In this document: one piece after another, positions 1 through 64,000 of the stretch | Numbering within the stretch: the first letter of the stretch is position 1 | Layout of the letters: each line of letters begins with the position of its first letter | The notes under the pieces: generated by a model | Seen by the model: only the letters and a program-made list of their open reading frames with translations | What the model was told of the DNA's origin: nothing | Database searches by the model: none | Translations under genes and position numbers: made by a program | Sequence record: OQ223305.1 | Source: Escherichia phage EO1 | Strand: one strand, 5' to 3' | DNA: 64,000 nt

Positions 1-5
1 TAATT

Positions 6-35
6 GTTTACTTTTATTGGAAATTGAGATACTAT
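6..35 (+). promoter_or_regulatory. T4-type early promoter candidate (GTTTAC -35-like / TACTAT -10-like)
   Basis: GTTTAC at 6-11, TACTAT about 18 bp downstream, then GGAG RBS and ATG at 62. Confidence 0.4.
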
Positions 36-61
36 AAACATAAACTACTGAGGAGATTATC

Positions 62-355
62 ATGAAAAAATTTATCTTTGCTGCAATTTTTGCTTTATCT
101 TCTTGTGCTGCTCAGCCTGCTATGGCAGGTTATGATAAAGATTTGTGTGAGTGGTCTATGACTGCAGACCAGACTGAGGTTGAAACTCAAATTGAAGCAG
201 ATATTATGAATATCGTTGAGCGTGATCGTCCTGAAATGAAAGCTGAGGTGCAAAAACAACTTAAGTCTGGTGGTGTAATGCAGTATAATTATGTTCTGTA
301 TTGCGATAAAAACTTTAATAATAAAAATATCATCGCTGAAGTGGTAGGTGAATAA
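62..355 (+). CDS. sp: Spackle-like periplasmic protein (superinfection exclusion), 97 aa
   Basis: 97 aa with N-terminal signal peptide MKKFIFAAIFALSSCAAQPAMA; sits upstream of the gene 61 cluster as T4 sp does. Confidence 0.6.
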   Translation: MKKFIFAAIFALSSCAAQPAMAGYDKDLCEWSMTADQTEVETQIEADIMNIVERDRPEMKAEVQKQLKSGGVMQYNYVLYCDKNFNNKNIIAEVVGE

Positions 356-981
356 TGCTCTATCAAATGCACAAGTGTAAAGATACATACAAATATAAAG
401 GTGCCCAGTGTTATATCATTAATCGTGAAAACGCGGGTCCGGGTCATTCACATCAATCACGGTTTGTATTCGTTAAAAACAATGAAATTATAGCAGTTGC
501 TAATTATATGCTTGTGACTAATGATGTTAATCCGGTGCCTTTTACATATTATAATCTAATGGATTTGGCGTACGATTATAATTGGTTTAATCATGATAAT
601 TTGGCTCATATTGAAGGCGTAGGATTTGACATCTCTTATTCTAGTTACTCGTTATGTCCTATAAGCAGAGCTCATAAAGAGCCTGAATATTTTTCATTTC
701 GTCGGCGTGTAGATTTTAAACACAGCACAGAGTATGTCGGTGGAATCTTTGTTAAAGATGATCGAATTACTCGCATTATTTATCCTTTGGGCTGTGGTCA
801 AAAAGATATTGATGTTGATTTAGACTTTACTGAAAACATCATTAATCATATTGCTTCTGTGTATTTTGATATTGATCACAAAATTGTAATATGTGGATAT
901 GAATTACCATCAGAAAAACAGTCTAAAGTAGATGTTTCTATTGATGACCAAATTTTTAATGCTTTTATGAATAGAGGTTAA
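355..981 (+). CDS. hypothetical protein, 208 aa (T4 61.2 position)
   Basis: ORF in track; TAATG start/stop overlap with sp; synteny only. Confidence 0.55.
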   Translation: MLYQMHKCKDTYKYKGAQCYIINRENAGPGHSHQSRFVFVKNNEIIAVANYMLVTNDVNPVPFTYYNLMDLAYDYNWFNHDNLAHIEGVGFDISYSSYSLCPISRAHKEPEYFSFRRRVDFKHSTEYVGGIFVKDDRITRIIYPLGCGQKDIDVDLDFTENIINHIASVYFDIDHKIVICGYELPSEKQSKVDVSIDDQIFNAFMNRG

Positions 982-982
982 T

Positions 983-1147
983 ATGAAAACATATAAAGAA
1001 TTTATTAAAGAAGATATGGTAGCTGGAGATTCAGGTGGTAATCCTGAAAATATCTCCACTGGAACAACGTCAGGTGCTGTAGTAAATAAAGGTCCTGAAC
1101 AGATTCCTAAAAAGAAAAAAGAGGAATCTAAAGAAAAAGAAGAGTAA
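983..1147 (+). CDS. small hypothetical protein, 54 aa (T4 61.1 position)
   Basis: hand-translated ORF MKTYKEFIKEDM...KKKKEESKEKEE; ATG 2 nt after upstream stop; below track size cutoff. Confidence 0.4.
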   Translation: MKTYKEFIKEDMVAGDSGGNPENISTGTTSGAVVNKGPEQIPKKKKEESKEKEE

Positions 1148-1149
1148 AA

Positions 1150-2178
1150 ATGTCATCAATACCTTGGATTGATAATGAGTTTGCATACCGTGCATTGGCT
1201 CATTTACCTAAATTCGCACAAGTAAATAATAGTTCAACTTTTAAATTACGGTTTAGATGTCCTGTTTGTGGAGATTCAAAAACCGACCAAAATAAAGCCC
1301 GTGGATGGTATTATGGCGATAATAATGAAGGAAATATTCATTGTTATAATTGCAACTATCATGCACCAATCGGAATATATTTAAAGGAGTTTGAACCCGA
1401 TTTATATCGTGAGTATATCTTTGAAATAAGAAAAGAAAAAGGTAAAAGTCGTCCAGTAGAAAAACCTAAAGAACTTCCTAAACAACCTGAGAAGAAAATA
1501 ATTAAATCTCTTCCGTCATGTATTAGATTAGATAAACTGGCGGAAGACCATCCAATTATAAAATATGTAAAAGCTCGTTGTATTCCAAAGGATAAATGGA
1601 AATATCTTTGGTTTACAACCGAATGGCCTAAATTAGTTAATAGCATAGCACCGGGAACATACAAAAAGGAAATTTCTGAGCCTCGTCTTGTTATTCCAAT
1701 TTATAATGCTAATGGAAAAGCTGAGTCTTTTCAAGGACGTGCATTAAAGAAAGATGCTCCTCAAAAATATATCACCATTAAAGCTTATCCTGAGGCAACA
1801 AAAATTTACGGTGTTGAACGAGTTAAAGATGGCGATGTATATGTTCTAGAAGGACCTATAGATTCACTTTTTATTGAAAATGGTATAGCTATTACGGGTG
1901 GTCAATTAGACCTAGAAGTTGTTCCATTTAAAGATAGGCGTGTGTGGGTCTTAGATAATGAACCTCGTCATCCTGACACTATTAAGCGAATGACTAAATT
2001 AGTTGATGCAGGAGAAAGGGTTATGTTTTGGGATAAATCTCCCTGGAAATCAAAAGATGTTAATGATATGATTAGAAAGGAAGGTGCAACCCCTGAACAA
2101 ATTATGGAATATATGAAAAATAATATTGCCCAGGGATTGATGGCTAAAATGCGGCTATCTAAATATGCTAAGATTTAA
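1150..2178 (+). CDS. 61: DNA primase gp61
   Basis: 342 aa; zinc ribbon CPVCGDS...HCYNC; TOPRIM-like EGPIDSLF and VLDNEP; N-terminus MSSIPWIDNEFAYRALAHLPKF recognised as T4 gp61. Confidence 0.92.
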   Translation: MSSIPWIDNEFAYRALAHLPKFAQVNNSSTFKLRFRCPVCGDSKTDQNKARGWYYGDNNEGNIHCYNCNYHAPIGIYLKEFEPDLYREYIFEIRKEKGKSRPVEKPKELPKQPEKKIIKSLPSCIRLDKLAEDHPIIKYVKARCIPKDKWKYLWFTTEWPKLVNSIAPGTYKKEISEPRLVIPIYNANGKAESFQGRALKKDAPQKYITIKAYPEATKIYGVERVKDGDVYVLEGPIDSLFIENGIAITGGQLDLEVVPFKDRRVWVLDNEPRHPDTIKRMTKLVDAGERVMFWDKSPWKSKDVNDMIRKEGATPEQIMEYMKNNIAQGLMAKMRLSKYAKI

Positions 2179-2375
2179 ATTAACCCAACTAAAGCAAATG
2201 CTAAATCTACAAATGTATCAAGAGTAACTACTGGAATATTAATACCATGCGCAATTGCAACAGGTGATAGAATAAAGTTCCAGAGTAAAATTCCTACCAT
2301 AGCAGAAATAGTAAAAGCTATACGTTTTTTATTACCTTTTATGGCATTAACAAGTGCCATTAATTTTTGTACCAT
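2175..2375 (-). CDS. small hydrophobic protein, 66 aa, two predicted TM segments
   Basis: minus-strand ORF with perfect SD AAGGAGG 4 nt upstream of ATG; convergent with gene 61 stop. Confidence 0.45.
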   Translation of the reverse strand: MVQKLMALVNAIKGNKKRIAFTISAMVGILLWNFILSPVAIAHGINIPVVTLDTFVDLAFALVGLI

Positions 2376-2448
2376 ATGTCCTCCTTATTGCTTTATATAT
2401 TTATTGTATAATTAATCTACTAACCCATGAATTGAAAGGAAAAATAAC

Positions 2449-2967
2449 ATGCCACATTTCAACGAATGTAGTCAACTGATCGAAGGCGCTGATAAAGCTC
2501 AAAATGAATATTGGGATATTCTCGGTGATGAAAAAGACCCGCTGCAGGTAATGCTTGACATGCAGAAATCTCTGCAAATTCGTTTAGCTAAAGATAAACC
2601 TGAATATAATCGTCATCCTGATGACTTGGCTACTGCCGGTGAAGTTGTTGATTGGTTGCGTAATCAGAAAGATTATATTGACGATGAATTCCGTGAACTT
2701 CTGACTTCTCTTGGTGGTATGAGTAATGGTGAAAAAGACGCATCTGCTGTATGGAAACCTTGGAAGTCGCAGCATGGTGAGCGTCGTGAAACTCTGATTA
2801 CTGATTTGTCTCCGCAAGACCAGTTAGAAATTAAATTTGAAATGATTGATATTCTTCATTTCGTTCTGAATATGTTCCAGGGTCTTGGTCTTACAGCTGA
2901 AGAAATCTTTAAACTTTATTACCTGAAAAATGCTGAAAATTTCGCACGTCAGGACCGAGGTTATTAA
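2449..2967 (+). CDS. 56: dCTP pyrophosphatase (dCTPase) gp56, MazG-like
   Basis: 172 aa; MazG-like acidic motif DDEFRELL; C-terminus YYLKNAENFARQDRGY recognised as T4 gp56. Confidence 0.85.
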   Translation: MPHFNECSQLIEGADKAQNEYWDILGDEKDPLQVMLDMQKSLQIRLAKDKPEYNRHPDDLATAGEVVDWLRNQKDYIDDEFRELLTSLGGMSNGEKDASAVWKPWKSQHGERRETLITDLSPQDQLEIKFEMIDILHFVLNMFQGLGLTAEEIFKLYYLKNAENFARQDRGY

Positions 2968-3107
2968 TGTCTCGTTTAAATAAACGTCAACTCAAAAAGT
3001 TGAATAAGAAAAGGGCGAAAGCCCTTACTGCTTTATTACGTAATGAAATAACTAAAGAAATAGACCAAGAGATTATTGAACAACTCTGGAAAGCCGCTAA
3101 ATTGTAA
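2967..3107 (+). CDS. small basic hypothetical protein, 46 aa
   Basis: hand-translated MSRLNKRQLKKLNKKRAKAL...; TAATG overlap with gene 56 stop; below track cutoff. Confidence 0.35.
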   Translation: MSRLNKRQLKKLNKKRAKALTALLRNEITKEIDQEIIEQLWKAAKL

Positions 3108-3109
3108 GT

Positions 3110-3117
3110 TATAAATA
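3110..3117 (+). promoter_or_regulatory. T4 late promoter (TATAAATA) for soc
   Basis: exact TATAAATA about 32 nt upstream of soc ATG; Soc is a late capsid protein. Confidence 0.6.
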
Positions 3118-3148
3118 CACCTGTAATTAAACAATAAAGGAGTTTATT

Positions 3149-3385
3149 ATGGGTGGTTTCGTTAACATCAAGACCTTTACTCATCCAGCAGGTGAAGGCA
3201 AAGAAGTTAAAGGTATGGAAGTTTCTGTAGCATTTGATGTATATTCAAATGAACACCGTATTGCAGATTCTCATTATCAAATCTTTCCGTCAGAAAAAGC
3301 AGCTTATTCTGATGTAGTTTCCGATGCAGCAACTTGGAAAACTAAGAATGCTGCAATGTTTACGCCTACAGAAATAGGTGGTTAA
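3149..3385 (+). CDS. soc: small outer capsid protein Soc (divergent from T4 Soc)
   Basis: 78 aa; VNIKTF, SVAF and HYQ.FPSEKAAYS segments shared with T4 Soc; AAGGAG RBS. Confidence 0.75.
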   Translation: MGGFVNIKTFTHPAGEGKEVKGMEVSVAFDVYSNEHRIADSHYQIFPSEKAAYSDVVSDAATWKTKNAAMFTPTEIGG

Positions 3386-3392
3386 TAATTCA

Positions 3393-3418
3393 AGGACTCC
3401 CTAGGGAGTCCTTTTTTC
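3393..3418 (+). terminator. rho-independent terminator
   Basis: hairpin AGGACTCCC-TAGG-GAGTCCT followed by TTTTTT. Confidence 0.75.
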
Positions 3419-3427
3419 ATTTTACCG

Positions 3428-3457
3428 GTTTACTTTCCAAAATGAGTATGGTATAAT
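3428..3457 (+). promoter_or_regulatory. T4-type early promoter
   Basis: GTTTAC 3428-3433, 18-bp spacer, TATAAT 3452-3457; ORF starts at 3484. Confidence 0.6.
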
Positions 3458-3483
3458 AAAATTATCTTATAGAGGAGAGCACT

Positions 3484-3690
3484 ATGTTAAATCGTTGGAT
3501 TAAACCAAATGAAGATTTAGATATTATCATTTCACGACATGTAATGAAGAAATATGAACTGCAGCCATGGTCCACAGAAGTTGTTGTGCATTCATTTATG
3601 ATGTACGCAGATGGTTCTGTCGAATTTAATGCAGAGATTCGATATGATTATGGCGAGAAGCAAGTTGAATTCAAGAGAGGTTTTTTGTAG
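3484..3690 (+). CDS. hypothetical protein, 68 aa
   Basis: ORF in track with GGAG RBS downstream of early promoter. Confidence 0.5.
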   Translation: MLNRWIKPNEDLDIIISRHVMKKYELQPWSTEVVVHSFMMYADGSVEFNAEIRYDYGEKQVEFKRGFL

Positions 3691-4022
3691 TGTTTATCTT
3701 TAATTGGTTTAAAAGTTTCTTTACGGATTTTTTCTCTACGACTCCTGGGGAAGGTGTAGTTCCTATTTCAAATGACTACCTTCCTTTAACTGTAGTTGAG
3801 TATGTTTATATGGGAGATGGAACAGTAGAAGCAGTTACTATGACTTATGAAGAAGCCCAAGAATATTATAAAAATCCTTGGCGATGGTCAGTACCTACAT
3901 CTTCTAACGAAGTTAAAAGTTCTAATTCTTCATATGATACAAATGTTCCTGTTCACGTATGGGCAAGTGATTCATGCGGAAGTTCTTGTGATTCTAGTTG
4001 TTCATCTACATCTTGTGATTGA
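3690..4022 (+). CDS. hypothetical protein, 110 aa, Cys/Ser-rich C-terminal tail
   Basis: ORF in track; C-terminus [18 protein letters not shown]. Confidence 0.5.
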
Positions 4023-4516
4023 GGAAAATTATGGAAGCAATTTTGTTTGAAATGTTTATTAATAGTATTAGTATGGCGTTTGTCAAGGATGTTCCAATTA
4101 CTGTAGCAGTAATGATTGACAAAAGATATGACAATAGCATGTATCTAGTAGAAGATTTTATTTCAATGCCAGTTCCAGAAGATGTTGAAATAAAACTTAA
4201 AAAGATCGGAATTATTGAAACTGTACAAAATTCTCCATTTACGTCAATTCAAGCATTTACTAAATCTAACTATATTGATGTTGGTGAAGCATTTTATAAC
4301 AATAAACCGCTGTCCTTCTATTCATATGATTCAGTACATGACTGGAAAATAGATAAGGGAAATAAATTCATAATTGCGGAAGAAATTGCGCTATCATATT
4401 TTATTACTTCTTTATGGAATAAATTAACTCCAAATTTGCTAAAAATTCATAAATTTGACGATGCTCCTACTATTGTTTTAGGTAAAATGAATGAAAGTCC
4501 TAAAGAAAATATTTGA
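4019..4516 (+). CDS. hypothetical protein, 165 aa
   Basis: ORF in track; ATGA overlap with upstream ORF. Confidence 0.55.
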
Positions 4517-4694
4517 ATGGTTTAATCGACCAAACTCAATGTATATTGATGATGGCTGGGTTGAACAAGCAAATAAAGAAATGCAGAATGAATCAGAAGA
4601 GTGGATGAAATCTATGATTAAAGCTGAGCAAGAAAAGAAATTAGAGCGCTCAGCGCTTAAATTGATGAGAGACATCTATGGTGATAAATCATGA
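4491..4694 (+). CDS. hypothetical protein, 67 aa
   Basis: ORF in track; overlaps 3' end of previous ORF. Confidence 0.45.
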
Positions 4695-4855
4695 CCAAAG
4701 ATATGACGTTAGAAGAGGCTAAAGCTAAAGCAAATGAAGCCTTAGATTTGCTTCTTAAAATCGGTAGTAAAATGATGGAAGAAAATGAGAAGTATATCCA
4801 GGAAAATAAAATTCCTGACGGTCCATTAGTAGGCAAAAGGAAATCACATGATTGA
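4691..4855 (+). CDS. small hypothetical protein, 54 aa
   Basis: hand-translated [21 protein letters not shown]...; ATGA overlap upstream; below track cutoff. Confidence 0.4.
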
Positions 4856-5318
4856 AGTAGCAAAATTATATTCAATAGAATTTATGTCTAAAGAAGGTAA
4901 ATCAGTAAATACACTTGATAAAAAGTGCTCATTAATTATTCCTTTAGCAGAAAATCCAGATATTTTAATTAAAAATATAAAAGAAAGAAAATATCCAGAA
5001 AATGTTATTCTAATTATAAAGCATACTGAAGATATTTTGCAGAATACAGATTCACCATTTTCTTCTTCTGAAGCTTTAACTATTAAAGGCTATAAAAGAG
5101 CTCATGAATATGGTCTTTTTGACATGTTTGAAGACGATAAAGTTAAATTAGCGAGTCAACCTTCTAAAAGTAAAACATTCATTATTGAAGATATTAAAGA
5201 TATAAATGCATTTGTTAGGATGGTCTGGGCTCATTTTGATGTTGGACTACGCTGGAGAATGTCCGAAGAAGAAAGAAAGATCATTGAAACTAATCGTAAA
5301 TTTGGTTTTTATCGCTAG
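4848..5318 (+). CDS. hypothetical protein, 156 aa (possibly mrh-like by position)
   Basis: ORF in track; position upstream of modB; no motif recognised. Confidence 0.5.
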
Positions 5319-5326
5319 GAATTAAT

Positions 5327-5509
5327 ATGGATTTATTTGAGATGTTAGAAGATAATCATTCTACGAATATCCAGAATGATTCTAGTGATTATAAAAAAGA
5401 GTACCGTATAGTATTACAGAATTATGGAATTGAAGCCCCAGATGCTCTTCTAGAAGAACTAGCTTCATACCATCTTGACCCTCCGCCTTGGGCTCCCTGG
5501 GCAAAATAA
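5327..5509 (+). CDS. hypothetical protein, 60 aa
   Basis: ORF in track. Confidence 0.4.
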   Translation: MDLFEMLEDNHSTNIQNDSSDYKKEYRIVLQNYGIEAPDALLEELASYHLDPPPWAPWAK

Positions 5510-5520
5510 TTCAAAAAGTT

Positions 5521-5550
5521 GTTTACTTTCCTTTCTAACGATGATATGAT
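5521..5550 (+). promoter_or_regulatory. T4-type early promoter
   Basis: AAAAAGTTGTTTAC with GTTTAC 5521-5526, 18-bp spacer, TATGAT 5545-5550. Confidence 0.55.
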
Positions 5551-5576
5551 AGCTTCTGAAGTATACGGAGGCTATC

Positions 5577-6200
5577 ATGATTATTAATCCTGCAGATGTT
5601 GAACAGTTATCTATAAAAGCTGAAAGCGTTGATTTTCAATATGATATGTATAAAAAAGTCTGTGAAAAATTTACTGACTTTGAGCAGTCTGTTCTTTGGC
5701 AATGTATGGAAGCCAAAAAGAATGAAGCTCTTCATCAGCAGTTGAATAAAATCGTTAAAAAGCATTTAACTAAATCACCTTATCAGCTATATCGTGGTAT
5801 ATCAAAATCGACAAAAGAACTCATTAAAGATTTACAAGTTGGAGAAGTGTTTTCAACGAACAGGGTAGATTCATTTACTACTAGTTTGCACACAGCATGT
5901 GGTTTTTCTTATGTTGAGTATTTCACTGAAATAATATTTCGCTTAAAAACTGATAAAGCTTTTAATTATTCTGACTATATCAGCGATATTATACTTTCTT
6001 CTCCTAATACTGAGTTTAAGTACACGTATGAAGATACTGACGGGTTAGATTCAGAAAGAACTGATAACTTAATGATGATTGTACATGAACAAGAATGGAT
6101 GATTCCAATTGGAAAGTATAGAATAACTTCTATTTCAAAAGAAAAATTACACGATTCATTTGGAACATTTAAAGTTTATGATATTGAGGTAGTTGAATGA
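5577..6200 (+). CDS. modB: mono-ADP-ribosyltransferase, ModB-like
   Basis: 207 aa; R-S-EXE ART triad (YRGIS, FTTSL, EQEWMIP); tandem with paralog; A/B assignment by length only. Confidence 0.65.
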   Translation: MIINPADVEQLSIKAESVDFQYDMYKKVCEKFTDFEQSVLWQCMEAKKNEALHQQLNKIVKKHLTKSPYQLYRGISKSTKELIKDLQVGEVFSTNRVDSFTTSLHTACGFSYVEYFTEIIFRLKTDKAFNYSDYISDIILSSPNTEFKYTYEDTDGLDSERTDNLMMIVHEQEWMIPIGKYRITSISKEKLHDSFGTFKVYDIEVVE

Positions 6201-6799
6201 AATACTCAATAATGCAACTAAAAGATTTTAAAATAAAATCAATGGATGCATCGGTGCGTGCTTCTATTCGTGAAGAATTGCTTTCTGAAGGGTTTAATTT
6301 ATCTGAAATTGAACTTTTAATTCATTGTATTACCAATAAGCCAGATGACCATACTTGGTTAAATGAAATAATCAAATCTCGTTTGGTTCCAAACGATAAA
6401 CCTCTTTGGAGAGGTGTTCCAGTTGAGACTAAACAGGTGTTAAATCAAGGAATTGATATTATTACATTTGATAAAGTAGTATCAGCTTCATATGATAAAA
6501 ATATAGCTCTACATTTTGCTTCTGGATTAGAATACAACACACAAGTTATTTTTGAATTCAAAGCTCCTATGGTGTTTAATTTCCAGGAGTATGCTATAAA
6601 AGCTTTACGTTGTAAAGAATATAGTCCGAGTTTTAAGTTTCCGGATAGCCATCGCTATCGTAATATGGAATTAGTTTCAGATGAACAAGAAGTAATGATA
6701 CCAGCTGGAAGTGTATTTAGAATTGCGGATAGATACGAGTATAAAAAGTATTCAACATACACTATCTATACTCTTGATTTTGAAGGATTTAATCTATAA
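6197..6799 (+). CDS. modA: mono-ADP-ribosyltransferase, ModA-like
   Basis: 200 aa; R-S-EXE triad (WRGVP, SASYD, EQEVMIP); ATGA overlap with modB. Confidence 0.65.
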   Translation: MKYSIMQLKDFKIKSMDASVRASIREELLSEGFNLSEIELLIHCITNKPDDHTWLNEIIKSRLVPNDKPLWRGVPVETKQVLNQGIDIITFDKVVSASYDKNIALHFASGLEYNTQVIFEFKAPMVFNFQEYAIKALRCKEYSPSFKFPDSHRYRNMELVSDEQEVMIPAGSVFRIADRYEYKKYSTYTIYTLDFEGFNL

Positions 6800-6855
6800 T
6801 GGAAGGACTTAGATTCATTATACCATGAAAGTTTTAAAGCATTTTTCATAAAGTT

Positions 6856-6885
6856 GTTTACAAGCTGAAGTAAAAATGTTATAAT
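6856..6885 (+). promoter_or_regulatory. T4-type early promoter
   Basis: GTTTAC 6856-6861, 18-bp spacer, TATAAT 6880-6885. Confidence 0.65.
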
Positions 6886-6915
6886 ATAAGTAGTTAACCC
6901 GTCCGTGAGAAAAAT

Positions 6916-7662
6916 ATGAAACTGTCTAAAAATCAAATTCGTAAAATTACACGTCGTCTAGAGCACACTCAGGCATCTGCTAAAAGACGTTCTAAAGATT
7001 TTAACTTAGACTTCAATTACATTAAGAACATTTTAGATCAGAAAGTTTGCGCTTACTCAGGAGAACCTTTTGATAATCGTATTGAAGGAGAGAAATTATC
7101 ATTAGAACGTTTTGATAATAACGTTGGATACATTAAAGGGAATGTTATTGCAGTAAAGAAAAAGTATAATACATTTCGTTCTGATTATACTTTAGAAGAG
7201 TTGATTGAAAAGCGTGATTTATTTGCTTTGCGAATTGGTCGTTCATCTGCGAAAAAAGTTCATAAACTAAATTTAGATGAAAAGAAATGGGCTAAAATCA
7301 AAAAGACTTATAATCAAATTAAAGCTATACAGAAAAAACGTGAAAACCGAATTGAACACATTTCTCAGCTTTCTAAATCAAAACAAACCTCTGACGTTAA
7401 GCTAACGATTGTATCACTCAAAGCTCGTATTGATGGTTCTCGTATAGCAGAAGGCGCTGAAGTTGTTAAACTGAACGTTCTTCTTAAAGGCTCGGATTGG
7501 AAAATTGTGAAAAAGTTGTCAGAAGCAGAAATGCAATATGATATGTGTGATAAAATTATTCAAGGTGTAGAGCGGTATCAAAATTTGTCTTTTATTGATA
7601 AACTTAAACTGAAAAGAGGATATCCGCTAAATTGTTCAATTTTTAAACTTATCCGAGGATAA
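6916..7662 (+). CDS. srd: Srd-like protein, 248 aa
   Basis: size and position (between modA and dda.1) match T4 srd; identity by synteny. Confidence 0.5.
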   Translation: MKLSKNQIRKITRRLEHTQASAKRRSKDFNLDFNYIKNILDQKVCAYSGEPFDNRIEGEKLSLERFDNNVGYIKGNVIAVKKKYNTFRSDYTLEELIEKRDLFALRIGRSSAKKVHKLNLDEKKWAKIKKTYNQIKAIQKKRENRIEHISQLSKSKQTSDVKLTIVSLKARIDGSRIAEGAEVVKLNVLLKGSDWKIVKKLSEAEMQYDMCDKIIQGVERYQNLSFIDKLKLKRGYPLNCSIFKLIRG

Positions 7663-7663
7663 T

Positions 7664-7975
7664 ATGGTTTATGTATATGCGATAGTTTACCGAGACAAAG
7701 ACGGATTTACGGCGCCAGTTCCGCTTGATGAACATCGTCCTGCTGTGTTTTTTGAAAGAGAGATTGCTGATAGAGTTTTTACTACTCTCAAAGACCAATA
7801 TAAACTAGCTTTAGGTATGGGAATTCCAAGACTAGTTGAGACTCCACGCAAGTTTTGGTTTAATAAAATAGAAGTTAAACATGTTAAGCCTGATGTAGAT
7901 ACACAAAGATTATATCAACGAATTCTAGATACTGGGCGTATTGTTAGTATTCCAATTGCAGGGACTTTCCGATGA
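7664..7975 (+). CDS. hypothetical protein, 103 aa (dda.1 position)
   Basis: ORF in track; overlaps dda start. Confidence 0.55.
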   Translation: MVYVYAIVYRDKDGFTAPVPLDEHRPAVFFEREIADRVFTTLKDQYKLALGMGIPRLVETPRKFWFNKIEVKHVKPDVDTQRLYQRILDTGRIVSIPIAGTFR

Positions 7976-9291
7976 CATTTGATGATTTGACAGAAGGCCA
8001 GAAAAATGCCTTTAACATCGTTATGAGGGCTATTAAAGAAAAGAAACATCATGTAACTATTAATGGACCTGCTGGTACTGGTAAGACTACTCTTACTAAG
8101 TTCATCATTGAAGCTTTAATATCTACGGGTGAAACTGGTATTATTTTAGCAGCTCCTACTCATGCAGCTAAAAAGATTCTTTCAAAACTGTCGGGGAAAG
8201 AAGCGAGTACTATTCACAGTATTCTTAAAATTAACCCAGTTACGTATGAAGAAAACGTTCTTTTTGAACAAAAAGAAGTACCAGATTTAGCTAAATGCAG
8301 GGTATTAATCTGCGACGAAGTGTCAATGTATGATAGAAAGCTCTTCAAAATTTTGCTTTCAACTATCCCACCGTGGTGTACTATAATTGGAATAGGCGAT
8401 AATAAGCAAATTAGACCTGTTGACCCAGGAGAAAATACTGCTTATATCAGTCCATTCTTTACACACAAAGATTTTTATCAGTGTGAACTTACTGAAGTTA
8501 AACGCAGTAATGCTCCTATTATTGATGTAGCTACTGATGTTCGCAACGGTAAGTGGATTTATGATAAAGTTGTTGACGGGCATGGAGTACGTGGATTTAC
8601 TGGTGATACCGCTTTACGTGATTTTATGGTAAATTATTTTTCAATCGTAAAATCATTAGATGATTTGTTTGAAAATCGCGTAATGGCATTTACGAATAAA
8701 TCTGTTGACAAGTTAAATAGCATTATTCGTAAAAAGATTTTTGAAACTGATAAAGATTTTATTGTTGGTGAAATTATTGTAATGCAGGAACCATTAATTA
8801 AAACATATAAAATTGATGGAAAGCCTGTATCAGAAATTATTTTTAATAATGGACAATTAGTTCGTATTATAGAAGCAGAGTATACATCAACATTTGTTAA
8901 AGCTCGTGGTGTTCCTGGAGAATATCTAATTCGTCATTGGGACTTAACAGTAGAAACTTACGGCGATGATGAATATTATCGTGAAAAGATTAAAATAATT
9001 TCATCTGATGAAGAGCTATATAAGTTTAACCTATTTTTAGGTAAAACGGCAGAAACTTATAAAAATTGGAACAAAGGCGGAAAAGCTCCATGGAGTGATT
9101 TTTGGGATGCTAAATCACAGTTCAGTAAAGTGAAAGCACTTCCTGCATCAACATTCCATAAAGCTCAGGGTATGTCTGTAGACCGTGCTTTCATTTATAC
9201 GCCTTGTATTCATTATGCAGATGCTGAATTAGCTCAACAACTTCTTTACGTTGGTGTAACACGTGGTCGTTATGATGTGTTTTATGTGTGA
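7972..9291 (+). CDS. dda: Dda SF1B DNA helicase
   Basis: 439 aa; Walker A GPAGTGKTT; N-terminus MTFDDLTEGQKNAFNIVMRAIKEKKHHVTINGPAGTGKTT recognised as T4 Dda. Confidence 0.93.
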   Translation: MTFDDLTEGQKNAFNIVMRAIKEKKHHVTINGPAGTGKTTLTKFIIEALISTGETGIILAAPTHAAKKILSKLSGKEASTIHSILKINPVTYEENVLFEQKEVPDLAKCRVLICDEVSMYDRKLFKILLSTIPPWCTIIGIGDNKQIRPVDPGENTAYISPFFTHKDFYQCELTEVKRSNAPIIDVATDVRNGKWIYDKVVDGHGVRGFTGDTALRDFMVNYFSIVKSLDDLFENRVMAFTNKSVDKLNSIIRKKIFETDKDFIVGEIIVMQEPLIKTYKIDGKPVSEIIFNNGQLVRIIEAEYTSTFVKARGVPGEYLIRHWDLTVETYGDDEYYREKIKIISSDEELYKFNLFLGKTAETYKNWNKGGKAPWSDFWDAKSQFSKVKALPASTFHKAQGMSVDRAFIYTPCIHYADAELAQQLLYVGVTRGRYDVFYV

Positions 9292-9297
9292 GGCTAT

Positions 9298-9558
9298 ATG
9301 ATTAACATCAATTCAAAATATTTAAATCGTCTAATAGATGGTATAAGGAAGCATACTAATAAGCAAGATAATCTCGATGTTATGGTAACAGGAGCTGAGC
9401 TCCTTCATAAGCTTTATCTTATAAGTGATACTATATTAGCAATTAAACGAATTGAAAAACAATCATATCACAGTAATACAGATACGGTAATTACACTAGA
9501 TGAAAGTGTCTGTAAATTACTAATTAAATTTGAGGAAGCTATTCGTGGAAATAACTAA
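9298..9558 (+). CDS. hypothetical protein, 86 aa
   Basis: ORF in track; possible member of small tandem family. Confidence 0.45.
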   Translation: MININSKYLNRLIDGIRKHTNKQDNLDVMVTGAELLHKLYLISDTILAIKRIEKQSYHSNTDTVITLDESVCKLLIKFEEAIRGNN

Positions 9559-9790
9559 AGATCAGTTTTATCTGCTTCAAGATAAAGTGAGCGAAATTTA
9601 TGAAATAGCTTATAGTAAAAATCGTAGAAATGTAAAAATTGAATCTAGTAAGTTGAGGCTTCAATTAGAAGAAATTGAACGAGATTTAATTGCGTTAGAA
9701 TTCTTTTGTGGTGAAGTGAAAACTGTTACAATCAGTGATTATGTTTTAGGCGAAATTAGCCATCTTTATAAGGCGATTATTAATGATTGA
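9545..9790 (+). CDS. hypothetical protein, ~81 aa, probable GTG start
   Basis: frame has no ATG; GAGGA 7 nt upstream of GTG 9545; paralogous to next ORF. Confidence 0.4.
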   Translation: MEITKDQFYLLQDKVSEIYEIAYSKNRRNVKIESSKLRLQLEEIERDLIALEFFCGEVKTVTISDYVLGEISHLYKAIIND

Positions 9791-10025
9791 ATTAAGTTGG
9801 TATCAGTTTAAATCTCTTATGGCAAATGTTAAAGCTGTCATTGAAGAAAATCCGGGTCCTGAAAATATTACTATTCGCGAAAAAGCTTCAAAGATAGTAT
9901 ACAGTCTTGAAGAGATACAAAAAGACATTGAATCTATGGCAAAATTTATTGATGAGCCTATTAATAAAGTTTATATTCAAGACTATACTGTAGGTCAAAT
10001 TCGCGATTTAGCAAGGAAAATTTAA
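9783..10025 (+). CDS. hypothetical protein, 80 aa
   Basis: ORF in track; C-terminal IQDYTVGQIRDL resembles ISDYVLGEISHL of upstream ORF. Confidence 0.5.
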   Translation: MIELSWYQFKSLMANVKAVIEENPGPENITIREKASKIVYSLEEIQKDIESMAKFIDEPINKVYIQDYTVGQIRDLARKI

Positions 10026-10709
10026 TGTTTGATTTTATTATAGATTTTGAAACAATGGGAAGCGGCGAAAAGGCAGCTGTTATTGATTTAGCTGTAATTG
10101 CTTTTGACCCTAATCCAGAAGTCGTTGAAACATTCGATGAATTAGTTTCACGTGGCATTAAAATCAAATTTGATTTAAAAAGCCAAAAAGGACATCGTCT
10201 TTTTACTAAAAGCACTATCGAATGGTGGAAGAATCAATCCCCTGAAGCTCGAAAAAAATATTGCACCGTCAGATGAAGATGTAAGCACTATTGATGGTAT
10301 TGCAAAATTCAATGATTACATCAATGCGCATAATATAGATCCTTGGAAATCTCAGGGTTGGTGCCGTGGAATGTCGTTTGATTTTCCAATTTTAGTCGAT
10401 CTCATTCGTGATATTCAACGTTTTAATGGCGTTTCTGAGAATGAACTTGACACATTTAAGTTAGAACCATGTAAATTCTGGAATCAGCGTGATATTCGTA
10501 CCAGAATTGAAGCACTTCTGCTCGTTCGTGATATGACCACATGTCCTCTTCCAAAGGGAACTTTAGATGGATTTGTTGCACATGATTCTATTCATGACTG
10601 TGCGAAAGATATTCTGATGATGAAGTATGCTTTGCGATATGCTATGGGTCTTGAAGATCCTCCGTCAGAGGAAGAGTGCGATCCTCTATCTCTTCCAACA
10701 AAACGATAA
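10025..10709 (+). pseudogene. dexA: exonuclease A (dexA), DnaQ-like 3'-5' exonuclease, disrupted by +1 frameshift
   Basis: Exo I motif FDFIIDFETMG in ORF 10025-10276, Exo III motif HDSIHD in ORF 10371-10709; frames join across A7 run 10252-10258; one fewer A gives 227 codons. Confidence 0.8.
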
Positions 10710-10715
10710 AAAGTT

Positions 10716-10745
10716 GTTTACTTCCTCGGTTAGTTGTGGTATTAT
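10716..10745 (+). promoter_or_regulatory. T4-type early promoter
   Basis: GTTTAC 10716-10721, 18-bp spacer, TATTAT 10740-10745; imperfect inverted repeat flanks the -10. Confidence 0.55.
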
Positions 10746-10772
10746 AACACCATAGCTACTGAGGATAATAAA

Positions 10773-11273
10773 ATGAAAATTTATCGTGTTGAATCATCGT
10801 TTAGTATTCTTGATTATGAAGATGCTATAACAATACGTCGAAATCTTTGTGTTCAAATAACGCCGTACAGGAGTATAATAGATTCATGGAGCGAAGAGTG
10901 GCTATTACACGTAGGTTATGACAGACCTAATTTTATGCATCATAGCGATAATAATAAAAGAATTCCTTTACCACACGAAGATAAACTATTAGTTAAAAAC
11001 GCTAATATAGTAATTAATACTAAGTTCAAGAAAGATTATGTTGGAGTAGAATATCATATTCCAGGATGGTTTATAGCTCTTTATCATTTTGCTTTCGCTA
11101 GTGAGTATGATATGATGAGATGGTTCACACGAGAAGAGCGGGAAGAATTATCTTCTAAAGGATTTTATCTCGCTGTATACGAAGTTCCTGAAGATGAAGT
11201 TATCATTGGTGGGCACCAAGTAATGTTCCGCAAATCGCATGCTGAACTCGTAGATTTTATTGAAATGAGATAA
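10773..11273 (+). CDS. hypothetical protein, 166 aa (dexA-39 accessory cluster)
   Basis: ORF in track; ATG 10773 with GAGGA RBS; track start 10734 is TTG. Confidence 0.55.
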   Translation: MKIYRVESSFSILDYEDAITIRRNLCVQITPYRSIIDSWSEEWLLHVGYDRPNFMHHSDNNKRIPLPHEDKLLVKNANIVINTKFKKDYVGVEYHIPGWFIALYHFAFASEYDMMRWFTREEREELSSKGFYLAVYEVPEDEVIIGGHQVMFRKSHAELVDFIEMR

Positions 11274-11393
11274 TTATGAAATTTAATTATAATCCTGAAT
11301 ACACACCAAATCCGGTAGCTAAACTGATTGATTTTGATGTTGTAAAGCACTTATGTATGCCCTGTTAAACCACTGGAAATTAAGGAACCTACT

Positions 11394-11816
11394 ATGACTA
11401 CCGCCATTGAAATCGGCAAAACCTACAAACTGGTTGAAACTGAAATTAAAACTACTGAACTAAATTTGGGTTATAAAGCATTGACTAATGCTTTTGGTGA
11501 AGGCGAGTTTGTGGTTAAAAGCTTTTCAAAAAGTAACTGGTATGATAAGAATAAAGCTTACGTGATTCGAGTACGCCGTTTAGATAATGATGAAGTAATT
11601 AAAACTATAGTTTTTGAAGCAGAGTTCATCCTCTTTCAAGAATGCGATCCTACTGACCTTCTAACTCATGCGGTAGCTATCAAGACCCCATTTATTTCGG
11701 TTTGTGGTTGGGTAACAGACCAATGGATTGAAGATGGTGTTGAACTTCTGAACGTTGTTCATGCAGGTGATTTTAGCGTAGTACCTCGTAGTGCAGTGGT
11801 AGCTATTTTGAATTAA
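11394..11816 (+). CDS. hypothetical protein, 140 aa
   Basis: ORF in track; C-terminal GWVTDQWIEDGVELLNVV shared with next ORF. Confidence 0.55.
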   Translation: MTTAIEIGKTYKLVETEIKTTELNLGYKALTNAFGEGEFVVKSFSKSNWYDKNKAYVIRVRRLDNDEVIKTIVFEAEFILFQECDPTDLLTHAVAIKTPFISVCGWVTDQWIEDGVELLNVVHAGDFSVVPRSAVVAILN

Positions 11817-11818
11817 TA

Positions 11819-11848
11819 GTTTACAAACTCTTGGGACCAGAGTATAAT
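11819..11848 (+). promoter_or_regulatory. T4-type early promoter
   Basis: GTTTAC 11819-11824, 18-bp spacer, TATAAT 11843-11848. Confidence 0.65.
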
Positions 11849-11892
11849 GGTCCTGTGGAGTATAAAATCTTTTTAACAAGTGAGAGATAACT

Positions 11893-12390
11893 ATGATTAT
11901 TAATATTGGTGAAATTGCTCGTGTATCTGATAAATCCCGTTCTAAAGCAGCAGGAAAATTGGTCGAAATTGTAAGCATTCAGCTTAAACACGGCGTTAAA
12001 GATGAAGATTCTGAAGTAAAAGTGCGTATCATTCCTAAAGATGGAAAGTCTAAACCTCAGTTTGGTTATGTTCGATGGAAATTTCTTGAGCCTGCGTTTT
12101 TGAAAGCTGTTCCCGCTAAAGGAATTGAAACGATTGATACTTCGCATGTAGGTGTAGACTTTAAGTGGAAACTCGGTCAGGCTATTAAGTTCGTTGCTCC
12201 TTATGAATTCGAATTTACTGAAGATGAGGAAGGGGTTGTTCAAAAACACCGTACTCGCGCTATGTGTGCATACATTACTGATCAATGGGTAGAAGACGGT
12301 GTTAAGCTGTACAACGCGGTATTTTTAGGAACATACAAAGTCATTCCTGAAAGTTGGATTAAACACTACAGCAAAGCTCGCTGTGCATAA
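11893..12390 (+). CDS. hypothetical protein, 165 aa, paralog of 11394-11816
   Basis: ORF in track; C-terminal AYITDQWVEDGVKLYNAV. Confidence 0.55.
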   Translation: MIINIGEIARVSDKSRSKAAGKLVEIVSIQLKHGVKDEDSEVKVRIIPKDGKSKPQFGYVRWKFLEPAFLKAVPAKGIETIDTSHVGVDFKWKLGQAIKFVAPYEFEFTEDEEGVVQKHRTRAMCAYITDQWVEDGVKLYNAVFLGTYKVIPESWIKHYSKARCA

Positions 12391-12423
12391 AGTTTAAATT
12401 TTTTTTTTTCATAAAACTATATA

Positions 12424-12470
12424 CATCAGTAGTTGATTATGGTACTATATCAATATCAACTACTGATACA
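12424..12470 (+). promoter_or_regulatory. early promoter -10 element inside a 13-bp inverted repeat (promoter/stem-loop cassette)
   Basis: ATCAGTAGTTGAT (12425-12437) and ATCAACTACTGAT (12455-12467) flank GGTACTATAT; same leader recurs at 20419 and 23828. Confidence 0.5.
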
Positions 12471-12491
12471 GAAAATAACTTGGAGAATAAA

Positions 12492-12761
12492 ATGGAAAAT
12501 TTAATTATCATCGAGCAATCTTTCAATGATTATGGTATGGCTTACGGTTATCGTGCGATAATGGAAGATTCTCGTGGATGTGTTATCGATATTGCTGAAT
12601 GTAAAGATTTACTGCAGCTTTTGAAGATTGTTCGCAAAAATTGGGATTGTGAAAACATTAAAGCTCGTGTTGTAACGGAAGAAGAAACTGTTTTTCATGA
12701 TGTAAAATTCGCCAAAGGTGCTGCTACTCTTCTGAAACGCATTGCTCCACTGTTCAATTAA
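12492..12761 (+). CDS. hypothetical protein, 89 aa
   Basis: ORF in track; ATG 12492 with GGAG RBS (track start 12480 is TTG). Confidence 0.5.
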   Translation: MENLIIIEQSFNDYGMAYGYRAIMEDSRGCVIDIAECKDLLQLLKIVRKNWDCENIKARVVTEEETVFHDVKFAKGAATLLKRIAPLFN

Positions 12762-12774
12762 TGAGGAAATTGTA

Positions 12775-12990
12775 ATGAAACGTAAAATTGTTCAGAATTG
12801 CACTAATGACGAATTTGAAGATGTATTATTCGATCCAGATTTGGTAGTAGTTCAAAAGGAACACACCATCAAGTTTACTCACTTGACTTCGGTTTATGTG
12901 TATGAAAAGGTTGGTGATAAACAACCAATTTACGGTGTATTTCGTGAAATTACTGAAGATGGCACAACTTACTGGAAGGAAATTTATTAA
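12775..12990 (+). CDS. hypothetical protein, 71 aa
   Basis: ORF in track; ATG 12775 with GAGGAAA RBS. Confidence 0.45.
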
Positions 12991-13415
12991 TGGCTATTAA
13001 ATTTGAAGTTAATAAATGGTATCAATTTAAAAATAAACAAGCTCAAGAAAATTTTATTAAAGACCATACTGATAACGGAATCTATGCACGCCGTTTAGGT
13101 ATGCATCCTTTTAAAATTTTAGATGTTGACCATCTTGGTCGTCCTACTAAAATTGTGACATCTACTGGCACAGTTGGATATGCAACACATGGTGATATCC
13201 TTGACGAAAACTTTATCTGGCTTTCTACTACCGAAGCTGGGTTCTTTGATGAAGTGGAAAATCCATACCAGGCAGCTGAAGAGCAAGAGCAGGAAGAGAA
13301 AGAGCAAGAACAAATAGAAGATTTCACAGAATTCCCGGTCATGAAAGTTACTATTGAAAATAATGAACAGGCATGGTCTTTGTATCAGATGTTGAAAGCA
13401 CACTTTAAGGAATAA
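12990..13415 (+). CDS. hypothetical protein, 141 aa with acidic [11 protein letters not shown] stretch
   Basis: ORF in track; ATGA-type overlap. Confidence 0.55.
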
Positions 13416-13417
13416 TT

Positions 13418-13594
13418 ATGCCAATGTATGATTATAAATGCCAATCCGAAGATTGCGGGCATGAATATGAAAAAATTAAAAAGATTTCTGAACGAGAAAA
13501 TGATGTTTGCCCTAAATGTCATCGTTTGTCTACTCGTCGGCCTTCTGCTCCTAAGCATGTGAATGGCGGTTTTTACGATTTACTTAAAGGGTGA
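13418..13594 (+). CDS. small zinc-ribbon protein, 58 aa
   Basis: hand-translated MPMYDYKCQSEDCGHEYE...DVCPKCHRL; two Cys pairs; below track cutoff. Confidence 0.45.
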   Translation: MPMYDYKCQSEDCGHEYEKIKKISERENDVCPKCHRLSTRRPSAPKHVNGGFYDLLKG

Positions 13595-13596
13595 TT

Positions 13597-13971
13597 ATGT
13601 TTAAAATCGGTAAGAAATATCGTGTTCGCGAAGGTGAAGAAAAGAAATATCTACTTTCTGCTAGTAATAGGAATGGTTCTATTAATGCCGTAATATCTAC
13701 AAGCGAATTTATCGTTGAAGATATGAAAGGTCATAATGTTACAATGATTAGTACAGCAACTAGCAGAAATGCTGGAAAAATTCTTCACAGTCTGCGGAGT
13801 GAAGTTCTAATTTATGATGAAGAATTTGACTTCTTCGAAGAAGTCACTGAAGATTTTGATTTTGAATGCACTATCACTATGAAATCTGGCGACCCTCTTT
13901 CTTTTACAGTTAAAGATGAAAGAAGTCGCTTGAGAATTATTAGTCTTCTTCAAGCCATTAAATTTGAGTGA
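13597..13971 (+). CDS. hypothetical protein, 124 aa
   Basis: ORF in track; ATG 13597 (track start 13591 is GTG). Confidence 0.5.
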   Translation: MFKIGKKYRVREGEEKKYLLSASNRNGSINAVISTSEFIVEDMKGHNVTMISTATSRNAGKILHSLRSEVLIYDEEFDFFEEVTEDFDFECTITMKSGDPLSFTVKDERSRLRIISLLQAIKFE

Positions 13972-13975
13972 AATT

Positions 13976-14236
13976 ATGAAATATATTAATCGTTCTATCG
14001 CAGCATTAGTATTAGCAGTGTCTTTAGCAGGATGTACTGATGCTGATAATGCAACCAAAATTTTGTCATCAAGCGGTTTTACTAATATTGAAATCACTGG
14101 ATACAATTGGTTCGGTTGCTCTGAAAATGATTTCCAACATACTGGATTTCGTGCTATTGGACCTACTGGGCAGAAAGTAGAAGGAACAGTATGTTCTGGG
14201 TTGTTCTTTAAGGATTCAACTATTCGTTTTAAATAA
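13976..14236 (+). CDS. predicted lipoprotein, 86 aa
   Basis: signal peptide with lipobox: MKYINRSIAALVLAVSLAGC-TDADN. Confidence 0.5.
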   Translation: MKYINRSIAALVLAVSLAGCTDADNATKILSSSGFTNIEITGYNWFGCSENDFQHTGFRAIGPTGQKVEGTVCSGLFFKDSTIRFK

Positions 14237-14258
14237 AAGGCCTTCGGGCCTTTAGCTT
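14236..14258 (+). terminator. rho-independent terminator
   Basis: hairpin AAAGGCC-TTCG-GGCCTTT; identical 18-mer at 62558. Confidence 0.65.
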
Positions 14259-14305
14259 TATGATTACCGGAGTATAATATTCCCGAAACCAAACGAGGAT
14301 AAGTG

Positions 14306-16123
14306 ATGATTAAGAATGAAATTAAAATTCTGAGCGATATTGAACATATCAAAAAGCGTAGTGGCATGTACATTGGCTCTTCTGCTAATGAAATGCATGA
14401 GCGCTTTCTGTTTGGTAAATGGGAAAGTGTTCAGTATGTACCTGGTCTTGTTAAGCTTATTGATGAAATTATCGATAACTCAGTCGATGAAGGTATTCGT
14501 ACTAAGTTTAAATTCGCGAATAAAATTAATGTTACCATTAAAAATAATCAGGTAACAGTTGAAGATAACGGTCGTGGTATTCCACAAGCGATGGTTAAAA
14601 CACCTACCGGTGAAGAAATTCCTGGTCCAGTTGCTGCTTGGACTATTCCAAAAGCGGGTGGTAACTTTGGTGATGATAAAGAACGTGTCACCGGTGGTAT
14701 GAATGGTGTTGGTTCTAGTTTAACTAACATTTTTTCTGTGATGTTTGTCGGTGAAACTGGCGATGGTCAAAATAATATTGTAGTTCGTTGTTCAAATGGT
14801 ATGGAAAATAAATCCTGGGAAACTATTCCTGGAAAATGGAAAGGAACTCGTGTTACTTTCATTCCTGATTTTATGTCATTTGAAACTAATGAGCTGTCCC
14901 AGGTTTATCTTGACATTACACTGGATCGTCTCCAGACACTTGCTGTCGTTTATCCTGATATTCAATTTACCTTTAATGGTAAAAAGGTTCAGGGCAATTT
15001 TAAGAAATATGCACGACAGTATGATGAACATGCTATCGTTCAAGAACAAGAAAATTGTTCTATTGCGGTTGGTCGTTCACCGGATGGATTTCGTCAATTA
15101 ACTTACGTGAATAACATTCACACTAAGAATGGTGGTCATCACATTGATTGTGTTATGGATGATATTTGTGAAGACCTTATTCCACAAATCAAACGTAAAT
15201 TCAAAATTGATGTAACTAAAGCACGCGTTAAAGAATGTTTGACTATCGTTATGTTTGTTCGTGATATGAAAAACATGCGATTTGATTCTCAAACTAAAGA
15301 GCGTTTGACTTCTCCATTTGGCGAAATTCGTAGTCATATTCAACTTGATGCTAAAAAGATTTCACGCGCTATTCTAAATAATGAAGCAATTTTAATGCCG
15401 ATTATTGAAGCTGCGTTGGCTCGTAAATTGGCGGCAGAAAAAGCAGCAGAAACTAAAGCAGCTAAAAAGGCTTCTAAAGCTAAGGTTCATAAACATATCA
15501 AAGCGAATCTCTGTGGTAAAGATGCTGACACTACTCTTTTCTTGACTGAGGGTGATTCTGCTATCGGATATCTTATTGATGTTCGTGATAAAGAACTTCA
15601 TGGTGGTTATCCATTGCGTGGTAAAGTTCTCAACAGTTGGGGTATGTCATATGCTGATATGCTTAAAAACAAAGAACTATTTGATATTTGCGCAATCACT
15701 GGATTAGTTCTTGGTGAAAAAGCTGAAAACTTGAATTATCATAATATTGCTATTATGACCGATGCTGACCATGATGGTTTAGGAAGCATTTATCCTTCTC
15801 TGCTCGGATTTTTTAGTAATTGGCCAGAATTGTTTGAGCAAGGACGAATTCGCTTTGTCAAAACTCCTGTAATCATCGCTCAGGTCGGTAAAAAACAAGA
15901 ATGGTTTTATACAGTCGCTGAATATGAGAGTGCTAAAGATGCTCTACCTAAACATAGCATCCGTTATATTAAAGGACTTGGCTCTTTGGAAAAATCTGAA
16001 TATCGTGAGATGATTCAAAATCCAGTATATGATGTTGTTAAACTTCCTGAGAACTGGAAAGAGCTTTTTGAAATGCTCATGGGAGATAATGCTGACCTTC
16101 GTAAAGAATGGATGAGCCAGTAG
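14306..16123 (+). CDS. 39: DNA topoisomerase II large (ATPase) subunit gp39, unsplit (39+60 equivalent)
   Basis: 605 aa; GHKL motifs IDNSVDEG, EDNGRGIP; TOPRIM LTEGDSA, DADHDG; single continuous frame. Confidence 0.9.
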   Translation: MIKNEIKILSDIEHIKKRSGMYIGSSANEMHERFLFGKWESVQYVPGLVKLIDEIIDNSVDEGIRTKFKFANKINVTIKNNQVTVEDNGRGIPQAMVKTPTGEEIPGPVAAWTIPKAGGNFGDDKERVTGGMNGVGSSLTNIFSVMFVGETGDGQNNIVVRCSNGMENKSWETIPGKWKGTRVTFIPDFMSFETNELSQVYLDITLDRLQTLAVVYPDIQFTFNGKKVQGNFKKYARQYDEHAIVQEQENCSIAVGRSPDGFRQLTYVNNIHTKNGGHHIDCVMDDICEDLIPQIKRKFKIDVTKARVKECLTIVMFVRDMKNMRFDSQTKERLTSPFGEIRSHIQLDAKKISRAILNNEAILMPIIEAALARKLAAEKAAETKAAKKASKAKVHKHIKANLCGKDADTTLFLTEGDSAIGYLIDVRDKELHGGYPLRGKVLNSWGMSYADMLKNKELFDICAITGLVLGEKAENLNYHNIAIMTDADHDGLGSIYPSLLGFFSNWPELFEQGRIRFVKTPVIIAQVGKKQEWFYTVAEYESAKDALPKHSIRYIKGLGSLEKSEYREMIQNPVYDVVKLPENWKELFEMLMGDNADLRKEWMSQ

Positions 16124-16152
16124 TTTACTTTACCACAAGGATGTGGTATAAT
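16123..16152 (+). promoter_or_regulatory. T4-type early promoter
   Basis: GTTTAC 16123-16128, 18-bp spacer, TATAAT 16147-16152. Confidence 0.65.
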
Positions 16153-16177
16153 TAATTGGGCAAATGAGGATATTGAA

Positions 16178-16381
16178 ATGAAATCATATAGAGTAAATTT
16201 AGAACTTTTTGATAAAGCAGTTCATCGAGAATATAGAATCATTCAACGCTTTTTCGATATGGGAGAAGCCGAAGAATTTAAAAACCGCTTTAAAGATATT
16301 AGAGATAAAATTCAATCCGACACCGCAACTAAAGATGAACTACTAGAAGTTGCTGAAGTTATTAAGCGTAATATGAATTAA
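16178..16381 (+). CDS. hypothetical protein, 67 aa (rIIA.1 position)
   Basis: ORF in track immediately upstream of rIIA. Confidence 0.55.
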
Positions 16382-16391
16382 TGAGGAAATT

Positions 16392-18569
16392 ATGATTATC
16401 ACCACTGAAAAAGAAACAATTCTTGGTAATGGTTCTAAATCAAAAGCATTTAGCATCACAGCATCTCCTAAAGTATTTAAAATTCTGTCATCTGATTTGT
16501 ATACAAACAAAATTCGCGCAGTAGTCCGTGAATTGATTACCAACATGATTGATGCTCATGCACTTAATGGAAATCCTGAAAAATTTATCATACAAGTTCC
16601 TGGACGTTTAGATCCACGATTTGTTTGCCGAGATTTTGGTCCGGGTATGAGTGATTTTGATATTCAAGGTGATGATAATTCTCCTGGGTTGTATAATTCA
16701 TACTTCAGTTCATCTAAGGCTGAATCTAACGATTTCATTGGCGGATTTGGTTTAGGTTCTAAATCTCCGTTTAGTTATACTGATACGTTTAGTATTACTT
16801 CGTATCATAAAGGTGAAATTCGTGGTTATGTAGCTTACATGGATGGTGATGGTCCACAGATTAAACCTACATTCGTAAAAGAAATGGGTCCAGATGATAA
16901 AACTGGTATTGAAATCGTAGTTCCAGTTGAAGAAAAAGACTTTAGAAACTTTGCTTATGAAGTTTCTTATATCATGCGACCGTTCAAAGATTTGGCTATC
17001 ATTAATGGTCTTGACCGCGAAATTGATTATTTTCCGGATTTTGATGACTATTACGGTGTAAATCCAGAAAGATACTGGCCAGATCGCGGTGGATTATATG
17101 CTATCTATGGCGGTATTGTTTATCCTATCGATGGTGTTATTAGAGACCGTAACTGGCTAAGCATTCGCAATGAAGTGAATTACATTAAGTTTCCAATGGG
17201 TTCACTTGATATTGCTCCATCACGTGAAGCTCTTTCATTGGATGATCGCACTCGTAAAAATATTATTGAACGAGTTAAAGAGCTTAGTGAGAAAGCATTT
17301 AATGAAGATGTAAAACGATTTAAAGAATCTACATCTCCCCGTCACACATATCGTGAATTGATGAAGATGGGGTATTCTGCTCGAGATTATATGATTAGTA
17401 ATTCAGTCAAATTCACGACTAAAAATCTGTCATATAAAAAGATGCAGAGTATGTTTGAACCTGACAGTAAGTTATGTAATGCAGGCGTGGTGTATGAAGT
17501 AAATCTTGACCCTCGACTGAAGCGCATTAAGCAAAGTCATGAAACATCAGCCGTTGCGTCAAGTTATCGTCTGTTTGGTATTAATACAACAAAAATTAAT
17601 ATCGTTATTGATAATATTAAAAATCGTGTTAATATTGTCCGTGGATTAGCACATGCGTTAGATGATAGTGAATTTAATAACACTTTAAATATTCATCACA
17701 ATGAGCGTCTTCTGTTTATTAATCCGGAAGTAGAATCGCAGATTGATTTACTACCTGATATTATGGCAATGTTTGAAAGTGATGAAGTTAACATTCATTA
17801 TTTGTCAGAAATTGAAGCTTTAGTAAAAAGTTATATTCCAAAGGTAGTTAAAAGTAAAGCTCCTCGTCCTAAAGCTGCTACAGCATTTAAGTTTGAAATT
17901 AAAGACGGGCGCTGGGAAAAAGAGGAATTATTTACGCTCACATCAGAAGCAGATGAAATTACTGGTTATGTAGCGTATATGCATCGTTCTGATATTTTCT
18001 CTATGGATGGTACTACATCACTTTGTCATCCATCTATGAATATTTTGATTCGTATGGCTAATCTTATTGGCATTAATGAATTTTATGTTATTCGTCCGCT
18101 TTTACAGAAAAAGGTAAAAGAACTCGGTCAGTGCCAATGTATTTTTGAAGCTTTACGTGATTTATATGTAGATGCTTTTGATGATGTAGATTATGATAAG
18201 TACGTAGGTTATTCAAGTTCAGCTCAACGATATATTGATAAAATTATCAAGTATCCTGAACTAGATTTTATGATGAAGTACTTCAGTACAGATGAAGTTT
18301 CTGAAGAATATACACGACTCGCTAATATAGTTAGTTCATTGCGTGGTGTATATTTTAATGGTGGAAAAGATACCATCGGTCATGACATCTGGACAGTAAC
18401 TAATCTTTTTGATGTATTATCAAATAATGCTTCAAAAAACAGTGATAAAATGGTTGCTGAGTTTACCAAGAAATTCCGTATTGTTTCCGACTTCATCGGA
18501 TATCGCAACTCTTTAAGTGATGATGAAGTTTCCCAAATCGCTAAAACTATGAAGGCCCTTGCGGCCTAA
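16392..18569 (+). CDS. rIIA: rIIA protein
   Basis: 725 aa; N-terminus [37 protein letters not shown] recognised as T4 rIIA. Confidence 0.92.
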
Positions 18570-18580
18570 TAAGGAAAATT

Positions 18581-19519
18581 ATGTACAATATTAAATGCCT
18601 GACCAAAAACGAACAAGCTGAAATTGTTAAACTGTATTCAAGCGGTAATTATACTCAGCAGGAATTGGCTGATTGGCAAGGTGTATCAGTTGATACAATC
18701 CGTCGTGTTTTGAAAAATGCTGAAGAAGCTAAACGCTCTAAAGTTACTATTAGCGGTGATATTACAGTTAAAGTTAATAGCGATGCAGTTATTGCTCCAG
18801 TTACTAAATCTGACATTATTTGGAATGCATCTAAAAAATTCATTTCGATTACTGTCGATGGTGTAACTTATAATGCAACACCTAATACTCATTCAAACTT
18901 TCAGGAAATTCTCAATCTGCTTGTAGCGGATAAGCTGGAAGAAGCGGCACAAAAAATTAATGTTCGTCGCGCTGTTGAAAAATATATTTCCGGCGATGTT
19001 CGAATTGAAGGTGGAAGCTTATTCTATCAAAATATTGAATTGCGGTCTGGTTTGGTTGATCGTATTCTTGATTCGATGGAAAAAGGCGAAAACTTTGAAT
19101 TTTATTTTCCGTTCTTGGAAAATCTGCTGGAAAACCCAAGCCAGAAAGCGGTATCTCGACTTTTTGATTTCTTGGTAGCAAACGATATTGAAATCACCGA
19201 AGATGGTTACTTCTATGCTTGGAAAGTAGTTCGTGACAACTACTTTGACTGTCACTCAAACACCTTTGATAACAGTCCGGGTAAAGTAGTTAAAATGCCG
19301 CGTACTCGTGTGAATGACGATGATACACAAACTTGTTCTCGTGGTCTGCATGTGTGTTCTAAATCTTATATTCGTCATTTTGGCAGTTCAACCAGCCGAG
19401 TTGTAAAAGTTAAAGTTCATCCTCGCGATGTAGTATCAATTCCGATTGATTACAACGACGCTAAAATGCGTACCTGCCAATACGAAGTAGTTGAAGACGT
19501 TACTGAACAATTTAAATAA
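18581..19519 (+). CDS. rIIB: rIIB protein
   Basis: 312 aa; immediately downstream of rIIA. Confidence 0.9.
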   Translation: MYNIKCLTKNEQAEIVKLYSSGNYTQQELADWQGVSVDTIRRVLKNAEEAKRSKVTISGDITVKVNSDAVIAPVTKSDIIWNASKKFISITVDGVTYNATPNTHSNFQEILNLLVADKLEEAAQKINVRRAVEKYISGDVRIEGGSLFYQNIELRSGLVDRILDSMEKGENFEFYFPFLENLLENPSQKAVSRLFDFLVANDIEITEDGYFYAWKVVRDNYFDCHSNTFDNSPGKVVKMPRTRVNDDDTQTCSRGLHVCSKSYIRHFGSSTSRVVKVKVHPRDVVSIPIDYNDAKMRTCQYEVVEDVTEQFK

Positions 19520-19537
19520 GGGCTTCGGCCCTTAACT
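19520..19537 (+). terminator. hairpin, weak terminator
   Basis: GGGCTTCGGCCC hairpin; short T tract. Confidence 0.4.
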
Positions 19538-19547
19538 AAGGAAAATT

Positions 19548-19742
19548 ATGTTAGGTTATCAAGCACGAGTAAAAGAAGAATACGATCAATTAATGCTCAA
19601 AATTAATGCACTGAGTAAATTTTTAGAAAGCGCAAAGTTTCTAACGGTTAGTGCAGTTGAGCAAGAACTGTTACTTTCGCAGTTTATCTCAATGAAATCT
19701 TATGCTGAGTGTCTAGAGAAAAGAATTGCGCAATTCAAATAA
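19548..19742 (+). CDS. hypothetical protein, 64 aa
   Basis: ORF in track; AAGGAAAA RBS; bracketed by two hairpins. Confidence 0.5.
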   Translation: MLGYQARVKEEYDQLMLKINALSKFLESAKFLTVSAVEQELLLSQFISMKSYAECLEKRIAQFK

Positions 19743-19747
19743 AATAA

Positions 19748-19768
19748 GGGCTTCGGCCCTTTTGTTTT
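19748..19768 (+). terminator. rho-independent terminator
   Basis: GGGCTTCGGCCC followed by TTTTGTTTT. Confidence 0.7.
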
Positions 19769-19824
19769 AAGAGAAATTATGATTTATATGAATATCAGTG
19801 ATTCCGACATAAAGGAAAGTTTAA

Positions 19825-20382
19825 ATGCAGAAAACGAATCCGGGGCTACAGAGACTATTTCAGATTCCGACATTTACCCTATCGAACAGTGACTTGACTA
19901 GTGAAATGAAAGTCAAAATTGCTGATACAGCAAGATACTCTTTAAAACAAAACCCGAACCAGGATAAGGCAGAAGTTATCGAAAGATGCCGTATCGCTGT
20001 GTACGCAGAGTTTTTTGTAGCAGATTGGTTAAGCGGGTATGTTAATAAAGGTCAAGAAGATGTCGATGATCCGTACACATATGCATGGGATGTATTGGCG
20101 CATCCAAAATACTGTGGGCTTCGTGTAGAAGTCAAAACACATCAAACTGACTCACGATGGATTTCGGTAACAACCGGATGCAGCGGAGAGTATCCATACG
20201 GTTCTGGAATAAATCTAGGGCCCATTCTGAATCACCAAGTCGCTGACTGTATAATTATATTCAACACTAAAGAAATTCACCCAGGTGTCATCCAGTACAC
20301 TCCGAAATTCATCGGTGATAGAGAAGACCTTCGTAAGGTTGTAAGAAAAAGCAACTACAACGGATGGTATCTTTCCATTTAA
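19825..20382 (+). CDS. denB: endonuclease IV (DenB)-like
   Basis: 185 aa, same length and position (after rIIB) as T4 DenB. Confidence 0.7.
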   Translation: MQKTNPGLQRLFQIPTFTLSNSDLTSEMKVKIADTARYSLKQNPNQDKAEVIERCRIAVYAEFFVADWLSGYVNKGQEDVDDPYTYAWDVLAHPKYCGLRVEVKTHQTDSRWISVTTGCSGEYPYGSGINLGPILNHQVADCIIIFNTKEIHPGVIQYTPKFIGDREDLRKVVRKSNYNGWYLSI

Positions 20383-20397
20383 AAATTTCACAAAACA

Positions 20398-20428
20398 GTT
20401 TACATACCACAAGGACCGTGGTACTATA
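20398..20428 (+). promoter_or_regulatory. T4-type early promoter with conserved leader cassette
   Basis: GTTTAC 20398-20403; GTGGTACTATACAACTATCAACTACTGATACAG leader; drives only an 8-codon ORF (20465-20491). Confidence 0.55.
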
Positions 20429-20676
20429 CAACTATCAACTACTGATACAGATTTGGAGAATAAAATGAAAATCGCTGAGATTGAACTATGAGTTCATTAT
20501 GGTGGTGTTTTGTTTGGTTAATTAGTATTCCAGTAATTTGTTTAACATTTACTTTTGTGATGAGGTTATTATGAAAATTTTGAATTCTGTACTTATTGCT
20601 TGTGCGTGGTGGGTTGCGCAAGTTTCAGCAGTAGTAGTTGGTATTCACATTTATTACGAATATTTTTAAAAAAGTT

Positions 20677-20706
20677 GTTTACAAGACTGTTCCTCTGTGG
20701 TATTAT
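20677..20706 (+). promoter_or_regulatory. T4-type early promoter
   Basis: GTTTAC 20677-20682, 18-bp spacer, TATTAT 20701-20706; leader CCCTATCAACT shared with 41771. Confidence 0.55.
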
Positions 20707-20734
20707 TACCCTATCAACTACGGAGGAACAGAAA

Positions 20735-20848
20735 ATGAAAAAGATTGTTAAAGCTATATGGAATGTAGTTATAATACTAGTAGTTTTGAGTATATTCCCA
20801 ATCGTTTTAATGATTGATGTATTAAACGTTTACTTTGGATTTATGTGA
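20735..20848 (+). CDS. small hydrophobic peptide, 37 aa
   Basis: MKKIVKAIWNVVIILVVLSIFPIVLMIDVL; GGAGG RBS. Confidence 0.4.
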   Translation: MKKIVKAIWNVVIILVVLSIFPIVLMIDVLNVYFGFM

Positions 20849-20855
20849 GGAAAAT

Positions 20856-21053
20856 ATGAAGCGTAAACGCAGTGCTTTTACATTTATTGAATGGTTTTTC
20901 GATAATATTTTTCCGGCTTTATTCATTTTCATGCTGATTTTTGCCTTAGGTTCAGTTGTAGTTGGAATCTATTTGATGGCAGTAGTCGGAATGGATATTC
21001 ATCAAAATGGTTTAAAATCCGCGGTTGAAACAATTTGGAATGGTGTAAAATAA
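20856..21053 (+). CDS. small membrane protein, 65 aa
   Basis: ORF in track; ATG 20856 with GAGGA RBS; hydrophobic core ALFIFMLIFALGSVVVGIYLMAVVG. Confidence 0.45.
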   Translation: MKRKRSAFTFIEWFFDNIFPALFIFMLIFALGSVVVGIYLMAVVGMDIHQNGLKSAVETIWNGVK

Positions 21054-21156
21054 GCATTTGGTTTTATATTCTTATGTTTTACATTGGTGCAAATTTTCCA
21101 TATTGGATGGGATGGTCAACAACTGCATTTGGATTTTATACTCCTTGAGGTGAATT

Positions 21157-21372
21157 ATGAAAAGTTTTAAAGATGTAAAAGTTGGTGAAATTTTCTGTTT
21201 AGATAACGGTGATCAGTTAATTCGTATTTCACCTCTTAAGAGCACTAGCGAGAAACCGACAGTTAATGCTACTTTAGCAAATAACAGTAATGAACGTTTC
21301 TGTATTGAAAATGATACTGAAACTTATACCGTAGAAGAGTTTTGGGAATTGAGCGTCGACTGCGACGATTAA
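21157..21372 (+). CDS. hypothetical protein, 71 aa
   Basis: ORF in track. Confidence 0.5.
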   Translation: MKSFKDVKVGEIFCLDNGDQLIRISPLKSTSEKPTVNATLANNSNERFCIENDTETYTVEEFWELSVDCDD

Positions 21373-21432
21373 TTTAATGGCTGCGTGTATTCATGCGGCC
21401 TTGGAGTAGAAAATAATTTAGAGGAAATTAAT

Positions 21433-21891
21433 ATGAAATATATGACTGTTACTGATCTGAATAATGCAGGCGCTACTGTTATTGGTACAATCAAGGGCGG
21501 TGAGTGGTTTTTGGGAACTCCACATAAAGACATTTTATCTAAACCTGGATTTTACTTTTTAGTGAGCAAATTAGATGGTCGTCCATTTAGTAATCCATGT
21601 GTGTCTGCACGATTTTATGTAGGTAATCAACGTTCTAAGCAAGGATTCAGCGCAGTTCTAAGTCATATTCGTCAACGTCGGTCTCAGCTTGCACGTACTA
21701 TTGCAAATAACAATGTTCCATACACAGTATTTTATCTGCCTGCTTCTAAGATGAAACCTCTGACGACGGGATTTGGAAAAGGACAGTTAGCTTTAGCGTT
21801 TACTCGTAATCATCATTCCGAGTATCAAACACTTGAAGAAATGAATCGTATGTTGGCTGATAACTTTAAATTCGTTTTGCAGGCATATTAA
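21433..21891 (+). CDS. ndd: nucleoid disruption protein Ndd
   Basis: 152 aa from ATG 21433; [33 protein letters not shown] recognised as T4 Ndd. Confidence 0.85.
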
Positions 21892-21950
21892 TGAGTAATT
21901 TCCACAACGAACATGTGATGCAGTTCTATCGCAACAATCTTAAAACTAAA

Positions 21951-21966
21951 GGCGTCTTCGGACGCC
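21951..21966 (+). other. GC hairpin without T tract
   Basis: GGCGTC-TTCG-GACGCC between ndd and ac. Confidence 0.4.
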
Positions 21967-21978
21967 AGTGAGGAAAAT

Positions 21979-22137
21979 ATGAATATCGCAAAATTATTAG
22001 GAGTTATTTCATTTATTTGTTGGATAGTAGCATGTGTTTTAACTATCTGTATCGATGCTAGCAGTGTGTTTTCACAAGCTTTAGCCCAGGGTATGTGTGC
22101 ATATTTAACATTTGTGTTGTTATCTACTAATGATTAA
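21979..22137 (+). CDS. ac: small membrane protein, 52 aa (ac position)
   Basis: hand-translated MNIAKLLGVISFICWIVACVLTIC...; GAGGAAAA RBS; between ndd and 52 as T4 ac. Confidence 0.5.
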   Translation: MNIAKLLGVISFICWIVACVLTICIDASSVFSQALAQGMCAYLTFVLLSTND

Positions 22138-22274
22138 GAAAATCTTGGGCTATTCACTAGCCCTTGCTATTTTATTGATAGCATTATATTATGGAGTAAT
22201 GTTCGGATTAATTCAAGTCGTGCTTTTCATTTCTGATGTTATTATGGCACTACATTCACTAGTATGGTAAATTT

Positions 22275-23603
22275 ATGCAACTGAATAATCGCGATTTAAA
22301 AAGTATCATTGATAATGAAGCATTGGCTTATGCTATGTACACGGTTGAAAATCGTGCCATTCCAAATATGATTGATGGATTTAAGCCAGTTCAACGATTT
22401 GTTATTGCTCGAGCTCTTGATTTGGCACGAGGAAATAAAGATAAGTTTCACAAACTCGCTTCTATCGCAGGTGGTGTAGCGGACCTTGGATATCATCATG
22501 GTGAAAACTCTGCACAAGACGCAGGTGCTTTGATGGCTAACACTTGGAATAATAACTTTCCTCTGTTAGATGGTCAAGGAAACTTTGGTTCTCGTACCGT
22601 CCAAAAAGCAGCAGCAAGTCGTTATATTTTTGCTCGTGTAAGTAAAAATTTCTATAACGTATATAAAGATACTGAATATGCTCCGGTACATCAAGATAAA
22701 GAACACATTCCGCCTGCTTTCTATTTGCCTATTATTCCTACTGTTCTTCTTAATGGTGTTTCCGGTATTGCAACTGGTTATGCAACTTACATTCTTCCTC
22801 ATAGTGTTTCTTCTGTCAAGAAAGCTGTATTACAAGCTCTTCAAGGAAAGAAAGTAACTAAACCGAAGGTAGAATTCCCAGAATTTCGTGGTGAAGTCGT
22901 TGAAATTGACGGGCAATATGAAATTCGTGGAACATATAAGTTTACTTCACGAACTCAAATGCATATCACTGAGATTCCGTATAAGTATGATCGTGAAACT
23001 TATGTGAGTAAAATCTTAGACCCACTTGAAGATAAAGGCTTCATTACATGGGATGATGCTTGTGGTGAGCATGGTTTTGGCTTTAAAGTTAAATTCCGTA
23101 AAGAATATTCTTTGAGCGATAATGAAGAAGAACGTCATGCAAAAATTATGAAAGACTTCGGGTTGATTGAGCGTCGTTCCCAGAATATTACCGTTATTAA
23201 TGAGAAAGGAAAACTACAAGTTTACGATAACGTAGTTGATTTAATCAAAGACTTCGTCGAAGTTCGTAAAACTTATGTCCAAAAACGAATTGATAATAAA
23301 ATTAAAGAAACTGAGTCAGCTTTTCGTTTAGCTTTTGCCAAGGCACATTTCATTAAGAAAGTAATTTCAGGTGAAATCGTTGTGCAGGGTAAAACTCGTA
23401 AAGAACTGACCGAAGAACTTTCTAAAATTGATATGTATTCTTCTTATGTTGATAAACTAGTTGGAATGAATATTTTTCATATGACTTCCGACGAAGCAAA
23501 GAAACTTGCTGAAGAAGCTAAAGCTAAAAAAGAAGAAAACGAATATTGGAAAACTACTGATGTAGTTACAGAATACACCAAAGATTTAGAGGAAATCAAA
23601 TGA
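22275..23603 (+). CDS. 52: DNA topoisomerase II medium subunit gp52 (GyrA-like)
   Basis: 442 aa; N-terminus MQLNNRDLKSIIDNEALAYAMYTVENRAIPNMIDGFKPVQRFVI. Confidence 0.9.
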   Translation: MQLNNRDLKSIIDNEALAYAMYTVENRAIPNMIDGFKPVQRFVIARALDLARGNKDKFHKLASIAGGVADLGYHHGENSAQDAGALMANTWNNNFPLLDGQGNFGSRTVQKAAASRYIFARVSKNFYNVYKDTEYAPVHQDKEHIPPAFYLPIIPTVLLNGVSGIATGYATYILPHSVSSVKKAVLQALQGKKVTKPKVEFPEFRGEVVEIDGQYEIRGTYKFTSRTQMHITEIPYKYDRETYVSKILDPLEDKGFITWDDACGEHGFGFKVKFRKEYSLSDNEEERHAKIMKDFGLIERRSQNITVINEKGKLQVYDNVVDLIKDFVEVRKTYVQKRIDNKIKETESAFRLAFAKAHFIKKVISGEIVVQGKTRKELTEELSKIDMYSSYVDKLVGMNIFHMTSDEAKKLAEEAKAKKEENEYWKTTDVVTEYTKDLEEIK

Positions 23604-23749
23604 GTCCATTCATAGGTATTACAAGCGCAGCGCTAGTATCTGGAGGTGTTTTGCTAGCTGGTCTAGGTGTTGTTCCAGCCGTAGCAGGAGGTCTTCTTGC
23701 GTTCGGCATTCAACGTGTTATCATGACAGTTATCACAGTCATGCAGTAA
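23600..23749 (+). CDS. small membrane protein, 49 aa
   Basis: hand-translated MSPFIGITSAALVSGGVLLAGLGVVPAVAGG...; ATGA overlap with gene 52 stop. Confidence 0.4.
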   Translation: MSPFIGITSAALVSGGVLLAGLGVVPAVAGGLLAFGIQRVIMTVITVMQ

Positions 23750-23754
23750 TTTTA

Positions 23755-23780
23755 GGGAGAGCCGAGGCTCTCCCTTTTTT
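23755..23780 (+). terminator. rho-independent terminator
   Basis: GGGAGAGC-CGAG-GCTCTCCC followed by TTTTTT. Confidence 0.8.
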
Positions 23781-23806
23781 ATTTCAAAAATTTTTTTCAC
23801 AAAAAG

Positions 23807-23836
23807 GTTTACAACCAAAGCATACTGTGGTACTAT
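23807..23836 (+). promoter_or_regulatory. T4-type early promoter with conserved leader cassette (motA)
   Basis: GTTTAC 23807-23812, 18-bp spacer, TACTAT; leader identical to 20419-20450. Confidence 0.6.
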
Positions 23837-23877
23837 ACAACTATCAACTACTGATACAGAATTACGGAGATTAGAAA

Positions 23878-24513
23878 ATGTCTAAAGTAACTTACATCAT
23901 CAAAGCTTCTAACGATGTTCTGAATGAAAAAACTGCTGCGATTTTAATTACTATTGCTAAGAAAGATTTCATTACAGCCGCAGAAGTTCGTGAGGTGCAT
24001 CCAGATTTAGGTAACGCAGTAGTTAATAGTAATATTGGGGTATTGATTAAAAAAGGCCTGGTGGAGAAATCTGGTGATGGATTAATCATTACTGGTGAAG
24101 CTCAGGATATTATTTCAAATGCAGCAACTTTATATGCACAGGAAAATGCTCCGGAACTGCTGAAAAAACGAGCAACTCGTAAAGCTCGCGAGATTACTTC
24201 CGATATGGAAGAAGATAAAGACCTCATGTTAAAACTTTTAGATGAAAATGGATTTGTTCTTAAAAAGGTTGAAACTTATCGTAGTAATTATCTTGCTATT
24301 TTAGAAAAACGCACTTACGGAATTCGCAATTTTGAAATTAACAACAATGGAAACATGCGAATTTTTGGATACAAAATGATGGAACATCATATTCAGAAAT
24401 TTACTGATATCGGAATGTCTTGTAAAATCGCTAAAAACGGTAATGTGTATCTTGACATTAAACGTTCGGCAGAAAACATTGAAGCAGTAATCACTGTAGC
24501 ATCTGAACTGTGA
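23878..24513 (+). CDS. motA: middle-transcription activator MotA
   Basis: 211 aa; N-terminus MSKVTYIIKASNDVLNEKTAAILITIAKKDFITAAEV recognised as T4 MotA. Confidence 0.88.
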   Translation: MSKVTYIIKASNDVLNEKTAAILITIAKKDFITAAEVREVHPDLGNAVVNSNIGVLIKKGLVEKSGDGLIITGEAQDIISNAATLYAQENAPELLKKRATRKAREITSDMEEDKDLMLKLLDENGFVLKKVETYRSNYLAILEKRTYGIRNFEINNNGNMRIFGYKMMEHHIQKFTDIGMSCKIAKNGNVYLDIKRSAENIEAVITVASEL

Positions 24514-24523
24514 GGAATAAATA

Positions 24524-24853
24524 ATGAACAAGTTAGAAATTGTTAATGAACTTCGTCGTTGCGCAGAACCCACTCAAGAGGGTTGGGACATCTGGTATCA
24601 TGGAGCTTATCTTGGAACTATTGTAAAGATTAAGACTGGTAAATACATGATTATTCGTGAAAGTAAAGATGCTCCAGTAGGTATTCGCAATAATTTTATG
24701 GCAGCGATAAGTTCATTTACGGATGCAGCTTACGAAATTTACCTTGCTGATTATAAAGAATTCCAGGAATCTCAACCAGTTATTCGTTCAATTGGTGTTA
24801 ACAAAGCTCAACAGAAAACGTTGTGGCAGCGTATTAAAGGATGGTTTAAATGA
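24524..24853 (+). CDS. hypothetical protein, 109 aa
   Basis: ORF in track. Confidence 0.55.
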
Positions 24854-25311
24854 AAACTTTTAAAGAACGTTTAGCTCTGTTAGATAAAGCTTTGTTACGT
24901 GAGACTCCGGAAAGTCTGGCTGCTAAATTAGCTTCTTACGGCGGTGAATATACAAAACAAAATGTTTTAGATGAAGTTCCTGAAATCTGTTGGCAGACTG
25001 CATATTGGGATGAAAATCAAAAGTATCAACGACGAATTGTCTGTGCAGCCAACCGTTTTAAATTAAAAGATGGACGAACTCTTATTATTCCAGGTGCTCG
25101 TCATTATTCTAAAGATATGGCAGAAGTTTTAGATGTAGTTAAACCTCAATTAGTTACTCAACAAGTTTGTGATGATGACCAAGGGTTTATTGACCAATAT
25201 AGTAATTATTGGACACGTGAAGAAGCAATGATTATTGCAACTTACGCTGGACAAGTACGTATTGAACGTGGTGGTAGTGAAAAAGAACTTTACTCTGAGG
25301 ACCTTTACTAA
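24850..25311 (+). CDS. hypothetical protein, 153 aa
   Basis: ORF in track; ATGA overlap. Confidence 0.55.
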
Positions 25312-25607
25312 TGAATATTAAAAAGTTTCAAATCGATGGAATTATGAATCAAATCCAGGCGTTGGAATATGCCAATAAAATGATGTCAACTAATTGGGGA
25401 ATTTATACCAATGAGCCGGCATTTAAATTTTGTGATATGGAATTTGCCAAAAAGCTTGTAGGAAAAGATTATGTATGTCCATTTAGTTTTCCAGTAAATG
25501 GAATGCTAAAACCTGCTTTACGCGATCTTTATATTGCGATGAACGAAGAAATGATAAAAGAATTAAAACGTCAACTGAAGGTGATTCAATTTGGCCAGGG
25601 AAATTAA
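25311..25607 (+). CDS. hypothetical protein, 98 aa
   Basis: ORF in track. Confidence 0.55.
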   Translation: MNIKKFQIDGIMNQIQALEYANKMMSTNWGIYTNEPAFKFCDMEFAKKLVGKDYVCPFSFPVNGMLKPALRDLYIAMNEEMIKELKRQLKVIQFGQGN

Positions 25608-25892
25608 TTCAAAATCTGATTATTTTAATTCTCTCAATGATAAAGATAAAAATCTAATACGGCATTTTATTGTTGAGATGGGATATACCGATACACGCGA
25701 TTTAAGAGAACATATATTTGAATGTGGTGTAGCTAAAAAGTTTTCATTCACATGCAAATGTTTGAGAGAGGTAATTCAGCACTATGAACAATTTAGTCGC
25801 AAAACATAATTTTAATAAAGCTTCTGTTCATAAAGATAAGAAGAAAGCGTTTAAAGAATCTAATCGCAAACAGAAACATAAGGGGAAGGTCT

Positions 25893-26171
25893 ATGATTAT
25901 TGATTCTCAGTCCGTGGTTCAATACACAATCAAAATTGATATTCTAGAAAAGCTATATAAGTTTCTACCAAATTTATACCACTCAATTGTTAATGAATTA
26001 GTTGAAGAACTACATCTCGAGAATAATGATTTCTTGATTGGAACTTATAAAGACCTCTCAAAAGCAGGATATTTTTACGTAATTCCAGCTCCAGGAAAAA
26101 GTATTGATGATGTATTAAAAACTATAATGATTTATGTCCATGATTATGAAATTGAAGATTATTTCGAATGA
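25893..26171 (+). CDS. arn: Arn-like anti-restriction (anti-McrBC) DNA-mimic protein
   Basis: 92 aa, acidic; between motA and asiA as T4 arn. Confidence 0.6.
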   Translation: MIIDSQSVVQYTIKIDILEKLYKFLPNLYHSIVNELVEELHLENNDFLIGTYKDLSKAGYFYVIPAPGKSIDDVLKTIMIYVHDYEIEDYFE

Positions 26172-26320
26172 GTCATAATCTTGAAAAAGTAATCGAGCAT
26201 AATGTAGCTCAGGAACGTGAGTCGTTCAAGGAATTCGTAGAAAAAATTTTTCAAGAAAATAACACAGACCAGTTTACAAAACAAACGTCTGATGATATTA
26301 TAACAAAGTCAACTAATTGA
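26168..26320 (+). CDS. small hypothetical protein, 50 aa
   Basis: hand-translated MSHNLEKVIEHNVAQERESFKEF...; ATGA overlap with arn stop. Confidence 0.35.
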   Translation: MSHNLEKVIEHNVAQERESFKEFVEKIFQENNTDQFTKQTSDDIITKSTN

Positions 26321-26332
26321 GTGGTATAGTTA

Positions 26333-26605
26333 ATGAATAAAAATATTGATACAGTTCGTGAAATTATTACCGTTGCGTCTATTTTGATTAAATTTTCCAG
26401 AGAAGATATTGTTGAAAATCGTGCTAATTTTATTGCATTTCTGAATGAGATTGGAGTAACGCATGAAGGTAGAAAATTAAATCAGAATTCATTCCGTAAA
26501 ATTGTTTCTGAATTAACTCAAGAAGATAAGAAAACCCTCATCGACGAATTCAACGAGGGTTTTGAGGGTGTATATCGATATCTAGAGATGTATACGAACA
26601 AATAA
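26333..26605 (+). CDS. asiA: anti-sigma-70 factor AsiA
   Basis: 90 aa; MNKNIDTVREIITVASILIKFSREDIVENRANFIAFLNEIG recognised as T4 AsiA. Confidence 0.88.
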   Translation: MNKNIDTVREIITVASILIKFSREDIVENRANFIAFLNEIGVTHEGRKLNQNSFRKIVSELTQEDKKTLIDEFNEGFEGVYRYLEMYTNK

Positions 26606-27262
26606 TTATTTAGCCCTTCCTAATATTCTGGCCGCCTGAGCACATATTGATTCAAGGCGGTCATTACTTATATGATCATTTCTATACCAGTACATAGTTA
26701 TCGTTCCAGCATAGATATTATCCAAATTAAAATATGGACAACTGTACATGTAGTTTATTTCGGGAGTAGGCTTTTTAGTTGGTAAAAAAGCAAATTTTGA
26801 GTTGGAATAATAATGACGTCCATTTAAATGAACTGTATATTCATCCATAGTTTTATCAACAGGATATCCTCCAAGTGATTTTTCACTTATTGTTGAAGGT
26901 AATTTTCCTTCATATGCTATAATATCAACAAAATAGTTTAAGTTTTTAGGGCGGAAAGAATACACCGCACTAAAGTCTGCCTCAGATGATATATGAACTA
27001 TCTGGAGTTGTTCCAGGGCGACAGATTCAAAGCGTGCATTTCTTTCCTTTTCAATAATTTCACTGTATGTTTCATACTTTGATTGCTTATAGTACTCAAA
27101 GAAACTATCTCCCCTATACCAAACAATCGCCATTATAAACAAAAGAATTACGACAGCTACCCGGGAAGCAAGAACATTCCCGGTAGCGTTATCTTTGAAC
27201 AAGCGATCTAGAACACCCAACAGAATATCAGAGGGCGAAAATGATATTCTAGGTACTGCCAT
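26606..27262 (-). CDS. t: holin T
   Basis: 218 aa; single N-terminal TM segment plus large periplasmic domain; adjacent to tail-fibre genes as in T4. Confidence 0.85.
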   Translation of the reverse strand: MAVPRISFSPSDILLGVLDRLFKDNATGNVLASRVAVVILLFIMAIVWYRGDSFFEYYKQSKYETYSEIIEKERNARFESVALEQLQIVHISSEADFSAVYSFRPKNLNYFVDIIAYEGKLPSTISEKSLGGYPVDKTMDEYTVHLNGRHYYSNSKFAFLPTKKPTPEINYMYSCPYFNLDNIYAGTITMYWYRNDHISNDRLESICAQAARILGRAK

Positions 27263-27280
27263 AGACCCTCCTTTTAAGGA

Positions 27281-27288
27281 TATTTATA
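27281..27288 (-). promoter_or_regulatory. T4 late promoter (TATAAATA) for t
   Basis: minus strand reads CATATAAATATCC, then AAGGAGG RBS and t start. Confidence 0.6.
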
Positions 27289-27307
27289 TGCTGAGAGGTA
27301 TTACCAT

Positions 27308-28087
27308 TTAAATCCAGGAACCGTAGATCGTGCCTGTTGCACCCCATGATGGTGAAGAACCAAATACCGCTCTACCTGGAGCACCACCGCCGGATCTAGA
27401 TAAGTGATTACCCCATCCATCTCCACCCCGACCTCCAGCATCACCGCCATTGCCTCCGCCGAATTGGGAAGTGTAACCGGCACCGCCCGGGGCGTCATAA
27501 CTAGCATTACCACCCGGCCAATTAACGCCGCCTCCGCCGATGCCAAATGGTCTACCACCACCGCCACCTGCTGTAGCATTTGGCGCCCAGCTATTCTGTA
27601 ATGACACTGCACCACCACCACCGCCGCCTGATGCAATAACGCCATAGTTCCAAATACGAAGTCTTCCGCCGATATCATTTTGGATTACATCGCCGCCATT
27701 TGTGCCTGGGTTTCCGTTTACAGTACCGTTACCACCTCGTCCCCACATATGAACTCCACCATGAATATTCAAAGTAACATATTCATTTGGCGTATCGCCA
27801 TACATAAAGAATAATGGAACATCTTTACTATATGATACCAAATTTCCGGTGATATTAAACACTATAGGTGCACTACCTGCCTCAAAACATCTATCTCGGA
27901 ACCATTGACCATTGAAGTTATGGTCTGCTCCAAGCGTGTGAATAATTTCTCGTGAGCGACCTGCAAATTGACTCATCCAGCAAGGAACACCCAATCTTAA
28001 TTGACCAGCCGCTTGACTCATCCAGCGCTGTCCAGTTTCATTTGCGGCTGAACTTCCAATCCAACCAGGAACACTAACTACTGCCAT
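27308..28087 (-). CDS. 38: gp38 receptor-recognising adhesin, T2-type (glycine-rich motifs)
   Basis: 259 aa; Gly runs [37 protein letters not shown] separated by variable segments. Confidence 0.85.
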
Positions 28088-28102
28088 AATTTATACTCCA
28101 AA

Positions 28103-28117
28103 GGGGGCGTTGCCCCC
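28103..28117 (-). other. GC hairpin between genes 37 and 38
   Basis: GGGGGC-GTT-GCCCCC; on the minus strand followed by GGAG and gene 38 ATG. Confidence 0.4.
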
Positions 28118-28123
28118 TTGTTG

Positions 28124-31100
28124 TTAGAATTTAAAATATTTACTAATTTTTCGAGCAATTTTAGTAAAGAAAGGCGTTTTCAATTCTTTAATTTCCTCAC
28201 TCATTTCCTGAATAGCCTTAATTAAAAGAGCATTCACAGCAGAGTTAGAAATTGTCAGAACATCAGATCCATCAACTTCAACTTTAGATACAGCTTCCAG
28301 TAATTCCTTTTCAAGGTCCTGAGCAATAATACCAACTTCACGTTTAATAACACTACGGTCTTTAATAGACTTAACTTTATCGTAAGTATAAACTTTCAGA
28401 CGGCATACTTTTTCAAGTGCTCCGTTTTCTAACTCTTCTTTATTAATCTTAAGACGATCATCAGAACGAATATAAACATCGTTAAAGTTACCATTACCAG
28501 GACAGTAAAAAGTACCATCATGATGGAACTCGAATACAGCTTGAGGATGACCAGCCGCTGGCGAGTTCTCCGCAGATCCAACACGAATGATTGCTTGCCC
28601 CCAATTTTGAGGAACACGACGCATACCAAAATCTACGGCAGTTGTATATCCTTGATTGGTGATTAAACTTCTGCCTTTAATAATTGGATAATAGCTATCC
28701 GGTCCAACATAGCCATGATCGACGAATATCGGAGCTTCTAAGCCCCATTGGTCGTTCCAACCTCCAGATTGACTAGCAGTCCAACGTTCACCATGAACAT
28801 AGAATCGAACGTTATTGACATGAGTCATTTCGATGCCTTTTGGACTTAGCGCGATATCCCCTCCGTTTGTAATGTATATACCGCCTTGCGTAACGTAACT
28901 GTAAAAACCTAGACCATTGTTTGCGCCACCTTTACCAATATACCAATTATTGACCCCGGCCGTATCAGAACGAATAAATGATGAATCACTGGCCAAAGGA
29001 GGATTAAGAACTATTCCAGCAGCATCTTTATTAATCCAAAGAGCGCCGGTCATCGTATCGCCTTCTTTGGCAACACGAGTAGCTATTGCATCACGAATAT
29101 TTGTAGTGTCTCCCGCAGAAGTAAACGTTTTCCAAATATCCGAGAAAATATTACCATTGCGAGCAATAGTAGCTTCACCGCCGCCGACCTGAACGTTATT
29201 GGGGAAATTAACTGTACCATCAGCATTAAATCTTGATGTATGGCCCTGTGATCCATCTTCTTTCAGATGATGTAAAACAAATGTACCCGAATTAATTTCA
29301 GTACCTAAAGACCAAACAGCTTTACTGTTTAAAAACTTCTGTTTAACAATAGGATAATATTTACTTACTGCGTCATCATCGATTTCCTGGAAAATAGGAG
29401 CTGCTTGAACATATTGAATATCATAACCACCAGCGCCTGCGCCGTGACCAGTAAATTTAATATAGCCGTTTGCTGCGAACGTATTGTAACTTGATTGTAA
29501 ATCTGGAATAGTAACTTTACCGGTATCTAAAGCCATACTAAACGGGCGAAGTGGACCGATATCACCATGTTTACCTTCACCATAAGCAGTTGGAATAATA
29601 TGAAGACTACCTTCTGAACGTCTAAAAATGGCTCCATAATCTGCATTCCAAATGCGAAGTGCATTCACAGCCCCAGATGAAATTTCGCCTGTTGTGTGAA
29701 CTCCTCTATTTCCAGCAGTAACACCAGATGATTCAAATGAACCGTTAACGTTCATTTCTATTTCACCGGTAGTAAGTCTTTGAATATAGCTCATCCAGCT
29801 AGTTGCATCGGAAATTTCCATGACATTTTTGCGATTACCTTCGCTAGGATTAGTAAATGTATTACCCCACACAGAAATTGTCATGTTATCCACAGAACTA
29901 CTACCTGTTGTGTTACCTCTAAACATCAGTGTAGAAGCATTATTTCTACCATCGATATTAACAGAACCACCAATAACGTCAATATTGCCTGGAGTAACTA
30001 ACAAACCGCCGTGAGTATTAATGTTTGTAGTGCCCTTGCCGCGGAAATAATGATGATAGTTACCGCCTTGATAATATCCTAAAAGAGTCTGACCATCTCC
30101 AAACGCGTTATTATCATGATATGTAACAACAGTAGCAAGAGCATAATTTTCAGTTGGAGGAGTAGTTAAATCGGTTCCGTTAGTAGAATATCCAGCTACA
30201 AATTTTCTTAGGCTAGTTGTTTCGCTAGGACTAAATAAAAACGTTTTTGTTCCATTATTAACGCTAAAATAATATCCATCTTGATGCCATTTAAATCCAG
30301 TATCATTATCTCCTAAAGCAATACTAGATGGTCCTAATATTGAATAATCTTTATTACCAGGTGTTAAACCAATAGAAATTGAGTGACTTGATTTAATTCC
30401 GCCGCTCCAAGTAAATGACCAAAGATAGGTGTCAAGTCCATCACCTGCATACCAAGTTATTCCATCATTATCTTTAACTTCATGGAAAATACCAGAACCA
30501 ACGGCATTACGCATGACACGAAGATGATTAATAGCAGTAGTGCTTTCAGACAATGGAACATTGTCTGCCATCGAATAGATGTCATAATCACCCGTAGATT
30601 TATTATTAGTAATGACTTTGTTGGTCAGAATTTGTGGAGACGAAATAGATTTCCATGCTGATACTTCAGGTGAAGTAAATAGTCCACTGCCTGAAAATGC
30701 ATAAGTGCTTTCGCTACCAGCGGCGTAGTCTTGAACCCTGATATTAAGTACTTGTGTAGTTAAACCATCATTAGCCGGGGCATAAATGATTCCGCGTTCG
30801 CGACTATTGTTATCGAAAAAACGAACATGCGCTGTACCTGAACTTTTTGTAATAAGTTCTCCGCCTTCAGTCATAATCTGCCCGGCGGCAATAATATCGC
30901 GAGTTACTCGAGCAATACCAGTTAAATTAAAATTACCAGTCTGAGTGAAGACGCCATTTAAAGTATAATCGCCAGTTTGGTTATAATTGCCTGTATGAAT
31001 AACATTCCCGTCAATACTACCGCCTTTAGCAAAACCCAGATCAATAATATTTCCTTGGTCATCTTTAGTAAAAAGTACACGGTCTTTTAAGTTTATAGCC

Positions 31101-31186
31101 AATTCACCTTCGGCTAATACTGAAGCGGCAGGACGTGCTCCTGCAGTTTTGCTTCTTTTAAATTGTATTTGTTTTAAAGTAGCCAT
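28124..31186 (-). CDS. 37: long tail fibre distal subunit gp37 with C-terminal intramolecular-chaperone domain
   Basis: 1020 aa; Gly/Thr/Asn-rich fibre repeats; last ~113 aa carry SDDRLK...GIIAQDLEKELL...LLIKAIQEMSEEIKELK. Confidence 0.9.
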   Translation of the reverse strand: MATLKQIQFKRSKTAGARPAASVLAEGELAINLKDRVLFTKDDQGNIIDLGFAKGGSIDGNVIHTGNYNQTGDYTLNGVFTQTGNFNLTGIARVTRDIIAAGQIMTEGGELITKSSGTAHVRFFDNNSRERGIIYAPANDGLTTQVLNIRVQDYAAGSESTYAFSGSGLFTSPEVSAWKSISSPQILTNKVITNNKSTGDYDIYSMADNVPLSESTTAINHLRVMRNAVGSGIFHEVKDNDGITWYAGDGLDTYLWSFTWSGGIKSSHSISIGLTPGNKDYSILGPSSIALGDNDTGFKWHQDGYYFSVNNGTKTFLFSPSETTSLRKFVAGYSTNGTDLTTPPTENYALATVVTYHDNNAFGDGQTLLGYYQGGNYHHYFRGKGTTNINTHGGLLVTPGNIDVIGGSVNIDGRNNASTLMFRGNTTGSSSVDNMTISVWGNTFTNPSEGNRKNVMEISDATSWMSYIQRLTTGEIEMNVNGSFESSGVTAGNRGVHTTGEISSGAVNALRIWNADYGAIFRRSEGSLHIIPTAYGEGKHGDIGPLRPFSMALDTGKVTIPDLQSSYNTFAANGYIKFTGHGAGAGGYDIQYVQAAPIFQEIDDDAVSKYYPIVKQKFLNSKAVWSLGTEINSGTFVLHHLKEDGSQGHTSRFNADGTVNFPNNVQVGGGEATIARNGNIFSDIWKTFTSAGDTTNIRDAIATRVAKEGDTMTGALWINKDAAGIVLNPPLASDSSFIRSDTAGVNNWYIGKGGANNGLGFYSYVTQGGIYITNGGDIALSPKGIEMTHVNNVRFYVHGERWTASQSGGWNDQWGLEAPIFVDHGYVGPDSYYPIIKGRSLITNQGYTTAVDFGMRRVPQNWGQAIIRVGSAENSPAAGHPQAVFEFHHDGTFYCPGNGNFNDVYIRSDDRLKINKEELENGALEKVCRLKVYTYDKVKSIKDRSVIKREVGIIAQDLEKELLEAVSKVEVDGSDVLTISNSAVNALLIKAIQEMSEEIKELKTPFFTKIARKISKYFKF

Positions 31187-31194
31187 AAGTCCTC

Positions 31195-31851
31195 TTAATA
31201 ATAGCCGAAATCTTGAACAGAATCCTTAATAACAATTTGGTCAAATCGTGGAACATGCGAGGGTTGAGATGCAGGATTCTGTGAAAAAAGGTTTGGCGCA
31301 GTTAAATTTCCTGTCATAGTGTCTCCAGAGCGTAATACCCTAGAGTTTGCGTTTGCGGTAACAATATTTATTGCTCCATCAACATAATCTTTCCGCGTAA
31401 GGTCATAATTATTTACTGGTGATAACGAAGTTACACGGATTTGTGATGCTTCAATTACGCCCTTTGAACTAATATCTCCGTTTCGCGTGTTAATTACTAC
31501 AGTTCTACCTGCTGCCCCTTGTGATGATTTAAAGCCGATACCATACCATGAAACAATATCCATATTTGTAGTATCATATGTGGCATTATCACCAGGACCG
31601 GCAAAAATGCCGTTGTCACCTGACCCAGCACCAGGAACAGTCATTCCTTTATTAAAAATTACTTTATTTAAATAAGTACCACCATTAGCTTTAGAAACGA
31701 AATCGTTATCAGTTGCTTGTGGTTTATTATATTCTGAATATATTTTAAATGATTTATAGAGTACATCGTCACCGGCTGGATTCAATGGAAAATTTCCTTG
31801 ATGCCAAATGACAGAGCCTCCAGTTGTTGAACCTACTTTTAAATCAGCCAT
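31195..31851 (-). CDS. 36: long tail fibre hinge/distal connector gp36
   Basis: 218 aa; between 35 and 37. Confidence 0.8.
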   Translation of the reverse strand: MADLKVGSTTGGSVIWHQGNFPLNPAGDDVLYKSFKIYSEYNKPQATDNDFVSKANGGTYLNKVIFNKGMTVPGAGSGDNGIFAGPGDNATYDTTNMDIVSWYGIGFKSSQGAAGRTVVINTRNGDISSKGVIEASQIRVTSLSPVNNYDLTRKDYVDGAINIVTANANSRVLRSGDTMTGNLTAPNLFSQNPASQPSHVPRFDQIVIKDSVQDFGYY

Positions 31852-31874
31852 TGTATGCCCCTTTATTTTAATAG

Positions 31875-31882
31875 TATTTATA
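31875..31882 (-). promoter_or_regulatory. T4 late promoter (TATAAATA) for gene 36
   Basis: minus strand reads CTTTATAAATACT upstream of gene 36 start. Confidence 0.6.
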
Positions 31883-31890
31883 AAGAAAAA

Positions 31891-31908
31891 GGGAACCCGA
31901 AGGCTCCC
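31891..31908 (-). terminator. terminator hairpin after gene 35
   Basis: minus strand GGGAGCC-TTCG-GGTTCCC followed by TTTTTC. Confidence 0.55.
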
Positions 31909-31913
31909 TCAAT

Positions 31914-33032
31914 TTAAACTTCTCTAAATTCTTGTCCAAACACTTTACCAGTTTTAGACGATGCTTGTGTAGGAAGTACCATTATATCTGGAGGCGAAGC
32001 GGATTCACAGACATAATTAACGCGAATACCATTGACGCCAAATTCTGCAGGTTTTGAAATGCCGCCATTTCTTGATACTTCAGAAAAGCTTAAATTTCTC
32101 ATGCCTCCTTGACCTGCTTGGGCAGTTCTTTGTGCATATATCGTAAATCCTACTGCATTTTCTGGAATAACTACATAATCTTCCTTTAATTCCCATGACC
32201 CAGCTTGTCCAGTAAACTCAGCATGTGTTGAAGAAATATATCCATTCGATTCATCATAAAAACGGATAGATATATTTGTAGTTCCAAGCGCAAGTAAATC
32301 GGCATCAGCATATAGTTGTGCTTTAAGATAAAGAACATCGCCAGGAATTAAATTGTAGTCAGAAAGTTTACTTATCGCGGATGAAGTTGGTAGACGTGCA
32401 ATTTCGTTATTAGTTCCACCAACCGCTGACATAAATTGCTCAACGCTTTCGTATGTTCTTTTAGGAAATCCTGTAGCTCCAACGTCTTCTAAACTATCAA
32501 ATACAACATCTAAAATAGTTTGATAGTCATCTGTGCTTTTTCTATTACTTAGTTTAACATGTTCTAATGCAATAGCTCTTTTAGAAGAAGTGTAAAAAGC
32601 AGCATATGATACGTCAAATCTTGACAATATAGAATCAGATGGAAAAGCAGACGTTCCCGCGGCTCTTAGCCAAGATACTACCTCAGGAGGAAAATTAACC
32701 TTTCCGCTGGTTAATATAGCAACAAGTCTGTTGTTTGAAAAAGAATTCATGAAACTAACAAAAGCAGCTGATGTAGTATCATTTGAAGTCGAAAAAGCAT
32801 ATGACTTACTATCAACTAATGCTCCGGTGGAAGGGTCAAAAACTCTTAAATGAAGGCCTGCGTTAAATGTTTGACTTCCTACAGGATTATCCTGAAATTT
32901 AACATATGGTGGTCCTGCAGTAGAAAGCGGGCAAGAACCCGCTATGCTTATTTTATATCTTACTGAATTGCTTTCCGATAAAAATGGCGTTTGGACGTAT
33001 CCTTGTCCAAACTCTGCCATAAATTTTTCCAT
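31914..33032 (-). CDS. 35: long tail fibre hinge connector gp35
   Basis: 372 aa, same length as T4 gp35; between 34 and 36. Confidence 0.85.
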   Translation of the reverse strand: MEKFMAEFGQGYVQTPFLSESNSVRYKISIAGSCPLSTAGPPYVKFQDNPVGSQTFNAGLHLRVFDPSTGALVDSKSYAFSTSNDTTSAAFVSFMNSFSNNRLVAILTSGKVNFPPEVVSWLRAAGTSAFPSDSILSRFDVSYAAFYTSSKRAIALEHVKLSNRKSTDDYQTILDVVFDSLEDVGATGFPKRTYESVEQFMSAVGGTNNEIARLPTSSAISKLSDYNLIPGDVLYLKAQLYADADLLALGTTNISIRFYDESNGYISSTHAEFTGQAGSWELKEDYVVIPENAVGFTIYAQRTAQAGQGGMRNLSFSEVSRNGGISKPAEFGVNGIRVNYVCESASPPDIMVLPTQASSKTGKVFGQEFREV

Positions 33033-33040
33033 AATACCTC

Positions 33041-36000
33041 TTATTCAACCCATTCAAATTTAACAGTTTTATTCACTGGGTCAGGAATAATGCGAACATT
33101 ACCAATTCGTAAGAAATCACGAATAGTAAGATTACCCATTATAGCATTATCAGATGGTAAAGCACCAATATCAGATGGCTGAGGAGGGTTACCTCCGTCA
33201 AATACCTGAACAAAACTTGACCAAGAGTTTTTGGTTTTCTGCCATGTGCGTGTCCAGCGAGTGGTACGTGCTTCTGGCGTCGTTGGATAAGTAATCCAAT
33301 CTTGGTAAAGCGAATCAAGTGTGTTACCAAACTGAGTCAATGTACCAGGAGATTTAACCTCTTCGCCACGTTCTAGGTATGGAAGTCCAGTCACTTCATT
33401 AGTTTTTTCAACCATTTTAAAATAACCCGGGAACTGGTTATAAGTGGCTGAATCGTTAATATCGATTGACCAGAATCCTACAGTATCAGATGTTGGCGCA
33501 CGGGTATATAAGTCAGATGTTTTAGTACCCTGAGAACGAATTCTCGAGTTAACAGTCAAACCGCCTGAATTTATAGTAGCACCTTTGGCAATGATTAAGC
33601 TTTCGCCAATCGTTACTTGACCAGATGCATTATTAATAGCTAATGGGCGTAATCCATTAAATCCACCAGTCTGATCACCCGATGCAGTAAGCATAAAATT
33701 CGTTACTGACCCGTCATTGCGAACAATAAAACCATAATTTCCGTTAATAGCACGGAAAGCATTTGCGCTTCGAGAAATAATTTCACCAGTTGCAGTGACT
33801 GAATTACCAAATGTTGCTACGCCATTTGCATTCAATGTTCCTGAAGCATTAACATTTATCGGTGTTACTGTACCGTTGATATTAAATGTTATATTTCCGG
33901 CTTTATTGCGCTGAGAATAAAAATGACTAGATGTTTCATCACTAACTTCAAATACGGTAGAACGTGTTGTATCTGATTCCCCACTAAATTGATTCCCCCA
34001 CACTCTAACAGTCATCGTTTGGGCTGGGTTTGTTCCAGTTTGAGGTCCTTTCTCAAAAATCAATTGAGTTGCTGTTCCAGTATTAGAAATAGTTAGTGTA
34101 CTATTTGCTGAAACTGATCCACCAAATGTAGCAGTACTAGATGATACAAGAGGGGCACTCAGATTCGTTTGTTGAGTTAAGGTTAGTGAACCATTAACCG
34201 TCTGCGCAATATCCCTACGAATGAACTGGGATGAATCTAGACCATCCAATAAATTCGTGTCAGCAGCTTTTGCTTTTAATGGCAAATAATTTGCTAATAC
34301 ACGGTTTAATTCGTATGGTGATACTGCATAGCTATTTTTCTCATATGATTCTAATGGCTGTGTTGAACCTACCGTATCATTACCAACGAATGTAATTGAA
34401 CCAGATGAAGTTTTAACAAAGCCTCTTACTGCAGTAGTTGCTGCCCAGGTAGGTTCACTCTGCACAATCCATTTTAAATTTTTTGGAGATACAGCAGTAT
34501 TTGCTGATGTTCCAGTCACAGTTTCAGATTGAGTTGCAACTTTAATAACACCTTCTTGTGATTCGGTAGATTTAGTACCTAAAAGCTTTTTAGGAGTTAT
34601 TAAAACATTATCTAATGTTCCTGCAGCAGCTTCAACTTGTGTAGCTACACGAAGTGTACCACGCTGTGTCTCATTTGCTTCAAGAATATTAAGGGTATAA
34701 TGGTCCCAGAGAGTTCCTGATTCAACTAATCCAGATAGAGCAACAACAGAAGTACGATCAGTACTATTAAATCTGGTTTTAATTTTTAATGGTGTAGAGA
34801 TACGAGTATCGTCGACGCCTGCGTCGAATTCAACTTGTGTAGCAATTTCAGCTATACCACTTAAACTTTCAGTTGCTCTACGGTCATTTAAAGTTTTAGG
34901 AGTGACTGCACGAGTATAATCAGTTCCTGTATTAACTTCACTTTGCGTAGCAATTTCAATTAAACCAATTCTTCCATCAGTTGATGTCTTTTTATGTAAC
35001 GTTTCTGGCGTTACAACAGCATTTGCCCATCCTTCTTGACTCTGTCCAGCAATTACTTCACTTTCAACTGCTAAAATTACTGCACCTTGCTGTGTTGGAG
35101 TAGCTTTATACTGATCCAAAGCTTTAGGTGAAACAACTAAATTATTAGTGTTTTTATTATAAACATTCGTACCATTTAATTCACGGCTAGAAGCTGGAGT
35201 AGCTCCTGCAGTAGATACAAAGGTTACAATACCAGATAATGATTCAGAACCTTGTCGAGCTTGAAGCTTTTTAGGAGTGATGATCGTAGTATCATCAGTA
35301 CCTGTATTAGTTTCTTGCTGCGTAGCAATTTCAGCAACACCTCTACGAGTTTCTGTAGCAGTTCTTTCATTCAGCTTTTTAGGAGTGATGATAAGGTCAT
35401 CTGCAAAAGAGAATGTGGTATCCTGGTTTACTTGCGCAGTTGTTGCTATTCTTGCAATACCTCTACGAGTTTCTGTAGCAGTACGATTAGCTAACGTTTC
35501 TGGAGTAATTGCCAGTTCTTTTTGCGGAGAATTTTCTAGATCAGCATTAGCTTGAGCCTGTGTAGCTAAAGCAATTACGCCTAATCTTGCTCTAGTAGAA
35601 TTATTTAAAGAGTCTACTCTTTCTACAGTTGGAACGTTTTGCTGTACAACCCAATATTTTCCATCGGAATCTTCGATATAAGCAAGCTGTAAAACTGGAA
35701 CATAATTGGTTTCGCCATTAAAAACTAATTCTTGAACAGTCACCCATTTAGTTTCAGGTGGGTATTCTGAACGTTTTGGAAATTGCAGCAATTGAACTGA
35801 AGAAGCAATTTTATCTTCACCGGCAGCTTTGATTTTAACTGTTTGTCCTTTTCTCATATAATTCATGGAAATCTTAACAGTATCACCGATAGAAATATCA
35901 GTTGGAAGCTGAAGTTCAATTGTTTGGGTTGTTCCATTATTCGCGCCAAATACCATGACTTCTTCATTTGGACGAATATTAGAATTAGTCGTTATAATGC

Positions 36001-36910
36001 GTAAACGTGCTTTACTATCCCCGTCAAACAATCTCCACAATTTCTCATTATCATCAAACATTAAGAAACCATCAATAGATGTACGGCCTTCAATGGAATG
36101 AGTTCCAACTTCTTGTACTGAAGTTGTTTCATCATATGTGGTAACAATTGTGTGATAAAGTGGATTTAATTTATCTAAATCAACAAAATTAATAATATCC
36201 CCATGATTAGCAAATCTAGGAAGTTTAATATTAATTGCTGAAGCAGAAGTAAATCTACGTACGATAAAATCGTTAGATTGCGCCTGATAAAGACTTGCCG
36301 GTGTTACAATTGCAGCTTCTCTGCTATAATCAGCAACGTACATTTGCCACAGACGATTACTAAAAATTAAAACTATCTGCGATTTTGGATGAGTCATTAG
36401 TACTGATCGTACTTGCTGACCTCTAAAATTTACAATGCTTTGCACCGGAGCTGTAATTAAAACTTGGTTAACTCCAGGTTTTCCTCCAATGTCTTGGAGA
36501 ACGATAGTATCTCCATCAATTGGGGAAGATGGTAAAGTAAATGTAATGTCATTACCAGCTGCAGTATCAACTGAAATTGATTCGCCTGACTTTAATTGAT
36601 AAGGTCCTGATGAAACAGTTGTCCAATTAGCATCAGTACGTAATGCTCTCCAGCGTACGCTATTAAAAGCTCCTGCTGGTTTTGGAATATCATTTATAGC
36701 AGCCCAAAAGCGGTTATCATAAATGATTACAAAATCTTTTAAATATCCACGAGTTGGATCGTATTGTTGAACTGTGTTTTCTTGAATTAAGTAATCAACG
36801 TTGACACCGTCAGTTCCTACGGTACGATCAGCTAAAGCTACGTTGATTATTTTATCGCCACCTGCGTCCAGACCATCTTCTGCTCTGAACTTTCTTTTAA
36901 TCTCGGCCAT
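33041..36910 (-). CDS. 34: long tail fibre proximal subunit gp34
   Basis: 1289 aa, same length as T4 gp34; N-terminus MAEIKRKFRAEDGLDAGGDKIINVALADRTVGTDGVNVDYLIQ. Confidence 0.92.
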   Translation of the reverse strand: MAEIKRKFRAEDGLDAGGDKIINVALADRTVGTDGVNVDYLIQENTVQQYDPTRGYLKDFVIIYDNRFWAAINDIPKPAGAFNSVRWRALRTDANWTTVSSGPYQLKSGESISVDTAAGNDITFTLPSSPIDGDTIVLQDIGGKPGVNQVLITAPVQSIVNFRGQQVRSVLMTHPKSQIVLIFSNRLWQMYVADYSREAAIVTPASLYQAQSNDFIVRRFTSASAINIKLPRFANHGDIINFVDLDKLNPLYHTIVTTYDETTSVQEVGTHSIEGRTSIDGFLMFDDNEKLWRLFDGDSKARLRIITTNSNIRPNEEVMVFGANNGTTQTIELQLPTDISIGDTVKISMNYMRKGQTVKIKAAGEDKIASSVQLLQFPKRSEYPPETKWVTVQELVFNGETNYVPVLQLAYIEDSDGKYWVVQQNVPTVERVDSLNNSTRARLGVIALATQAQANADLENSPQKELAITPETLANRTATETRRGIARIATTAQVNQDTTFSFADDLIITPKKLNERTATETRRGVAEIATQQETNTGTDDTTIITPKKLQARQGSESLSGIVTFVSTAGATPASSRELNGTNVYNKNTNNLVVSPKALDQYKATPTQQGAVILAVESEVIAGQSQEGWANAVVTPETLHKKTSTDGRIGLIEIATQSEVNTGTDYTRAVTPKTLNDRRATESLSGIAEIATQVEFDAGVDDTRISTPLKIKTRFNSTDRTSVVALSGLVESGTLWDHYTLNILEANETQRGTLRVATQVEAAAGTLDNVLITPKKLLGTKSTESQEGVIKVATQSETVTGTSANTAVSPKNLKWIVQSEPTWAATTAVRGFVKTSSGSITFVGNDTVGSTQPLESYEKNSYAVSPYELNRVLANYLPLKAKAADTNLLDGLDSSQFIRRDIAQTVNGSLTLTQQTNLSAPLVSSSTATFGGSVSANSTLTISNTGTATQLIFEKGPQTGTNPAQTMTVRVWGNQFSGESDTTRSTVFEVSDETSSHFYSQRNKAGNITFNINGTVTPINVNASGTLNANGVATFGNSVTATGEIISRSANAFRAINGNYGFIVRNDGSVTNFMLTASGDQTGGFNGLRPLAINNASGQVTIGESLIIAKGATINSGGLTVNSRIRSQGTKTSDLYTRAPTSDTVGFWSIDINDSATYNQFPGYFKMVEKTNEVTGLPYLERGEEVKSPGTLTQFGNTLDSLYQDWITYPTTPEARTTRWTRTWQKTKNSWSSFVQVFDGGNPPQPSDIGALPSDNAIMGNLTIRDFLRIGNVRIIPDPVNKTVKFEWVE

Positions 36911-36944
36911 TCTCCCGGGCTCCTATTGTGTTTTCAATAATAAG

Positions 36945-36952
36945 TATTTATA
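36945..36952 (-). promoter_or_regulatory. T4 late promoter (TATAAATA) for gene 34
   Basis: minus strand reads AAGTATAAATACTT about 35 nt upstream of gene 34 ATG. Confidence 0.6.
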
Positions 36953-36955
36953 CTT

Positions 36956-36985
36956 GTTTACTTTAAGATTTGGATAGTATATAAT
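36956..36985 (+). promoter_or_regulatory. T4-type early promoter for rnh
   Basis: GTTTAC 36956-36961, 18-bp spacer, TATAAT 36980-36985. Confidence 0.6.
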
Positions 36986-37014
36986 AGAAATCTCACTAAT
37001 TGAACGAGGTTCAT

Positions 37015-37932
37015 ATGGATTTAGAAATGATGCTGGATGAAGATTACAAAGAAGGAATTTGCTTTATTGACTTTAGTCAAATTGCGCTTTCAACTGCTTT
37101 GGTAAACTTTCCAGATAAAGAAAAAATTAATTTATCAATGGTTCGTCATTTGATATTGAACTCAATTAAGTTTAATGTCAAAAAAGCAAAAACTCTTGGA
37201 TACACTAAAATTGTACTGTGTATTGATAATGCGAAATCTGGATATTGGCGTCGTGATTTCGCGTATTATTATAAGAAAAACCGTGGAAAAGCACGAGAAG
37301 AATCTACTTGGGACTGGGAAGGTTATTTTGAATCCAGTCATAAAGTTATAGATGAATTGAAAGCTTATATGCCATACATTGTTATGGATATCGATAAGTA
37401 TGAAGCAGATGACCACATTGCTGTTCTTGTTAAAAAGTTCTCTTTAGAAGGACACAAGATTTTAATCATTTCATCTGATGGTGACTTTACTCAACTTCAC
37501 AAATATCCAAATGTTAAGCAATGGTCACCGATGCACAAGAAATGGGTTAAAATTAAAAGCGGTTCTGCTGAAATTGACTGTATGACTAAAATCCTTAAAG
37601 GCGATAAAAAGGATAACGTTGCTTCAGTTAAAGTACGATCTGACTTTTGGTTTACCAAAGTTGAAGGTGAACGAACTCCTTCAATGAAAACTTCAATCGT
37701 TGAAGCTATTGCTAATGACCGTGAGCAAGCTAAGGTGCTTCTCACAGAATCTGAATATAATCGTTATAAAGAAAATTTAGTTCTAATTGATTTTGATTAT
37801 ATTCCTGATAATATTGCTTCAAACATTGTGAATTACTATAATTCATATAAATTACCACCGCGTGGCAAAATTTATTCATATTTTGTAAAAGCGGGTCTTT
37901 CTAAATTAACTAATAGCATTAATGAATTTTGA
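37015..37932 (+). CDS. rnh: RNase H (5'-3' exonuclease, FEN family)
   Basis: 305 aa from ATG 37015; MDLEMMLDEDYKEGICFIDFSQIAL recognised as T4 RNase H; acidic motifs DIDKYEADDHIAVL, SSDGDF. Confidence 0.9.
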   Translation: MDLEMMLDEDYKEGICFIDFSQIALSTALVNFPDKEKINLSMVRHLILNSIKFNVKKAKTLGYTKIVLCIDNAKSGYWRRDFAYYYKKNRGKAREESTWDWEGYFESSHKVIDELKAYMPYIVMDIDKYEADDHIAVLVKKFSLEGHKILIISSDGDFTQLHKYPNVKQWSPMHKKWVKIKSGSAEIDCMTKILKGDKKDNVASVKVRSDFWFTKVEGERTPSMKTSIVEAIANDREQAKVLLTESEYNRYKENLVLIDFDYIPDNIASNIVNYYNSYKLPPRGKIYSYFVKAGLSKLTNSINEF

Positions 37933-37940
37933 GGTGAATA

Positions 37941-38210
37941 ATGGCTAAAAAAGAAATGGTTGAATTTGATGAAGCTATCCATGGCGAAGACTTGGCTAAA
38001 TTTATTAAAGAAGCATCTGATCATAAACTGAAAATTTCCGGTTATAATGAATTGATTAAAGATATTCGAATTCGTGCCAAAGATGAACTTGGTGTTGATG
38101 GCAAGATGTTTAATCGTCTATTAGCTTTGTATCATAAAGATAATCGTGATGTGTTTGAAGCTGAAACTGAAGAGGTAGTTGAACTTTATGACACAGTTTT
38201 CTCTAAATGA
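37941..38210 (+). CDS. dsbA: dsDNA-binding protein DsbA
   Basis: 89 aa; between rnh and 33. Confidence 0.75.
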   Translation: MAKKEMVEFDEAIHGEDLAKFIKEASDHKLKISGYNELIKDIRIRAKDELGVDGKMFNRLLALYHKDNRDVFEAETEEVVELYDTVFSK

Positions 38211-38526
38211 TATTCGTCCGGTCGATGAGACCGGTCTTTCAGAAAAAGAACTTTCAATTAAGAAAGAAAAGGATGAAATAGCAAAGCTTCTTGATCGTCA
38301 AGAAAATGGATTTATTATTGAAAAGATGGTAGAAGAATTTGGAATGAGTTATCTTGAAGCTACGACAGCATTCTTGGAAGAAAACTCTATTCCTGAAACT
38401 CAATTTGCTAAATTTATTCCTTCGGGTATAATTGAAAAAATTCAGTCAGAAGCTATTGACGAAAATCTTTTACGTCCTTCTGTTGTTCGTTGTGAAAAAA
38501 CTAATACATTAGATTTTCTGCTATGA
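38188..38526 (+). CDS. 33: late-transcription coactivator gp33
   Basis: 112 aa from ATG 38188; between dsbA and 59. Confidence 0.75.
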   Translation: MTQFSLNDIRPVDETGLSEKELSIKKEKDEIAKLLDRQENGFIIEKMVEEFGMSYLEATTAFLEENSIPETQFAKFIPSGIIEKIQSEAIDENLLRPSVVRCEKTNTLDFLL

Positions 38527-39176
38527 TTAAACTCCGCATGCCTGCTGGTGGTGAAAGATATATTGATGGTAAATCAGTTTATAAATTATACTTAATGATA
38601 AAACAGCATATGAATGGAAAGTATGATGTTATTAAGTATAATTGGTGCATGCGGGTGTCTGATGCCGCTTATCAAAAGCGAAGGGATAAGTATTTTTTCC
38701 AGAAGTTATCAGAAAAATATAAATTAAAGGAACTTGCTTTAATCTTTATAAGTAATTTGGTTGCTAACCAAGATGCTTGGATTGGTGACATCTCTGACGC
38801 TGATGCACTTGTGTTTTATCGTGAATATATCGGACGCTTAAAGCAAATTAAATTTAAGTTTGAAGAAGATATTCGCAATATTTACTATTTTAGTAAAAAA
38901 GTTGAAGTTTCTGCTTTTAAAGAAATCTTTGAGTATAATCCAAAAGTTCAATCAAGTTATATTTTTAAACTACTTCAATCGAATATAATTTCGTTTGAGA
39001 CGTTTATCTTGCTTGATTCGTTTTTAAATATAATTGATAAACATGATGAACAGACTGATAATTTAGTCTGGAATAATTATTCTATAAAGTTAAAGGCTTA
39101 TAGAAAAATTTTAAATATTGATTCACAGAAAGCTAAAAATGTTTTCATTGAAACTGTGAAATCTTGTAAGTATTGA
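38523..39176 (+). CDS. 59: helicase loader gp59
   Basis: 217 aa, same length as T4 gp59; adjacent to gene 32 region. Confidence 0.8.
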   Translation: MIKLRMPAGGERYIDGKSVYKLYLMIKQHMNGKYDVIKYNWCMRVSDAAYQKRRDKYFFQKLSEKYKLKELALIFISNLVANQDAWIGDISDADALVFYREYIGRLKQIKFKFEEDIRNIYYFSKKVEVSAFKEIFEYNPKVQSSYIFKLLQSNIISFETFILLDSFLNIIDKHDEQTDNLVWNNYSIKLKAYRKILNIDSQKAKNVFIETVKSCKY

Positions 39177-39177
39177 T

Positions 39178-39810
39178 ATGAATATAGTATATTGGTTTAC
39201 ATTTGAAGACCGTGTCAAAAATAAGACTCCACCATACTACTATATCGGTAGTAAATTAAATTGCTCATTTGAGAACGGAATAATATATGACTCTTCCGGA
39301 AAGGAATACTGGAGCTCATGTAAACAAAAAAGATTTTTGAATGCGCTAATGCTTCAAAAACCGAGCGTTAAAATAATTCAAATTGATGATGACTTGGATG
39401 TTATTGAAGCAGAACGAAAATACCAACTTGAAGTAAATGCCAGAGATAATCCAGACTATTTTAATCTGGTATATGCTGGTGGTGGATTTGGTGTGAGTGG
39501 TGAAACTCATCCAGCCAAAGACCCGGAAGTTAGAGAGCATATGAGATTGGCTAATTATATGAACCGTGACGATTTTAGACCTTGGAAAACATCACGAGCT
39601 AATATAGAGTCTTGGAAATTATCTCATATTGCTTACGAGAATTATGTGTTATTATTATCCTCTAATCTGTACGGTAAAACTCCTGGATGGCGAAGAGTTA
39701 AAGGTAATATAAATATAACTGATACAACTGCTAAATCGATGGTAAAGTATTTCAACTCAGGTTGGATACCTCTCGAAGACCCAGAGTATTGCAAATTATG
39801 CCAGCTATGA
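39178..39810 (+). CDS. GIY-YIG family free-standing homing endonuclease (SegG-like by position)
   Basis: 210 aa; N-terminal IVYWFTFEDRVKNKTPPYYYIGSK (GIY...YIG-type); inserted between 59 and 32. Confidence 0.6.
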   Translation: MNIVYWFTFEDRVKNKTPPYYYIGSKLNCSFENGIIYDSSGKEYWSSCKQKRFLNALMLQKPSVKIIQIDDDLDVIEAERKYQLEVNARDNPDYFNLVYAGGGFGVSGETHPAKDPEVREHMRLANYMNRDDFRPWKTSRANIESWKLSHIAYENYVLLLSSNLYGKTPGWRRVKGNINITDTTAKSMVKYFNSGWIPLEDPEYCKLCQL

Positions 39811-39864
39811 GGTAAAGTGTCATAGCACCAACTGTTAATTAAATTAAGTTAAAAAGGAAATAAA
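39804..39864 (+). promoter_or_regulatory. gene 32 translational operator region (hairpin plus AU-rich unstructured leader)
   Basis: GCTATGA/TCATAGC hairpin 39804-39826, then TTAATTAAATTAAGTTAAAAAGGAAATAAA before ATG. Confidence 0.55.
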
Positions 39865-40797
39865 ATGTTTAAACGTAAATCTACTGCTGAACTTGCTGCA
39901 CAAATGGCTAAACTGAATGGCAATAAAGGTTTTTCTTCTGAAGATAAAGGCGAGTGGAAACTGAAACTCGATAATGCGGGTAACGGTCAAGCAGTAATTC
40001 GTTTTCTTCCGTCTAAAAATGATGAACAAGCACCATTCGCAATTCTTGTAAATCACGGTTTCAAGAAAAATGGTAAATGGTATATTGAAACATGTTCATC
40101 TACCCACGGTGATTACGATTCTTGTCCAGTATGTCAGTACATCAGTAAAAATGATTTATACAACACTGACAATAAAGAGTACGGTCTTGTTAAACGTAAA
40201 ACTTCTTACTGGGCTAACATTCTTGTAGTAAAAGACCCAGCTGCTCCAGAAAATGAAGGTAAAGTATTTAAATACCGTTTCGGTAAGAAAATCTGGGATA
40301 AAATCAATGCAATGATTGCAGTTGATGTTGAAATGGGTGAAACTCCGGTTGATGTAACTTGTCCGTGGGAAGGTGCTAACTTTGTACTGAAAGTTAAACA
40401 AGTTTCTGGTTTTAGTAACTACGACGAATCTAAATTCCTGAATCAATCTGCGATTCCAAACATTGATGATGAATCTTTCCAGAAAGAACTGTTCGAACAA
40501 ATGGTTGACCTTTCTGAAATGACTTCTAAAGATAAATTCAAATCGTTTGAAGAACTGAGCACTAAGTTCAGTCAAGTTATGGGAACTGCTGCTATGGGCG
40601 GTGCCGCAGCAACTGCCGCTAAGAAAGCTGATAAAGTTGCTGATGATTTGGATGCATTCAATGTTGATGACTTCAAAACAAAAACTGAAGATGATTTTAT
40701 GAGCTCAAGCTCTGGCAGTTCATCTGGTGCTGATGACACGGACCTCCTTGTCCTTCCATGGTACTATACAACTATCGGCAATACTGCTGATGATTAA
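39865..40797 (+). CDS. 32: ssDNA-binding protein gp32 (variant C-terminus)
   Basis: 310 aa; [23 protein letters not shown]; zinc site [10 protein letters not shown]; ends ...[22 protein letters not shown]. Confidence 0.92.
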
Positions 40798-40810
40798 AGA
40801 GGAAAATAAT

Positions 40811-41041
40811 ATGGCTAAAGTTGATATTGACATCGTTGATTTTGAATATATTGAAGAGATTATTCGTAATCGTTATCCTGAACTTAGTATCACAAGTATT
40901 CATGATGATCCCAATTATTGCAATTTTTCTATTGTCATTGAAGGTCCTCTTGAAGACCTCACCCGCTTTATGGCTAATGAATATTGTGATGGCATGGATT
41001 CTGAAGACGCAGAATTTTACATGGGACTGATTGAACAATAA
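40811..41041 (+). CDS. hypothetical acidic protein, 76 aa
   Basis: ATG 40811 with GAGGAAAA RBS (track start 40727 is alternative). Confidence 0.5.
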
Positions 41042-41048
41042 TTATCAA

Positions 41049-41067
41049 GGGGCTATTTGATAGCCCC
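41049..41067 (+). terminator. hairpin, possible terminator
   Basis: GGGGCTA-TTTGA-TAGCCCC; weak T tract. Confidence 0.4.
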
Positions 41068-41087
41068 GTTAAAATGAGGAAATCAAA

Positions 41088-41474
41088 GTGGAAGTTGGAA
41101 AAACTTATATCATTAACCCTTTATTTAAAAATGACTTTGCTAACGAGTGCCGTTGCAATGTAATGATGCTAAATTTAATAGAGAAGCACGGACCTAGTTT
41201 TGTTGTAGATGAAATGGAAAGTGATGATTGTGCTGGTGAATGTGTGGTACGTGTAACTATGGAAGATGGTACTGAATACATGGCGGGTGGCCCACTTGAG
41301 ACGTATTTTGAGATTTACTCTGAAGAATTCAAATACTTTACTGAGGTAACTTTAGAAAAGCCTCAATCCGCTAATGAAGGTATAGTTTCTGGCGTAACAA
41401 AAATTCACTGCATTGTTGACGAAAACAATGTAGATGAAATCATTGAACTTTTGCGAAAAACTTTTAAGGCCTAA
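41088..41474 (+). CDS. hypothetical protein, 128 aa, probable GTG start
   Basis: ORF in track; GAGGA 7 nt upstream of GTG 41088. Confidence 0.5.
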   Translation: MEVGKTYIINPLFKNDFANECRCNVMMLNLIEKHGPSFVVDEMESDDCAGECVVRVTMEDGTEYMAGGPLETYFEIYSEEFKYFTEVTLEKPQSANEGIVSGVTKIHCIVDENNVDEIIELLRKTFKA

Positions 41475-41475
41475 T

Positions 41476-41736
41476 ATGACTAAAGATGATTTCCTGGATG
41501 CGGTAGAAAAAGCTAGTGAGAAATTTGAAGTGATGGGTGTACGGGTCCATAAAGACAGAAATTACGGACTCGATATTCAAACGTATTCGTTATGGCTTGT
41601 GGGTGAACACAGTCTTGTAACCAGTTTAGTTATGGGTGTCGATACCTATCCTCTATTGGTTAAGTTCAGAAGTATGGAAAAGGCTACTAAAGAAATGATT
41701 AAGCTTGGTAAGTGGCTCGATAAAATTCAAAAATAA
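41476..41736 (+). CDS. hypothetical protein, 86 aa
   Basis: ATG 41476 directly after upstream stop. Confidence 0.5.
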   Translation: MTKDDFLDAVEKASEKFEVMGVRVHKDRNYGLDIQTYSLWLVGEHSLVTSLVMGVDTYPLLVKFRSMEKATKEMIKLGKWLDKIQK

Positions 41737-41738
41737 TT

Positions 41739-41769
41739 GTTTACAACAGGGTAGTAGTGTGATACTATT
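41739..41769 (+). promoter_or_regulatory. T4-type early promoter with stem-loop around -10
   Basis: GTTTAC 41739-41744; AGGGTA (41748-41753) pairs with TACCCT (41769-41774) around TACTAT. Confidence 0.55.
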
Positions 41770-41794
41770 ACCCTATCAACTTGAGGAGAATAAA

Positions 41795-42037
41795 ATGAGA
41801 TTACAACGCCAGAGCATCAAAGATTCAGAAGTTAGAGGTAAATGGTATTTTAATATCATCGGTAAAGATTCTGAACTCATTGAAAAAGCTGAACATCTTT
41901 TACGTGATATGGGATGGGAAGATGAATGCGATGGATGTCCTCTTTATGAAGACGGAGAAAGCGCAGGATTCTGGATTTATCATTCTGACGTCGAGCAGTT
42001 TAAAGCTGATTGGAAAATTGTGAAAAAGTCTATTTGA
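41795..42037 (+). CDS. hypothetical protein, 80 aa
   Basis: ATG 41795 with GAGGAGA RBS. Confidence 0.5.
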   Translation: MRLQRQSIKDSEVRGKWYFNIIGKDSELIEKAEHLLRDMGWEDECDGCPLYEDGESAGFWIYHSDVEQFKADWKIVKKSI

Positions 42038-42047
42038 GGAAAATATT

Positions 42048-42407
42048 ATGTCTGACATTCATGTAGCTGGAATTGCTCGAGTAAGTATTCGTTGCCAACT
42101 TAAAACTGTACCCGGGACGGCTTATATTAATTTATCACACGACCTATGTTCTAGTGAAAGACCATTAACTGGTGTAATTACGTTTTACGCTGGAGTTGGC
42201 GGAAACGAATTTACTGTAGGCGAATTTGTTGGTCATAAATTAAAAGTTCAGAAGAATGTGTTAGAACTTTTTAATGACCTTTATGATGATAGCGATGAAG
42301 TTTTTGATGAAATCGCACAAGCAGTTAACAAAGGAATGGTAACTTTAGTTAAAATGATTAACTCTATCGGATATGCTCCTGACCCTTTTCGATGGGAGAT
42401 AATATAA
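42048..42407 (+). CDS. hypothetical protein, 119 aa
   Basis: ORF in track. Confidence 0.55.
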   Translation: MSDIHVAGIARVSIRCQLKTVPGTAYINLSHDLCSSERPLTGVITFYAGVGGNEFTVGEFVGHKLKVQKNVLELFNDLYDDSDEVFDEIAQAVNKGMVTLVKMINSIGYAPDPFRWEII

Positions 42408-42499
42408 TTTTTGTATTTGAGTTTATGAATGATGAATTCTATTATGCAATGCTTTAAAAATTGCATAGTCTTGATTTAAATGAATTTGAGGAAAATATA

Positions 42500-43419
<920 letters not shown>

Positions 43420-43439
43420 AATAACACGTGGCGGAAAAT

Positions 43440-43787
43440 ATGAATTTTAATTATTACCCTATTCTATTAGAAAAAGACGCGAAACAACCAAAATGGCAAG
43501 GTCCTCAGTTTATTAAAGGCGTCTATCAATTAGTAGTTCCTAAAGACAAGATTTATAGCAGTTGTTTCACTGAATCCGCTTGTAGTATTTTCGGTAATAG
43601 TTCTCCGTATTGGAATTTTGATATAAAGCTTGACAGAAATATCGATATTTGGTTGAAAGCTATGGATATCGGCAATATCACGTTTGATGAGAATAATTAT
43701 CATATTATTGGTCGCTTTTCCAAGCGTGGTAAAGAATTGTATTTTACGCCTGAAATTGAAAGAAAATTTGATGCTAAACCGTATTGA
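43440..43787 (+). CDS. hypothetical protein, 115 aa, between frd and td
   Basis: ORF in track (alt start 43428); no motif recognised. Confidence 0.5.
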   Translation: MNFNYYPILLEKDAKQPKWQGPQFIKGVYQLVVPKDKIYSSCFTESACSIFGNSSPYWNFDIKLDRNIDIWLKAMDIGNITFDENNYHIIGRFSKRGKELYFTPEIERKFDAKPY

Positions 43788-43831
43788 TTATTAGCTTCAT
43801 AAAATGTATTATAATTTATATAAGGTACTAA

Positions 43832-44692
43832 ATGAAACAATACCAAGATTTAATTAAAAACATCCTTGAAAATGGTTATGAAACCGATGACCGAACGGGC
43901 ACAGGAACAATTGCTCTGTTCGGTACTAAATTGCGTTGGGATTTAACTAAAGGTTTTCCTGCAGTAACAACTAAAAAGCTCGCCTGGAATGCATGCATTG
44001 CTGAGCTAATATGGTTTTTATCAGGAAGCACAAATGTCAATGATTTGCGATTAATTCAACATGATTCATCAATTCAAGGCAAAACAGTCTGGGATGAAAA
44101 TTACGAAAATCAAGCAAAAGATTTAGGATACCATAGCGGTGAACTTGGTCCAATTTATGGAAAACAGTGGCGTGATTTTGGCGGTGTAGATCAAATTATA
44201 GAAGTTATTGATCGTATTAAAAAACTGCCAAATGATAGGCGTCAAATTGTTTCTGCGTGGAATCCAGCTGAACTTAAATATATGGCATTACCGCCTTGTC
44301 ATATGTTCTATCAGTTTAATGTGCGTAATGGATACCTTGACCTTCAGTGGTATCAACGTTCGGTAGATGTTTTCCTCGGTCTTCCATTTAATATTGCATC
44401 ATATGCTACGTTAGTTCATATTGTAGCTAAGATGTGTAATCTTATTCCGGGAGATTTGATATTTTCTGGTGGTAATACTCATATCTATATGAATCACGTA
44501 GAACAATGTAAAGAAATTTTATGTCGTGAACCTATGGATTTATGCGAATTACAATTAAAATTTCCAGATGAATTTGATGAATGGAACACAGAATCGCAGG
44601 TATTTTGGTTGAGTCAATTTGCAAAGCCTCATAATTTTGTTCTTAACAACTATGAATCACATCCTCCTATTAAAGGAAAGATGGCGGTGTAA
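43832..44692 (+). CDS. td: thymidylate synthase, intronless
   Basis: 286 aa continuous; active-site [13 protein letters not shown]; no intron interruption. Confidence 0.92.
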
Positions 44693-44712
44693 TTTTATTA
44701 TTGCGAGGATAT

Positions 44713-44976
44713 ATGATTTTACGATTTAAAGATACTTCTGGTGTAGTTCTTTTTACACTTCCTAATCCAAGCGAGTTAGAAGTTCCAGGACCAAATCAGC
44801 CTATTATCATTTATGGCAAAAAATATTATACTCATAAAATGACTCGTGAGTATTTTGATAATAAAATTTCCACAGTTAAAACTTCTTCTGACTGTTACTA
44901 CGATATTACTGTTTTAACGGAAGAACAATATGAACACTTACAACCGCGCAGGCCGTATATGCCGAGTAGTGAATAA
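44713..44976 (+). CDS. hypothetical protein, 87 aa
   Basis: ORF in track; ATG 44713. Confidence 0.5.
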
Positions 44977-45256
44977 ATATAAATCCGACTTTGATGTTAA
45001 TATTCACCGTGGTACATTTTGGGGAAATTACGTCGGTAAAGATGCTGGCAGCCGGGAGGCTGCCATTGAATTATTCAAAAAAGATTTTATACGTCGAATT
45101 AAATCCGGAGAAATAACTAAAGCACATTTAGAGCCTTTACGTGGAATGAGGCTAGGATGCACATGTAAACCAAAGCCGTGTCATGGTGATATAATAGCTC
45201 ATATAGTTAACCGATTGTTTAAAGACGATTTTCAAGTTGAGGACTTATGCAATTAA
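44930..45256 (+). CDS. hypothetical protein, 108 aa, with C-x-C-x-P-x-P-C-H-G-D signature
   Basis: [18 protein letters not shown] near C-terminus; overlaps neighbours at both ends. Confidence 0.55.
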
Positions 45257-47511
45257 TTAATGTTATCAAAAGTAGTGGTGTTTCTCAGAGCTTTGACCCA
45301 CAAAAAATTATTAAAGTTTTATCTTGGGCAGCTGAAGGAACATCTGTAGATCCTTATGAATTATATGAAAATATTAAATCATATCTCCGTGATGGAATGA
45401 CAACTGATGATATTCAGACTATTGTCATTAAGGCCGCTGCGAATTCTATTTCGGTTGAAGAACCTGATTATCAATATGTAGCTGCACGCTGTTTAATGTT
45501 TGCTCTTCGTAAGCATGTTTATGGGCAGTATGAACCACGTTCATTTATTGACCATATTTCTTACTGTGTAAATGAAGGTAAATATGACCCTGAATTATTG
45601 TCAAAATATTCAGCAGAAGAAATTACATTTTTAGAATCAAAAATTAAGCATGAGCGGGATATGGAATTTACTTATTCCGGGGCGATGCAATTAAAAGAAA
45701 AATATCTAGTTAAAGATAAAACCACTGGTCAAATTTATGAAACTCCACAGTTTGCATTTATGACTATTGGAATGGCATTGCATCAAGATGAACCTGTTGA
45801 TAGATTAAAACATGTTATTCGTTTTTATGAAGCAGTATCCACTCGACAGATTTCACTGCCAACTCCTATTATGGCTGGTTGCCGTACTCCAACTCGGCAG
45901 TTTAGTTCATGCGTTGTTATTGAGGCAGGTGATTCATTAAAGTCTATCAATAAGGCTTCCGCTTCAATTGTTGAATATATCTCTAAACGCGCTGGAATTG
46001 GTATTAACGTTGGTATGATTCGTGCTGAAGGTTCTAAGATTGGCATGGGTGAAGTACGCCATACTGGTGTTATTCCTTTTTGGAAACATTTTCAGACTGC
46101 TGTTAAATCATGTTCACAGGGTGGAATTCGTGGCGGCGCTGCTACTGCTTATTATCCTATTTGGCATTTGGAAGTTGAAAATCTTCTTGTTTTGAAAAAT
46201 AACAAAGGCGTAGAAGAAAACCGCATTCGTCATATGGATTATGGTGTTCAACTGAATGATTTGATGATGGAACGATTCGGAAAGAACGATTACATTACTT
46301 TGTTCAGTCCGCATGAAATGGGTGGAGAGCTTTATTATTCTTATTTTAAAGACCAAGACCGTTTCCGTGAATTATACGAAGCAGCAGAAAAAGACCCTAA
46401 TATTCGTAAAAAGCGTATTAAAGCCCGTGAACTATTTGAATTGCTCATGACTGAACGCTCAGGAACAGCAAGGATTTATGTGCAGTTCATTGATAATACG
46501 AATAACTATACTCCGTTTATTCGTGAAAAGGCACCTATTCGTCAGAGTAACTTGTGCTGTGAAATTGCTATTCCAACAAATGATGTGAATAGCTCTGATG
46601 CTGAAATTGGATTGTGCACGTTATCTGCATTTGTGCTGGATAACTTCGATTGGCAAGACCAAGATAAAATTAATGAATTAGCAGAAGTTCAAGTTCGTGC
46701 TCTTGATAATCTTTTGGATTACCAAGGATATCCAGTTCCTGAAGCAGAAAAAGCTAAAAAGCGTCGTAACCTCGGTATAGGTGTTACTAACTATGCAGCT
46801 TGGCTGGCAAGTAACTTTGCTTCTTATGAAGATGCTAACGATTTAACACATGAACTATTTGAGAGATTACAGTATGGACTCATTAAAGCATCCATTAAGC
46901 TCGCCAAAGAAAAAGGACCTTGCGAATATTATTCAGACACTCGTTGGTCTCGAGGCGAATTACCTATCGACTGGTACAATAAAAAGATTGACCAAATCGC
47001 AGCTCCAAAATACGTTTGTGACTGGTCGTCGCTGCGGGAAGACCTTAAGCTCTTTGGCATCCGTAATAGCACACTATCAGCACTTATGCCATGTGAGTCA
47101 TCTTCCCAAGTTTCTAACAGTACAAACGGTATCGAGCCTCCACGTGGACCAGTCTCTGTTAAAGAATCAAAAGAGGGCTCCTTTAATCAAGTCGTGCCCA
47201 ATATTGAGCATAACATAGACCTCTATGATTATACATGGAAATTAGCTAAGAAAGGTAATAAACCTTATCTTACGCAGGTAGCTATTATGCTAAAATGGGT
47301 TTGTCAATCAGCTTCGGCGAATACATATTATGACCCGCAGATTTTTCCAAAAGGAAAGGTTCCAATGTCTGTAATGATTGATGACATGCTATACGGATGG
47401 TATTATGGCATTAAAAACTTCTATTATCATAATACTCGTGATGGTTCCGGTACTGATGATTACGAAATAGAAACTCCAAAAGCCGATGATTGCGCAGCGT
47501 GTAAATTGTAA
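45247..47511 (+). CDS. nrdA: ribonucleotide reductase class Ia large subunit
   Basis: 754 aa; active-site SNLCCEI; C-terminal DCAACKL. Confidence 0.93.
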   Translation: MQLINVIKSSGVSQSFDPQKIIKVLSWAAEGTSVDPYELYENIKSYLRDGMTTDDIQTIVIKAAANSISVEEPDYQYVAARCLMFALRKHVYGQYEPRSFIDHISYCVNEGKYDPELLSKYSAEEITFLESKIKHERDMEFTYSGAMQLKEKYLVKDKTTGQIYETPQFAFMTIGMALHQDEPVDRLKHVIRFYEAVSTRQISLPTPIMAGCRTPTRQFSSCVVIEAGDSLKSINKASASIVEYISKRAGIGINVGMIRAEGSKIGMGEVRHTGVIPFWKHFQTAVKSCSQGGIRGGAATAYYPIWHLEVENLLVLKNNKGVEENRIRHMDYGVQLNDLMMERFGKNDYITLFSPHEMGGELYYSYFKDQDRFRELYEAAEKDPNIRKKRIKARELFELLMTERSGTARIYVQFIDNTNNYTPFIREKAPIRQSNLCCEIAIPTNDVNSSDAEIGLCTLSAFVLDNFDWQDQDKINELAEVQVRALDNLLDYQGYPVPEAEKAKKRRNLGIGVTNYAAWLASNFASYEDANDLTHELFERLQYGLIKASIKLAKEKGPCEYYSDTRWSRGELPIDWYNKKIDQIAAPKYVCDWSSLREDLKLFGIRNSTLSALMPCESSSQVSNSTNGIEPPRGPVSVKESKEGSFNQVVPNIEHNIDLYDYTWKLAKKGNKPYLTQVAIMLKWVCQSASANTYYDPQIFPKGKVPMSVMIDDMLYGWYYGIKNFYYHNTRDGSGTDDYEIETPKADDCAACKL

Positions 47512-48242
47512 TGAATTATCAAAAAATTTATAACGACCTAATTTCCCGAGCTCAGGCTCGGGAATCTTTATCAGAATATAAAGAGACACATCATATAATC
47601 CCTAGATGTATGGGAGGTTCTGATGATAAGGAAAATTTAGTTGAATTAACAGCCAGAGAACATTTTATAGCTCATCTACTACTATGTAAGATAAATGAAG
47701 GCCATTTTGGGCTTGCCTCTGCGTTAACGTTAATGGCAACAGATAAAGCTGGCAATAGAATTAATAACAGATTGTACAGCTTACACAGAAAATTATTTGC
47801 TAAAGCTAATTCTGAGTTCTTTAAGAAATATTGGAAAAATAATCCTCATCCTAAAGGAATGTTAGGCAAGCATCATAAAAACGAAACCAAACAGCATGTA
47901 TCAAAAGTGAATAGATACGCATGCCCATCTATAGAAATACATAAATTCTCATTAGATGGGGATTTCATAGAAACCTTTCACTCTATTGCAGCAGCGTCCC
48001 GGTCAGTTAATGGAAACGGGTCAAATATCAAATATTGCGCCGAGGGTAAATTTCAATATGCTTATGGATTTAGATGGTCATATCAACTTGATGCAAAGTT
48101 TGACAAAATAAAACCAAGAGATTATAAAGGAATCCGCGGTAAGAAATGGATTAATAATGGAAGTGAATGCACGCTTATAGGTAAAGATGATATTATACCG
48201 CCAGGTTGGAAACACGGCAGAATTTTAAAGAGGAAAAATTAA
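47511..48242 (+). CDS. HNH family free-standing homing endonuclease (Mob-like)
   Basis: 243 aa; HNH motif THHIIPRCMGGSDDKENLVELTAREHFIAH; TAATG overlap with nrdA and ATG overlap with nrdB. Confidence 0.7.
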   Translation: MNYQKIYNDLISRAQARESLSEYKETHHIIPRCMGGSDDKENLVELTAREHFIAHLLLCKINEGHFGLASALTLMATDKAGNRINNRLYSLHRKLFAKANSEFFKKYWKNNPHPKGMLGKHHKNETKQHVSKVNRYACPSIEIHKFSLDGDFIETFHSIAAASRSVNGNGSNIKYCAEGKFQYAYGFRWSYQLDAKFDKIKPRDYKGIRGKKWINNGSECTLIGKDDIIPPGWKHGRILKRKN

Positions 48243-49420
48243 TGTCTACAGTTTTTAATACAAATCCAGTTGATGTTTTAAAAGAACCTATGTTCTTCGG
48301 TTCAGGTCTTGGTATTGCGCGTTATGATATTCAACGTCATAAAGTTTTTGAAGATTTAACTGAAAAGCAGTTGTCATTTTTCTGGCGTCCTGAAGAAGTA
48401 AACTTGATGATGGATGCTGCACAGTTTAATAAGCTTCCTCAGTACCAGCAAAATATTTTTACTAATAACCTGAAGTATCAATCACTTTTGGATAGCATTC
48501 AGGGCCGCGCGCCATCTGCCGTACTTATGTCATTAATTTCAGACCCAAGCCTTGATACATGGGTTGCTACATGGACTTTTAGTGAAACTATTCACAGTCG
48601 TTCATATACTCATATTATGCGAAATCTTTATACTGATCCGTCAAAGGTATTTGATGAAATTGTATTAGATGAAGCTATTATGAAACGTGCTGAATCCATT
48701 GGACGTTATTATGATGATGTTCTGATTAAAACTCGTTATTGGGAAAACGCTAAAGCTGATATCGAATACCAAAAAGAAATTAATGCAGACGAAGACGTTA
48801 TTGAAGATGCTATTGAGCATGAGACATATTGGAAGCATGAGCTAATGAAATCTCTTTACCTCTGTTTGCATGTAATCAACGCATTGGAAGCTATTCGTTT
48901 TTATGTATCTTTCGCATGTACCTTTAACTTCCATAAGAACATGGAAATCATGGAAGGTAATGCCAAGATTATGAAGTTCATTGCTCGTGATGAGCAGCTT
49001 CACCTTAAAGGCACCCAATATATTATTCGTCAACTTCAACTTGGCACTGATGGTGATGAATGGGTTAAAATCGCCCAAGAGTGTGAACAAGAAGCAGTTG
49101 ATATTTTCATGGAAGTTAACCGCCAAGAAAAAGATTGGGCAGTTCATTTATTTAAAGATGGCGATGTTCCTGGATTAAATACAAATAGCATGTGGAGCTT
49201 TATTGATTACTTAACTGTATCTCGTATGAAACAGTGCGGTCTTCCATGCCCAATTACCGATGCTCCGGTTAAACATCCGTATCCTTGGATTCGTGAATAT
49301 CTTAATTCTGATAATGTTCAATCCGCGCCGCAAGAAGTAGAACTGTCATCTTATCTTGTTGCACAGATTGATAATGATGTTGATGATAAAGTTATGATGA
49401 GTTTTAAAAAATACTTTTAA
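48242..49420 (+). CDS. nrdB: ribonucleotide reductase class Ia small subunit, intronless
   Basis: 392 aa from ATG 48242; MSTVFNTNPVDVLKEPMFFGSG; continuous frame. Confidence 0.9.
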   Translation: MSTVFNTNPVDVLKEPMFFGSGLGIARYDIQRHKVFEDLTEKQLSFFWRPEEVNLMMDAAQFNKLPQYQQNIFTNNLKYQSLLDSIQGRAPSAVLMSLISDPSLDTWVATWTFSETIHSRSYTHIMRNLYTDPSKVFDEIVLDEAIMKRAESIGRYYDDVLIKTRYWENAKADIEYQKEINADEDVIEDAIEHETYWKHELMKSLYLCLHVINALEAIRFYVSFACTFNFHKNMEIMEGNAKIMKFIARDEQLHLKGTQYIIRQLQLGTDGDEWVKIAQECEQEAVDIFMEVNRQEKDWAVHLFKDGDVPGLNTNSMWSFIDYLTVSRMKQCGLPCPITDAPVKHPYPWIREYLNSDNVQSAPQEVELSSYLVAQIDNDVDDKVMMSFKKYF

Positions 49421-49425
49421 GGAGT

Positions 49426-49446
49426 GGGCCGCAAGGCCCATTTTAT
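49426..49446 (+). terminator. rho-independent terminator
   Basis: GGGCC-GCAA-GGCCC followed by TTTTATT. Confidence 0.65.
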
Positions 49447-49447
49447 T

Positions 49448-51035
<1,588 letters not shown>

Positions 51036-51038
51036 GCT

Positions 51039-51068
51039 GTTTACAAGTCTCTCGTGTTGTGTTACAAT
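51039..51068 (+). promoter_or_regulatory. T4-type early promoter for alc
   Basis: GTTTAC 51039-51044, 18-bp spacer, TACAAT 51063-51068. Confidence 0.6.
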
Positions 51069-51099
51069 AGTCTTACTGACATAACATGAGGACTTTATG

Positions 51100-51603
51100 A
51101 TGGATTTACAGCTTATTACTACTGAAATGGTCGTTGAAGCATACGGTGATACTACAGATGGGATTTCTGTATTTAAAGGAAATCGTCGAGTTGGATATAT
51201 CACCGATCTTAAGAAAGATTTAGCTAAGCAAGTCAAGCGGAAAACGACCATTAAAGAATATCGAAATCGTCGTCTTGAGCAAGCCCGTGATATGCTTCCT
51301 GATGCAGTTGAGGAGATGAAAGTCTTTTTAGAAAATCAACTCGCTAAGTATGATTGTGAAGTGTTTATTAATCAGACTCAACCTAATGTTCATATCAATA
51401 GCTGCAAATGCTATATCATCGTTAATCCTTTGACAGGAAAGCATCGTCTTGGAATTAGTAATCCAAATCGTAGCGCATCGGATATGGCAGAAGATGTTGC
51501 GGCGTGCTTTAAAATTTCTAAATCTCCGGCTGAACATCATATTTTAATTAACGGTCTTTCTCAAGACGATATTATAGAGGTTATTAAAACTTTATGCATG
51601 TAA
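51100..51603 (+). CDS. alc: Alc (host transcription terminator on cytosine DNA)
   Basis: 167 aa from second ATG; GAGGA RBS; between rnlA and pseT cluster. Confidence 0.75.
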   Translation: MDLQLITTEMVVEAYGDTTDGISVFKGNRRVGYITDLKKDLAKQVKRKTTIKEYRNRRLEQARDMLPDAVEEMKVFLENQLAKYDCEVFINQTQPNVHINSCKCYIIVNPLTGKHRLGISNPNRSASDMAEDVAACFKISKSPAEHHILINGLSQDDIIEVIKTLCM

Positions 51604-51947
51604 GTAATTTTACAGCTGGATTGCTATTACTTGTAATAGCATTTGGCGGAACATCTATTATTTTAAAAAATAAGGTAGAAAGATTAGAAACATCGGTTAC
51701 TGAAATTACAAAAACGGCCAATGAAAACGCTTTAGCATTAGATAATTTGCGAATTCAGTATAATTATATTGATGCGATGAATAATAAAAATCGTGAGGCA
51801 ATTGCTGCTATTGAGCGTGAAAATGAAAAACTGCGCAAAGATGCAAAGAAGGCGGATGTGGTGGCTCATAAGCCAGGATTGGTTGAAAAACAAATCAACA
51901 ACTCCTTCAACAAGTTCGCAGAAGACATCCAGGACCTTTCTAAATGA
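51594..51947 (+). CDS. i-spanin (Rz-like), PseT.3 position
   Basis: 117 aa; N-terminal TM GLLLLVIAFGGTSIIL then coiled-coil periplasmic region. Confidence 0.65.
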   Translation: MHVSNFTAGLLLLVIAFGGTSIILKNKVERLETSVTEITKTANENALALDNLRIQYNYIDAMNNKNREAIAAIERENEKLRKDAKKADVVAHKPGLVEKQINNSFNKFAEDIQDLSK

Positions 51948-52243
51948 TTAGACTATCAGCAGTAATATTATCTATCGGTCTTCTAGCTGGTTGTTCGACA
52001 AAGCCTCTAGAAGTAAAGAAAGAAACAGTTCATCCTAGTTGGCCTGTACAGATAAAGTCATATGACGAAGCTAAACTATCTTGGCAAGTTAAAGTTATTG
52101 ATGGTAAAGCTTGGGTAGGTATGCCATTTGAAGATTCTCAGGAATTTCGTATTTGGCTTAATGATGTAAAACGATATGTACATGATCAGAAAACTATGAT
52201 ATGTTATTATCGCCAAGAGTTAAAAGAGGATAAATGCAAATGA
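51944..52243 (+). CDS. o-spanin (Rz1-like lipoprotein), PseT.2 position
   Basis: 99 aa; lipoprotein signal MIRLSAVILSIGLLAGC-S; ATGA overlap with i-spanin. Confidence 0.65.
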   Translation: MIRLSAVILSIGLLAGCSTKPLEVKKETVHPSWPVQIKSYDEAKLSWQVKVIDGKAWVGMPFEDSQEFRIWLNDVKRYVHDQKTMICYYRQELKEDKCK

Positions 52244-52466
52244 TTTCATGGCATCAATTTGAACATCTCAAAGGATTGATTTATGAATCCGAGATGGCTG
52301 CAATGATTTACGGACGCCAGATTCAGCGGTTAGAATCTTTACCTCCAACTAATGATGTTTTATTAGCTCAATCACGCGCTAATCTCAAAAATGAATATCA
52401 AAATAAGTGGGGTAAAGCATCTAAAGACCTGCATGATTATATTCAATCATTGGTTGAGAAAAATAA

Positions 52467-52470
<4 letters not shown>
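52234..52470 (+). CDS. hypothetical protein, 78 aa
   Basis: ORF in track. Confidence 0.5.
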
Positions 52471-53670
<1,200 letters not shown>

Positions 53671-53671
<1 letters not shown>

Positions 53672-53868
53672 TGGCTTTACATCATGAAACTTGGGCTATT
53701 ATTATTGTAAATAGTGGTTTAGTTGGTACTAGTAATGGACAATTTTGTGTATTCACTAGTGAAATCAGAGCTTGGGAGGAATGCCTTAAATTAAGGGAAA
53801 AGAATCCTGATGTTGAACTAACAGTAAAGAAAACTAAACTGCCTTTACCATGGAAAACTTATGAATAA
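53671..53868 (+). CDS. hypothetical protein, 65 aa
   Basis: ORF in track. Confidence 0.5.
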
Positions 53869-54061
53869 CATAGAAAAGATTTATCAACTTTGTGATAAAA
53901 TTGAAAAAGAAAAGAAATATCTATTTTGTTTATGGCCTATTGTTGATGGAAGAATAGACTTAGATATTCTTGATTATGAAACAGAAGACATAGTAGATGG
54001 TTCAACTTTTGATAATGCGTTGGATGTTATTAATTGGCTTGAAGAAAATTATGTGGGGTGA
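53861..54061 (+). CDS. hypothetical protein, 66 aa
   Basis: ORF in track. Confidence 0.5.
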   Translation: MNNIEKIYQLCDKIEKEKKYLFCLWPIVDGRIDLDILDYETEDIVDGSTFDNALDVINWLEENYVG

Positions 54062-54063
54062 AT

Positions 54064-54339
54064 ATGTTTCCGACTTATTCTAAAATCGTAGAAGTAGTGT
54101 TTAGCCAAATTATCGCTAATAACATGTTTGAAAAGCTTGATAATGCAGCTGAGCTTCGAATTCATGCTCAAGTGACTCATGTATTGAACACTTTGCTTCC
54201 AGACCAGGTGGATTCTATTGCAATTACGCTGTATCCAGGTTCCGCGCATATCATTGTCGTATTCGGTCTTGATGCTGAGCTAGTCATCAAAGGCGATATT
54301 CGTTTTGAATCGCAGACATCAGAATTCAAAGCAATTTAA
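54064..54339 (+). CDS. hypothetical protein, 91 aa
   Basis: ATG 54064 (track start 54058 is GTG). Confidence 0.5.
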   Translation: MFPTYSKIVEVVFSQIIANNMFEKLDNAAELRIHAQVTHVLNTLLPDQVDSIAITLYPGSAHIIVVFGLDAELVIKGDIRFESQTSEFKAI

Positions 54340-54341
54340 TA

Positions 54342-54371
54342 GTTTACTTTACGGTAGAGTTGTGATATTAT
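54342..54371 (+). promoter_or_regulatory. T4-type early promoter with stem-loop around -10
   Basis: GTTTAC 54342-54347; GGTAGAG (54353-54359) pairs with CTCTACC (54374-54380) around TATTAT. Confidence 0.6.
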
Positions 54372-54401
54372 AGCTCTACCAAAACAAATGAGGAAATTGA
54401 A

Positions 54402-54929
54402 ATGAGCGAATGGTTTGAAGAAGATAAGGTTTATCGCTTTAAAGCTGGATATAAAGATATTTTTAATGAAACTTGCGGGGCTAATAAACGAATTGCCCAG
54501 TTTATTGGGGAAAATTCATTTAAAGTAAAAATAGATCCTGCGAAAAATGTTATTAGCATTAAACGCGAAATTGATGATTGTTGGTATAAAGCTGTTGATG
54601 TAATGGGTGAATCCTATAAAGTTAGCCCGTTATTTTCAATTGCTTATATGTTAGAATATTCTTTTTTCGAAGAAGTTCAAAAAGATGATTCTACAAGTAA
54701 ATTTGAAATTAAAGCTGATAAAGAAATTAAGTGGAAAGTAGTAGGTATTACTGGTTGTATGTTCTATATCTATGCTCAAACTGATACGAAGGAAGAAGCT
54801 AAAAAGAAAGCTCTAGAATATCTTGAAGAGTATGAAGAAGGCCCGGTAATGATTACCCAAGATGCCGAATTAGTTTCTGTCAAATTAGTTAAAAACGTTG
54901 AAAGTAAGGAGCTGGGATCAACATGCTAA
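54402..54929 (+). CDS. hypothetical protein, 175 aa
   Basis: ORF in track; GAGGAAA RBS. Confidence 0.55.
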   Translation: MSEWFEEDKVYRFKAGYKDIFNETCGANKRIAQFIGENSFKVKIDPAKNVISIKREIDDCWYKAVDVMGESYKVSPLFSIAYMLEYSFFEEVQKDDSTSKFEIKADKEIKWKVVGITGCMFYIYAQTDTKEEAKKKALEYLEEYEEGPVMITQDAELVSVKLVKNVESKELGSTC

Positions 54930-55159
54930 GTGAAAAACCAATTACTACTAAAGAATTCCAAGAAAAAGTTAAACTATTTGCTCAGGAATTGGTAAATAAG
55001 GTTTCTGAACGATTTCCTGAAACATCGGTTCGTGTTATTACCGAAACTCCTCGTTCAGTATTAGTAATTGTGAATCCAGGTGATGGTGACCAAATAACAC
55101 ATCTTAAACTGGATTTTGATGGATTAGTTGAAGCACAAAGGGTGTATGGCGTACTATGA
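54923..55159 (+). CDS. hypothetical protein, 78 aa
   Basis: ORF in track. Confidence 0.5.
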   Translation: MLSEKPITTKEFQEKVKLFAQELVNKVSERFPETSVRVITETPRSVLVIVNPGDGDQITHLKLDFDGLVEAQRVYGVL

Positions 55160-55494
55160 TGAATTTAACTGATATAATTGATAATTGTCTTGAAAATGAT
55201 ACTGGCGATCATAGAGCGCTTGATTCTGAAACAGCACAGTTCATTAGAATAACTTTGATGAACGATACTCTAGTGAATAGTATTCATCCTTCTGTGTATG
55301 ATGCTATTATTGTGACGAAGTATCCAGTTGAGCTTCACAAAAAGATGGCTGGTGCAATTTTTATTGATAAGAAAAACCGCTTTAAAGATGGGCAGAATAT
55401 AATTAGTTCTGTTATTAAAAGTATAACTAAACTTCGTCACGAAATTTATCGTGTTGAAACTGCTAAATCTGCTTATCTGGTGATTATGAAATGA
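55156..55494 (+). CDS. hypothetical protein, 112 aa
   Basis: ORF in track; ATGA overlaps. Confidence 0.55.
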   Translation: MMNLTDIIDNCLENDTGDHRALDSETAQFIRITLMNDTLVNSIHPSVYDAIIVTKYPVELHKKMAGAIFIDKKNRFKDGQNIISSVIKSITKLRHEIYRVETAKSAYLVIMK

Positions 55495-56072
55495 AAGCGA
55501 GTACAGTACTTCAAATTGCATATTTAGTATCACAAGAATCAAAATGTTGCTCCTGGAAGGTAGGAGCAGTAATTGAAAAGAATGGACGTATTATTTCTAC
55601 CGGATATAACGGTTCTCCGGCAGGTGGTGTGAACTGTTGTGATTATGCTGCTGAGCAAGGTTGGTTGTTGAATAAACCTAAACATACTATCATTCAAGGA
55701 CATAAGCCCGAATGTGTATCGTTTGGTTCAACTGATCGTTTTGTTTTGGCGAAAGAACACCGCAGCGCTCACTCTGAATGGTCGTCTAAAAATGAAATTC
55801 ATGCTGAACTAAATGCGATTTTGTTTGCTGCGCGAAATGGTTCTTCAATTGAAGGTGCTACTATGTATGTAACACTTTCTCCTTGCCCAGATTGTGCAAA
55901 AGCGATAGCTCAATCTGGTATTAAAAAGCTAGTTTATTGCGAAACATACGATAAAAATAAACCTGGCTGGGATGATATTCTGCGAAATGCGGGTATTGAA
56001 GTGTTTAATGTTCCTAAGAAAAACTTGAATAAGTTAAACTGGGAAAATATCAACGAATTCTGTGGTGAATAA
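55491..56072 (+). CDS. cd: dCMP deaminase
   Basis: 193 aa; zinc motifs HAELNA and PCPDCA. Confidence 0.9.
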   Translation: MKASTVLQIAYLVSQESKCCSWKVGAVIEKNGRIISTGYNGSPAGGVNCCDYAAEQGWLLNKPKHTIIQGHKPECVSFGSTDRFVLAKEHRSAHSEWSSKNEIHAELNAILFAARNGSSIEGATMYVTLSPCPDCAKAIAQSGIKKLVYCETYDKNKPGWDDILRNAGIEVFNVPKKNLNKLNWENINEFCGE

Positions 56073-56308
56073 TGAAATTTCGTTTGGTACAACTCACAGC
56101 AATTAGTTCTTATTCTAACGAGAACATTTCATTTGCTGTAGAGTATAAGAAATATTTTTTCTCTAAATGGAAGCAGTATTATAAGTCAGAATGGGTTTGT
56201 ATTGATAGACCGTATAGTTGGAAATCTGATTTAGAAAAATGCCAAAAATTGCTTTCCACTCTTAAAGAACGTGGAACAACCCATATTAAAACTGTGATAG
56301 GTAAATAA
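56072..56308 (+). CDS. hypothetical protein, 78 aa
   Basis: ORF in track. Confidence 0.5.
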   Translation: MKFRLVQLTAISSYSNENISFAVEYKKYFFSKWKQYYKSEWVCIDRPYSWKSDLEKCQKLLSTLKERGTTHIKTVIGK

Positions 56309-56617
56309 ATGAAACTGACGACTGAGCAAAAAGTAGCAATTCGTGAAATTTTGAAAACTAAATTGTCCATGGGTATTTCAAATGTAGTTTTTGAAAAGTC
56401 TGATGGTACTATTCGTACTATGAAAGGCACTCGTGATGCAGACTTTATGCCAACCATGCAAACCGGTAAATTGACTGAATCTACTCGGAAAGAATCTACT
56501 GATATGATTCCGGTATTTGATGTTGAGCTTGGTGCATGGCGAGGTTTTTCTATTGACAAATTGATTTCAGTTAATGGCATGAAAGTTGAGCATTTGCTTC
56601 AATTTATTGGTAAATAA
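56309..56617 (+). CDS. hypothetical protein, 102 aa
   Basis: ORF in track. Confidence 0.55.
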   Translation: MKLTTEQKVAIREILKTKLSMGISNVVFEKSDGTIRTMKGTRDADFMPTMQTGKLTESTRKESTDMIPVFDVELGAWRGFSIDKLISVNGMKVEHLLQFIGK

Positions 56618-56673
56618 ATGCTTTAAGAATTATTTGTTATTATTAATTCATCTGTTAACAAAAAGGAAAAACG

Positions 56674-57009
56674 ATGTCTGAAGTACAACAGCTACCAATT
56701 CGTGCTGTCGGTGAATATGTTATTTTAGTTTCTGAACCTGCACAAGCCGGTGATGAAGAAGTTACAGAATCAGGACTTATTATCGGTAAACGTGTTCAAG
56801 GTGAAGTTCCTGAACTGTGTGTAATTCACTCTGTTGGTCCTGATGTTCCTGAAGGTTTCTGTGAAGTTGGTGATTTGACTTCTCTTCCAGTTGGTCAAAT
56901 TCGAAACGTTCCGCATCCTTTTGTAGCCCTAGGTCTTAAGCAGCCAAAAGAAATTAAACAAAAATTTGTTACCTGTCACTATAAAGCTATTCCGTGTCTT
57001 TATAAGTGA
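56674..57009 (+). CDS. 31: co-chaperonin gp31 (GroES-like)
   Basis: 111 aa; [47 protein letters not shown] recognised as T4 gp31. Confidence 0.9.
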
Positions 57010-57135
57010 TATAAATAATAATATGAATTGAGTTTCAATTCTATGTGGTAGTCTACAACTGAGAGATCTGTCGAAAGAAGATGAAATTCAGAAGAACGTG
57101 ACTACCGAGTTTTAATCTCTAACGAGAATTTTTAA

Positions 57136-57384
57136 ATGATTAAACAATTACAACACGCTCTTGAACTGCAACGAAACGCATGGAATAATGGTCACGAAAA
57201 CTATGGCGCATCTATTGATGTTGAAGCCGAAGCTCTTGAAATCCTGCGTTATTTCAAACATCTGAATCCTGCTCAAACTGCATTAGCTGCTGAGCTTCAG
57301 GAAAAAGATGAACTTAAATATGCTAAGCCTCTGGCTTCTGCCGCACGAAAAGCAGTTCGTCACTTTGTGGTAACACTGAAGTAA
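57136..57384 (+). CDS. rIII: lysis-inhibition accessory protein RIII
   Basis: 82 aa, same length and position as T4 rIII. Confidence 0.8.
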   Translation: MIKQLQHALELQRNAWNNGHENYGASIDVEAEALEILRYFKHLNPAQTALAAELQEKDELKYAKPLASAARKAVRHFVVTLK

Positions 57385-57578
57385 TTTATTGGAGATTCAC
57401 TGCCTTAGTGTGAGCTAAAATCGAGGAGCCGTCGAACTTTGTTTTACGGTGTACCTCTTGAATGTTGACGAGGTTTATGGTTATCCTGTCGGTAAATACT
57501 CAAAACCTATGTTCCCCTTGAGGGCTTGCGCAGGCAATGCCAATAAGTCCTGCATTTTCATTTAAAAGAGAATTTATA
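57385..57578 (+). other. untranslated GC-richer region, possible structured RNA
   Basis: about 190 nt with no ORF on either strand; hairpins such as ACCTC...GAGGT (57453-57474); composition call is by eye. Confidence 0.3.
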
Positions 57579-57755
57579 ATGGCAAAACAAGTTAAAGCAA
57601 AGAAAGCAGTTGAAAAGAAAGTTGGTGATTCTAAACGCGCTGGTTACAAGCGTGGGTCGAACTCTCGTATCAATCAAACTGTTGAGAAGATCATGCGCCG
57701 AGCACGTGCGGTTCTTCGAGATGATGCTTCTCGTTTTGGTAAGCAGAAAGCATAA
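57579..57755 (+). CDS. small basic protein, 58 aa (alternative start 57537)
   Basis: MAKQVKAKKAVEKKVGDSKRAGYKRG...; AAGAG RBS-like upstream of 57579. Confidence 0.5.
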   Translation: MAKQVKAKKAVEKKVGDSKRAGYKRGSNSRINQTVEKIMRRARAVLRDDASRFGKQKA

Positions 57756-57760
57756 GTTGA

Positions 57761-57790
57761 GGACTCCTTCGGGAGTCCTTTTTTATTTTC
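57761..57790 (+). terminator. rho-independent terminator
   Basis: GGACTCC-TTCG-GGAGTCC followed by TTTTTTATTTT. Confidence 0.8.
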
Positions 57791-57808
57791 CAAAGATTGC
57801 ACAAAGTT

Positions 57809-57838
57809 GTTTACAGTATGGTTCCTTTGTGATAGTAT
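57809..57838 (+). promoter_or_regulatory. T4-type early promoter
   Basis: GTTTAC 57809-57814, 18-bp spacer, TAGTAT 57833-57838. Confidence 0.55.
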
Positions 57839-57865
57839 TATCTTACACAAACAAAGGAGAATAAA

Positions 57866-58198
57866 ATGAAAACGATTAATCTGAACGCTACAGTTAAAAC
57901 TAAATGCTTCAATGGTAAATATGATGAAACTATGTGGTTCTTAATGGCAGTTGAAGGTGATATTATTGAAGTAGAAACAACAGAAGGTATGGGAACAGAT
58001 TTCACCTTTACAATTCAAGTTCATAATTTCTTTACTGGTTGGATTTATGAATTGAATACAGTAATCGTTGGAAAAATTGAACAAAATGAATTAGGCGAAT
58101 GGTATTATGTTACAGCTCGCCAACGTGCAGAACGCTTAATTGAGAAGATGAAAAAAGTTGGTAAACTTGACATGCAGCACTGGAAAGTAGTAAAATAA
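57866..58198 (+). CDS. hypothetical protein, 110 aa
   Basis: ORF in track; AAGGAGA RBS. Confidence 0.55.
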   Translation: MKTINLNATVKTKCFNGKYDETMWFLMAVEGDIIEVETTEGMGTDFTFTIQVHNFFTGWIYELNTVIVGKIEQNELGEWYYVTARQRAERLIEKMKKVGKLDMQHWKVVK

Positions 58199-58200
58199 TT

Positions 58201-58230
58201 GTTTACTTTGGTACAGGATATGATATTATA
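58201..58230 (+). promoter_or_regulatory. T4-type early promoter with stem-loop around -10
   Basis: GTTTAC 58201-58206; GGTACAGG (58210-58217) pairs with CCTGTACC (58233-58240) around TATTAT. Confidence 0.6.
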
Positions 58231-58266
58231 TACCTGTACCGCAATTAAACATCTCGGAGAATAAAA

Positions 58267-58632
58267 ATGAACTACATTAACTTTGAACGTAAATATGTTT
58301 CTAATGGTATTGCAGGTTCTATTGATACTATCTGCCTTTGGAAACATCAAAATGGATCAGTATGCGAAATTGAACAGTATATGACTCCTAACTACGTTTA
58401 TATGCGATTTGAAAATGGCATCACGGTTTCAATCACGAAAGAAGGTTCTTCTTTTAAAATCGCATTAGATGATGATTTCCGTCAACGCGATTTAGGTACT
58501 CATCCTTGCTGGAATGGCGTCAATCGTAAGCTTCTGGTTAAAACTTGGATTCGTCATATTCTGAGTAACAGAGCTAAACCTGAGCATCTTGAAGCGATCT
58601 TTGATGTAGTTCTTAACGAATTTGATATTTAA
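58267..58632 (+). CDS. hypothetical protein, 121 aa
   Basis: ORF in track; GGAGA RBS. Confidence 0.55.
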   Translation: MNYINFERKYVSNGIAGSIDTICLWKHQNGSVCEIEQYMTPNYVYMRFENGITVSITKEGSSFKIALDDDFRQRDLGTHPCWNGVNRKLLVKTWIRHILSNRAKPEHLEAIFDVVLNEFDI

Positions 58633-58642
58633 AATAAAATGA

Positions 58643-58656
58643 GGGGCTTCGGCCCC
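58643..58656 (+). terminator. hairpin, possible terminator
   Basis: GGGGC-TTCG-GCCCC; short T tract. Confidence 0.4.
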
Positions 58657-58673
58657 TTACTGAGGAAAATACT

Positions 58674-58961
58674 ATGTTTATGACTACTTATTTTGATACC
58701 CGTAAAAATTTCTGTGAAGTGGTTTTCTCAAAGGCGCCTAAAGGCCTTCCTGCTCATTTGCAACCTACCAGTGAATCGATTAAAAACTATGTTAATGCAG
58801 TCTGCCCTTTAGAGTTCCGTACTGTAAATGGGCGTGATACTCTAGCTATCGCTAAACTCAATCGTGAAATTGACATTGACCCTTCAATTGCGCGTGAAAT
58901 TAACATTTCTGATATTGACGGCGGTAATGTTAAATCGCATGGTTTTCAGATGAGGTTCTAA
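58674..58961 (+). CDS. hypothetical protein, 95 aa
   Basis: ORF in track. Confidence 0.55.
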   Translation: MFMTTYFDTRKNFCEVVFSKAPKGLPAHLQPTSESIKNYVNAVCPLEFRTVNGRDTLAIAKLNREIDIDPSIAREINISDIDGGNVKSHGFQMRF

Positions 58962-59158
58962 TGAAATTCTTTTTGGGTCAAACTGTTGAATTAAAGGGAG
59001 TTGGTATACCTGGATTAATTTCTAAGGTTCTACCTCCATTTAAATGGAGTGGTATTCAAATAAAAGAGGCTTATATTGTTTCCTGGGTAGATGGAAATGA
59101 AGACCTTCGTATGGGTGATGAATTATCTCCTATTTACGGATTAAAGGAATTAGTATGA
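58961..59158 (+). CDS. hypothetical protein, 65 aa
   Basis: ORF in track. Confidence 0.5.
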   Translation: MKFFLGQTVELKGVGIPGLISKVLPPFKWSGIQIKEAYIVSWVDGNEDLRMGDELSPIYGLKELV

Positions 59159-59361
59159 ATATAATTAATAAGATTTTTGGAATTCAGTACATTAAGGTCA
59201 CATATAAAGTAACGTATAAAGGTCCGTATACCGATGAACATGAAGAACCACAAGTTCAGTCTATTATATTAGAAAAGGACCCTAACTGGCCAGTTGAATT
59301 TCGTCTTCCTTGCTATGGTCATTGGGCTGATGTTGAAATTATAAGTATTGAAAATGTCTGA
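59155..59361 (+). CDS. hypothetical protein, 68 aa
   Basis: ORF in track. Confidence 0.5.
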   Translation: MNIINKIFGIQYIKVTYKVTYKGPYTDEHEEPQVQSIILEKDPNWPVEFRLPCYGHWADVEIISIENV

Positions 59362-59812
59362 GCTAGAGATAAGAAGCAATTTTAAATGGCCATCATGCGC
59401 ATTAAGTAATTTCGCCCAATGGCCTTTCGTTATGGATGGTATTCAATTTGGAGGTCTCGAAGGATTCCTCCAAGGGTGTAAGGTGAAAAATGTTGAACAA
59501 CAAAGACGTATATTTGGGTTATCCGGGCTTGCCGCTCAACAAGCTGGAAGGTCTTATGCTAGAGCTCAGGATCGTGGCACGTTGTTCTGGCTTGGAGTTC
59601 CGTTTTCAAGATACTCCCCGGCGTGGAAAGAATTATACACAAATGCATATTTTGAAGCAGCGATCCAAAACAGGGGCTTTCGTGATGCATTACAAGCCTC
59701 GAAAGGAAAAGTTTTGAAGCACAGCATGGCTAGTGGTCTAACAAAAGATGATACAATACTAACCGAAGCTGAATTTATTGATGTGTTAAACCTATTAAGA
59801 GACTCTCTATGA
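59354..59812 (+). CDS. NADAR (YbiA-like, DUF1768) family protein
   Basis: 152 aa from ATG 59354; LSNFAQWPFVMDGIQF...EGFLQGCK resembles E. coli YbiA FSNFAAWPIKVDGKTW...EHYFQAQK. Confidence 0.6.
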   Translation: MSELEIRSNFKWPSCALSNFAQWPFVMDGIQFGGLEGFLQGCKVKNVEQQRRIFGLSGLAAQQAGRSYARAQDRGTLFWLGVPFSRYSPAWKELYTNAYFEAAIQNRGFRDALQASKGKVLKHSMASGLTKDDTILTEAEFIDVLNLLRDSL

Positions 59813-60645
59813 AGCCAACTATTTTAACTGATATTGATGGAGTATGTTTAAGCTGGCAATCAGGCCTTCCTTATTTTGCTCAGAAATATAATCTTCCGTT
59901 AGAACATATTTTAAAAATGATCCAAGATGAGAAATTTATTTCTCCGGGTAAACTCTTTAATTGTGACGAAGAACTTGGCGTCAAGTTAATTGAAAAATAC
60001 AATCGTTCAGATTTTATTCGTTACTTGTCTCCGTATAAAGATGCCCTGTGTGTAATTAACAAATTAAAAGAAGATTATAATTTTGTAGCTGTTACAGCAT
60101 TAGGTGATTCTATTGACGCTCTGTTGAATCGTCAATTTAATTTGAATGCTCTTTTTCCTGGTGCTTTTTCGGAAGTAATGATGTGTGGTCATGATTCTTC
60201 AAAAGAAGAGTTATTCAAAAAGGCAAAAGAGAAATATAACGTAATTTGTTATATTGACGATCTCGCTCATCACTGCGATCATGCGAGTGAAATATTAAAT
60301 GTTCCAGTTTATTGGATGGCTCGAGGGGAGCGTGATAATATTCCAAAAACTGCTCAGCGAGTTTATACATGGAATGATGTAGAAAATAAGCTTTTTTCGC
60401 CAAAGGAAAATAAAGAAAGTTTTGATAGTGAAAAAGCTATAAAAGATGTAATTGAGAAGATGGTTAAAAACGATTCTTTTCCTTGGAACACTACCTGGAG
60501 AACTCCTGGATTTAATCCTTATAATCTATATCATCCATATCAGACACATCCGTTTCAGACATGGAACTATATTAAACCCGGCGGCATAGAGTATTTGTAT
60601 AATAGACCTACTTGTGGTGATAATATTTTTCAAGGAGCATTCTAA
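59809..60645 (+). CDS. HAD-superfamily hydrolase-like protein, 278 aa
   Basis: N-terminal motif I ILTDIDGVCL (DxDG). Confidence 0.55.
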   Translation: MKPTILTDIDGVCLSWQSGLPYFAQKYNLPLEHILKMIQDEKFISPGKLFNCDEELGVKLIEKYNRSDFIRYLSPYKDALCVINKLKEDYNFVAVTALGDSIDALLNRQFNLNALFPGAFSEVMMCGHDSSKEELFKKAKEKYNVICYIDDLAHHCDHASEILNVPVYWMARGERDNIPKTAQRVYTWNDVENKLFSPKENKESFDSEKAIKDVIEKMVKNDSFPWNTTWRTPGFNPYNLYHPYQTHPFQTWNYIKPGGIEYLYNRPTCGDNIFQGAF

Positions 60646-60914
60646 TGTTTGTTGTTCATACTATTTATGAAAATGAAGGTAATACTACACGTGATTATGG
60701 ACACGTAAATCAATTTTTTAGATGCAATCCAGAATTCCGTGCTCAAAAGGATGAACGAATTTTTAAAAAATGTGTAGAACAAGGTTTCATTTACGTCAAG
60801 CACTGGATGCAAGGAAATAAAGTTAGAACTACATATCATAAGTCTTTGCCTGAGCTTAATGATGAATTGATTTATAATAGAGCTGTAAACCAAACTTTGA
60901 AGGATGAGCAATGA
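60645..60914 (+). CDS. hypothetical protein, 89 aa
   Basis: ORF in track; ATGA overlap with gene 30. Confidence 0.5.
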   Translation: MFVVHTIYENEGNTTRDYGHVNQFFRCNPEFRAQKDERIFKKCVEQGFIYVKHWMQGNKVRTTYHKSLPELNDELIYNRAVNQTLKDEQ

Positions 60915-62374
60915 TTCTTAAAATTCTGAATGAAATAGCATCTATTGGATCAACTAAGCAGAAGCAAGCAATTCTTGAAAAGAATAAAGATAATGAATTG
61001 CTTAAACGGGTATATCGTCTGACTTATTCTCGTGGGTTACAGTATTATATCAAGAAATGGCCTAAACCTGGTATTGCTACCCAGAGTTTTGGAATGCTGA
61101 CTATTACCGATATGCTTGACTTCATTGAATTCACGTTAGCTACTCGGAAATTGACCGGAAATGCTGCAATTGAGGAATTGACTGGATATATCACCGATGG
61201 TAAAAAGGATGATGTTGAAGTTTTGCGTCGAGTGATGATGCGAGACCTTGAATGCGGTGCTTCAGTATCTATTGCAAACAAAGTTTGGCCAGGTTTAATT
61301 CCTGAACAACCTCAAATGCTGGCAAGTTCTTATGATGAAAAGGGCATTAGTAAGAATATCAAATTTCCAGCCTTTGCACAGTTAAAAGCAGATGGAGCTC
61401 GGTGTTTTGCTGAAGTCCGAGGTGATGAATTAGATGATGTTCGTCTTTTATCACGAGCTGGTAATGAATATCTAGGATTAGATCTTCTTAAGGAAGAGTT
61501 AATCAAAATGACTGCTGAAGCCCGCCAGATTCATCCAGAAGGTGTGTTAATTGATGGCGAATTGGTATACCATGAGCAAGTTAAAAAGGAACCAGAAGGC
61601 CTAGATTTTCTTTTTGATGCTTATCCTGAAATTAGTAAAGCTAAAGAATTCGCCGAAGTAGCGGAATCTCGTACTACTTCTAATGGAATCGCCAATAAAT
61701 CCTTAAAAGGAACCATTTCTGAAAAAGAAGCTCAATGTATGAAGTTTCAGGTCTGGGATTATGTCCCGTTGGTAGAAATATATGGTCTTCCGGCGTTTCG
61801 TTTAAAATATGATGTACGTTTTTCTAAACTAGAACAAATGACATCAGGATATGATAAAGTAATTTTAATTGAAAACCAGGTAGTAAATAACCTAGATGAA
61901 GCTAAGGTAATTTATAAAAAGTATATTGACCAAGGTCTTGAAGGTATTATTCTCAAAAATACCGATGGATTGTGGGAAAATGCTCGTTCAAAAAATCTCT
62001 ATAAATTTAAAGAAGTAATTGATGTTGATTTAAAAATTGTAGGAATTTATCCTCACCGTAAAGACCCTACTAAAGCAGGTGGATTTATTCTTGAATCAGA
62101 GTGTGGAAAAATTAAAGTAAATGCTGGTTCAGGCTTAAAAGATAAAGCCGGTGTAAAATCACATGAACTTGACCGTACTCGCATTATGGAAAACCAAAAT
62201 TATTATATTGGAAAAATTCTAGAGTGCGAATGCAATGGTTGGTTAAAATCTGATGGCCGCGCCGATTATGTTAAATTATTTCTTCCGATTGCGATTCGTT
62301 TACGTGAAGATAAAACTAAAGCTAATACATTCGAGGATGTATTTGGTGATTTTCATGAGGTAACTGGTCTATGA
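60911..62374 (+). CDS. 30: ATP-dependent DNA ligase
   Basis: 487 aa; adenylation motif I LKADGARC; MILKILNEIASIGSTKQKQAILEKNKDNELLKRVYRLTY recognised as T4 ligase. Confidence 0.93.
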   Translation: MILKILNEIASIGSTKQKQAILEKNKDNELLKRVYRLTYSRGLQYYIKKWPKPGIATQSFGMLTITDMLDFIEFTLATRKLTGNAAIEELTGYITDGKKDDVEVLRRVMMRDLECGASVSIANKVWPGLIPEQPQMLASSYDEKGISKNIKFPAFAQLKADGARCFAEVRGDELDDVRLLSRAGNEYLGLDLLKEELIKMTAEARQIHPEGVLIDGELVYHEQVKKEPEGLDFLFDAYPEISKAKEFAEVAESRTTSNGIANKSLKGTISEKEAQCMKFQVWDYVPLVEIYGLPAFRLKYDVRFSKLEQMTSGYDKVILIENQVVNNLDEAKVIYKKYIDQGLEGIILKNTDGLWENARSKNLYKFKEVIDVDLKIVGIYPHRKDPTKAGGFILESECGKIKVNAGSGLKDKAGVKSHELDRTRIMENQNYYIGKILECECNGWLKSDGRADYVKLFLPIAIRLREDKTKANTFEDVFGDFHEVTGL

Positions 62375-62559
62375 AAGCTTACTTAGAAACAATTATCGTG
62401 GCTCAAAAAGAAGGTGGAGATGTTTCTACTTCTGTATCACAAATTATGATTGAATTTATAGATGCATATGCTTATAATAAATTTACAGAAACATTTGATG
62501 CCTACGAAAAAGGTCCAAAGTTTGAAATATATCGTACTCTATTACCAATAGATTATTAA
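62371..62559 (+). CDS. hypothetical protein, 62 aa
   Basis: ORF in track. Confidence 0.5.
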   Translation: MKAYLETIIVAQKEGGDVSTSVSQIMIEFIDAYAYNKFTETFDAYEKGPKFEIYRTLLPIDY

Positions 62560-62580
62560 AGGCCTTCGGGCCTTTAATTT
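62558..62580 (+). terminator. rho-independent terminator
   Basis: AAAGGCC-TTCG-GGCCTTT then TTTAATTT; same 18-mer as 14236. Confidence 0.65.
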
Positions 62581-62588
62581 TATAAATA
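62581..62588 (+). promoter_or_regulatory. T4 late promoter (TATAAATA) for alt
   Basis: exact TATAAATA about 24 nt upstream of alt ATG with GAGAGGA RBS. Confidence 0.6.
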
Positions 62589-62611
62589 GAATAAACACTA
62601 GAGAGGATATG

Positions 62612-64000
62612 ATGGAACTCATTACAGAATTATTTGACGAAGATACTACTCTTCCGATTACAAACTTAAATCCAAAGAAGAAAATACCACAAATTTTTTC
62701 AGTTCATGTTGATGATGCAATTGAACAACCAGGCTTTCGTTTATGTACCTATACATCTGGAGGTGATACTAATCGTGATTTAAAGATGGGCGATAAAATG
62801 ATGCATATTGTTCCTTTTACATTAACTGCTAAAGGTTCAATTGCTAAATTAAAAGGTCTTGGTCCAAGCCCGATTAATTATATCAATTCAGTTTTTACTG
62901 TTGCAATGCAAACAATGCGTCAATATAAAATTGATGCCTGTATGCTTCGTATTCTTAAGTCTAAAACTGCTGGCCAAGCTCGACAAATTCAAGTTATTGC
63001 TGATAGACTTATCCGTAGTCGTTCAGGTGGTAGATACGTCCTTCTTAAGGAACTCTGGGATTACGATAAAAAGTATGCATATATTCTTATACATCGCAAA
63101 AATGTATCACTAGAAGACATTCCAGGAGTTCCGGAAATTAGTACCGAGCTCTTTACTAAAGTTGAATCGAAAGTCGGTGATGTTTATATCAATAAAGATA
63201 CTGGAGCCCAAGTAACTAAAAATGAGGCAATTGCAGCATCAATTGCACAAGAAAATGATAAACGTTCTGACCAAGCCGTAATCGTTAAAGTTAAAATTTC
63301 CCGTAGAGCAATTGCACAAAGTCAGTCATTGGAATCTTCTAGATTTGAAAGTGAATTATTCCAGAAGTATGAATCTACAGCAGCTAATTTTAATAAACCA
63401 GCTACTGCACCTTTAATTCCCGAAGCAGAAGAAATGAAAATTGGAATTAATTCATTAGCTTCTAAAACAAAGGCAGCAAAAATTATTGCTGAAGGAACGG
63501 CAAATGAACTTCACTATGATTATAAATTCTTTCCAATGAGTCAAGTCGGTGAAGTTTCAGAAAAAATTAAAGAAGTAATTTTTAATGCAATTAAAAATGA
63601 ACCAACTACTTCAATAAAATGTTTAGAGAAATACGCAGCAGCTGTAAATCAATTCTTTGAAGATTATAAAGATAAATGGCTTGCTAATCATAATAAAAAT
63701 CGTAAAGGACAACCAGATGAAGTCTGGGAAGAAATAACTAAAAATTCCTGGAACGCAGCAAAAACTAAATTCCTCAAACGAATGATTTACAGTTTTTCTG
63801 GAATTGGTTCTGGTCCAATGATTGATATTACTATTGCCCGCGATGGTTCTAAATATACTCCATCACAAAAGCGTGGCATTAGAGAATATTGCGGTTCAGG
63901 ATATACTGACATCAATAATCTTCTTTTAGGTCGTTACAATCCAGAACGATATGATGTAATGAGTGAAAAAGAAATTGAATCTGCTATAAATAACTTAGAT
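62612..64000 (+). CDS. alt: Alt ADP-ribosyltransferase, 5'-partial (runs off window end)
   Basis: hand-translated MELITELFDEDTTLPITNLNPKKKIPQIFSVHVDD... open to window end (463 codons); not in track because no stop. Confidence 0.85.
   Translation, partial: MELITELFDEDTTLPITNLNPKKKIPQIFSVHVDDAIEQPGFRLCTYTSGGDTNRDLKMGDKMMHIVPFTLTAKGSIAKLKGLGPSPINYINSVFTVAMQTMRQYKIDACMLRILKSKTAGQARQIQVIADRLIRSRSGGRYVLLKELWDYDKKYAYILIHRKNVSLEDIPGVPEISTELFTKVESKVGDVYINKDTGAQVTKNEAIAASIAQENDKRSDQAVIVKVKISRRAIAQSQSLESSRFESELFQKYESTAANFNKPATAPLIPEAEEMKIGINSLASKTKAAKIIAEGTANELHYDYKFFPMSQVGEVSEKIKEVIFNAIKNEPTTSIKCLEKYAAAVNQFFEDYKDKWLANHNKNRKGQPDEVWEEITKNSWNAAKTKFLKRMIYSFSGIGSGPMIDITIARDGSKYTPSQKRGIREYCGSGYTDINNLLLGRYNPERYDVMSEKEIESAINNLD

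Follow-up and report, generated by a model that had tools for sequence, protein, structure and literature searches.

What is encoded on the minus strand between the DNA primase gene (61) and the dCTPase gene (56) of Escherichia phage EO1? The stretch of DNA analysed here—64,000 nucleotides of sequence record OQ223305.1, hereafter the window—carries at this place a 66-amino-acid open reading frame (ORF) that faces the opposite way from its neighbours. The initial annotation described it as an antisense ORF for a small hydrophobic peptide, sitting where T4 carries dam, and proposed that it could be a toxin, a superinfection-exclusion factor or a membrane modulator. Here we address whether the ORF is a gene, when it is likely to be expressed, and what its product may do.

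As a database object the ORF is ordinary, being a catalogued hypothetical membrane protein that is annotated in the nearest genome, that of phage Sf23. What we add is evidence for selection at the protein level, a position fixed in at least ten Tevenvirinae genera, a predicted late-gene assignment, a T4 copy that is missing from curated records, and the division of the family into two subtypes. Should the protein act on lysis timing or on the integrity of the membrane, one of the best-studied lysis systems would gain a component; if it has no lysis or membrane effect, it is one more small accessory gene.

The open reading frame, its neighbours and its annotation

Among sp, 61.2, 61.1, 61, 56 and soc, all of which lie on the plus strand, the 66-aa ORF is the sole minus-strand ORF (coordinates are collected in Table 1). 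The ORF list, two peaks in a Kyte-Doolittle profile and the uniform orientation of the neighbours confirm the minus-strand ORF with two potential transmembrane (TM) segments as first described, and its perfect Shine-Dalgarno (SD) sequence is likewise present on the minus strand, reading AAGGAGG (2386..2380), ACAT, ATG. The label "antisense", however, finds no support: the overlap with gene 61 is merely 4 nt (2175-2178), made up of the two stop codons, which share the palindrome TTTAAA, and the ORF otherwise occupies a gap of its own. Its length and SD by themselves are at chance level, since the first 6 kb contain six other minus-strand ORFs of 65-101 aa, each antisense within real genes, and AAGGAGG is not enriched in the window (5 found against 4.4 expected). 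The ORF rises above chance because it fills an otherwise non-coding gap, has an SD accompanied by a promoter box, and encodes a conserved protein.

Table 1. Features in and around the intergenic region between genes 61 and 56, in window coordinates
Feature	Position	Strand	Basis or remarks
66-aa protein CDS, MVQKLMALVNAIKGNKKRIAFTISAMVGILLWNFILSPVAIAHGINIPVVTLDTFVDLAFALVGLI	2175..2375	-	ATG start; stop codon 2175-2177; phrog_2024 match and purifying selection
Shine-Dalgarno AAGGAGG	2380..2386	-	4 nt (ACAT) between SD and ATG (2375-2373)
Gene 61 (DNA primase), neighbour	1150..2178	+	ORF list, Sf23 annotation
Gene 56 (dCTPase), neighbour	2449..2967	+	Divergent from the 66-aa ORF
Late-promoter-like box AATAAATA	2398..2405	-	T4 consensus TATAAATA at -13..-6; one mismatch, A at -13
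MotA-type middle promoter for gene 56	2387..2412	+	ATTGCTTTA at 2387-2395, 11-nt spacer, TATAAT 2407-2412
Terminator-like hairpin ATGGCATT-AACA-AGTGCCAT and T-run	2341..2370	+	Downstream of gene 61; inside ORF codons 2-12

The ORF is an already catalogued hypothetical membrane protein and a member of phrog_2024, a family that has no assigned function. The window region shares 99.9% identity with the Tequatrovirus Shigella phage Sf23, where the ORF appears as Sf23_gp153 ("hypothetical protein; predicted membrane protein"); AR1 (AR1_033) and fPS-90 (g032) have it annotated too, and Shfl2 gp35 is a further example of the family. The HMM match to phrog_2024 aligns residues 2-66 with profile positions 1-65 of 65 (E 1.4e-31). 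Orthologues from Dhaka-, Jiaoda-, Mosig- and Gaprivervirus match the family as well, and the ORF has the genomic position looked for in a member: opposite strand, between primase gene 61 and dCTPase gene 56. The identical protein is found on 259 contigs, where its name is always "hypothetical" or "uncharacterized", and a literature search found no study on the ORF. One UniProt entry (OE5505) carries the label "Holin", for which no support was found and which is probably automatic.

Wider searches kept returning the family itself. Scans of the ORF protein against Pfam, NCBIfam and PADLOC gave no matches, and neither did PADLOC and Pfam scans of nine diverse members; a profile search of the PDB yielded noise alone (E>0.1), and Foldseek with the AF2 model against BFVD and the PDB returned family members and noise, and nothing else. 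A profile search of 5.8 billion proteins found relatives that are all 41-74 aa long, and those with contig information lie on T4-like contigs. Three large phmmer matches from the exhaustive search (P0032, P0036 and P0037) were discarded as spurious—these are repeat proteins whose scores are inflated by multiple matching stretches.

T4 itself has the ORF. In T4, dam occupies 16846-17625 and gene 61 occupies 17935-18963, with an unannotated 309-nt gap between them, and a tblastn search places in this gap a 98.5% identical copy at 17738-17938 (+) in NC_000866 coordinates (3239-3439 of L004). This copy is unannotated in NC_000866/AF158101, and the exact T4 protein (P0122) is found in raw-read assemblies only, with neither an NCBI nor a UniProt accession. 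The T4 gene order is ORF, dam, gene 56; the placement of the ORF where T4 carries dam is accordingly no more than half correct, since T4 dam lies between the ORF and gene 56 but T4 has the ORF too. The window phage is without dam. Since T4 carries both genes, the ORF is not a dam substitute, and the suggestion that it stands in place of dam falls away. The T4 CRISPRi-ART screen was built on the NCBI annotation, which omits the ORF, and therefore did not target it. The ORF is also unannotated in JS98, JS10, IME08, SP18, PEi20 and others.

Conservation and selection on the encoded protein

Conservation in related phages, on which the initial annotation had made its claim depend, proved to be very broad. 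Queries of type A, JS98-type (type B) and Jiaodavirus-type found 692, 122 and 165 phage records, respectively; these record sets overlap, and the family total lies between several hundred and about 950 phage records in at least 10 Tevenvirinae genera. The same place and orientation are seen in Mosig-, Gapriver-, Dhaka-, Jiaoda-, Kanagawa-, Moon- and Gelderlandvirus and on other T4-like contigs. The usual layout is convergent with gene 61, the stop codons commonly overlapping, and divergent from gene 56 or from a gene inserted there; in DK-13 and L022 another gene intervenes between the ORF and gene 61. The gene is absent in one Krischvirus, where genes 61 and 56 are adjacent, and in Enterobacter phage SonariX. 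Among Tequatroviruses the ORF is found at an identity of at least 90% in 502 records and the gp61 C-terminus at no less than 95% in 502; these equal counts, from record sets that were not matched one by one, suggest that the gene is fixed in the genus. Across the family, identity falls to 20-30% with the invariant residues retained.

Two subtypes, A and B, exist, and in some Gapriverviruses they occur in tandem. Gaprivervirus VR26 has two same-strand copies, of type A at 2495-2692 and of type B at 2701-2901 (coordinates of L013). Copy B of DK-13 is broken by a nonsense codon at position 2 and by a deletion within it, and that of TH40 is mostly lost; copy A is intact in VR26, DK-13 and TH40. 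A decaying type-B paralogue beside an intact type A provides a natural control for coding status.

For the analysis of selection we compared 16 distinct coding sequences from Tequatro-, Mosig- and Gaprivervirus. The ORF frame has no stops in any lineage read, and indels in the family are in-frame only. Within Tequatrovirus, omega is 0-0.2; one comparison, for example, shows 6 synonymous changes and 0 non-synonymous ones, and another shows 10 and 4, respectively. Between genera, pS ranges over 0.56-0.80 and pN over 0.30-0.39 (pS 0.67 against pN 0.34), and within genera the pN/pS of 0.21 in the ORF frame is the lowest among the six frames. Variable sites fall mostly at codon position 3—the counts at positions 1/2/3 are 7/2/12, 7/0/13 and 13/4/11 in the three genera—and the pattern is clear in two of the three. 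The early-sense frame that has its wobble positions in common with the ORF lacks a start codon and has stops in five lineages.

Two other sources of conservation were considered. Beyond the gene 61 stop, the early-sense frame is open in Tequatro- and Mosigvirus and interrupted in L011, Gapriver-, Dhaka- and Jiaodavirus, and a read-through extension of gene 61 was rejected because of the stops in the latter group. A plus-strand terminator was rejected as well: the hairpin at 2341-2360 is modest (-8.9 kcal/mol, z -2.3), and although it is annotated "terminator" in fPS-90, it is missing from the four other genera looked at (Mosig-, Gapriver-, Dhaka- and Jiaodavirus). The hairpin with its T-run, which is specific to Tequatrovirus, could terminate gene 61 transcripts. 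On these comparisons, the ORF is a genuine protein-coding gene of T-even-type phages, selected at the protein level.

Signals for late transcription

Reading along the ORF strand, the upstream elements are AATAAATA (2405-2398), 11 nt, AAGGAGG, 4 nt and the ATG, with the box 22 nt before the ATG. From this spacing we infer a late transcript start near 2392 and a leader of about 17 nt; a TATAAATA-type box thus stands close to the gene, some 6 nt ahead of the inferred start, as looked for in a gene of the T4 late class. The single mismatch is a familiar one: among 50 listed T4 late promoters, 32 are perfect and nine have A at -13, the commonest variant (PMC2988020), and T at -13 is poorly conserved among T4 relatives (PMC1524935).

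The box recurs wherever upstream sequence was read. In all 14 distinct upstream types read across lineages, a box of the form NATAAATA, TATAAATA or ATTAAATA precedes the ATG by 12-33 nt. The window group, Mosigvirus and JS98 have AATAAATA; T4 (whose late box is thus also a one-mismatch variant), L012 and L022 have GATAAATA; Gaprivervirus, pKp20 and PEi20 have CATAAATA; Merlin, STP4-a and SEA1 have ATTAAATA; and Klebsiella kv_tblp2, Enterobacter ZX14 and Kosakonia 305 have the perfect TATAAATA. These last three lineages refute the notion of a box that never begins with T. The box is kept although the flanking sequence and the opposite-strand neighbour vary by lineage, and a strong SD (AGGAG, GGAGG or similar) is retained in each lineage read. 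In the window, ATAAATA is depleted (15 sites against 37 +/- 6 expected), and five other ATAAATA sites precede late genes, including soc, holin gene t and tail-fibre genes. No strong sigma-70 or early-type promoter was found upstream on the ORF strand.

The same nucleotides also carry signals of the opposite strand. The late box lies within the spacer of the middle promoter of gene 56, and the inferred late start falls within the MotA box, on opposite strands. The MotA box was called from ATTGCTTTA by reference to the MotA-box consensus, and the identical sequence in fPS-90 is annotated "predicted middle promoter". The possibility that ATAAATA is conserved on account of this middle promoter was rejected, as its offset from the MotA box varies among genera; the intergenic space of Kanagawa- and Moonvirus, which holds little beyond the box and the SD, also argues against the middle-promoter reading. 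Given the conserved upstream late-promoter element, we assign the ORF to the late programme despite its position in the early region, and its product is probably made late in infection.

Protein anatomy, possible roles and comparison with known systems

The protein is small and strongly hydrophobic (GRAVY 1.25). Kyte-Doolittle analysis with a 19-residue window gives peaks of 2.0 (residues 19-41) and 1.86 (residues 47-66), both above the 1.6 threshold, and its five K/R residues all lie within residues 4-18, the C-terminus (...FALVGLI) being free of basic residues. An AF2 model built with 28 family sequences (pLDDT 78) has helices at residues 2-12, 16-42 and 52-63. The two hydropathy peaks fit the two-TM description, yet the second hydrophobic helix in the model is short, at 12 residues, and the C-terminal segment may for this reason be interfacial rather than spanning. 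Across 15 lineages W32, N33, P38 and G44 are invariant, A40, P48 and G64 are near-invariant, and position 53 is almost always D or E. By our reading, N33, A40 and G44 would fall on one helix face (i, i+7, i+11), with A40-x3-G44 forming a small-xxx-small motif.

In our view the product is most likely an inner-membrane helical hairpin that acts late, through helix packing. The variant T4 late promoter AATAAATA would be read by gp55-RNA polymerase once replication begins, giving an mRNA with a short leader and a consensus SD. Judging from hydropathy, charge distribution and the AF2 model, the 66-aa protein would insert N-in, with a basic cytoplasmic N-terminal helix (K4, K13, K16, K17 and R18), a first transmembrane segment (TM1) at about residues 19-42, a short periplasmic turn (H43-P48) and a second hydrophobic helix bearing an acidic or polar stripe (D53, D57). 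The least certain step is the last, in which the protein might act through intramembrane helix-helix contacts, with itself or with a partner membrane protein; this mode is suggested by the invariant W32-N33 in the middle of TM1 and by A40 and G44 on the same helix face. Going by the anatomy of the sequence, an accessory modulator of late-period envelope or lysis physiology is the most likely role, at low certainty. "Membrane modulator", one of the three roles first proposed, still serves as the best general description of a real gene for a small hydrophobic protein opposite early genes. Taken as a whole—a genuine phrog_2024 gene that is transcribed late and encodes an inner-membrane hairpin acting as an accessory modulator of envelope or lysis, and is not a substitute for dam—we consider this explanation likely.

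A bolder version, which we put forward tentatively and regard as rather unlikely, is that T-even phages including T4 share a late hairpin protein of the inner membrane that has gone unrecognised—with an invariant WN...P.A...G...P core and two subtypes, sometimes in tandem—and that takes part in controlling the envelope at the end of infection by intramembrane binding. Examples of such control might be tuning of holin T triggering, lysis inhibition or membrane energisation. On this bolder version, T4 genetics and genome-wide screens would have missed the protein because the reference annotation lacks the gene.

The most probable of the alternatives to the late membrane hairpin would make the protein a late-acting pore former of holin or pinholin type, or an antiholin, with a part in lysis timing. 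A length of about 65 aa, two hydrophobic segments with internal polar residues (N33; D27 in type B), a late promoter and AAGGAGG-4nt-ATG arranged as in holin gene t of the same window, and the automatic "Holin" label would all suit such a protein; however, at E<=10 neither PHROG nor Pfam gives a match to a holin family, the charge is N-terminal and the C-terminus lacks a charged tail, the gene sits between those for primase and dCTPase with no adjoining endolysin or spanin gene, and the M1..K4..M6 "dual start" is not conserved beyond Tequatrovirus. T4 lysis depends on t, which makes a second autonomous holin unlikely. We judge the holin or antiholin role as a whole to be distinctly unlikely.

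That the ORF encodes a toxin, early or under antisense control, or else a factor for superinfection exclusion appears quite improbable and is not the reading that we favour. The peptide is small and hydrophobic, as this role would ask, and the early and middle transcripts running from 61 to 56 would be fully antisense to the ORF mRNA if the weak hairpin at 2341-2360 leaks; the ORF strand, however, offers no early-type or strong sigma-70 promoter, the conserved upstream element being a late box. The exclusion proteins Imm and Sp act early, and with a conserved late-promoter box the ORF would be timed too late for classical exclusion of the Imm/Sp type. Neither PADLOC nor Pfam has a family that matches any of the nine members, phrog_2024 has no assigned function, and two hydrophobic segments with universal, stable conservation in lytic phages are unlike type I toxins. 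The first picture of an antisense toxin in place of dam thus proves largely wrong.

Within the conserved core there is also a hint of a different topology, in which residues 1-42 would form a long cleavable, or releasable SAR-like, signal and the active part would be the C-terminal 24 residues, located in the periplasm or the outer leaflet. The conserved P38-x-A40-x-[A/S/T]42 | x-G44 resembles a signal-peptidase c-region with its (-3,-1) site, the N-terminus is basic, and several lineages have a TM1 with many G, A, S and T residues. A cleaved signal peptide would, however, seldom have a hydrophobic stretch as long as the 24 or so residues seen here, T at -1, found in many lineages, is a poor cleavage residue, and AF2 gives a continuous helix over residues 16-42; like a toxin role, cleavage or release strikes us as having little probability.

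The late transcript might instead matter as RNA rather than for the protein it encodes. No terminator-like site was found on the minus strand between 2175 and 1, so a late ORF transcript would run antisense into gene 61, where it could help to shut off primase expression late, and most genera retain the convergent layout in which the stops overlap. The peptide is nevertheless constrained, as protein-level selection and the invariant residues show, and the additional gene in DK-13 and L022 parts the ORF from gene 61; we hold an RNA role to be very improbable. A chance ORF in a regulatory spacer, an idea fed by the abundance of minus-strand ORFs of similar length and by the terminator-like hairpin and promoters in the region, is effectively refuted by the comparative data: the frame is intact in hundreds of genomes from >10 genera, down to 20-30% identity and with invariant residues, pN/pS is lower in this frame than in the other five, conservation of the hairpin does not extend beyond Tequatrovirus, and it is the redundant paralogue that decays.

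The late membrane-hairpin reading can, finally, be set against known systems. The upstream region is like those of T4 late genes (t, soc) in its order of elements, with a box near -10 followed by a short AT-rich leader, then by a strong SD and the ATG; in the window, holin gene t reads TATAAATA-7nt-AAGGAGG-4nt-ATG, a layout similar to that of the ORF. It differs in that its box, AATAAATA, has A at -13 and overlaps an opposite-strand middle promoter, and in that the late class of the ORF is a prediction. Class II holins and pinholins, such as phage 21 S68 and T7 gp17.5, are likewise about 65-70 aa long with two hydrophobic helices, the first of them polar and weakly hydrophobic, and the late expression predicted for the ORF would be a further likeness; unlike them, the ORF has no sequence or profile similarity to this class, no basic C-terminal tail and no lysis cassette, and T4-type phages already use holin T, which is unrelated to it.

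T4 Imm is, like the predicted ORF product, a small inner-membrane phage protein with two hydrophobic segments. Imm is early, however, whereas the signals of the ORF are late, and the two share no similarity (phrog_2024 was the only family matched). The type I toxins Hok, TisB and Ldr resemble the ORF product in being small hydrophobic peptides for which opposite-strand transcription is possible; the ORF product, in contrast, comprises two hydrophobic segments, a dedicated gene for an antisense RNA was not seen, and the ORF is universally conserved in lytic phages. From phrog_2024 itself we found no difference—the ORF is a plain member of this family.

The small gene in T4 and its overlaps with neighbouring genes

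The window's gene for a 66-aa predicted membrane protein (hereafter the small gene) has a copy in T4 that is 98.5% identical and lies in the 309 nt that separate dam from gene 61. Neither NC_000866.4 nor AF158101.6 carries a feature for this copy, and its exact protein has no accession in NCBI or UniProt. Among the database members of the family, one 61-aa entry (P0034) stands apart through substitutions that mostly correspond to C-to-T changes (A>V, T>I, S>F/L, P>L, H>Y). It looks less like a naturally occurring variant than like an assembly built from reads that had undergone deamination or bisulfite conversion.

At window 2175-2178 the stop codon of the small gene overlaps that of gene 61 in the palindrome TTTAAA, and the identical 4-nt overlap is found in T4 and in Mosig-, Dhaka-, Moon-, Kanagawa- and Gelderlandvirus. 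At the other end, the predicted MotA-type middle promoter of gene 56 (plus strand) shares a 26-nt site, window 2387-2412, with the late-promoter-like element (late box) of the small gene (minus strand). The late box falls inside the spacer of the middle promoter; use of the two promoters is therefore probably mutually exclusive.

Flanking insertions and tandem paralogues

Both slots flanking the small gene are an insertion hotspot. Homing endonucleases lie between the small gene and gene 56 in fPS-90, G50, FL08 and others, while DK-13 has another between the small gene and gene 61; T4 carries dam in a flanking slot and segF downstream of gene 56. In the window all of these are absent. A gene of about 94 aa, labelled nucleoside triphosphate pyrophosphohydrolase or hypothetical protein depending on the record, separates the small gene from gene 56 in Kanagawavirus, Moonvirus and a Klebsiella group (genomes of about 170 kb). 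In SonariX the small gene is absent, and an unannotated, hypothetical 94-aa ORF immediately follows gene 61. Immediately 3' of gene 56 in the window is a 46-aa lysine-rich ORF whose ATG overlaps the gene 56 stop codon—this is the slot that segF occupies in T4.

The small gene is also duplicated: in the Gaprivervirus VR26, type A and type B paralogues stand in tandem, in that order and 8 nt apart, the type B copy having its own Shine-Dalgarno sequence. The type B copy of DK-13 is a pseudogene, with TGA at codon 2 and a deletion (71% identity to JS98 over 41 aa), and that of TH40 is nearly all deleted.

Coordinates of the features discussed (L numbers denote comparison loci; L004 is T4 and L013 is VR26)
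Feature	Coordinates	Strand	Remark
T4 copy of small gene	L004 3239-3439 = NC_000866 17738-17938	+	also L032
Flanking slots	L002 2047-2697; L006 1872-2621; L004 2347-3126 and 1107-1781; window 2376-2448
~94-aa gene	L026-L030, e.g. L029 72-356
94-aa ORF listed with SonariX case	L020 1839-2123
46-aa lysine-rich ORF	window 2967-3107	+	hypothetical in Sf23 (gp151)
VR26 tandem pair	L013 2495-2692 (type A) and 2701-2901 (type B)
Type B remnants	L006 1735-1875; L007 about 1700-1811
Example ATAAATA sites	window 777-783, 31365-31371, 50492-50498	-
Holin gene t	window 26606-27300	-

ATAAATA and AAGGAGG sites across the window

ATAAATA is strongly depleted in the window as a whole (15 sites against 37 +/- 6 expected), as would be expected if stray late promoters were avoided. 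No obvious ORF start lies beside several of these sites. Exact AAGGAGG occurs at only five sites, one of them at holin gene t (218 aa), where the upstream layout reads TATAAATA-7nt-AAGGAGG-4nt-ATG; holin t and the small gene have the same arrangement of signals.

Follow-up and report, generated by a model that had tools for sequence, protein, structure and literature searches.

Bacteriophage T4 encodes the exonuclease DexA (NP_049629; PDB 8KEL/8KEN; PF16473), which the phage needs only on optA1 hosts, in which dGTPase is overproduced; its other roles are in the scavenging of host DNA, mainly at 25 °C, and in intron homing (PMC12153337, PMC2993671, PMC2988022). The active-site residues of the enzyme are D7, E9, D119, H186 and D191 (the published legend prints E9 as E12), W152 and D169 contact 5hmC, and a mutant at S87 and D90 has been characterised (PMC12153337). 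Here we describe the same gene in Escherichia phage EO1, in the same genomic position and, once a single A is removed, of the same length. All five active-site residues of the T4 enzyme are encoded in EO1, but a shift of frame after codon 77 leaves no single open reading frame (ORF) for the domain.

The classical frameshift hot spots of T4 are runs of A in the rII and lysozyme genes, which are accounted for by the Streisinger slipped-strand model. The EO1 lesion is the same one-base addition in a run of A, but it affects a different gene and comes from the record of a natural isolate rather than from selection. The T-even contingency loci described by Gomez, Barrick & Waters (10.1101/2025.10.21.683753), namely T2 agt and the A6+1 form of T4 rIIA, offer a second parallel: like dexA, they involve ±1 changes in the A6 tract of a non-essential gene, and the A6-to-A7 change in EO1 dexA parallels their engineered T4 rIIA allele, Mut 123. 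For agt and rIIA both reversibility and a trade-off with host defence were demonstrated, whereas dexA is not known to have either; and the dexA variants in that preprint are rare reads, whereas the EO1 variant is the consensus of the isolate (10.1101/2025.10.21.683753).

The +1 frameshift of Escherichia coli prfB and the genes that depend on slippage (IS elements and Thermus dnaX) are also comparable, in that a slippery, repetitive tract lies between two frames of one protein. Unlike in those genes, the arrangement in EO1 is not conserved and has no Shine–Dalgarno element, A-site stop or RNA structure, and the tract is shorter than the sites of RNA-polymerase slippage. What is new here is the EO1 instance; the kind of event is well known, the tract has already been catalogued as prone to slippage, and there is nothing surprising in itself about a dispensable gene that is frameshifted in a homopolymer.

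An A7 tract divides dexA into two reading frames

Phage EO1 has a genome of 166,941 bp and came from sewage, with E. coli O157:H7 ATCC 43890 as the isolation host (PMC10281158). We analysed a stretch of 64,000 nt from its sequence record (Tequatrovirus; OQ223305.1; raw reads, SRR24296758), which we refer to as the window. A sequence-only reading of this DNA had proposed that dexA is split by a +1 frameshift in a run of seven A's, and its description of the locus proved accurate: both ORFs and the run lie where it had placed them (Table 1), and the downstream frame, described as open back to the A run, stays open well beyond it in the upstream direction, to 10179. The upstream ORF translates as MFDFIIDFETMG...EARKKYCTVR*, in which Lys77 is the last in-frame residue and six further codons precede the stop. 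The run corresponds to nucleotides 228–233 of the intact 684-nt gene. As had been predicted, the removal of one A from the run yields a fused frame of 227 codons, the size of an intact DexA; this frame reads ...SPEARKNIAPSDEDV..., and the junction peptide of the full-length protein is ...EARKNIAPSDEDV....

Table 1 Features of the dexA region of EO1 (positions in the window)
Feature	Position	Strand	Description
dexA.1 homologue, 80 aa	9783–10025	+	TAA stop overlaps the dexA ATG (TAATG); same synteny in T4
dexA 5′ ORF	10025–10276	+	DexA codons 1–77, then six codons read in the shifted frame (KYCTVR) and TGA
A7 homopolymer	10252–10258	+	Site of the single-base insertion; A6 in all relatives examined
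dexA codons 78–227 and native stop	10257–10709	+	+1 frame; encodes D119, W152, D169, H186 and D191
Premature TGA stop in the shifted frame	10274–10276	+	
112-aa ORF	10371–10709	+	Starts at native Met116; contains HDSIHD
MotB-like gene (PF17613), conserved 179 aa	11276–11816		Split into 30-aa and 140-aa ORFs by an extra A

The fused protein aligned with T4 DexA (PDB 8KEL_A, 227 aa) over residues 1–227 of both sequences (E = 9e-156), with 225 of 227 residues identical and the two differences being L133F and A212P; the two halves are collinear with the T4 protein from end to end, in agreement with the identity that the sequence-only reading had given the gene. The Pfam profile PF16473 (Rv2179c-like 3′–5′ exonuclease) scored 79.9 bits with the fused protein, against a cut-off of 27, and 49.3 bits (residues 4–81) with the N-terminal ORF alone; a Pfam profile search with the 112-aa C-terminal ORF alone returned no match. 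Gene order in EO1 runs from dda through two small ORFs, the dexA.1 homologue and dexA to a motB.2 homologue, and the order dda, dexA.2 and dexA.1 homologues, dexA, motB.2 is common to T4 and other relatives. At the DNA level, the alignment of dexA with T4, ECML-363, Ec_O157kw and a phage contig from GCA_016389475.1, all of which have A6, contained a single gap, and this gap fell inside the A run. On sequence grounds, an end-to-end match to DexA, together with one gap only, in the A run, is far beyond chance, and we identify the gene as dexA (exonuclease A), with a predicted DEDDh 3′–5′ exonuclease as its intact product.

In GenBank, the 112-aa ORF is labelled 'exonuclease' of phage EO1 (WDS52247.1, an exact match); inspection of the sequence revealed no recognisable Shine–Dalgarno sequence for this ORF. 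Another two proteins of the window agree exactly with EO1_43 and EO1_78. The 83-aa N-terminal fragment is absent from the protein collection and so was apparently never annotated. We suggest that the 112-aa 'exonuclease' of the EO1 record should instead be annotated as a dexA pseudogene or a frameshifted gene.

The catalytic residues are split between the fragments

All five catalytic residues of DexA are encoded in EO1 but are split across two frames. The first ORF holds D7 and E9 of Exo I, the sequence having E at position 9 rather than at the 'E12' printed in the legend of PMC12153337. The second holds D119 of Exo II and the H186-x4-D191 pair of Exo III, and the assignment of the Exo I motif to one ORF and of the Exo III motif to the other in the sequence-only reading therefore stands. 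The 83-aa product keeps D7 and E9 and is without D119, H186 and D191, as well as W152, D169, S87 and D90; the product of the 112-aa ORF is without D7 and E9. Because the 83-aa product (77 DexA residues followed by KYCTVR) retains only two of the five active-site residues, it is predicted to be incapable of acting as an exonuclease.

The A7 allele in relatives and sequence collections

In a megablast search with dexA, the best 60 matches all spanned 684 nt, compared with 685 nt for the EO1 query, as did 58 of 59 full-length matches that were sampled evenly down a ranking of 498. The sole exception among the sampled relatives was Escherichia phage ERS-1 (PP337211.1, an unannotated record), in which the dexA footprint (2793–3479) measures 687 nt, possibly owing to an in-frame insertion or several indels. 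When the truncated product was used as a tblastn query, none of 496 close phage records (at least 90% identity) extended into the KKYCTVR tail. IMG/VR, JGI metagenomes and GTDB genomes were scanned for the exact A7 pattern without a match; the A6 control pattern was recovered from 14 contigs (5 viral contigs in IMG/VR and 9 metagenome contigs) and from no GTDB genome. Finally, an exact look-up of eight predicted A7 or A5 truncated products, that of EO1 and seven others, returned none among around 15 billion proteins. Across these searches, the A7 allele is private to EO1.

Age of the lesion

We compared EO1 dexA with 15 intact dexA sequences and found six substitutions that are absent from all 15, every one of them downstream of the shift. 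Five of the six are synonymous in the dexA frame and one is non-synonymous; after the addition of 13 cluster proteins, no amino-acid state of the fused protein was unique to EO1. The downstream half of dexA is undamaged, with no sign of decay. Because these substitutions are mostly synonymous, whereas around 70% would be non-synonymous under the neutral expectation that we used, purifying selection must have acted on this half until a very recent date. The lesion is either young or an artefact.

Slippage is the probable origin of the frameshift

The sequence-only reading had left three options, namely true inactivation, a homopolymer sequencing error and a slippage-prone tract. We consider it probable that the first and third of these combine, and that EO1 carries a genuine, very recent slippage mutation that makes it a dexA-null, if leaky, phage; an error in the consensus is an appreciably weaker candidate. 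Inactivation by slippage is favoured because the sequence was determined at 514× on a platform (Illumina) that is not prone to homopolymer errors, the allele is private, dexA lies in a dispensable block, no essential gene in the window is broken and the tract has been recorded as prone to slippage.

The last of these points draws on populations of T-even phages, in which ±1 variants occur at most tracts of at least 6 nt in T2, T4 and T6, and in which the tract at nucleotides 228–233 of dexA is listed, in the supplement, as a hypermutable SSR for T4, T2 and T6 (10.1101/2025.10.21.683753). The dexA tract was found at 5 bp in 1 of 1,224 and 1 of 1,999 reads of T4 and at 7 bp in 3 of 1,294 reads of T6 (0 of 1,560 in another population), and variants were seen in 0 of 1,954 and 0 of 2,051 reads of T2 (10.1101/2025.10.21.683753). 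These counts, 0–3 per roughly 1,200–2,000 reads, are close to noise, yet they show that the A7 state occurs, and the earlier suggestion of a slippage-prone tract has its counterpart in the ±1 reads recorded for the same A6 tract of T4 and T6. In T4 rIIA, the reversion of an engineered A6-to-A7 allele was around 10,000-fold more frequent than that of a point mutant (10.1101/2025.10.21.683753). A T4 genome contains around 190 tracts of at least 6 nt, with a mean variant frequency of around 3e-4 (10.1101/2025.10.21.683753); we roughly infer that about one picked plaque in twenty would carry a slip somewhere, and that only slips in dispensable genes would survive.

In the mechanism that we propose, the conserved A6 tract would have been expanded to A7 by DNA-polymerase slippage (Streisinger-type slipped-strand mispairing) during phage replication, and the new allele would have been fixed through plaque purification or a natural bottleneck. 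Because a T4-like phage can do without dexA on ordinary hosts, the mutation would be tolerated. The gene lies in a block that T4 can lose, and the A7 allele would persist since the enzyme matters only in particular settings: on optA1 hosts, for the scavenging of host DNA at low temperature and for intron homing. The published propagation of EO1 used rich medium at 37 °C (PMC10281158), and loss of DexA would probably be cheap under these conditions. The phage would be functionally dexA-null or, at best, very leaky: if tRNA-Lys or RNA polymerase slipped by +1 on A7 from time to time, the exact wild-type DexA could be regenerated, probably as around 1% of products or fewer. Frequent reversion of the A7 allele to A6 would also be expected. 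Provided that the mutation is real, EO1 represents a ready-made, natural dexA-null T4-like phage, and a case from nature of slippage at tracts of at least 6 nt, which has been proposed as bet-hedging by phages (10.1101/2025.10.21.683753).

Sequence quality and other frameshifts in the window

The main competing explanation is that the real EO1 has A6 and an intact dexA, and that the extra A arose in assembly or consensus calling, or through the promotion of a minority variant. We judge this unlikely, although it keeps a substantial share of our doubt. Homopolymers are the classic place of indel errors, the A7 allele occurs in no other record and dexA is otherwise flawless; a private allele in a pristine gene fits a slippage mutation and a consensus error alike. 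The annotation is also sparse, with 139 ORFs for 167 kb (PMC10281158), suggesting limited curation. Against an artefact, EO1 was plaque-purified three times and sequenced by Illumina MiSeq (2 × 300) to 514×, with assembly in SPAdes (PMC10281158), and a majority-level indel error in a 7-mer would be unusual in such data. Random errors should, moreover, hit some essential genes. In a comparison of all 64 kb with Ec_O157kw, made at the DNA and protein levels, only dexA and one MotB-like gene changed frame, and no essential gene in the window was frameshifted relative to that phage.

The change in the MotB-like gene is a second single-A insertion, at 11344–11346 (GTAAGC to GTAAAGC), and lies 1.1 kb downstream of the dexA lesion. 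It too is private to EO1, around 320 relatives being without it, and two such insertions so close together could hint at a local problem of sequence quality. Against this, the second insertion stands in an A2 context rather than a homopolymer, and within a 39-codon N-terminal extension that tolerates frameshifts elsewhere: the same extension is frameshifted, by a T4-to-T3 change, in an unrelated metagenome contig (L012). A good ribosome-binding site (TAAGGAA) and an ATG at 11394 follow the insertion, and gene callers often report the 140-aa product only. This product may still be made despite the insertion, which may be nearly neutral. We considered the insertion as proof of poor assembly and found it ambiguous, given the frameshift in the unrelated contig and the internal ribosome-binding site and ATG.

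An intergenic T11 tract (12399–12409), just after the motB homologue (11893–12390), also differs from Ec_O157kw. We considered it as another private slip and rejected the idea, since relatives vary naturally in the length of this homopolymer, with footprints that range from 137 to 143 nt for the same 141-nt query, and since one phage, vB-Eco-KMB22, has the same length as EO1. This shared length makes the homopolymer lengths of the region look genuine and speaks against an artefact.

A two-base difference towards the 3′ end of frd (dihydrofolate reductase; 43417 in the window, 45034 in L006) separates EO1 from Ec_O157kw, and the ORF is 193 aa in EO1 and 204 aa in Ec_O157kw. Set against T4 frd, 193 aa looks like the usual length and Ec_O157kw like the variant.

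Throughout the window, we counted 39 A6 runs and a single run of seven or more A's, which is the dexA lesion. That homopolymers stop so sharply at six in this AT-rich sequence suggests selection against longer, unstable runs (of at least seven). Among T runs, there are 20 of T6, two of T7 (23791 and 49965) and one of T11.

Recoding and switching at the A tract

A different kind of explanation gives the tract a function, either in efficient +1 ribosomal or transcriptional slippage or as an A6 contingency locus of which EO1 is a selected OFF variant. We regard this as very improbable. With regard to recoding, which the sequence-only reading had not put forward explicitly, the slip site lies in the context CCCCUGAAGCUCGA AAA AAA UAU, in which the Lys tract A AAA AAA is slippery and permits tRNA-Lys re-pairing in +1, in itself weak evidence; a +1 slip here, or the omission of one A by RNA polymerase, would restore the exact wild-type protein, and the downstream half, with its five synonymous substitutions to one non-synonymous, is perfectly preserved. 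However, efficient transcriptional slippage usually uses around nine or more A's, and the run in EO1 has seven. Sequence inspection found no stimulators at A7, neither a Shine–Dalgarno-like element upstream nor an A site occupied by a stop or rare codon, and RNA folding of 10230–10340 was no better than that of shuffled controls (z = +0.67). None of the 496 close phage records has an arrangement that needs the shift, nor is A7 present in the three contig collections scanned. We rejected programmed recoding of dexA on these grounds: the arrangement is not conserved, and there are neither stimulators nor RNA structure. For the same reasons, and because the A run is too short, full-length DexA is expected from EO1 only at leak level, which we estimate at about 1% or less.

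Slighter again is the chance that the conserved A6 tract (around 500 Tequatrovirus records) is an ON/OFF contingency switch, with EO1 caught and selected in the OFF state and rapid reversion to A6 whenever DexA is needed. Tracts of at least 6 nt in T-even phages have been proposed as contingency loci, and ±1 reads were recorded at the dexA tract of T4 and T6 (10.1101/2025.10.21.683753). DexA cuts 5hmC phage DNA at 37 °C (PMC12153337), so the OFF state could plausibly be advantageous. Possible reasons for its selection would be this attack on the phage's own 5hmC DNA or sensing of DexA by a defence of the E. coli O157:H7 host, and if the switch were true, rapid reversion to A6 would be expected with dGTP-poor hosts, at low temperature or in intron homing. 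To our knowledge, no selective agent against DexA has been described. The ±1 counts, as noted above, are close to noise, and because none of the predicted A7 or A5 truncated products was found among around 15 billion proteins, fixed OFF alleles do not appear to be recurrent in nature; together with their absence from the 496 close records, this speaks against frequent use of such a switch. A genuine slippage mutation in a dispensable gene thus remains our preferred reading of the locus.

One further feature of the window touches on the role of DexA in homing. A gene for a GIY-YIG homing endonuclease (210 aa; 39178–39810) lies after ORF 38523–39176, which aligns with the homologue of gene 59 (helicase assembly protein) in Ec_O157kw, a phage without such an endonuclease gene at this place. 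RB5 and related phages encode an identical protein. Gene conversion initiated by homing endonucleases is normally helped by DexA, and EO1 pairs a homing endonuclease gene with a broken dexA.

Follow-up and report, generated by a model that had tools for sequence, protein, structure and literature searches.

Three near-identical early promoter/leader cassettes in a Tequatrovirus genome, one of them with its -10 element inside an inverted repeat

The three cassettes described here lie in a stretch of 64,000 nt from Escherichia phage EO1 (OQ223305.1), which was analysed as a whole and is referred to below as the window. The window is of Tequatrovirus origin, and its + strand is the early-gene strand. 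The order of genes is motB, copy 1, an 89-aa ORF, cef, goF, unsplit gene 39, rIIA, rIIB, denB and copy 2, followed by the ndd cluster, gene 52, a terminator, copy 3 and motA. Around copy 1, identity to phages including BECP11, MLF4 and AR1 is 97%, and the region of copy 2 is 100% identical to RB18. Copies 1 and 2 are 8 kb apart and flank rII; copies 2 and 3 are 3.4 kb apart. All copies, three in the window and six in T4, are located within early-gene regions on the early strand. An "ori type 2 repeat" is annotated in Kha5h inside motB; it was rejected as an annotation of the cassette on account of this location. The features of the three loci are collated below.

11893-12390, + strand: motB (PF17613), directly before copy 1
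12391-12419, + strand: AT-rich upstream tract of copy 1, UP-element-like, with a T11 run; follows the motB stop and corresponds in the alignment to TTTCACAAAAC of the other copies
12420-12425, + strand: degenerate -35 of copy 1, TATACA (TTTACA in the other copies; from sequence)
12425-12437, + strand: left arm of the copy-1 inverted repeat, ATCAGTAGTTGAT, within the promoter spacer (from sequence and fold)
12440-12448, + strand: extended -10 of copy 1, TGG-TACTAT (TACTAT at 12443-12448), in the hairpin loop (from sequence and fold)
12455-12471, + strand: predicted +1 of copy 1 (12455) and invariant first 17 transcribed nt (from homology to T4 Pe26.4)
12455-12467, + strand: right arm of the copy-1 inverted repeat, ATCAACTACTGAT, perfect complement of ATCAGTAGTTGAT
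12482-12494, + strand: SD and putative RegB/S1 site of copy 1, GGAGAATAAAA (consensus match), then the ATG (12492-12494) of the 89-aa ORF
12492-12761, + strand: 89-aa ORF (orphan; phrog_3720), after copy 1
20398-20427, + strand: copy 2, -35 GTTTAC, 17-bp spacer, TGG and -10 TACTAT (T4 orthologue annotated in X75802)
20405-20410 / 20418-20423, + strand: weak 6-bp stem of copy 2, in the spacer
20434-20450, + strand: predicted +1 of copy 2 and invariant 17-nt transcript start (exact 17-mer)
20455-20491, + strand: SD and putative RegB site of copy 2, GGAGAATAAAA (consensus match), then an 8-codon ORF
20465-20491, + strand: this ORF, MKIAEIEL and stop; the stop overlaps the start of ndd.6 (ATGA, 20488-20491)
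23754-23781, + strand: intrinsic terminator (terminator scan), 9-bp G+C-rich stem (hairpin 23754-23775) and T run, directly upstream of the copy-3 promoter
23807-23836, + strand: copy 3, -35 GTTTAC, spacer, TGG and -10 TACTAT (from sequence)
23843-23859, + strand: predicted +1 of copy 3 and invariant 17-nt transcript start (exact 17-mer)
23866-23880, + strand: SD and RegB-like site of copy 3, GGAGATTAGAA (10/11 consensus positions), and the ATG of motA
23878-24513, + strand: motA, after copy 3 (MotA domains PF09114 and PF09158 confirmed)

The extent of the repeat was determined as follows. The 31-nt sequence GGTACTATAYNNNTATCAACTACTGATACAG was matched on the + strand of the window at 12441-12471, 20420-20450 and 23829-23859, and no match was obtained in the 100 dinucleotide-preserving shuffles that served as the null. 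The 17-mer ATCAACTACTGATACAG is present exactly at 12455, 20434 and 23843, and apart from these sites the window has a single near-match, which is the reverse-strand arm (12421-12437). Every copy is followed by GGAG and then by ATG (12492-12494, 20465-20467 and 23878-23880). The original prediction had placed a cassette of ~45 bp at these three loci; the loci were borne out, with coordinates correct to within 1 nt, and the repeat is real, but it is not a single contiguous block. The unit consists of an invariant core of 31-32 nt (TGn to +17) and of an SD/ATG block, which are separated by 4, 6 or 10 variable nt. Across the 32 nt from TGn to +17, the pairwise identity of the three copies is 91-100%, whereas the identity of the three copies to the other early promoters of the window over the same 32 nt has a mean of 50% and a maximum of 69%. 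The copies therefore align beyond the generic promoter consensus, and the refuting condition set in the original prediction, an alignment limited to this consensus, fails. On the 5' side of TGn, the three copies resemble each other no more than early promoters do generally. The presence of three near-identical early promoter/leader cassettes is confirmed, and the cassettes are probably functional.

A T/A-rich tract of the type TTTCA(C/T)AAAA was found in all three copies. Copies 2 and 3 read TTTACA-N17-TACTAT with a TG, and copy 1 reads TATACA-N17-TACTAT with a TG, that is, with one mismatch in the -35. The expectation of a GTTTAC-type -35 before each copy thus held for copies 2 and 3, but not for copy 1 (TATACA at 12420-12425). 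The copy-1 promoter was not called in the sigma-70 scan of the window because only 8/12 consensus positions match; in view of this 8/12 match and of the weak -35, copy 1 may be a weak or decayed promoter. Judged by their sequence elements, copies 2 and 3 conform fully to the textbook T4 early promoter. The early promoters of T4 with which the copies were compared (Pe26.4 and those of motA and the ndd region; Hinton 2010, PMC2988021; X75802; in part Liebig & Ruger 1989) occupy orthologous loci and are near-identical, sharing with the copies the UP tract, the -35 GTTTAC, the TGn, the -10 and a +1 at the seventh nucleotide after the -10, with no substantive difference. The copies carry the sequence elements that define a T4 early promoter (Pe), a class that works without the help of phage factors, and promoter activity is predicted for them.

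The transcription starts were assigned with the aid of T4 data. The region following Pe26.4 is cited as beginning at map unit 27,044, and the region following Pe40.4 at 41,225 (Patterson-West et al. 2018). The T4 positions 27,044 and 41,225 are each the seventh nucleotide after the -10, and the 17-mer has its first A at 27,044. By homology to T4 Pe26.4, with the 7-nt rule also checked at Pe40.4, the +1 of the three copies is predicted to be the A at 12455, 20434 and 23843; given these positions, the invariant 17-mer would be the exact 5' end of the mRNA. Six T4 coordinates at expected starts were sought in one supplementary file of a T4 NAD-cap/dRNA-seq preprint, and none was found in it.

For the leaders of the three copies, the predicted folds were no more stable than those of shuffles, z lying between 0 and +1. 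A protective hairpin at the 5' terminus of the leader was considered and rejected, since only 4-5 A/U-rich pairs would form, the z value is no better than that of shuffles, and the pairing is broken in CCU7. With Rfam at a permissive threshold, no RNA family was found at any of the three copies. The strong RegB/S1 cleavage consensus GG*AGRAYARAA (Uzan & Miller 2010, PMC3014915) is matched at 11/11 positions by copies 1 and 2 (GGAGAATAAAA) and at 10/11 positions by copy 3 (GGAGATTAGAA). Known RegB/S1 targets comprise a GGAG with an A-rich tail, intergenic and unpaired, in early mRNA (PMC3014915); the copies are alike, copy 3 being one position off. In the fold predicted for copy 1, the GGAG lies outside any stem. 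On these features, the three copies fit the description of a strong RegB/S1 site and would be expected to act as one.

Copy 1 was predicted to sit in a perfect 13-bp inverted repeat flanking its -10, and its arms (12425-12437 and 12455-12467) are indeed perfectly complementary. The spacer reads as the first 13 transcribed nt in reverse complement, so that the -10 comes to lie in the loop of a hairpin. This hairpin was calculated at -20.2 kcal/mol (z = -6.2, fold versus shuffles). Its 18 bp are interrupted: a stem of 13 bp leads through a 2x2 internal loop to 5 further base pairs, which are closed by a loop of 3 nt. Because RNA started at 12455 would not contain the 5' arm, the hairpin is expected only in RNA begun upstream, namely in motB read-through transcripts. 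The 51-nt palindrome is identical in 434 of the 587 matching phage records, so covariation in the stem is uninformative. The one informative variant comes from a single genome, VEc74, in which the stem is extended to 16 bp by two substitutions and the -35 is weakened.

Two familiar roles were tried for the copy-1 hairpin. The stem is A/T-rich and followed by ACAGAAAATAAC, with no U tract, and the hairpin is absent from the list of the terminator scan, in which the hairpin upstream of copy 3 is included; an intrinsic (Rho-independent) terminator was rejected on these grounds. Masking of the SD or start codon, as in the gene e/soc type, was rejected because the stem, which ends at 12467, excludes the SD at 12482-12485, 14 nt downstream. 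With neither an SD in the stem nor a U tract, the hairpin thus falls outside both classes. The hairpin of T4 gene e (PMC3014915) resembles that of copy 1 in that the 5' arm lies upstream of an internal start and only read-through RNA folds; it differs in that its 3' arm hides the SD/start codon and its promoter is a late one, whereas copy 1 has an early promoter and an SD 14 nt past the stem. As a best guess, given somewhat less than even odds, the hairpin of copy 1 might insulate, attenuate or 3'-end-stabilise the motB read-through RNA. Control by a promoter inside a hairpin, as in gene e, also operates in T4 soc, 49 and I-TevI, where again a late promoter is involved and the SD or start codon is hidden by the 3' arm.

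Hairpins of this design were then counted among the early promoters of T4 and of the window. In 16 of the 31 T4 early promoters, pairing of the promoter's own spacer with its own leader contributes at least 8 kcal/mol, with the -10 in the loop. Chimeric spacer/leader combinations were used as controls, and a gain of at least 8 kcal/mol was reached by 14% of these; the observed T4 mean was reached in 0/2000 permutations. The same pattern was found in 10 of the 15 early promoters of the window. The sequences of the arms vary between promoters, which points to selection on symmetry and not on one binding sequence, and the 3' arm often contains the SD; in the window, the SD is hidden in the hairpin at the early promoters at 10716, 20677, 51039 and 57809. 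Between the window and T4, the stems differ by 3 substitutions in 268 positions, all of them pair-preserving, versus 28 substitutions in 263 unpaired positions, a number raised in part by a single locus whose sequence diverges on the downstream side of its promoter. Roughly every second early promoter would thus lie inside a hairpin that can be formed by read-through RNA only; this pattern, to which the stem-loop of copy 1 belongs, is statistically supported.

The cassettes were also compared with the promoter-early stem-loop (PeSL) elements, as which they had been labelled. A PeSL is composed of an AT-rich tract, a sigma-70-like promoter, a stem-loop, an SD and an ATG; five subclasses are distinguished by the position of the stem-loop, which is most commonly found between the boxes or overlapping the -10, and the stem-loop is proposed to attenuate incoming upstream transcription, one example of which was shown (Arbiol et al. 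2010, PMC2839356). Described positions of the stem-loop are the AT-rich region upstream, an overlap with the -35 or with the -10, the interval between these boxes, and a site past the -10. The attenuating role guessed for the hairpin of copy 1 is consistent with this proposal of the PeSL authors. The T4/PST pair was later added to the phages with PeSLs, the promoter consensus being TTTACW-N17-TAYWAT, and an exchange in the ndd region is illustrated (Comeau et al. 2014, PMC4122927). The three copies possess the AT tract, the promoter, the SD and start codon at the 3' end, and the repetition in early regions. A stem-loop in a described position, over the -10 or upstream of the -35, is found in copy 1 (13+5-bp stem, "-10-overlapping" subclass) and in copy 3 (upstream terminator hairpin), respectively, whereas copy 2 has only a weak 6-bp stem in its spacer that is no better than shuffles (z = -0.43). 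The PeSL stems of RB49/phi1 are G/C-rich (GGGG...CCCC), and one of them attenuates; the copy-1 stem is A/T-rich and derives from the leader of the promoter itself. PeSLs are further characterised by demonstrated promoter activity, terminator/attenuator activity and recombination into mini-circles, and by their location at insertion, deletion or replacement junctions between close relatives. The PeSL label thus agrees with the data, and the assignment of the three copies as PeSL-type cassettes is supported by their composition.

Orthologous copies are present in T4 (NC_000866) at 6594 (cef), 167050 (ndd.6) and 163637 (motA), and the copy at 6594 carries the identical 13-bp inverted repeat; the promoter orthologous to copy 2 is annotated in GenBank X75802. 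Further T4 copies lie outside the range of the window at 27044 (imm.1), 70660 (e.8) and 55348 (nrdC.10, with a 3-nt deletion), and the subfamily with the invariant +1..+17 block comprises 6 of about 31-40 T4 early promoters. Shorter relatives, in which CTATCAACTAC(T)G runs directly into the SD, occur at several other early promoters, and a +1 region with CTATCAACTAC is also present in the imm promoter of a Dhakavirus. In F2 (Tequatrovirus efftwo), early promoters of other sequence types are found at the same three positions; the 17-mer is therefore dispensable at these loci, since F2 is without it at motA, at cef and downstream of denB. The e.8 locus is the only one at which F2, CCU7 and a Mosigvirus retain the cassette. 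When IMG/VR was scanned for exact occurrences of TATCAACTACTGATAC, the hits were largely due to chance, in contigs without relation to these phages, and they were discarded.

The cassettes had further been proposed to mark points of recombination and module shuffling. Mosaicism was observed among the T4 paralogues: the promoters at 55384 and 146875 are identical from the UP tract as far as ACAACTATC and diverge completely beyond, and those at 27080 and 166807 have the spacer in common and a different leader. The converse, one leader combined with differing spacers, was also seen. At the junction of gene 32 and frd.3, a half-promoter is present in the window and a full promoter in T4. The first 12 coding nt of the copy-2 mini-ORF (the MKIA codons) are those of the start of T4 imm.1, and the mini-ORF looks like the relic of a cassette that was moved along with the 5' end of a gene. 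Of 18 gaps in the colinearity of the window with T4, 3 have an edge inside an early-promoter cassette, the cassettes making up 2.6% of the window (p about 0.04). The sole indel between the window and T4 beside one of the copies is a 209-bp deletion, by which T4 is without most of the 89-aa ORF; this deletion, next to copy 1, was rejected as a cassette-mediated event because it joins two AAAATT repeats (ordinary microhomology). No break in gene content relative to T4 was found at copies 2 and 3. In favour of the proposal are the mosaic paralogues, the half-promoter, the replacement in F2, the relic ORF and the 3/18 gaps at early-promoter cassettes (p about 0.04); the microhomology deletion at copy 1 and the unbroken gene content at copies 2 and 3 speak against it. 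On this sequence evidence, a role of the cassettes in recombination and shuffling is suggested with moderate confidence.

The following interpretation is considered likely: the three cassettes would be paralogous immediate-early expression cassettes of Tequatrovirus, the T4 version of the PeSL. Host sigma-70 RNA polymerase would fire the three promoters immediately after infection, and the transcripts would begin at the A located 7 nt past the -10 and open with the invariant AUCAACUACUGAUACAG (17 nt). A short, unstructured, A/U-rich spacer would follow, then the SD, doubling as a strong RegB/S1 site, and then the ATG. The open leader would let motA, the genes of the ndd region and the ORF preceding cef be translated efficiently, until cutting by RegB within the GGAG would end translation and cause rapid shut-off. 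The copies would be kept alike by common descent and by recombination among promoter regions with about 100 bp of homology, which would make them substrates for PeSL-type cassette swapping. In the motB read-through RNA, the copy-1 hairpin might insulate, attenuate or mark the read-through transcripts. Sequence anatomy, paralogy, T4 orthology, fold energies and the hairpin pattern were computed in this work; promoter activity, the +1 and RegB cleavage are what we infer by homology to T4, and the function of the hairpin is a proposal.

Other explanations were weighed against this interpretation. The copies could be alike because selection converged on the best-performing promoter and initial transcribed sequence, and not by descent, recombination or mobility. 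Initial transcribed sequences do affect promoter escape, and a +1 region with CTATCAACTAC is common to many early promoters, including the imm promoter of the Dhakavirus; however, the identity reaches the first four codons (MKIA) of the copy-2 mini-ORF and of imm.1, for which a role in the promoter is not plausible, the mosaic paralogues have sharp junctions, for example at ACAACTATC, and the related lineages F2 and Mosigvirus retain the cassette at e.8 only, all of which makes convergence very improbable. The inverted repeat of copy 1 could also be a relic without function, left behind by an inverted duplication or by mutation templated on a quasi-palindrome, and preserved solely by the close similarity among Tequatrovirus genomes. 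Its left arm is merely the reverse complement of the family leader, templated mutation at quasi-palindromes (Ripley) is reportedly classical in T4, and a 51-nt region that is 100% identical in 434/587 records offers almost no variation for testing selection. A relic is nevertheless unlikely: the design recurs with different sequences in about half of the T4 early promoters, far above the chimeric controls, the stems are better conserved than the adjacent unpaired bases, the stem of VEc74 (a single genome) is lengthened to 16 bp at the cost of the -35, and the different cef promoter of F2 also has a spacer/SD inverted repeat.

Two readings concern the symmetry of the start region itself. The palindrome of copy 1 would form a divergent promoter pair if RNA antisense to the 3' end of motB were started from the minus strand, where TGATATAGT (extended -10) is followed 7 nt later by the same ATCAACTACTGAT; the minus-strand TATAGT with its properly spaced TG is nearer to the consensus than the plus-strand TACTAT, and 22 antisense start sites are reported in a T4 dRNA-seq study. 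The minus-strand side has, however, no usable -35 (TCTGTA) and no AT-rich UP tract, the promoter is not listed by the sigma-70 scan, and none of the T4 coordinates tried was found in the one supplementary file of the dRNA-seq preprint, so that a divergent pair is regarded as highly unlikely. The 13-nt dyad ATCA-N5-TGAT at +1..+13 could, in turn, be the operator of a dimeric phage or host protein that represses these early promoters, with copy 1, carrying two inverted sites around the -10, as the most tightly controlled. Each arm is itself a partial palindrome exactly at +1, and the block is invariant at the three window loci and at six T4 loci. The reading is attractive because the shut-off of early promoters is unexplained, its mechanism being called not understood (PMC2988021; PMC3014915), and an operator, if real, would provide a handle on the abrupt shut-off of T4 early transcription. 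Against it, the arms of the -10 hairpins elsewhere among the early promoters are unrelated in sequence, the promoters of motA, cef and the ORF following denB are devoid of the dyad motif in F2, the e.8 copy of CCU7 has CGAT in place of TGAT, and no candidate binding protein was identified. That the dyad serves a putative factor which switches off this subset of promoters, that of motA included, is given only the slimmest of chances.

The immediate-early cassette interpretation is largely one of a feature that is already known: T4 has the same elements at corresponding places, the promoters have been in the literature for decades, and the PeSL class has been published. The finding is chiefly a confirmation of what is textbook knowledge for T4 and of PeSLs as published, to which it adds modest, quantitative detail, namely that the invariant part extends exactly from TGn to +17, that the SD is a consensus RegB site, and that the hairpin pattern exists; the genome-wide quantification of hairpin-embedded early promoters is the only part that may go slightly beyond the known literature. 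For the phage, the cassettes would set the timing and strength of expression of the first genes, including motA, the activator of middle transcription. With about 100 bp of portable homology, T4-like phages could swap, duplicate and delete small early genes.

Early promoters enclosed by a hairpin with the -10 element in the loop accounted for 10 of the 15 early promoters in the window and 16 of the 31 in T4. The promoter spacer forms the 5' arm and the first transcribed bases form the 3' arm, which in four cases also contains the Shine-Dalgarno sequence. The frequency of such promoters far exceeded that in chimeric controls, in which spacers and leaders of different early promoters had been joined, and the stems are kept between the window and T4.

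Hairpin-embedded early promoters of the window (position of the -35 element)
3428, + strand
5521, + strand
10716, + strand; Shine-Dalgarno in 3' arm
12418, + strand
20677, + strand; Shine-Dalgarno in 3' arm
41739, + strand
51039, + strand; Shine-Dalgarno in 3' arm
54342, + strand
57809, + strand; Shine-Dalgarno in 3' arm
58201, + strand

The palindrome of copy 1, the cassette preceding an 89-aa ORF, was found in a longer-stemmed form in a single genome, that of phage VEc74 (MT932213). The stem, 13 bp long in the window, reaches 16 bp there (-27.8 kcal/mol) through two A>G substitutions at the equivalents of window positions 12423 and 12468, which also weaken the -35 element (TATACA to TATGCA). 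On the - strand, the same palindrome carries an extended -10 element, TGATATAGT (12444-12452), followed 7 nt on by ATCAACTACTGAT; an antisense transcript could start here and run into the 3' end of motB. The ORF itself (12492-12761, between motB and cef) was assigned to phrog_3720 and gave no Pfam match; most of it is gone from T4 through a 209-bp frame-shifting deletion between two AAAATT repeats.

At copy 2, an 8-codon ORF (MKIAEIEL*, 20465-20491) begins at the cassette ATG. T4 imm.1 begins with the same 12 nt as this ORF, whose stop codon overlaps the ndd.6 start codon (ATGA). The ORF is probably what a cassette transfer left behind, now serving as a coupled upstream ORF.

In the more distant Tequatrovirus F2 (sequences L134 and L135), early promoters occupy the same three genomic positions, namely upstream of cef, after denB, and in the order terminator-promoter-motA (L134 5021-5080, L134 13645-13700 and L135 3085-3197). 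Their sequence types differ, and two of the three have inverted repeats of their own around the -10 element.

A half-promoter was observed at the gene 32/frd.3 junction (40745-40815). It consists of the TGG-TACTAT-ACAACTATC core plus the frd.3 leader and lacks the UP tract and -35 element seen in T4, which is approximately 118 bp longer; the junction falls within the promoter itself.

Topoisomerase gene 39 (14303-16123) is one unbroken 606-codon ORF, in which approximately 50 nt (15723-15775) stand in for a 1.1-kb T4 segment that carries mobA, 60.1 and the translational-bypass region of gene 60. T4 segments carrying dam, segF, the I-TevI-containing td intron and the nrdB intron are absent from the window.

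Sites of absent T4 segments
2386-2407
2967-3110
44380/44381
48915/48918

Additional DNA relative to T4
9291-9523
13599-13974
42105-42837
43427-43829
52473-52769
54404-54924

G+C-rich hairpins with UUCG loops, near-identical within families (AAGGGCTTCGGCCCTT and GGCCTTCGGGCC), were also noted, some of them called as terminator-like by the scan.

UUCG-loop hairpins
19509-19546
19737-19775
58633-58670
also 14233-14266
also 62555-62588

Alongside the early-promoter cassettes, these families constitute a second class of regulatory repeats in the window.

Follow-up and report, generated by a model that had tools for sequence, protein, structure and literature searches.

[quoted passage not shown] The question was addressed in a window of 64,000 nucleotides (the whole stretch of DNA that was analyzed; OQ223305.1). 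Outside the tail-fiber locus described below, the window shows 95-96% identity to genomes of the genus Tequatrovirus, for example that of ECO4. An earlier note, made from the letters of the sequence, had proposed a T2-type adhesin with glycine-rich motifs, and its claims are taken up where the corresponding results are given.

Gene 38: frame, family and predicted fold

The open reading frame of gene 38 occupies exactly positions 27308 to 28087 and runs from ATG to stop, encoding 259 aa; a ribosome-binding site (GGAG) lies 8 nt 5' of the start codon. The earlier note had placed the gene and its length correctly but had omitted the strand, which is the minus strand. The coordinates of the gene, its domains and its neighbors are collected in Table 1.

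Homologs of the product were found in 803 phage records. The best is gp38 of phage vB_EcoM_G2540 (MK327936; hereafter G2540), at 99.6% overall identity with a single amino acid difference (S5 here, G5 there), and an exact look-up in public assemblies found no record of the 259-aa sequence itself. At the codon level, gene 38 differs from that of G2540 by 30 synonymous changes and 1 non-synonymous change, and from that of Bas46 (ChristianSchoenbein) by 35 and 3, respectively. These ratios indicate strong purifying selection on the gp38 frame, the "hypervariable" loops included. Two further open frames overlap the glycine-rich part of the gene, at 27301-27678 (minus strand, 125 aa) and 27404-27601 (plus strand, 65 aa). 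They are most likely by-products of stop-poor, glycine-codon-rich sequence rather than genes, and the gp38 frame was preferred over them because the pattern of synonymous and non-synonymous changes supports it.

Family assignment was consistent across profile databases. The product matches Pfam GP38 (PF05268) over the complete profile (positions 1-218 of 218; 3.9e-83, 279 bits, cut-off 25) and Pfam Gp38_N (PF21721) likewise (positions 1-40 of 40; 1.5e-19, 70 bits, cut-off 25), as well as PHROG 2056, "tail fiber protein; host specificity" (8e-110); no NCBIfam model matches it. In the PDB, sequence matches were obtained to gp38 of the E. coli O157 phage PP01 (9V85, 3e-73) and of the Salmonella phage S16 (6F45_D, 2e-47).

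An AlphaFold2 model was built from an alignment of 86 gp38 homologs and is confident (pLDDT 90.5, pTM 0.83). When the model was compared with the PDB using Foldseek, the only significant hits were the same two proteins (E at most 1e-22, TM 0.79-0.91), and the next hit had E = 2.7. The model superimposes on the receptor-binding domain of PP01 gp38 with a TM score of 0.91 on the target and an rmsd of 1.8, and on S16 gp38 with a TM score of 0.84. The structure prediction that the earlier note had suggested as a check thus leads exclusively to solved gp38 adhesins, and its assignment of an adhesin-type gp38 is borne out by both Pfam families, the PHROG match and the matches in sequence and fold.

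The predicted structure has the three-domain organization of these adhesins: a helical attachment domain, a beta-helix and a polyglycine-II sandwich. Within the attachment domain, W9, W22 and W37 each stand directly before a predicted helix and are retained in 85, 85 and 72 of the 86 homologs, respectively; the docking role of such tryptophan prongs on the gp37 trimer tip comes from the S16 structure (PMC6851490). Further along the chain, beta-helix strands at aa 131-153 interrupt the glycine-rich region (aa 116-238). Residues 154-238 show no regular DSSP secondary structure although their pLDDT is high, and in the model this stretch is the counterpart of the polyglycine-II sandwich of S16 (PMC6851490), as judged by the fold match to 6F45 and 9V85.

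Table 1. Features of gene 38 and its surroundings in the window
Feature	Coordinates	Strand	Basis
Gene t (holin), conserved downstream neighbor of gene 38	26606..27262	-	Pfam Phage_holin_T 3.8e-117
T4-type late promoter consensus TATAAATA just before gene t	27281-27288	-	Exact match
Stop codon of gene 38	27308-27310	-	
Gene 38, probable receptor-recognizing tail-fiber tip adhesin	27308..28087	-	ORF, Pfam and PDB matches
Glycine-rich receptor-binding region, aa 116-238 (putative)	27374..27742	-	35% Gly; conserved motifs alternate with variable segments
Variable segment, aa 223-232	27392..27421	-	2.40 bits, with indels
Variable segments, aa 188-200 and aa 201-209 (GGAGYTSQF), with Q208	27461..27526	-	1.8-2.1 bits
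Variable segment, aa 160-173	27569..27610	-	Mean entropy 2.48 bits, with indels
Variable segment, aa 122-130 (TVNGNPGTN), first short Gly-rich excursion	27698..27724	-	1.95 bits; indels of 5 and 8 columns
Central beta-helix, first part, aa 47-115	27743..27949	-	AlphaFold2 strands pLDDT 88-96; 0.91 bits; aligns with S16 and PP01 beta-helix
N-terminal attachment domain, aa 1-46, three short helices	27950..28087	-	Gp38_N aa 1-42; AlphaFold2 helices 10-18, 23-29, 38-41
gp37 predicted intramolecular chaperone, aa 908-1020, 113 aa	28124..28465	-	Peptidase_S74 at aa 908-966
Gene 37, distal long-tail-fiber subunit, 1020 aa, predicted trimer carrying gp38	28124..31186	-	ORF; Pfam Peptidase_S74, Gp34_trimer, gp37_trimer
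T4-type late promoter consensus TATAAATA before gene 36	31875..31882	-	Exact match, between gene 35 stop and gene 36 start

Conserved glycine motifs and variable segments

Glycine accounts for 64 of the 259 residues (24.7%) and is unevenly distributed, rising from 11% over residues 1-110 to 35% over residues 111-259. It forms runs of six (154-159), five (174-178), four (184-187) and three residues (210-212 and 233-235), together with nine GG pairs. Of the window's 44 ORFs with 150 aa or more, gp38 is a clear outlier: its richest 149-aa stretch contains 35.6% glycine, the next ORF reaches 16.8% and the median is 7.4%. The grouping into runs was less distinctive. When the C-terminal 149 aa were shuffled, the number of runs of three or more glycines equaled or exceeded the real one in 35% of trials and that of runs of four or more in 12%, while shuffling of the whole protein gave p ~0.02 for runs of at least four. 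Because run grouping is unremarkable at fixed composition, the argument relies on local glycine content, the comparison among ORFs and conservation. It is the extreme local glycine content together with its conservation, not the lengths of the runs, that constitutes the real signal.

Conservation was scored as entropy in the 86-sequence alignment. The glycine motifs have entropies of 0.03-0.6 bits, with no variation at all at G116, G118, G119, G121, G131, G132, G156-158 and G175-178. Entropy is 1.8-2.5 bits in the intervening segments (aa 122-130, 160-173, 188-209 and 223-232), and all indels of more than two columns fall inside variable segments of residues 122-232. The description of poly-glycine islands separated by variable segments, given in the earlier note, therefore holds, both for the runs themselves and for their alternation with variable sequence across homologs. 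Its proposal that the variable segments determine specificity is likewise well supported by their high entropy and indels, and by published swaps and a single-residue change that switch the receptor in this very class of alleles.

The gp37 partner, transcription and the mosaic locus

Gene 38 belongs to the series 35-36-37-38-t, arranged head to tail on the minus strand, and the same order is found in T2, T4, RB51, G2540 and Bas46. The neighboring gp37 contains the sequence DVYIR^SDDRLKI at residues 903-914, where a predicted cut after R907 leaves a 113-aa tail. In the fPS phages the same cleavage site was deduced from an alignment with S16, in which the last 113 residues are released (PMC7917993). 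This putative chaperone region shows a weak match to 6F45_A. Similarity to T4 gp37 ends at residue 640 of the protein, and the T4 needle tip is considered absent because the similarity stops there. A stretch just upstream of the predicted docking end for gp38 (gp37 aa ~695-785; ~28830-29100, minus strand) resembles the C-terminal region of T7 gp17 (7BOZ, 4A0U, 4A0T; E 1.5e-4 to 1.3e-3). Elsewhere in the series, the proximal hinge connector gp35 (31914-33032, minus strand) carries a match to Pfam ILEI (interleukin-like EMT inducer) at aa 59-124 (1.2e-7, 32.6 bits, cut-off 27).

The copy of the late promoter consensus TATAAATA that precedes gene 36 (Table 1) probably starts the 36-37-38 transcript. 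The consensus is not enriched across the window (9 occurrences against 10.1 expected), so this assignment rests on its position and on established knowledge of T4 late promoters. A terminator-like hairpin (31910-31889) follows gene 35, and a sigma-70 promoter scan of the window returned 26 sites against 22.9 expected, an uninformative result. Between the gene 37 stop codon and the ribosome-binding site of gene 38 lies a perfect G/C hairpin, GGGGGCAACGCCCCC (GGGGGC-AAC-GCCCCC; 28103-28117, minus strand). No regulatory role is claimed for it: its folding z-score against shuffled sequences is only -2.1 and the scan for terminator-like structures did not list it.

In its DNA sequence the locus is a mosaic. 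Most of gene 37 resembles RB68/RB51 and Bas46, and identity to RB68 or Bas46 is 90-100% over the first two-thirds of the gene. Its last ~600 nt, together with the first ~140 nt of gene 38, are 94-100% identical to G2540 and 48-61% identical to RB68. RB68-like sequence (97-100%) returns at about codon 48 of gene 38 and continues across the holin gene. The breakpoint near codon 48 falls where the attachment domain gives way to the beta-helix. Judging by the comparisons with G2540 and RB68, the gp38 attachment domain may travel with the tip of gp37, apart from the receptor module. The pattern in Bas46 speaks against such joint movement: the gp38 N-terminus is shared with the window, the gp37 tip is not. 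A modular design of this kind was already described by Trojet et al. (PMC3157838), and the mosaic observed here fits it.

None of the searched records matches the locus at high identity over its full length; fPS-2 comes closest, with 93.3% over 8 kb. A tentative proposal, which we consider possible but rather doubtful, is that the fiber tip represents a combination absent from the searched records: an RB51/Bas46-like gp37 shaft, a G2540-like docking module made up of the gp37 tip, its chaperone domain and the gp38 attachment domain, and an RB51-like receptor module with the holin gene behind it, the docking and receptor modules being swapped as separate cassettes at a fixed junction. If so, the phage might have a host range unlike that of all its donors, and host-range engineering, with its plug-and-play design, would have a natural precedent in this locus.

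With this context, two readings other than an adhesin can be weighed. Gene 38 occupies the place of its T4 namesake, flanked by genes 37 and t, and several records of close homologs are still named "long tail fiber assembly chaperone" or "assembly catalyst", as would be expected if gp38 were a non-structural chaperone absent from the virion and the gp37 tip itself bound the receptor. Gene name and map position are, however, all that the protein has in common with T4 gp38 (NP_049864), a 183-aa assembly chaperone of unrelated sequence that is not a virion component. A blastp comparison of the two gave no meaningful alignment (best E = 2.1 over 14 aa), and T4 gp38 matches neither GP38 nor Gp38_N in Pfam. 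In addition, the protein in the window is 259 aa long and has a predicted fold like that of the solved adhesins, its gp37 has a predicted intramolecular chaperone of its own and lacks the T4 needle domain, and the NCBI record for T4 itself calls the "gp38" of the T2 subfamily unrelated. With neither sequence similarity nor a common Pfam family, the chaperone reading is effectively refuted, in agreement with the earlier note, which had already set the T4 protein aside.

A glycine-rich frame could also be a low-complexity or sequencing artifact, or a decaying gene. The composition is indeed odd, at 55% GC across the last 450 nt of gene 38 against 35% in the window, and spurious ORFs overlap it. 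Yet the frame is intact and has a ribosome-binding site, the structure prediction is confident, and the ratios of 30:1 and 35:3 reflect selection on the gp38 frame. Read errors are excluded as the origin because residues 118-259, the C-terminal 142 aa, are identical in the independently sequenced RB51, RB68 and G2540; the possibility raised in the earlier note, that the glycine islands might vanish after read correction, is thereby ruled out. The substitution pattern and the identity across genomes refute the artifact or decay reading.

Taken as a whole, the family, the fold, the conserved and variable pattern, the gene context, the type of gp37 partner, the identity to receptor-typed alleles and the purifying selection are best explained if gene 38 of the window encodes the common, adhesin-type gp38 of a Tequatrovirus that caps the long tail fiber (probability about 0.92). 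No evidence against the adhesin assignment was found in this analysis.

From these observations we infer a virion location, a docking mode, a cleavage of gp37 and OmpF binding for this adhesin, along the following lines. Gene 38 would be transcribed late, jointly with genes 36 and 37. The gp37 protein would trimerize with the help of its C-terminal chaperone domain, which would then cut itself off after DVYIR(907) and expose the docking face for gp38, so that one gp38 monomer could cap the tip of each long tail fiber. In residues 1-46 of gp38, W9, W22 and W37 would fit into hydrophobic pockets of the gp37 tip once it is exposed. [quoted passage not shown] Variable loops at its far end would bind an outer-membrane protein, most likely the porin OmpF, and gp38 would thereby make the first, reversible contact with the host. 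Docking, sandwich and receptor contact through distal loops are taken from the gp38 family (PMC3157838, PMC6851490).

The receptor and comparison with known gp38 proteins

The receptor-binding part of gp38 (aa 118-259) is 100% identical to that of RB51 and G2540 and 99.3% identical to that of Bas46, and it is because of this near-identity that OmpF can be named instead of five candidates. RB51 is OmpF-specific by RB-TnSeq, and its Q206 is required, Q206L being sufficient to switch the phage to OmpW (bioRxiv 10.64898/2026.04.02.716166). The receptor-binding domain in the window equals that of RB51 residue for residue, including the glutamine at the OmpF/OmpW switch position, which is Q208 here (codon CAA, 27464-27466, minus strand). 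Over the whole protein, identity is 98.8% to fPS-2, phiC120 and Bas46 and 96.9% to FL33. For Bas46, OmpF is listed as the primary receptor (BASEL supplementary table). FL31, FL33 and FL34 are OmpF-dependent, with reduced plating on deletion mutants (PMC12032242). Similarly, fPS-2 depends on OmpF in Yersinia pseudotuberculosis, where spontaneous ompF mutants isolated against fPS-90 are resistant (PMC7917993). Judged from these sequence identities, OmpF is the best-supported receptor of the gp38 in the window and very likely the correct one.

An adhesin whose receptor on the natural host is OmpW, FadL, Tsx, OmpA, OmpC or LPS instead of OmpF is improbable, though several facts point in that direction. 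One amino acid change (Q206L, counted as in RB51) shifts alleles of this class from OmpF to OmpW; since one substitution can change the porin, near-identity outside the receptor-binding domain is no guarantee. T2 gp38, a distant member of the family, uses FadL as well as OmpF. The phage fPS-2 also needs the LPS core (PMC7917993), and FL31, FL33 and FL34 also show a tolC effect (PMC12032242). Against these stand the identity to OmpF-specific RB51 in the receptor-binding part with glutamine at the switch site, the 99.3% identity to OmpF-typed Bas46 in the same part, and the typing of near-identical alleles as OmpF-dependent by four independent laboratories. The LPS core requirement in related phages has, moreover, been attributed to the short tail fibers. 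Host range depends also on OmpF loop variants, on LPS/O-antigen access and on the short tail fibers (gp12).

One discrepancy concerns RB68. The deposited gene 38 DNA of RB51 (FJ839693, 283-1056) and RB68 (KM607004, 1309-2082) is identical, while the RB68 stock of the preprint carries A617T (Q206L), which is said to cause its OmpW specificity (bioRxiv 10.64898/2026.04.02.716166). Either the GenBank record or the laboratory stock of RB68 differs.

In most T-even phages host range is determined mainly by gp38, so that correct identification of the gene gives the primary receptor from sequence, here OmpF, and resistance is predicted to arise from host mutations in ompF and ompR/envZ. It also flags Q208, at which one mutation is reported to retarget the allele to OmpW. 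These points are of use in annotation, cocktail design and host-range engineering. The gp38 family, its structure, its modular logic and even the receptor of this allele class are already published, and the analysis adds no new biology to them.

Comparison with T4 concerns the fiber tip as much as gp38: T4 binds its receptor through the needle tip of gp37, a structure that the gp37 of the window lacks. The label T2-type, used in the earlier note, fits the family but not the allele: identity to T2 gp38 (AP018813) is 51% overall, with 47% over aa 1-117 and 54% over aa 118-259. The two proteins share both Pfam families, the length class (262 aa in T2), the motif layout and the place between genes 37 and t, whereas T2 gp37 is 1341 aa long and that of the window 1020 aa. 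OmpF is among the T2 receptors.

Much closer are the proteins of G2540 and Bas46, which share the gene order and whose gene 38 differs mostly by synonymous changes, and that of RB51 (FJ839693), which shares the gene order and the complete receptor-binding part. [quoted passage not shown] Beyond these phages, S16 gp38 (6F45) has the same three-domain fold with a polyglycine-II sandwich at 45% identity, and PP01 gp38 (9V85) has the same fold at 63-64% identity to its receptor-binding domain. Both keep the tryptophan prongs and the glycine motifs but differ in the variable loops, and both recognize OmpC.

Follow-up and report, generated by a model that had tools for sequence, protein, structure and literature searches.

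A T4-type segG gene between genes 59 and 32 of Escherichia phage EO1 and the evidence for its GIY-YIG nuclease domain

Introduction

T-even phages host selfish nucleases that are either free-standing or intron-borne, among them SegA, SegB, SegG and I-TevII. The closest described counterpart of the gene considered here is SegG of phage T4 (gene 32.1; NP_049855; Liu, Belle, Shub, Belfort & Edgell, J Mol Biol 2003). This protein is a homing endonuclease of the GIY-YIG family that is active, targets gene 32 and excludes the gene 32 markers of T2 (PMC2988022; PMC2330249; PMC535899). Gene 32 is listed as the SegG target in Table 1 of PMC2988022, and the same paper places the cleavage site hundreds of bp away from segG and locates the middle and late promoters of gene 32 within segG. 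The pseudoknot of the T4 gene 32 mRNA also overlaps ORF 32.1/segG (PMC535899).

Two other T4 systems are useful for comparison. I-TevI, the td intron endonuclease whose catalytic domain is available in the PDB (1LN0/1MK0), is intron-encoded, cleaves 23-25 bp away from where it is inserted and features a zinc finger, NUMOD3 and HTH modules recognized by Pfam, and a catalytic arginine, R27. SegF resembles SegG in being a free-standing homing endonuclease that takes part in marker exclusion against T2; it occupies the slot between genes 56 and soc instead, and a BLASTP comparison of SegG with SegF revealed no similarity. The target of SegF, in work by Belle and colleagues from 2002, is reportedly gene 56 of T2. 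As for SegG, Liu and colleagues are said to have found in 2003 a cleavage site 332 bp from the insertion site, together with a limited inheritance of segG itself.

Here, we describe the segG locus in a stretch of 64,000 nucleotides of the Escherichia phage EO1 genome (OQ223305.1), hereafter the window. We compare it with T4 and its relatives, examine how far its product can be assigned to the GIY-YIG nucleases and survey the other homing elements that are present or missing in this mosaic genome.

Results

A T4 segG ortholog in the slot between genes 59 and 32

The open reading frames of the window include one of 210 codons that starts with ATG and spans positions 39178..39810 on the + strand. 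It begins 1 nt past the stop codon of gene 59 (TGA, 39174-39176) and stops 54 nt short of the ATG of gene 32 (39865). The upstream neighbour, identified from its reading frame and the T4 annotation, encodes the helicase loader gp59 (217 aa; 38523..39176, + strand), and the downstream neighbour encodes the single-stranded DNA-binding protein gp32 (310 aa, with an altered 3' end; 39865..40797, + strand). The order rnh-dsbA-33-59-ORF-32-frd.3 and its orientation are those of T4 (NC_000866), and collinearity around the ORF runs through 34, rnh, dsbA, 33, 59, ORF, 32, frd.3 and frd.2. In T4, the slot between 59 and 32 is annotated as SegG, "site-specific DNA endonuclease; GIY-YIG family".

At the DNA level the gene is 99.7% identical to T4 segG. 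The encoded proteins have equal length and share 209 of 210 residues, the sole change being E206K, which falls in the last helix of the C-terminal region. The segG DNA of phage PE37 is 100% identical to the window copy, including the E206K variant. A comparison with PHROG families returned PHROG 7504, 'homing endonuclease', with an E-value of 8.5e-134. An initial sequence-only reading had proposed a 210-aa ORF with a GIY...YIG-type N-terminus, packed tightly between genes 59 and 32 at the position of T4 segG. The ORF was indeed recovered, its N-terminus (MNIVYWFTFEDRVKNKTPPYYYIGSK) contains an 'IVY ... YIG' pair, and the gaps of 1 nt and 54 nt, the T4 synteny and the DNA identity bear out its placement. 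Judged by its sequence, the 210-codon gene is thus the ortholog of T4 segG, an already characterised homing-endonuclease gene, and is known rather than new.

Resemblance to T4 extends to the control signals of gene 32. An exact match to the T4 late-promoter consensus, TATAAATA, lies inside segG, some 150 nt ahead of gene 32 (39708..39715, + strand), in a sequence context that is 100% identical to T4; nine such matches were found in the window versus ten expected, so that the match alone is not above chance. The hairpin GCUAUGA/UCAUAGC of the translational-operator pseudoknot of the gene 32 mRNA maps to 39804..39826 (+ strand), and its 5' arm includes the segG stop codon (39808-39810). Folding of 39804-39826 gave -9 kcal/mol with a z-score of -1.2, which is not significant alone, and an Rfam scan of 38400-41200 assigned no meaningful family to the operator of gene 32. 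Neither signal is significant on its own; both agree with the published control signals of gene 32.

The other end of gene 32 departs from T4. At 40745-40758, about 105-118 bp of T4 sequence (T4 146856-146972) have given way to 12 nt of filler, CCTTGTCCTTCC. Gone with them are the final eight codons of gene 32 together with its stop, the terminator GGGGACCCTAGAGGTCCCC-T6 and the -35 region that precedes frd.3. As a result, gp32 has 310 aa here, with another C-terminal tail in place of the T4 ...DTDLDDLLNDL. Across the deletion junction, the match breaks into two pieces in about 500 phage records, and no exact match to the junction was found in phage records, IMG/VR or metagenome contigs. The deletion is private to this genome and could be either real or an assembly error.

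Sporadic distribution and linkage to gene 32 alleles

Among close relatives of T4 that are otherwise collinear, the presence of segG is sporadic. The gene occurs in 141 phage records, as against 628-850 records that contain the flanking genes, and in 2 of 22 dereplicated IMG/VR loci, one of these two copies being frameshifted. Gene 59 directly adjoins gene 32, with segG absent, in T2 and in two of the IMG/VR loci (L008 and L009). The frameshifted copy (locus L006, 1318-1951) is split into frames of 64 and 174 aa, a case of decay in place. More distant T4-like phages carry homologs at 60% and 39% identity in the same slot between 59 and 32, which indicates that the association of the SegG family with this site is old. 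A more distant T4-like phage (locus L019, 682-1290) harbors a different, canonical GIY-YIG ORF of 202 aa, located upstream of gene 59 and not between 59 and 32.

In a comparison of eight genomes, five with and three without segG, the beginning of gene 32 was found to follow the presence of the endonuclease gene. Positions 39916, 39917 and 39921 and a 3-nt indel at 39927 track segG perfectly, and linkage decays past about 39930, a pattern which, in a sample as small as eight genomes, proximity alone could explain. In 118 records, gene 32 begins with 236 nt of the T4 type. When only T4 and T2 are compared, the window is T4-like from segG to 40095 and T2-like past 40107, and a cleavage site at the reported 332 bp would fall near 40095-40107. 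We considered this switch as a co-conversion boundary at the reported cleavage site and withdrew the proposal, as most of the sites concerned prove, with eight genomes, to be private T2 or T4 alleles. For the T2 record AY310907, no cleavage-site annotation was found. Taken together, the data are only suggestive of co-conversion in this genome, and a recent homing event into it is not demonstrated.

Standard profile libraries and the SegG domain

The sequence-only reading recommended a profile search for GIY-YIG and NUMOD domains and regarded the lack of any GIY-YIG profile match as grounds for rejecting the assignment. Taken literally, the outcome with standard libraries was negative. Neither Pfam, including PF01541 (GIY-YIG) and PF19835 (SegE_GIY-YIG), nor NCBIfam gave any match to the window protein at E<=10, and no NUMOD domain (NUMOD1/3/4) was found in the Pfam scan at the same threshold. 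Controls place this result in context: T4 SegG and T4 SegF were likewise without a Pfam match, whereas SegA (E 3e-9) and I-TevI do match PF01541. Among 87 SegG relatives, none matched PF01541 and five weakly matched PF19835. Since T4 SegG, which is experimentally defined, fails in the same way, the absence of matches reflects a limit of the library models and not of the window copy. SegF (seen in locus L004, 15606-16280) and the SegG-type N-terminal domain are both undetected by any Pfam-A model.

Searches centred on known structures were similarly unproductive. Phmmer and hmmsearch runs of SegG and of two alignments of its homologs (A1 and A2) against PDB sequences retrieved no GIY-YIG chain; the sole match, to the NUMOD3 region of I-TevI, was contributed by the relatives in A2 and not by the window protein. 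Aligning A1 and A2 with the single I-TevI sequence using hhalign left the catalytic domain unaligned.

The picture changed when a profile was built from the SegG family itself. A homolog search with SegG yielded 29 proteins, and an exhaustive profile search collected 569 cluster representatives at E<=1e-3. The members have the N-terminal ~105 residues in common and vary at their C-termini. Conservation was assessed on 87 diverse relatives with 22-37% identity, 52 of which contain NUMOD3. In hmmsearch, the N-terminal family profile recognized T4 SegA (18.7 bits) and I-TevII (18.1 bits). Using hhalign, the same profile aligned with a small alignment of SegA, SegB, the GIY-YIG ORF of locus L019, I-TevII and I-TevI over 86 columns, with a probability of 96.75% and an E-value of 3.1e-10.

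The register of this alignment pairs IVY with GIY, YIG with YIG, YWSS with the Seg-type Y-x-G-S-G, E79 with I-TevI E75 and N96 with N90, so that Y5, Y22, G24, E79 and N96 of SegG face Y6, Y17, G19, E75 and N90 of I-TevI. In the 87 relatives, Y22, G24, E79 and N96 are 100% conserved, Y5 is conserved at 99%, and Y44, S47 and K26 at 98% or more. An alternative register, with YYIGS read as 'GIY' and EYWSS as 'YIG', was rejected because the Seg proteins have YIG followed by Y-x-G-S-G and the profile alignment pairs the SegG motifs with those. One feature of canonical enzymes has no evident counterpart, as the family lacks a conserved arginine after YIG that would correspond to the motif-B arginine (I-TevI R27): R52 varies among the relatives, and conservation of basic residues is confined to K26 (98%) and R12 (78%).

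These data delineate three parts in the protein. The N-terminal catalytic domain, predicted to adopt a Seg-type GIY-YIG fold, covers approximately residues 1-101 (39178..39480, + strand) and features IVY (aa 3-5), YIG (22-24), YWSS (44-47), E79 and N96. It is followed by a flexible inter-domain linker, GFGVSG (aa 103-108; 39484..39501, + strand), and by a helical C-terminal region, approximately residues 109-210 (39502..39807, + strand), presumed to be the DNA-binding module. An AlphaFold2 model computed with the family alignment shows two domains with a mean pLDDT of 89.8; the linker is the only disordered part and the only segment with a pLDDT below 50. The predicted model contains the α/β fold of GIY-YIG domains, a three-stranded sheet with flanking helices. 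In a Foldseek search of the model against the PDB, I-TevI ranked second, at a non-significant level (E 1.8, TM 0.54 on target). The assignment of the N-terminus to the Seg-type GIY-YIG nuclease domains, with conserved Tyr/Tyr/Gly/Glu/Asn, is supported by the profile alignment, and a GIY-YIG fold of the catalytic domain is supported by the predicted structure.

Compared with SegA, SegB and I-TevII, SegG has a homologous catalytic domain, in which GIY, YIG, the second Y-x-(G/S)-S, Glu and Asn are in register. Sequence identity is nonetheless very low, the C-terminal domain and target gene differ, and SegA is detected by PF01541 whereas SegG is not. In addition, the loop of the GIY-YIG hairpin is longer in SegG, where it counts 16 residues including the conserved R12 and P19, and a further β-hairpin is present (aa 30-37). 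SegG differs from I-TevI in being free-standing, in having no Pfam-detectable NUMOD or zinc finger and in lacking a conserved Arg at the R27 equivalent.

Other homing elements in a mosaic genome

The window is that of a mosaic Tequatrovirus; over 40000-64000 its best relatives in the database are about 96% identical to it, and no record comes closer. The sequence-only reading had remarked on the absence of segF and of introns and on an HNH gene at 47511, remarks that proved accurate on comparison with T4. Positions 2967-3110 replace T4 15610-16270, which removes segF and leaves a 46-aa ORF (2967-3107) in its place, and gene 56 shares only 75% identity with its T4 counterpart. The td intron is missing at 44380/44381, td being an uninterrupted ORF of 286 aa, and the nrdB intron is missing at 48915/48918, where the nrdB ORF is again uninterrupted. 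The HNH gene corresponds to a mobE-like ORF (47511..48242, 243 aa) that matches NUMOD1 with 25.9 bits, above the cut-off, and HNH with 20.8 bits, just under the cut-off of 21.4. T4 mobE has 141 aa and matches over the first ~164 nt only, after which the sequences diverge; the long variant at 47511-48242 is common to 54 phage records.

Further differences from T4 were observed. The T4 dam methyltransferase gene (~900 bp) is missing between 61 and 56 (window 2386-2407). A single ORF at 14306-16123 encodes a topoisomerase II large subunit of 605 aa; the window has neither the mobA/60.1 insertion that splits 39 and 60 in T4 nor the translational bypass of 50 nt in gene 60, some 1.1 kb of T4 sequence being missing at 15723-15775. 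Extra small ORFs relative to T4 were found at 42048-42841, 43428-43787, 54402-54929, 13597-13971 and 9298-9558, with products of 119 aa (DUF7247), 126 aa, 119 aa (frd to td), 175 aa (cd.2 to cd.3), 124 aa and 86 aa, none of which has a nuclease-related Pfam match. The tail-fibre adhesin region (gene 38 and distal gene 37, 27288-31020) has no nucleotide similarity to T4, which points to a different receptor-binding module.

Discussion

The window gene is very probably a T4-type segG, a free-standing selfish homing-endonuclease gene whose activity can be anticipated from that of the T4 protein. It shares with T4 segG its length, slot, orientation, late-promoter consensus and overlap with the gene 32 operator, and differs in having K206 where T4 has E206 and in its genomic setting, that of another mosaic Tequatrovirus devoid of segF, mobA and the td and nrdB introns. 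According to the T4 literature, in mixed infections with T2 or another relative that lacks segG, SegG makes a site-specific double-strand break in the gene 32 of its rival. Repair from the segG-carrying genome then copies donor gene 32 sequence, and less often segG, into the rival, an outcome named marker exclusion or 'intronless homing'. As the protein is essentially identical to T4 SegG, the same activity would be expected from the K206 variant. The C-terminal module would bind the target and the tethered GIY-YIG domain would cut at a distance, as in I-TevI, while the gene 32 promoters embedded in segG may help to protect the gene from deletion.

Those promoters also lend themselves to another explanation, in which segG is a retained but inert passenger, kept only because gene 32 has its promoters and the 5' arm of its operator inside it, with no nuclease action in this phage. 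The late-promoter consensus and the operator hairpin do overlap the ORF, and it has been argued that embedded promoters favour retention (PMC2988022). A frameshifted segG persists in an IMG/VR locus, and the reportedly limited inheritance of segG itself would fit such a role. The copy in the window is nevertheless an intact ORF of 210 codons, one C-terminal residue away from an active protein, and it contains every family-invariant residue. Moreover, homologs down to 22-64% identity retain full-length ORFs, which indicates selection on the SegG protein, and we regard an inert passenger as very unlikely.

Still less credible is a reading in which SegG is a DNA-binding or regulatory protein and not a GIY-YIG enzyme, the IVY...YIG letters being coincidental. 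It could draw on the silence of Pfam and NCBIfam about GIY-YIG, on the failure of hhalign with I-TevI alone to find anything in the catalytic domain, on the missing clear motif-B arginine and on the resemblance of the C-terminal half to HTH domains. The present analysis has largely refuted it, and its probability is close to nil. A more speculative possibility, to which we give a low but not negligible weight, takes the missing arginine at face value: the SegG-type domain would be a distinct GIY-YIG subclass in which the motif-B Arg has disappeared or moved elsewhere, perhaps to K26 or R12 of the enlarged hairpin, and which may cut with a variant active site. The same weight attaches to a separate suggestion, that the deletion at the 3' end of gene 32 could be a scar left when a nuclease break was repaired imprecisely.

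With the T4-type homing endonuclease retained as the preferred interpretation, the value of this work resides in a correct annotation, namely that of a T4-like (Tequatrovirus) genome with a textbook segG, and in a record of the homing elements present and missing in a mosaic phage. In crosses, SegF, I-TevI and mobA-type elements would find a natural recipient in such a genome. Standard profile libraries miss both SegG and SegF, which makes "no Pfam hit" an unsafe refutation for phage homing endonucleases. The gap concerns a SegG-type family with 569 or more cluster representatives; a model dedicated to that family would fill it.
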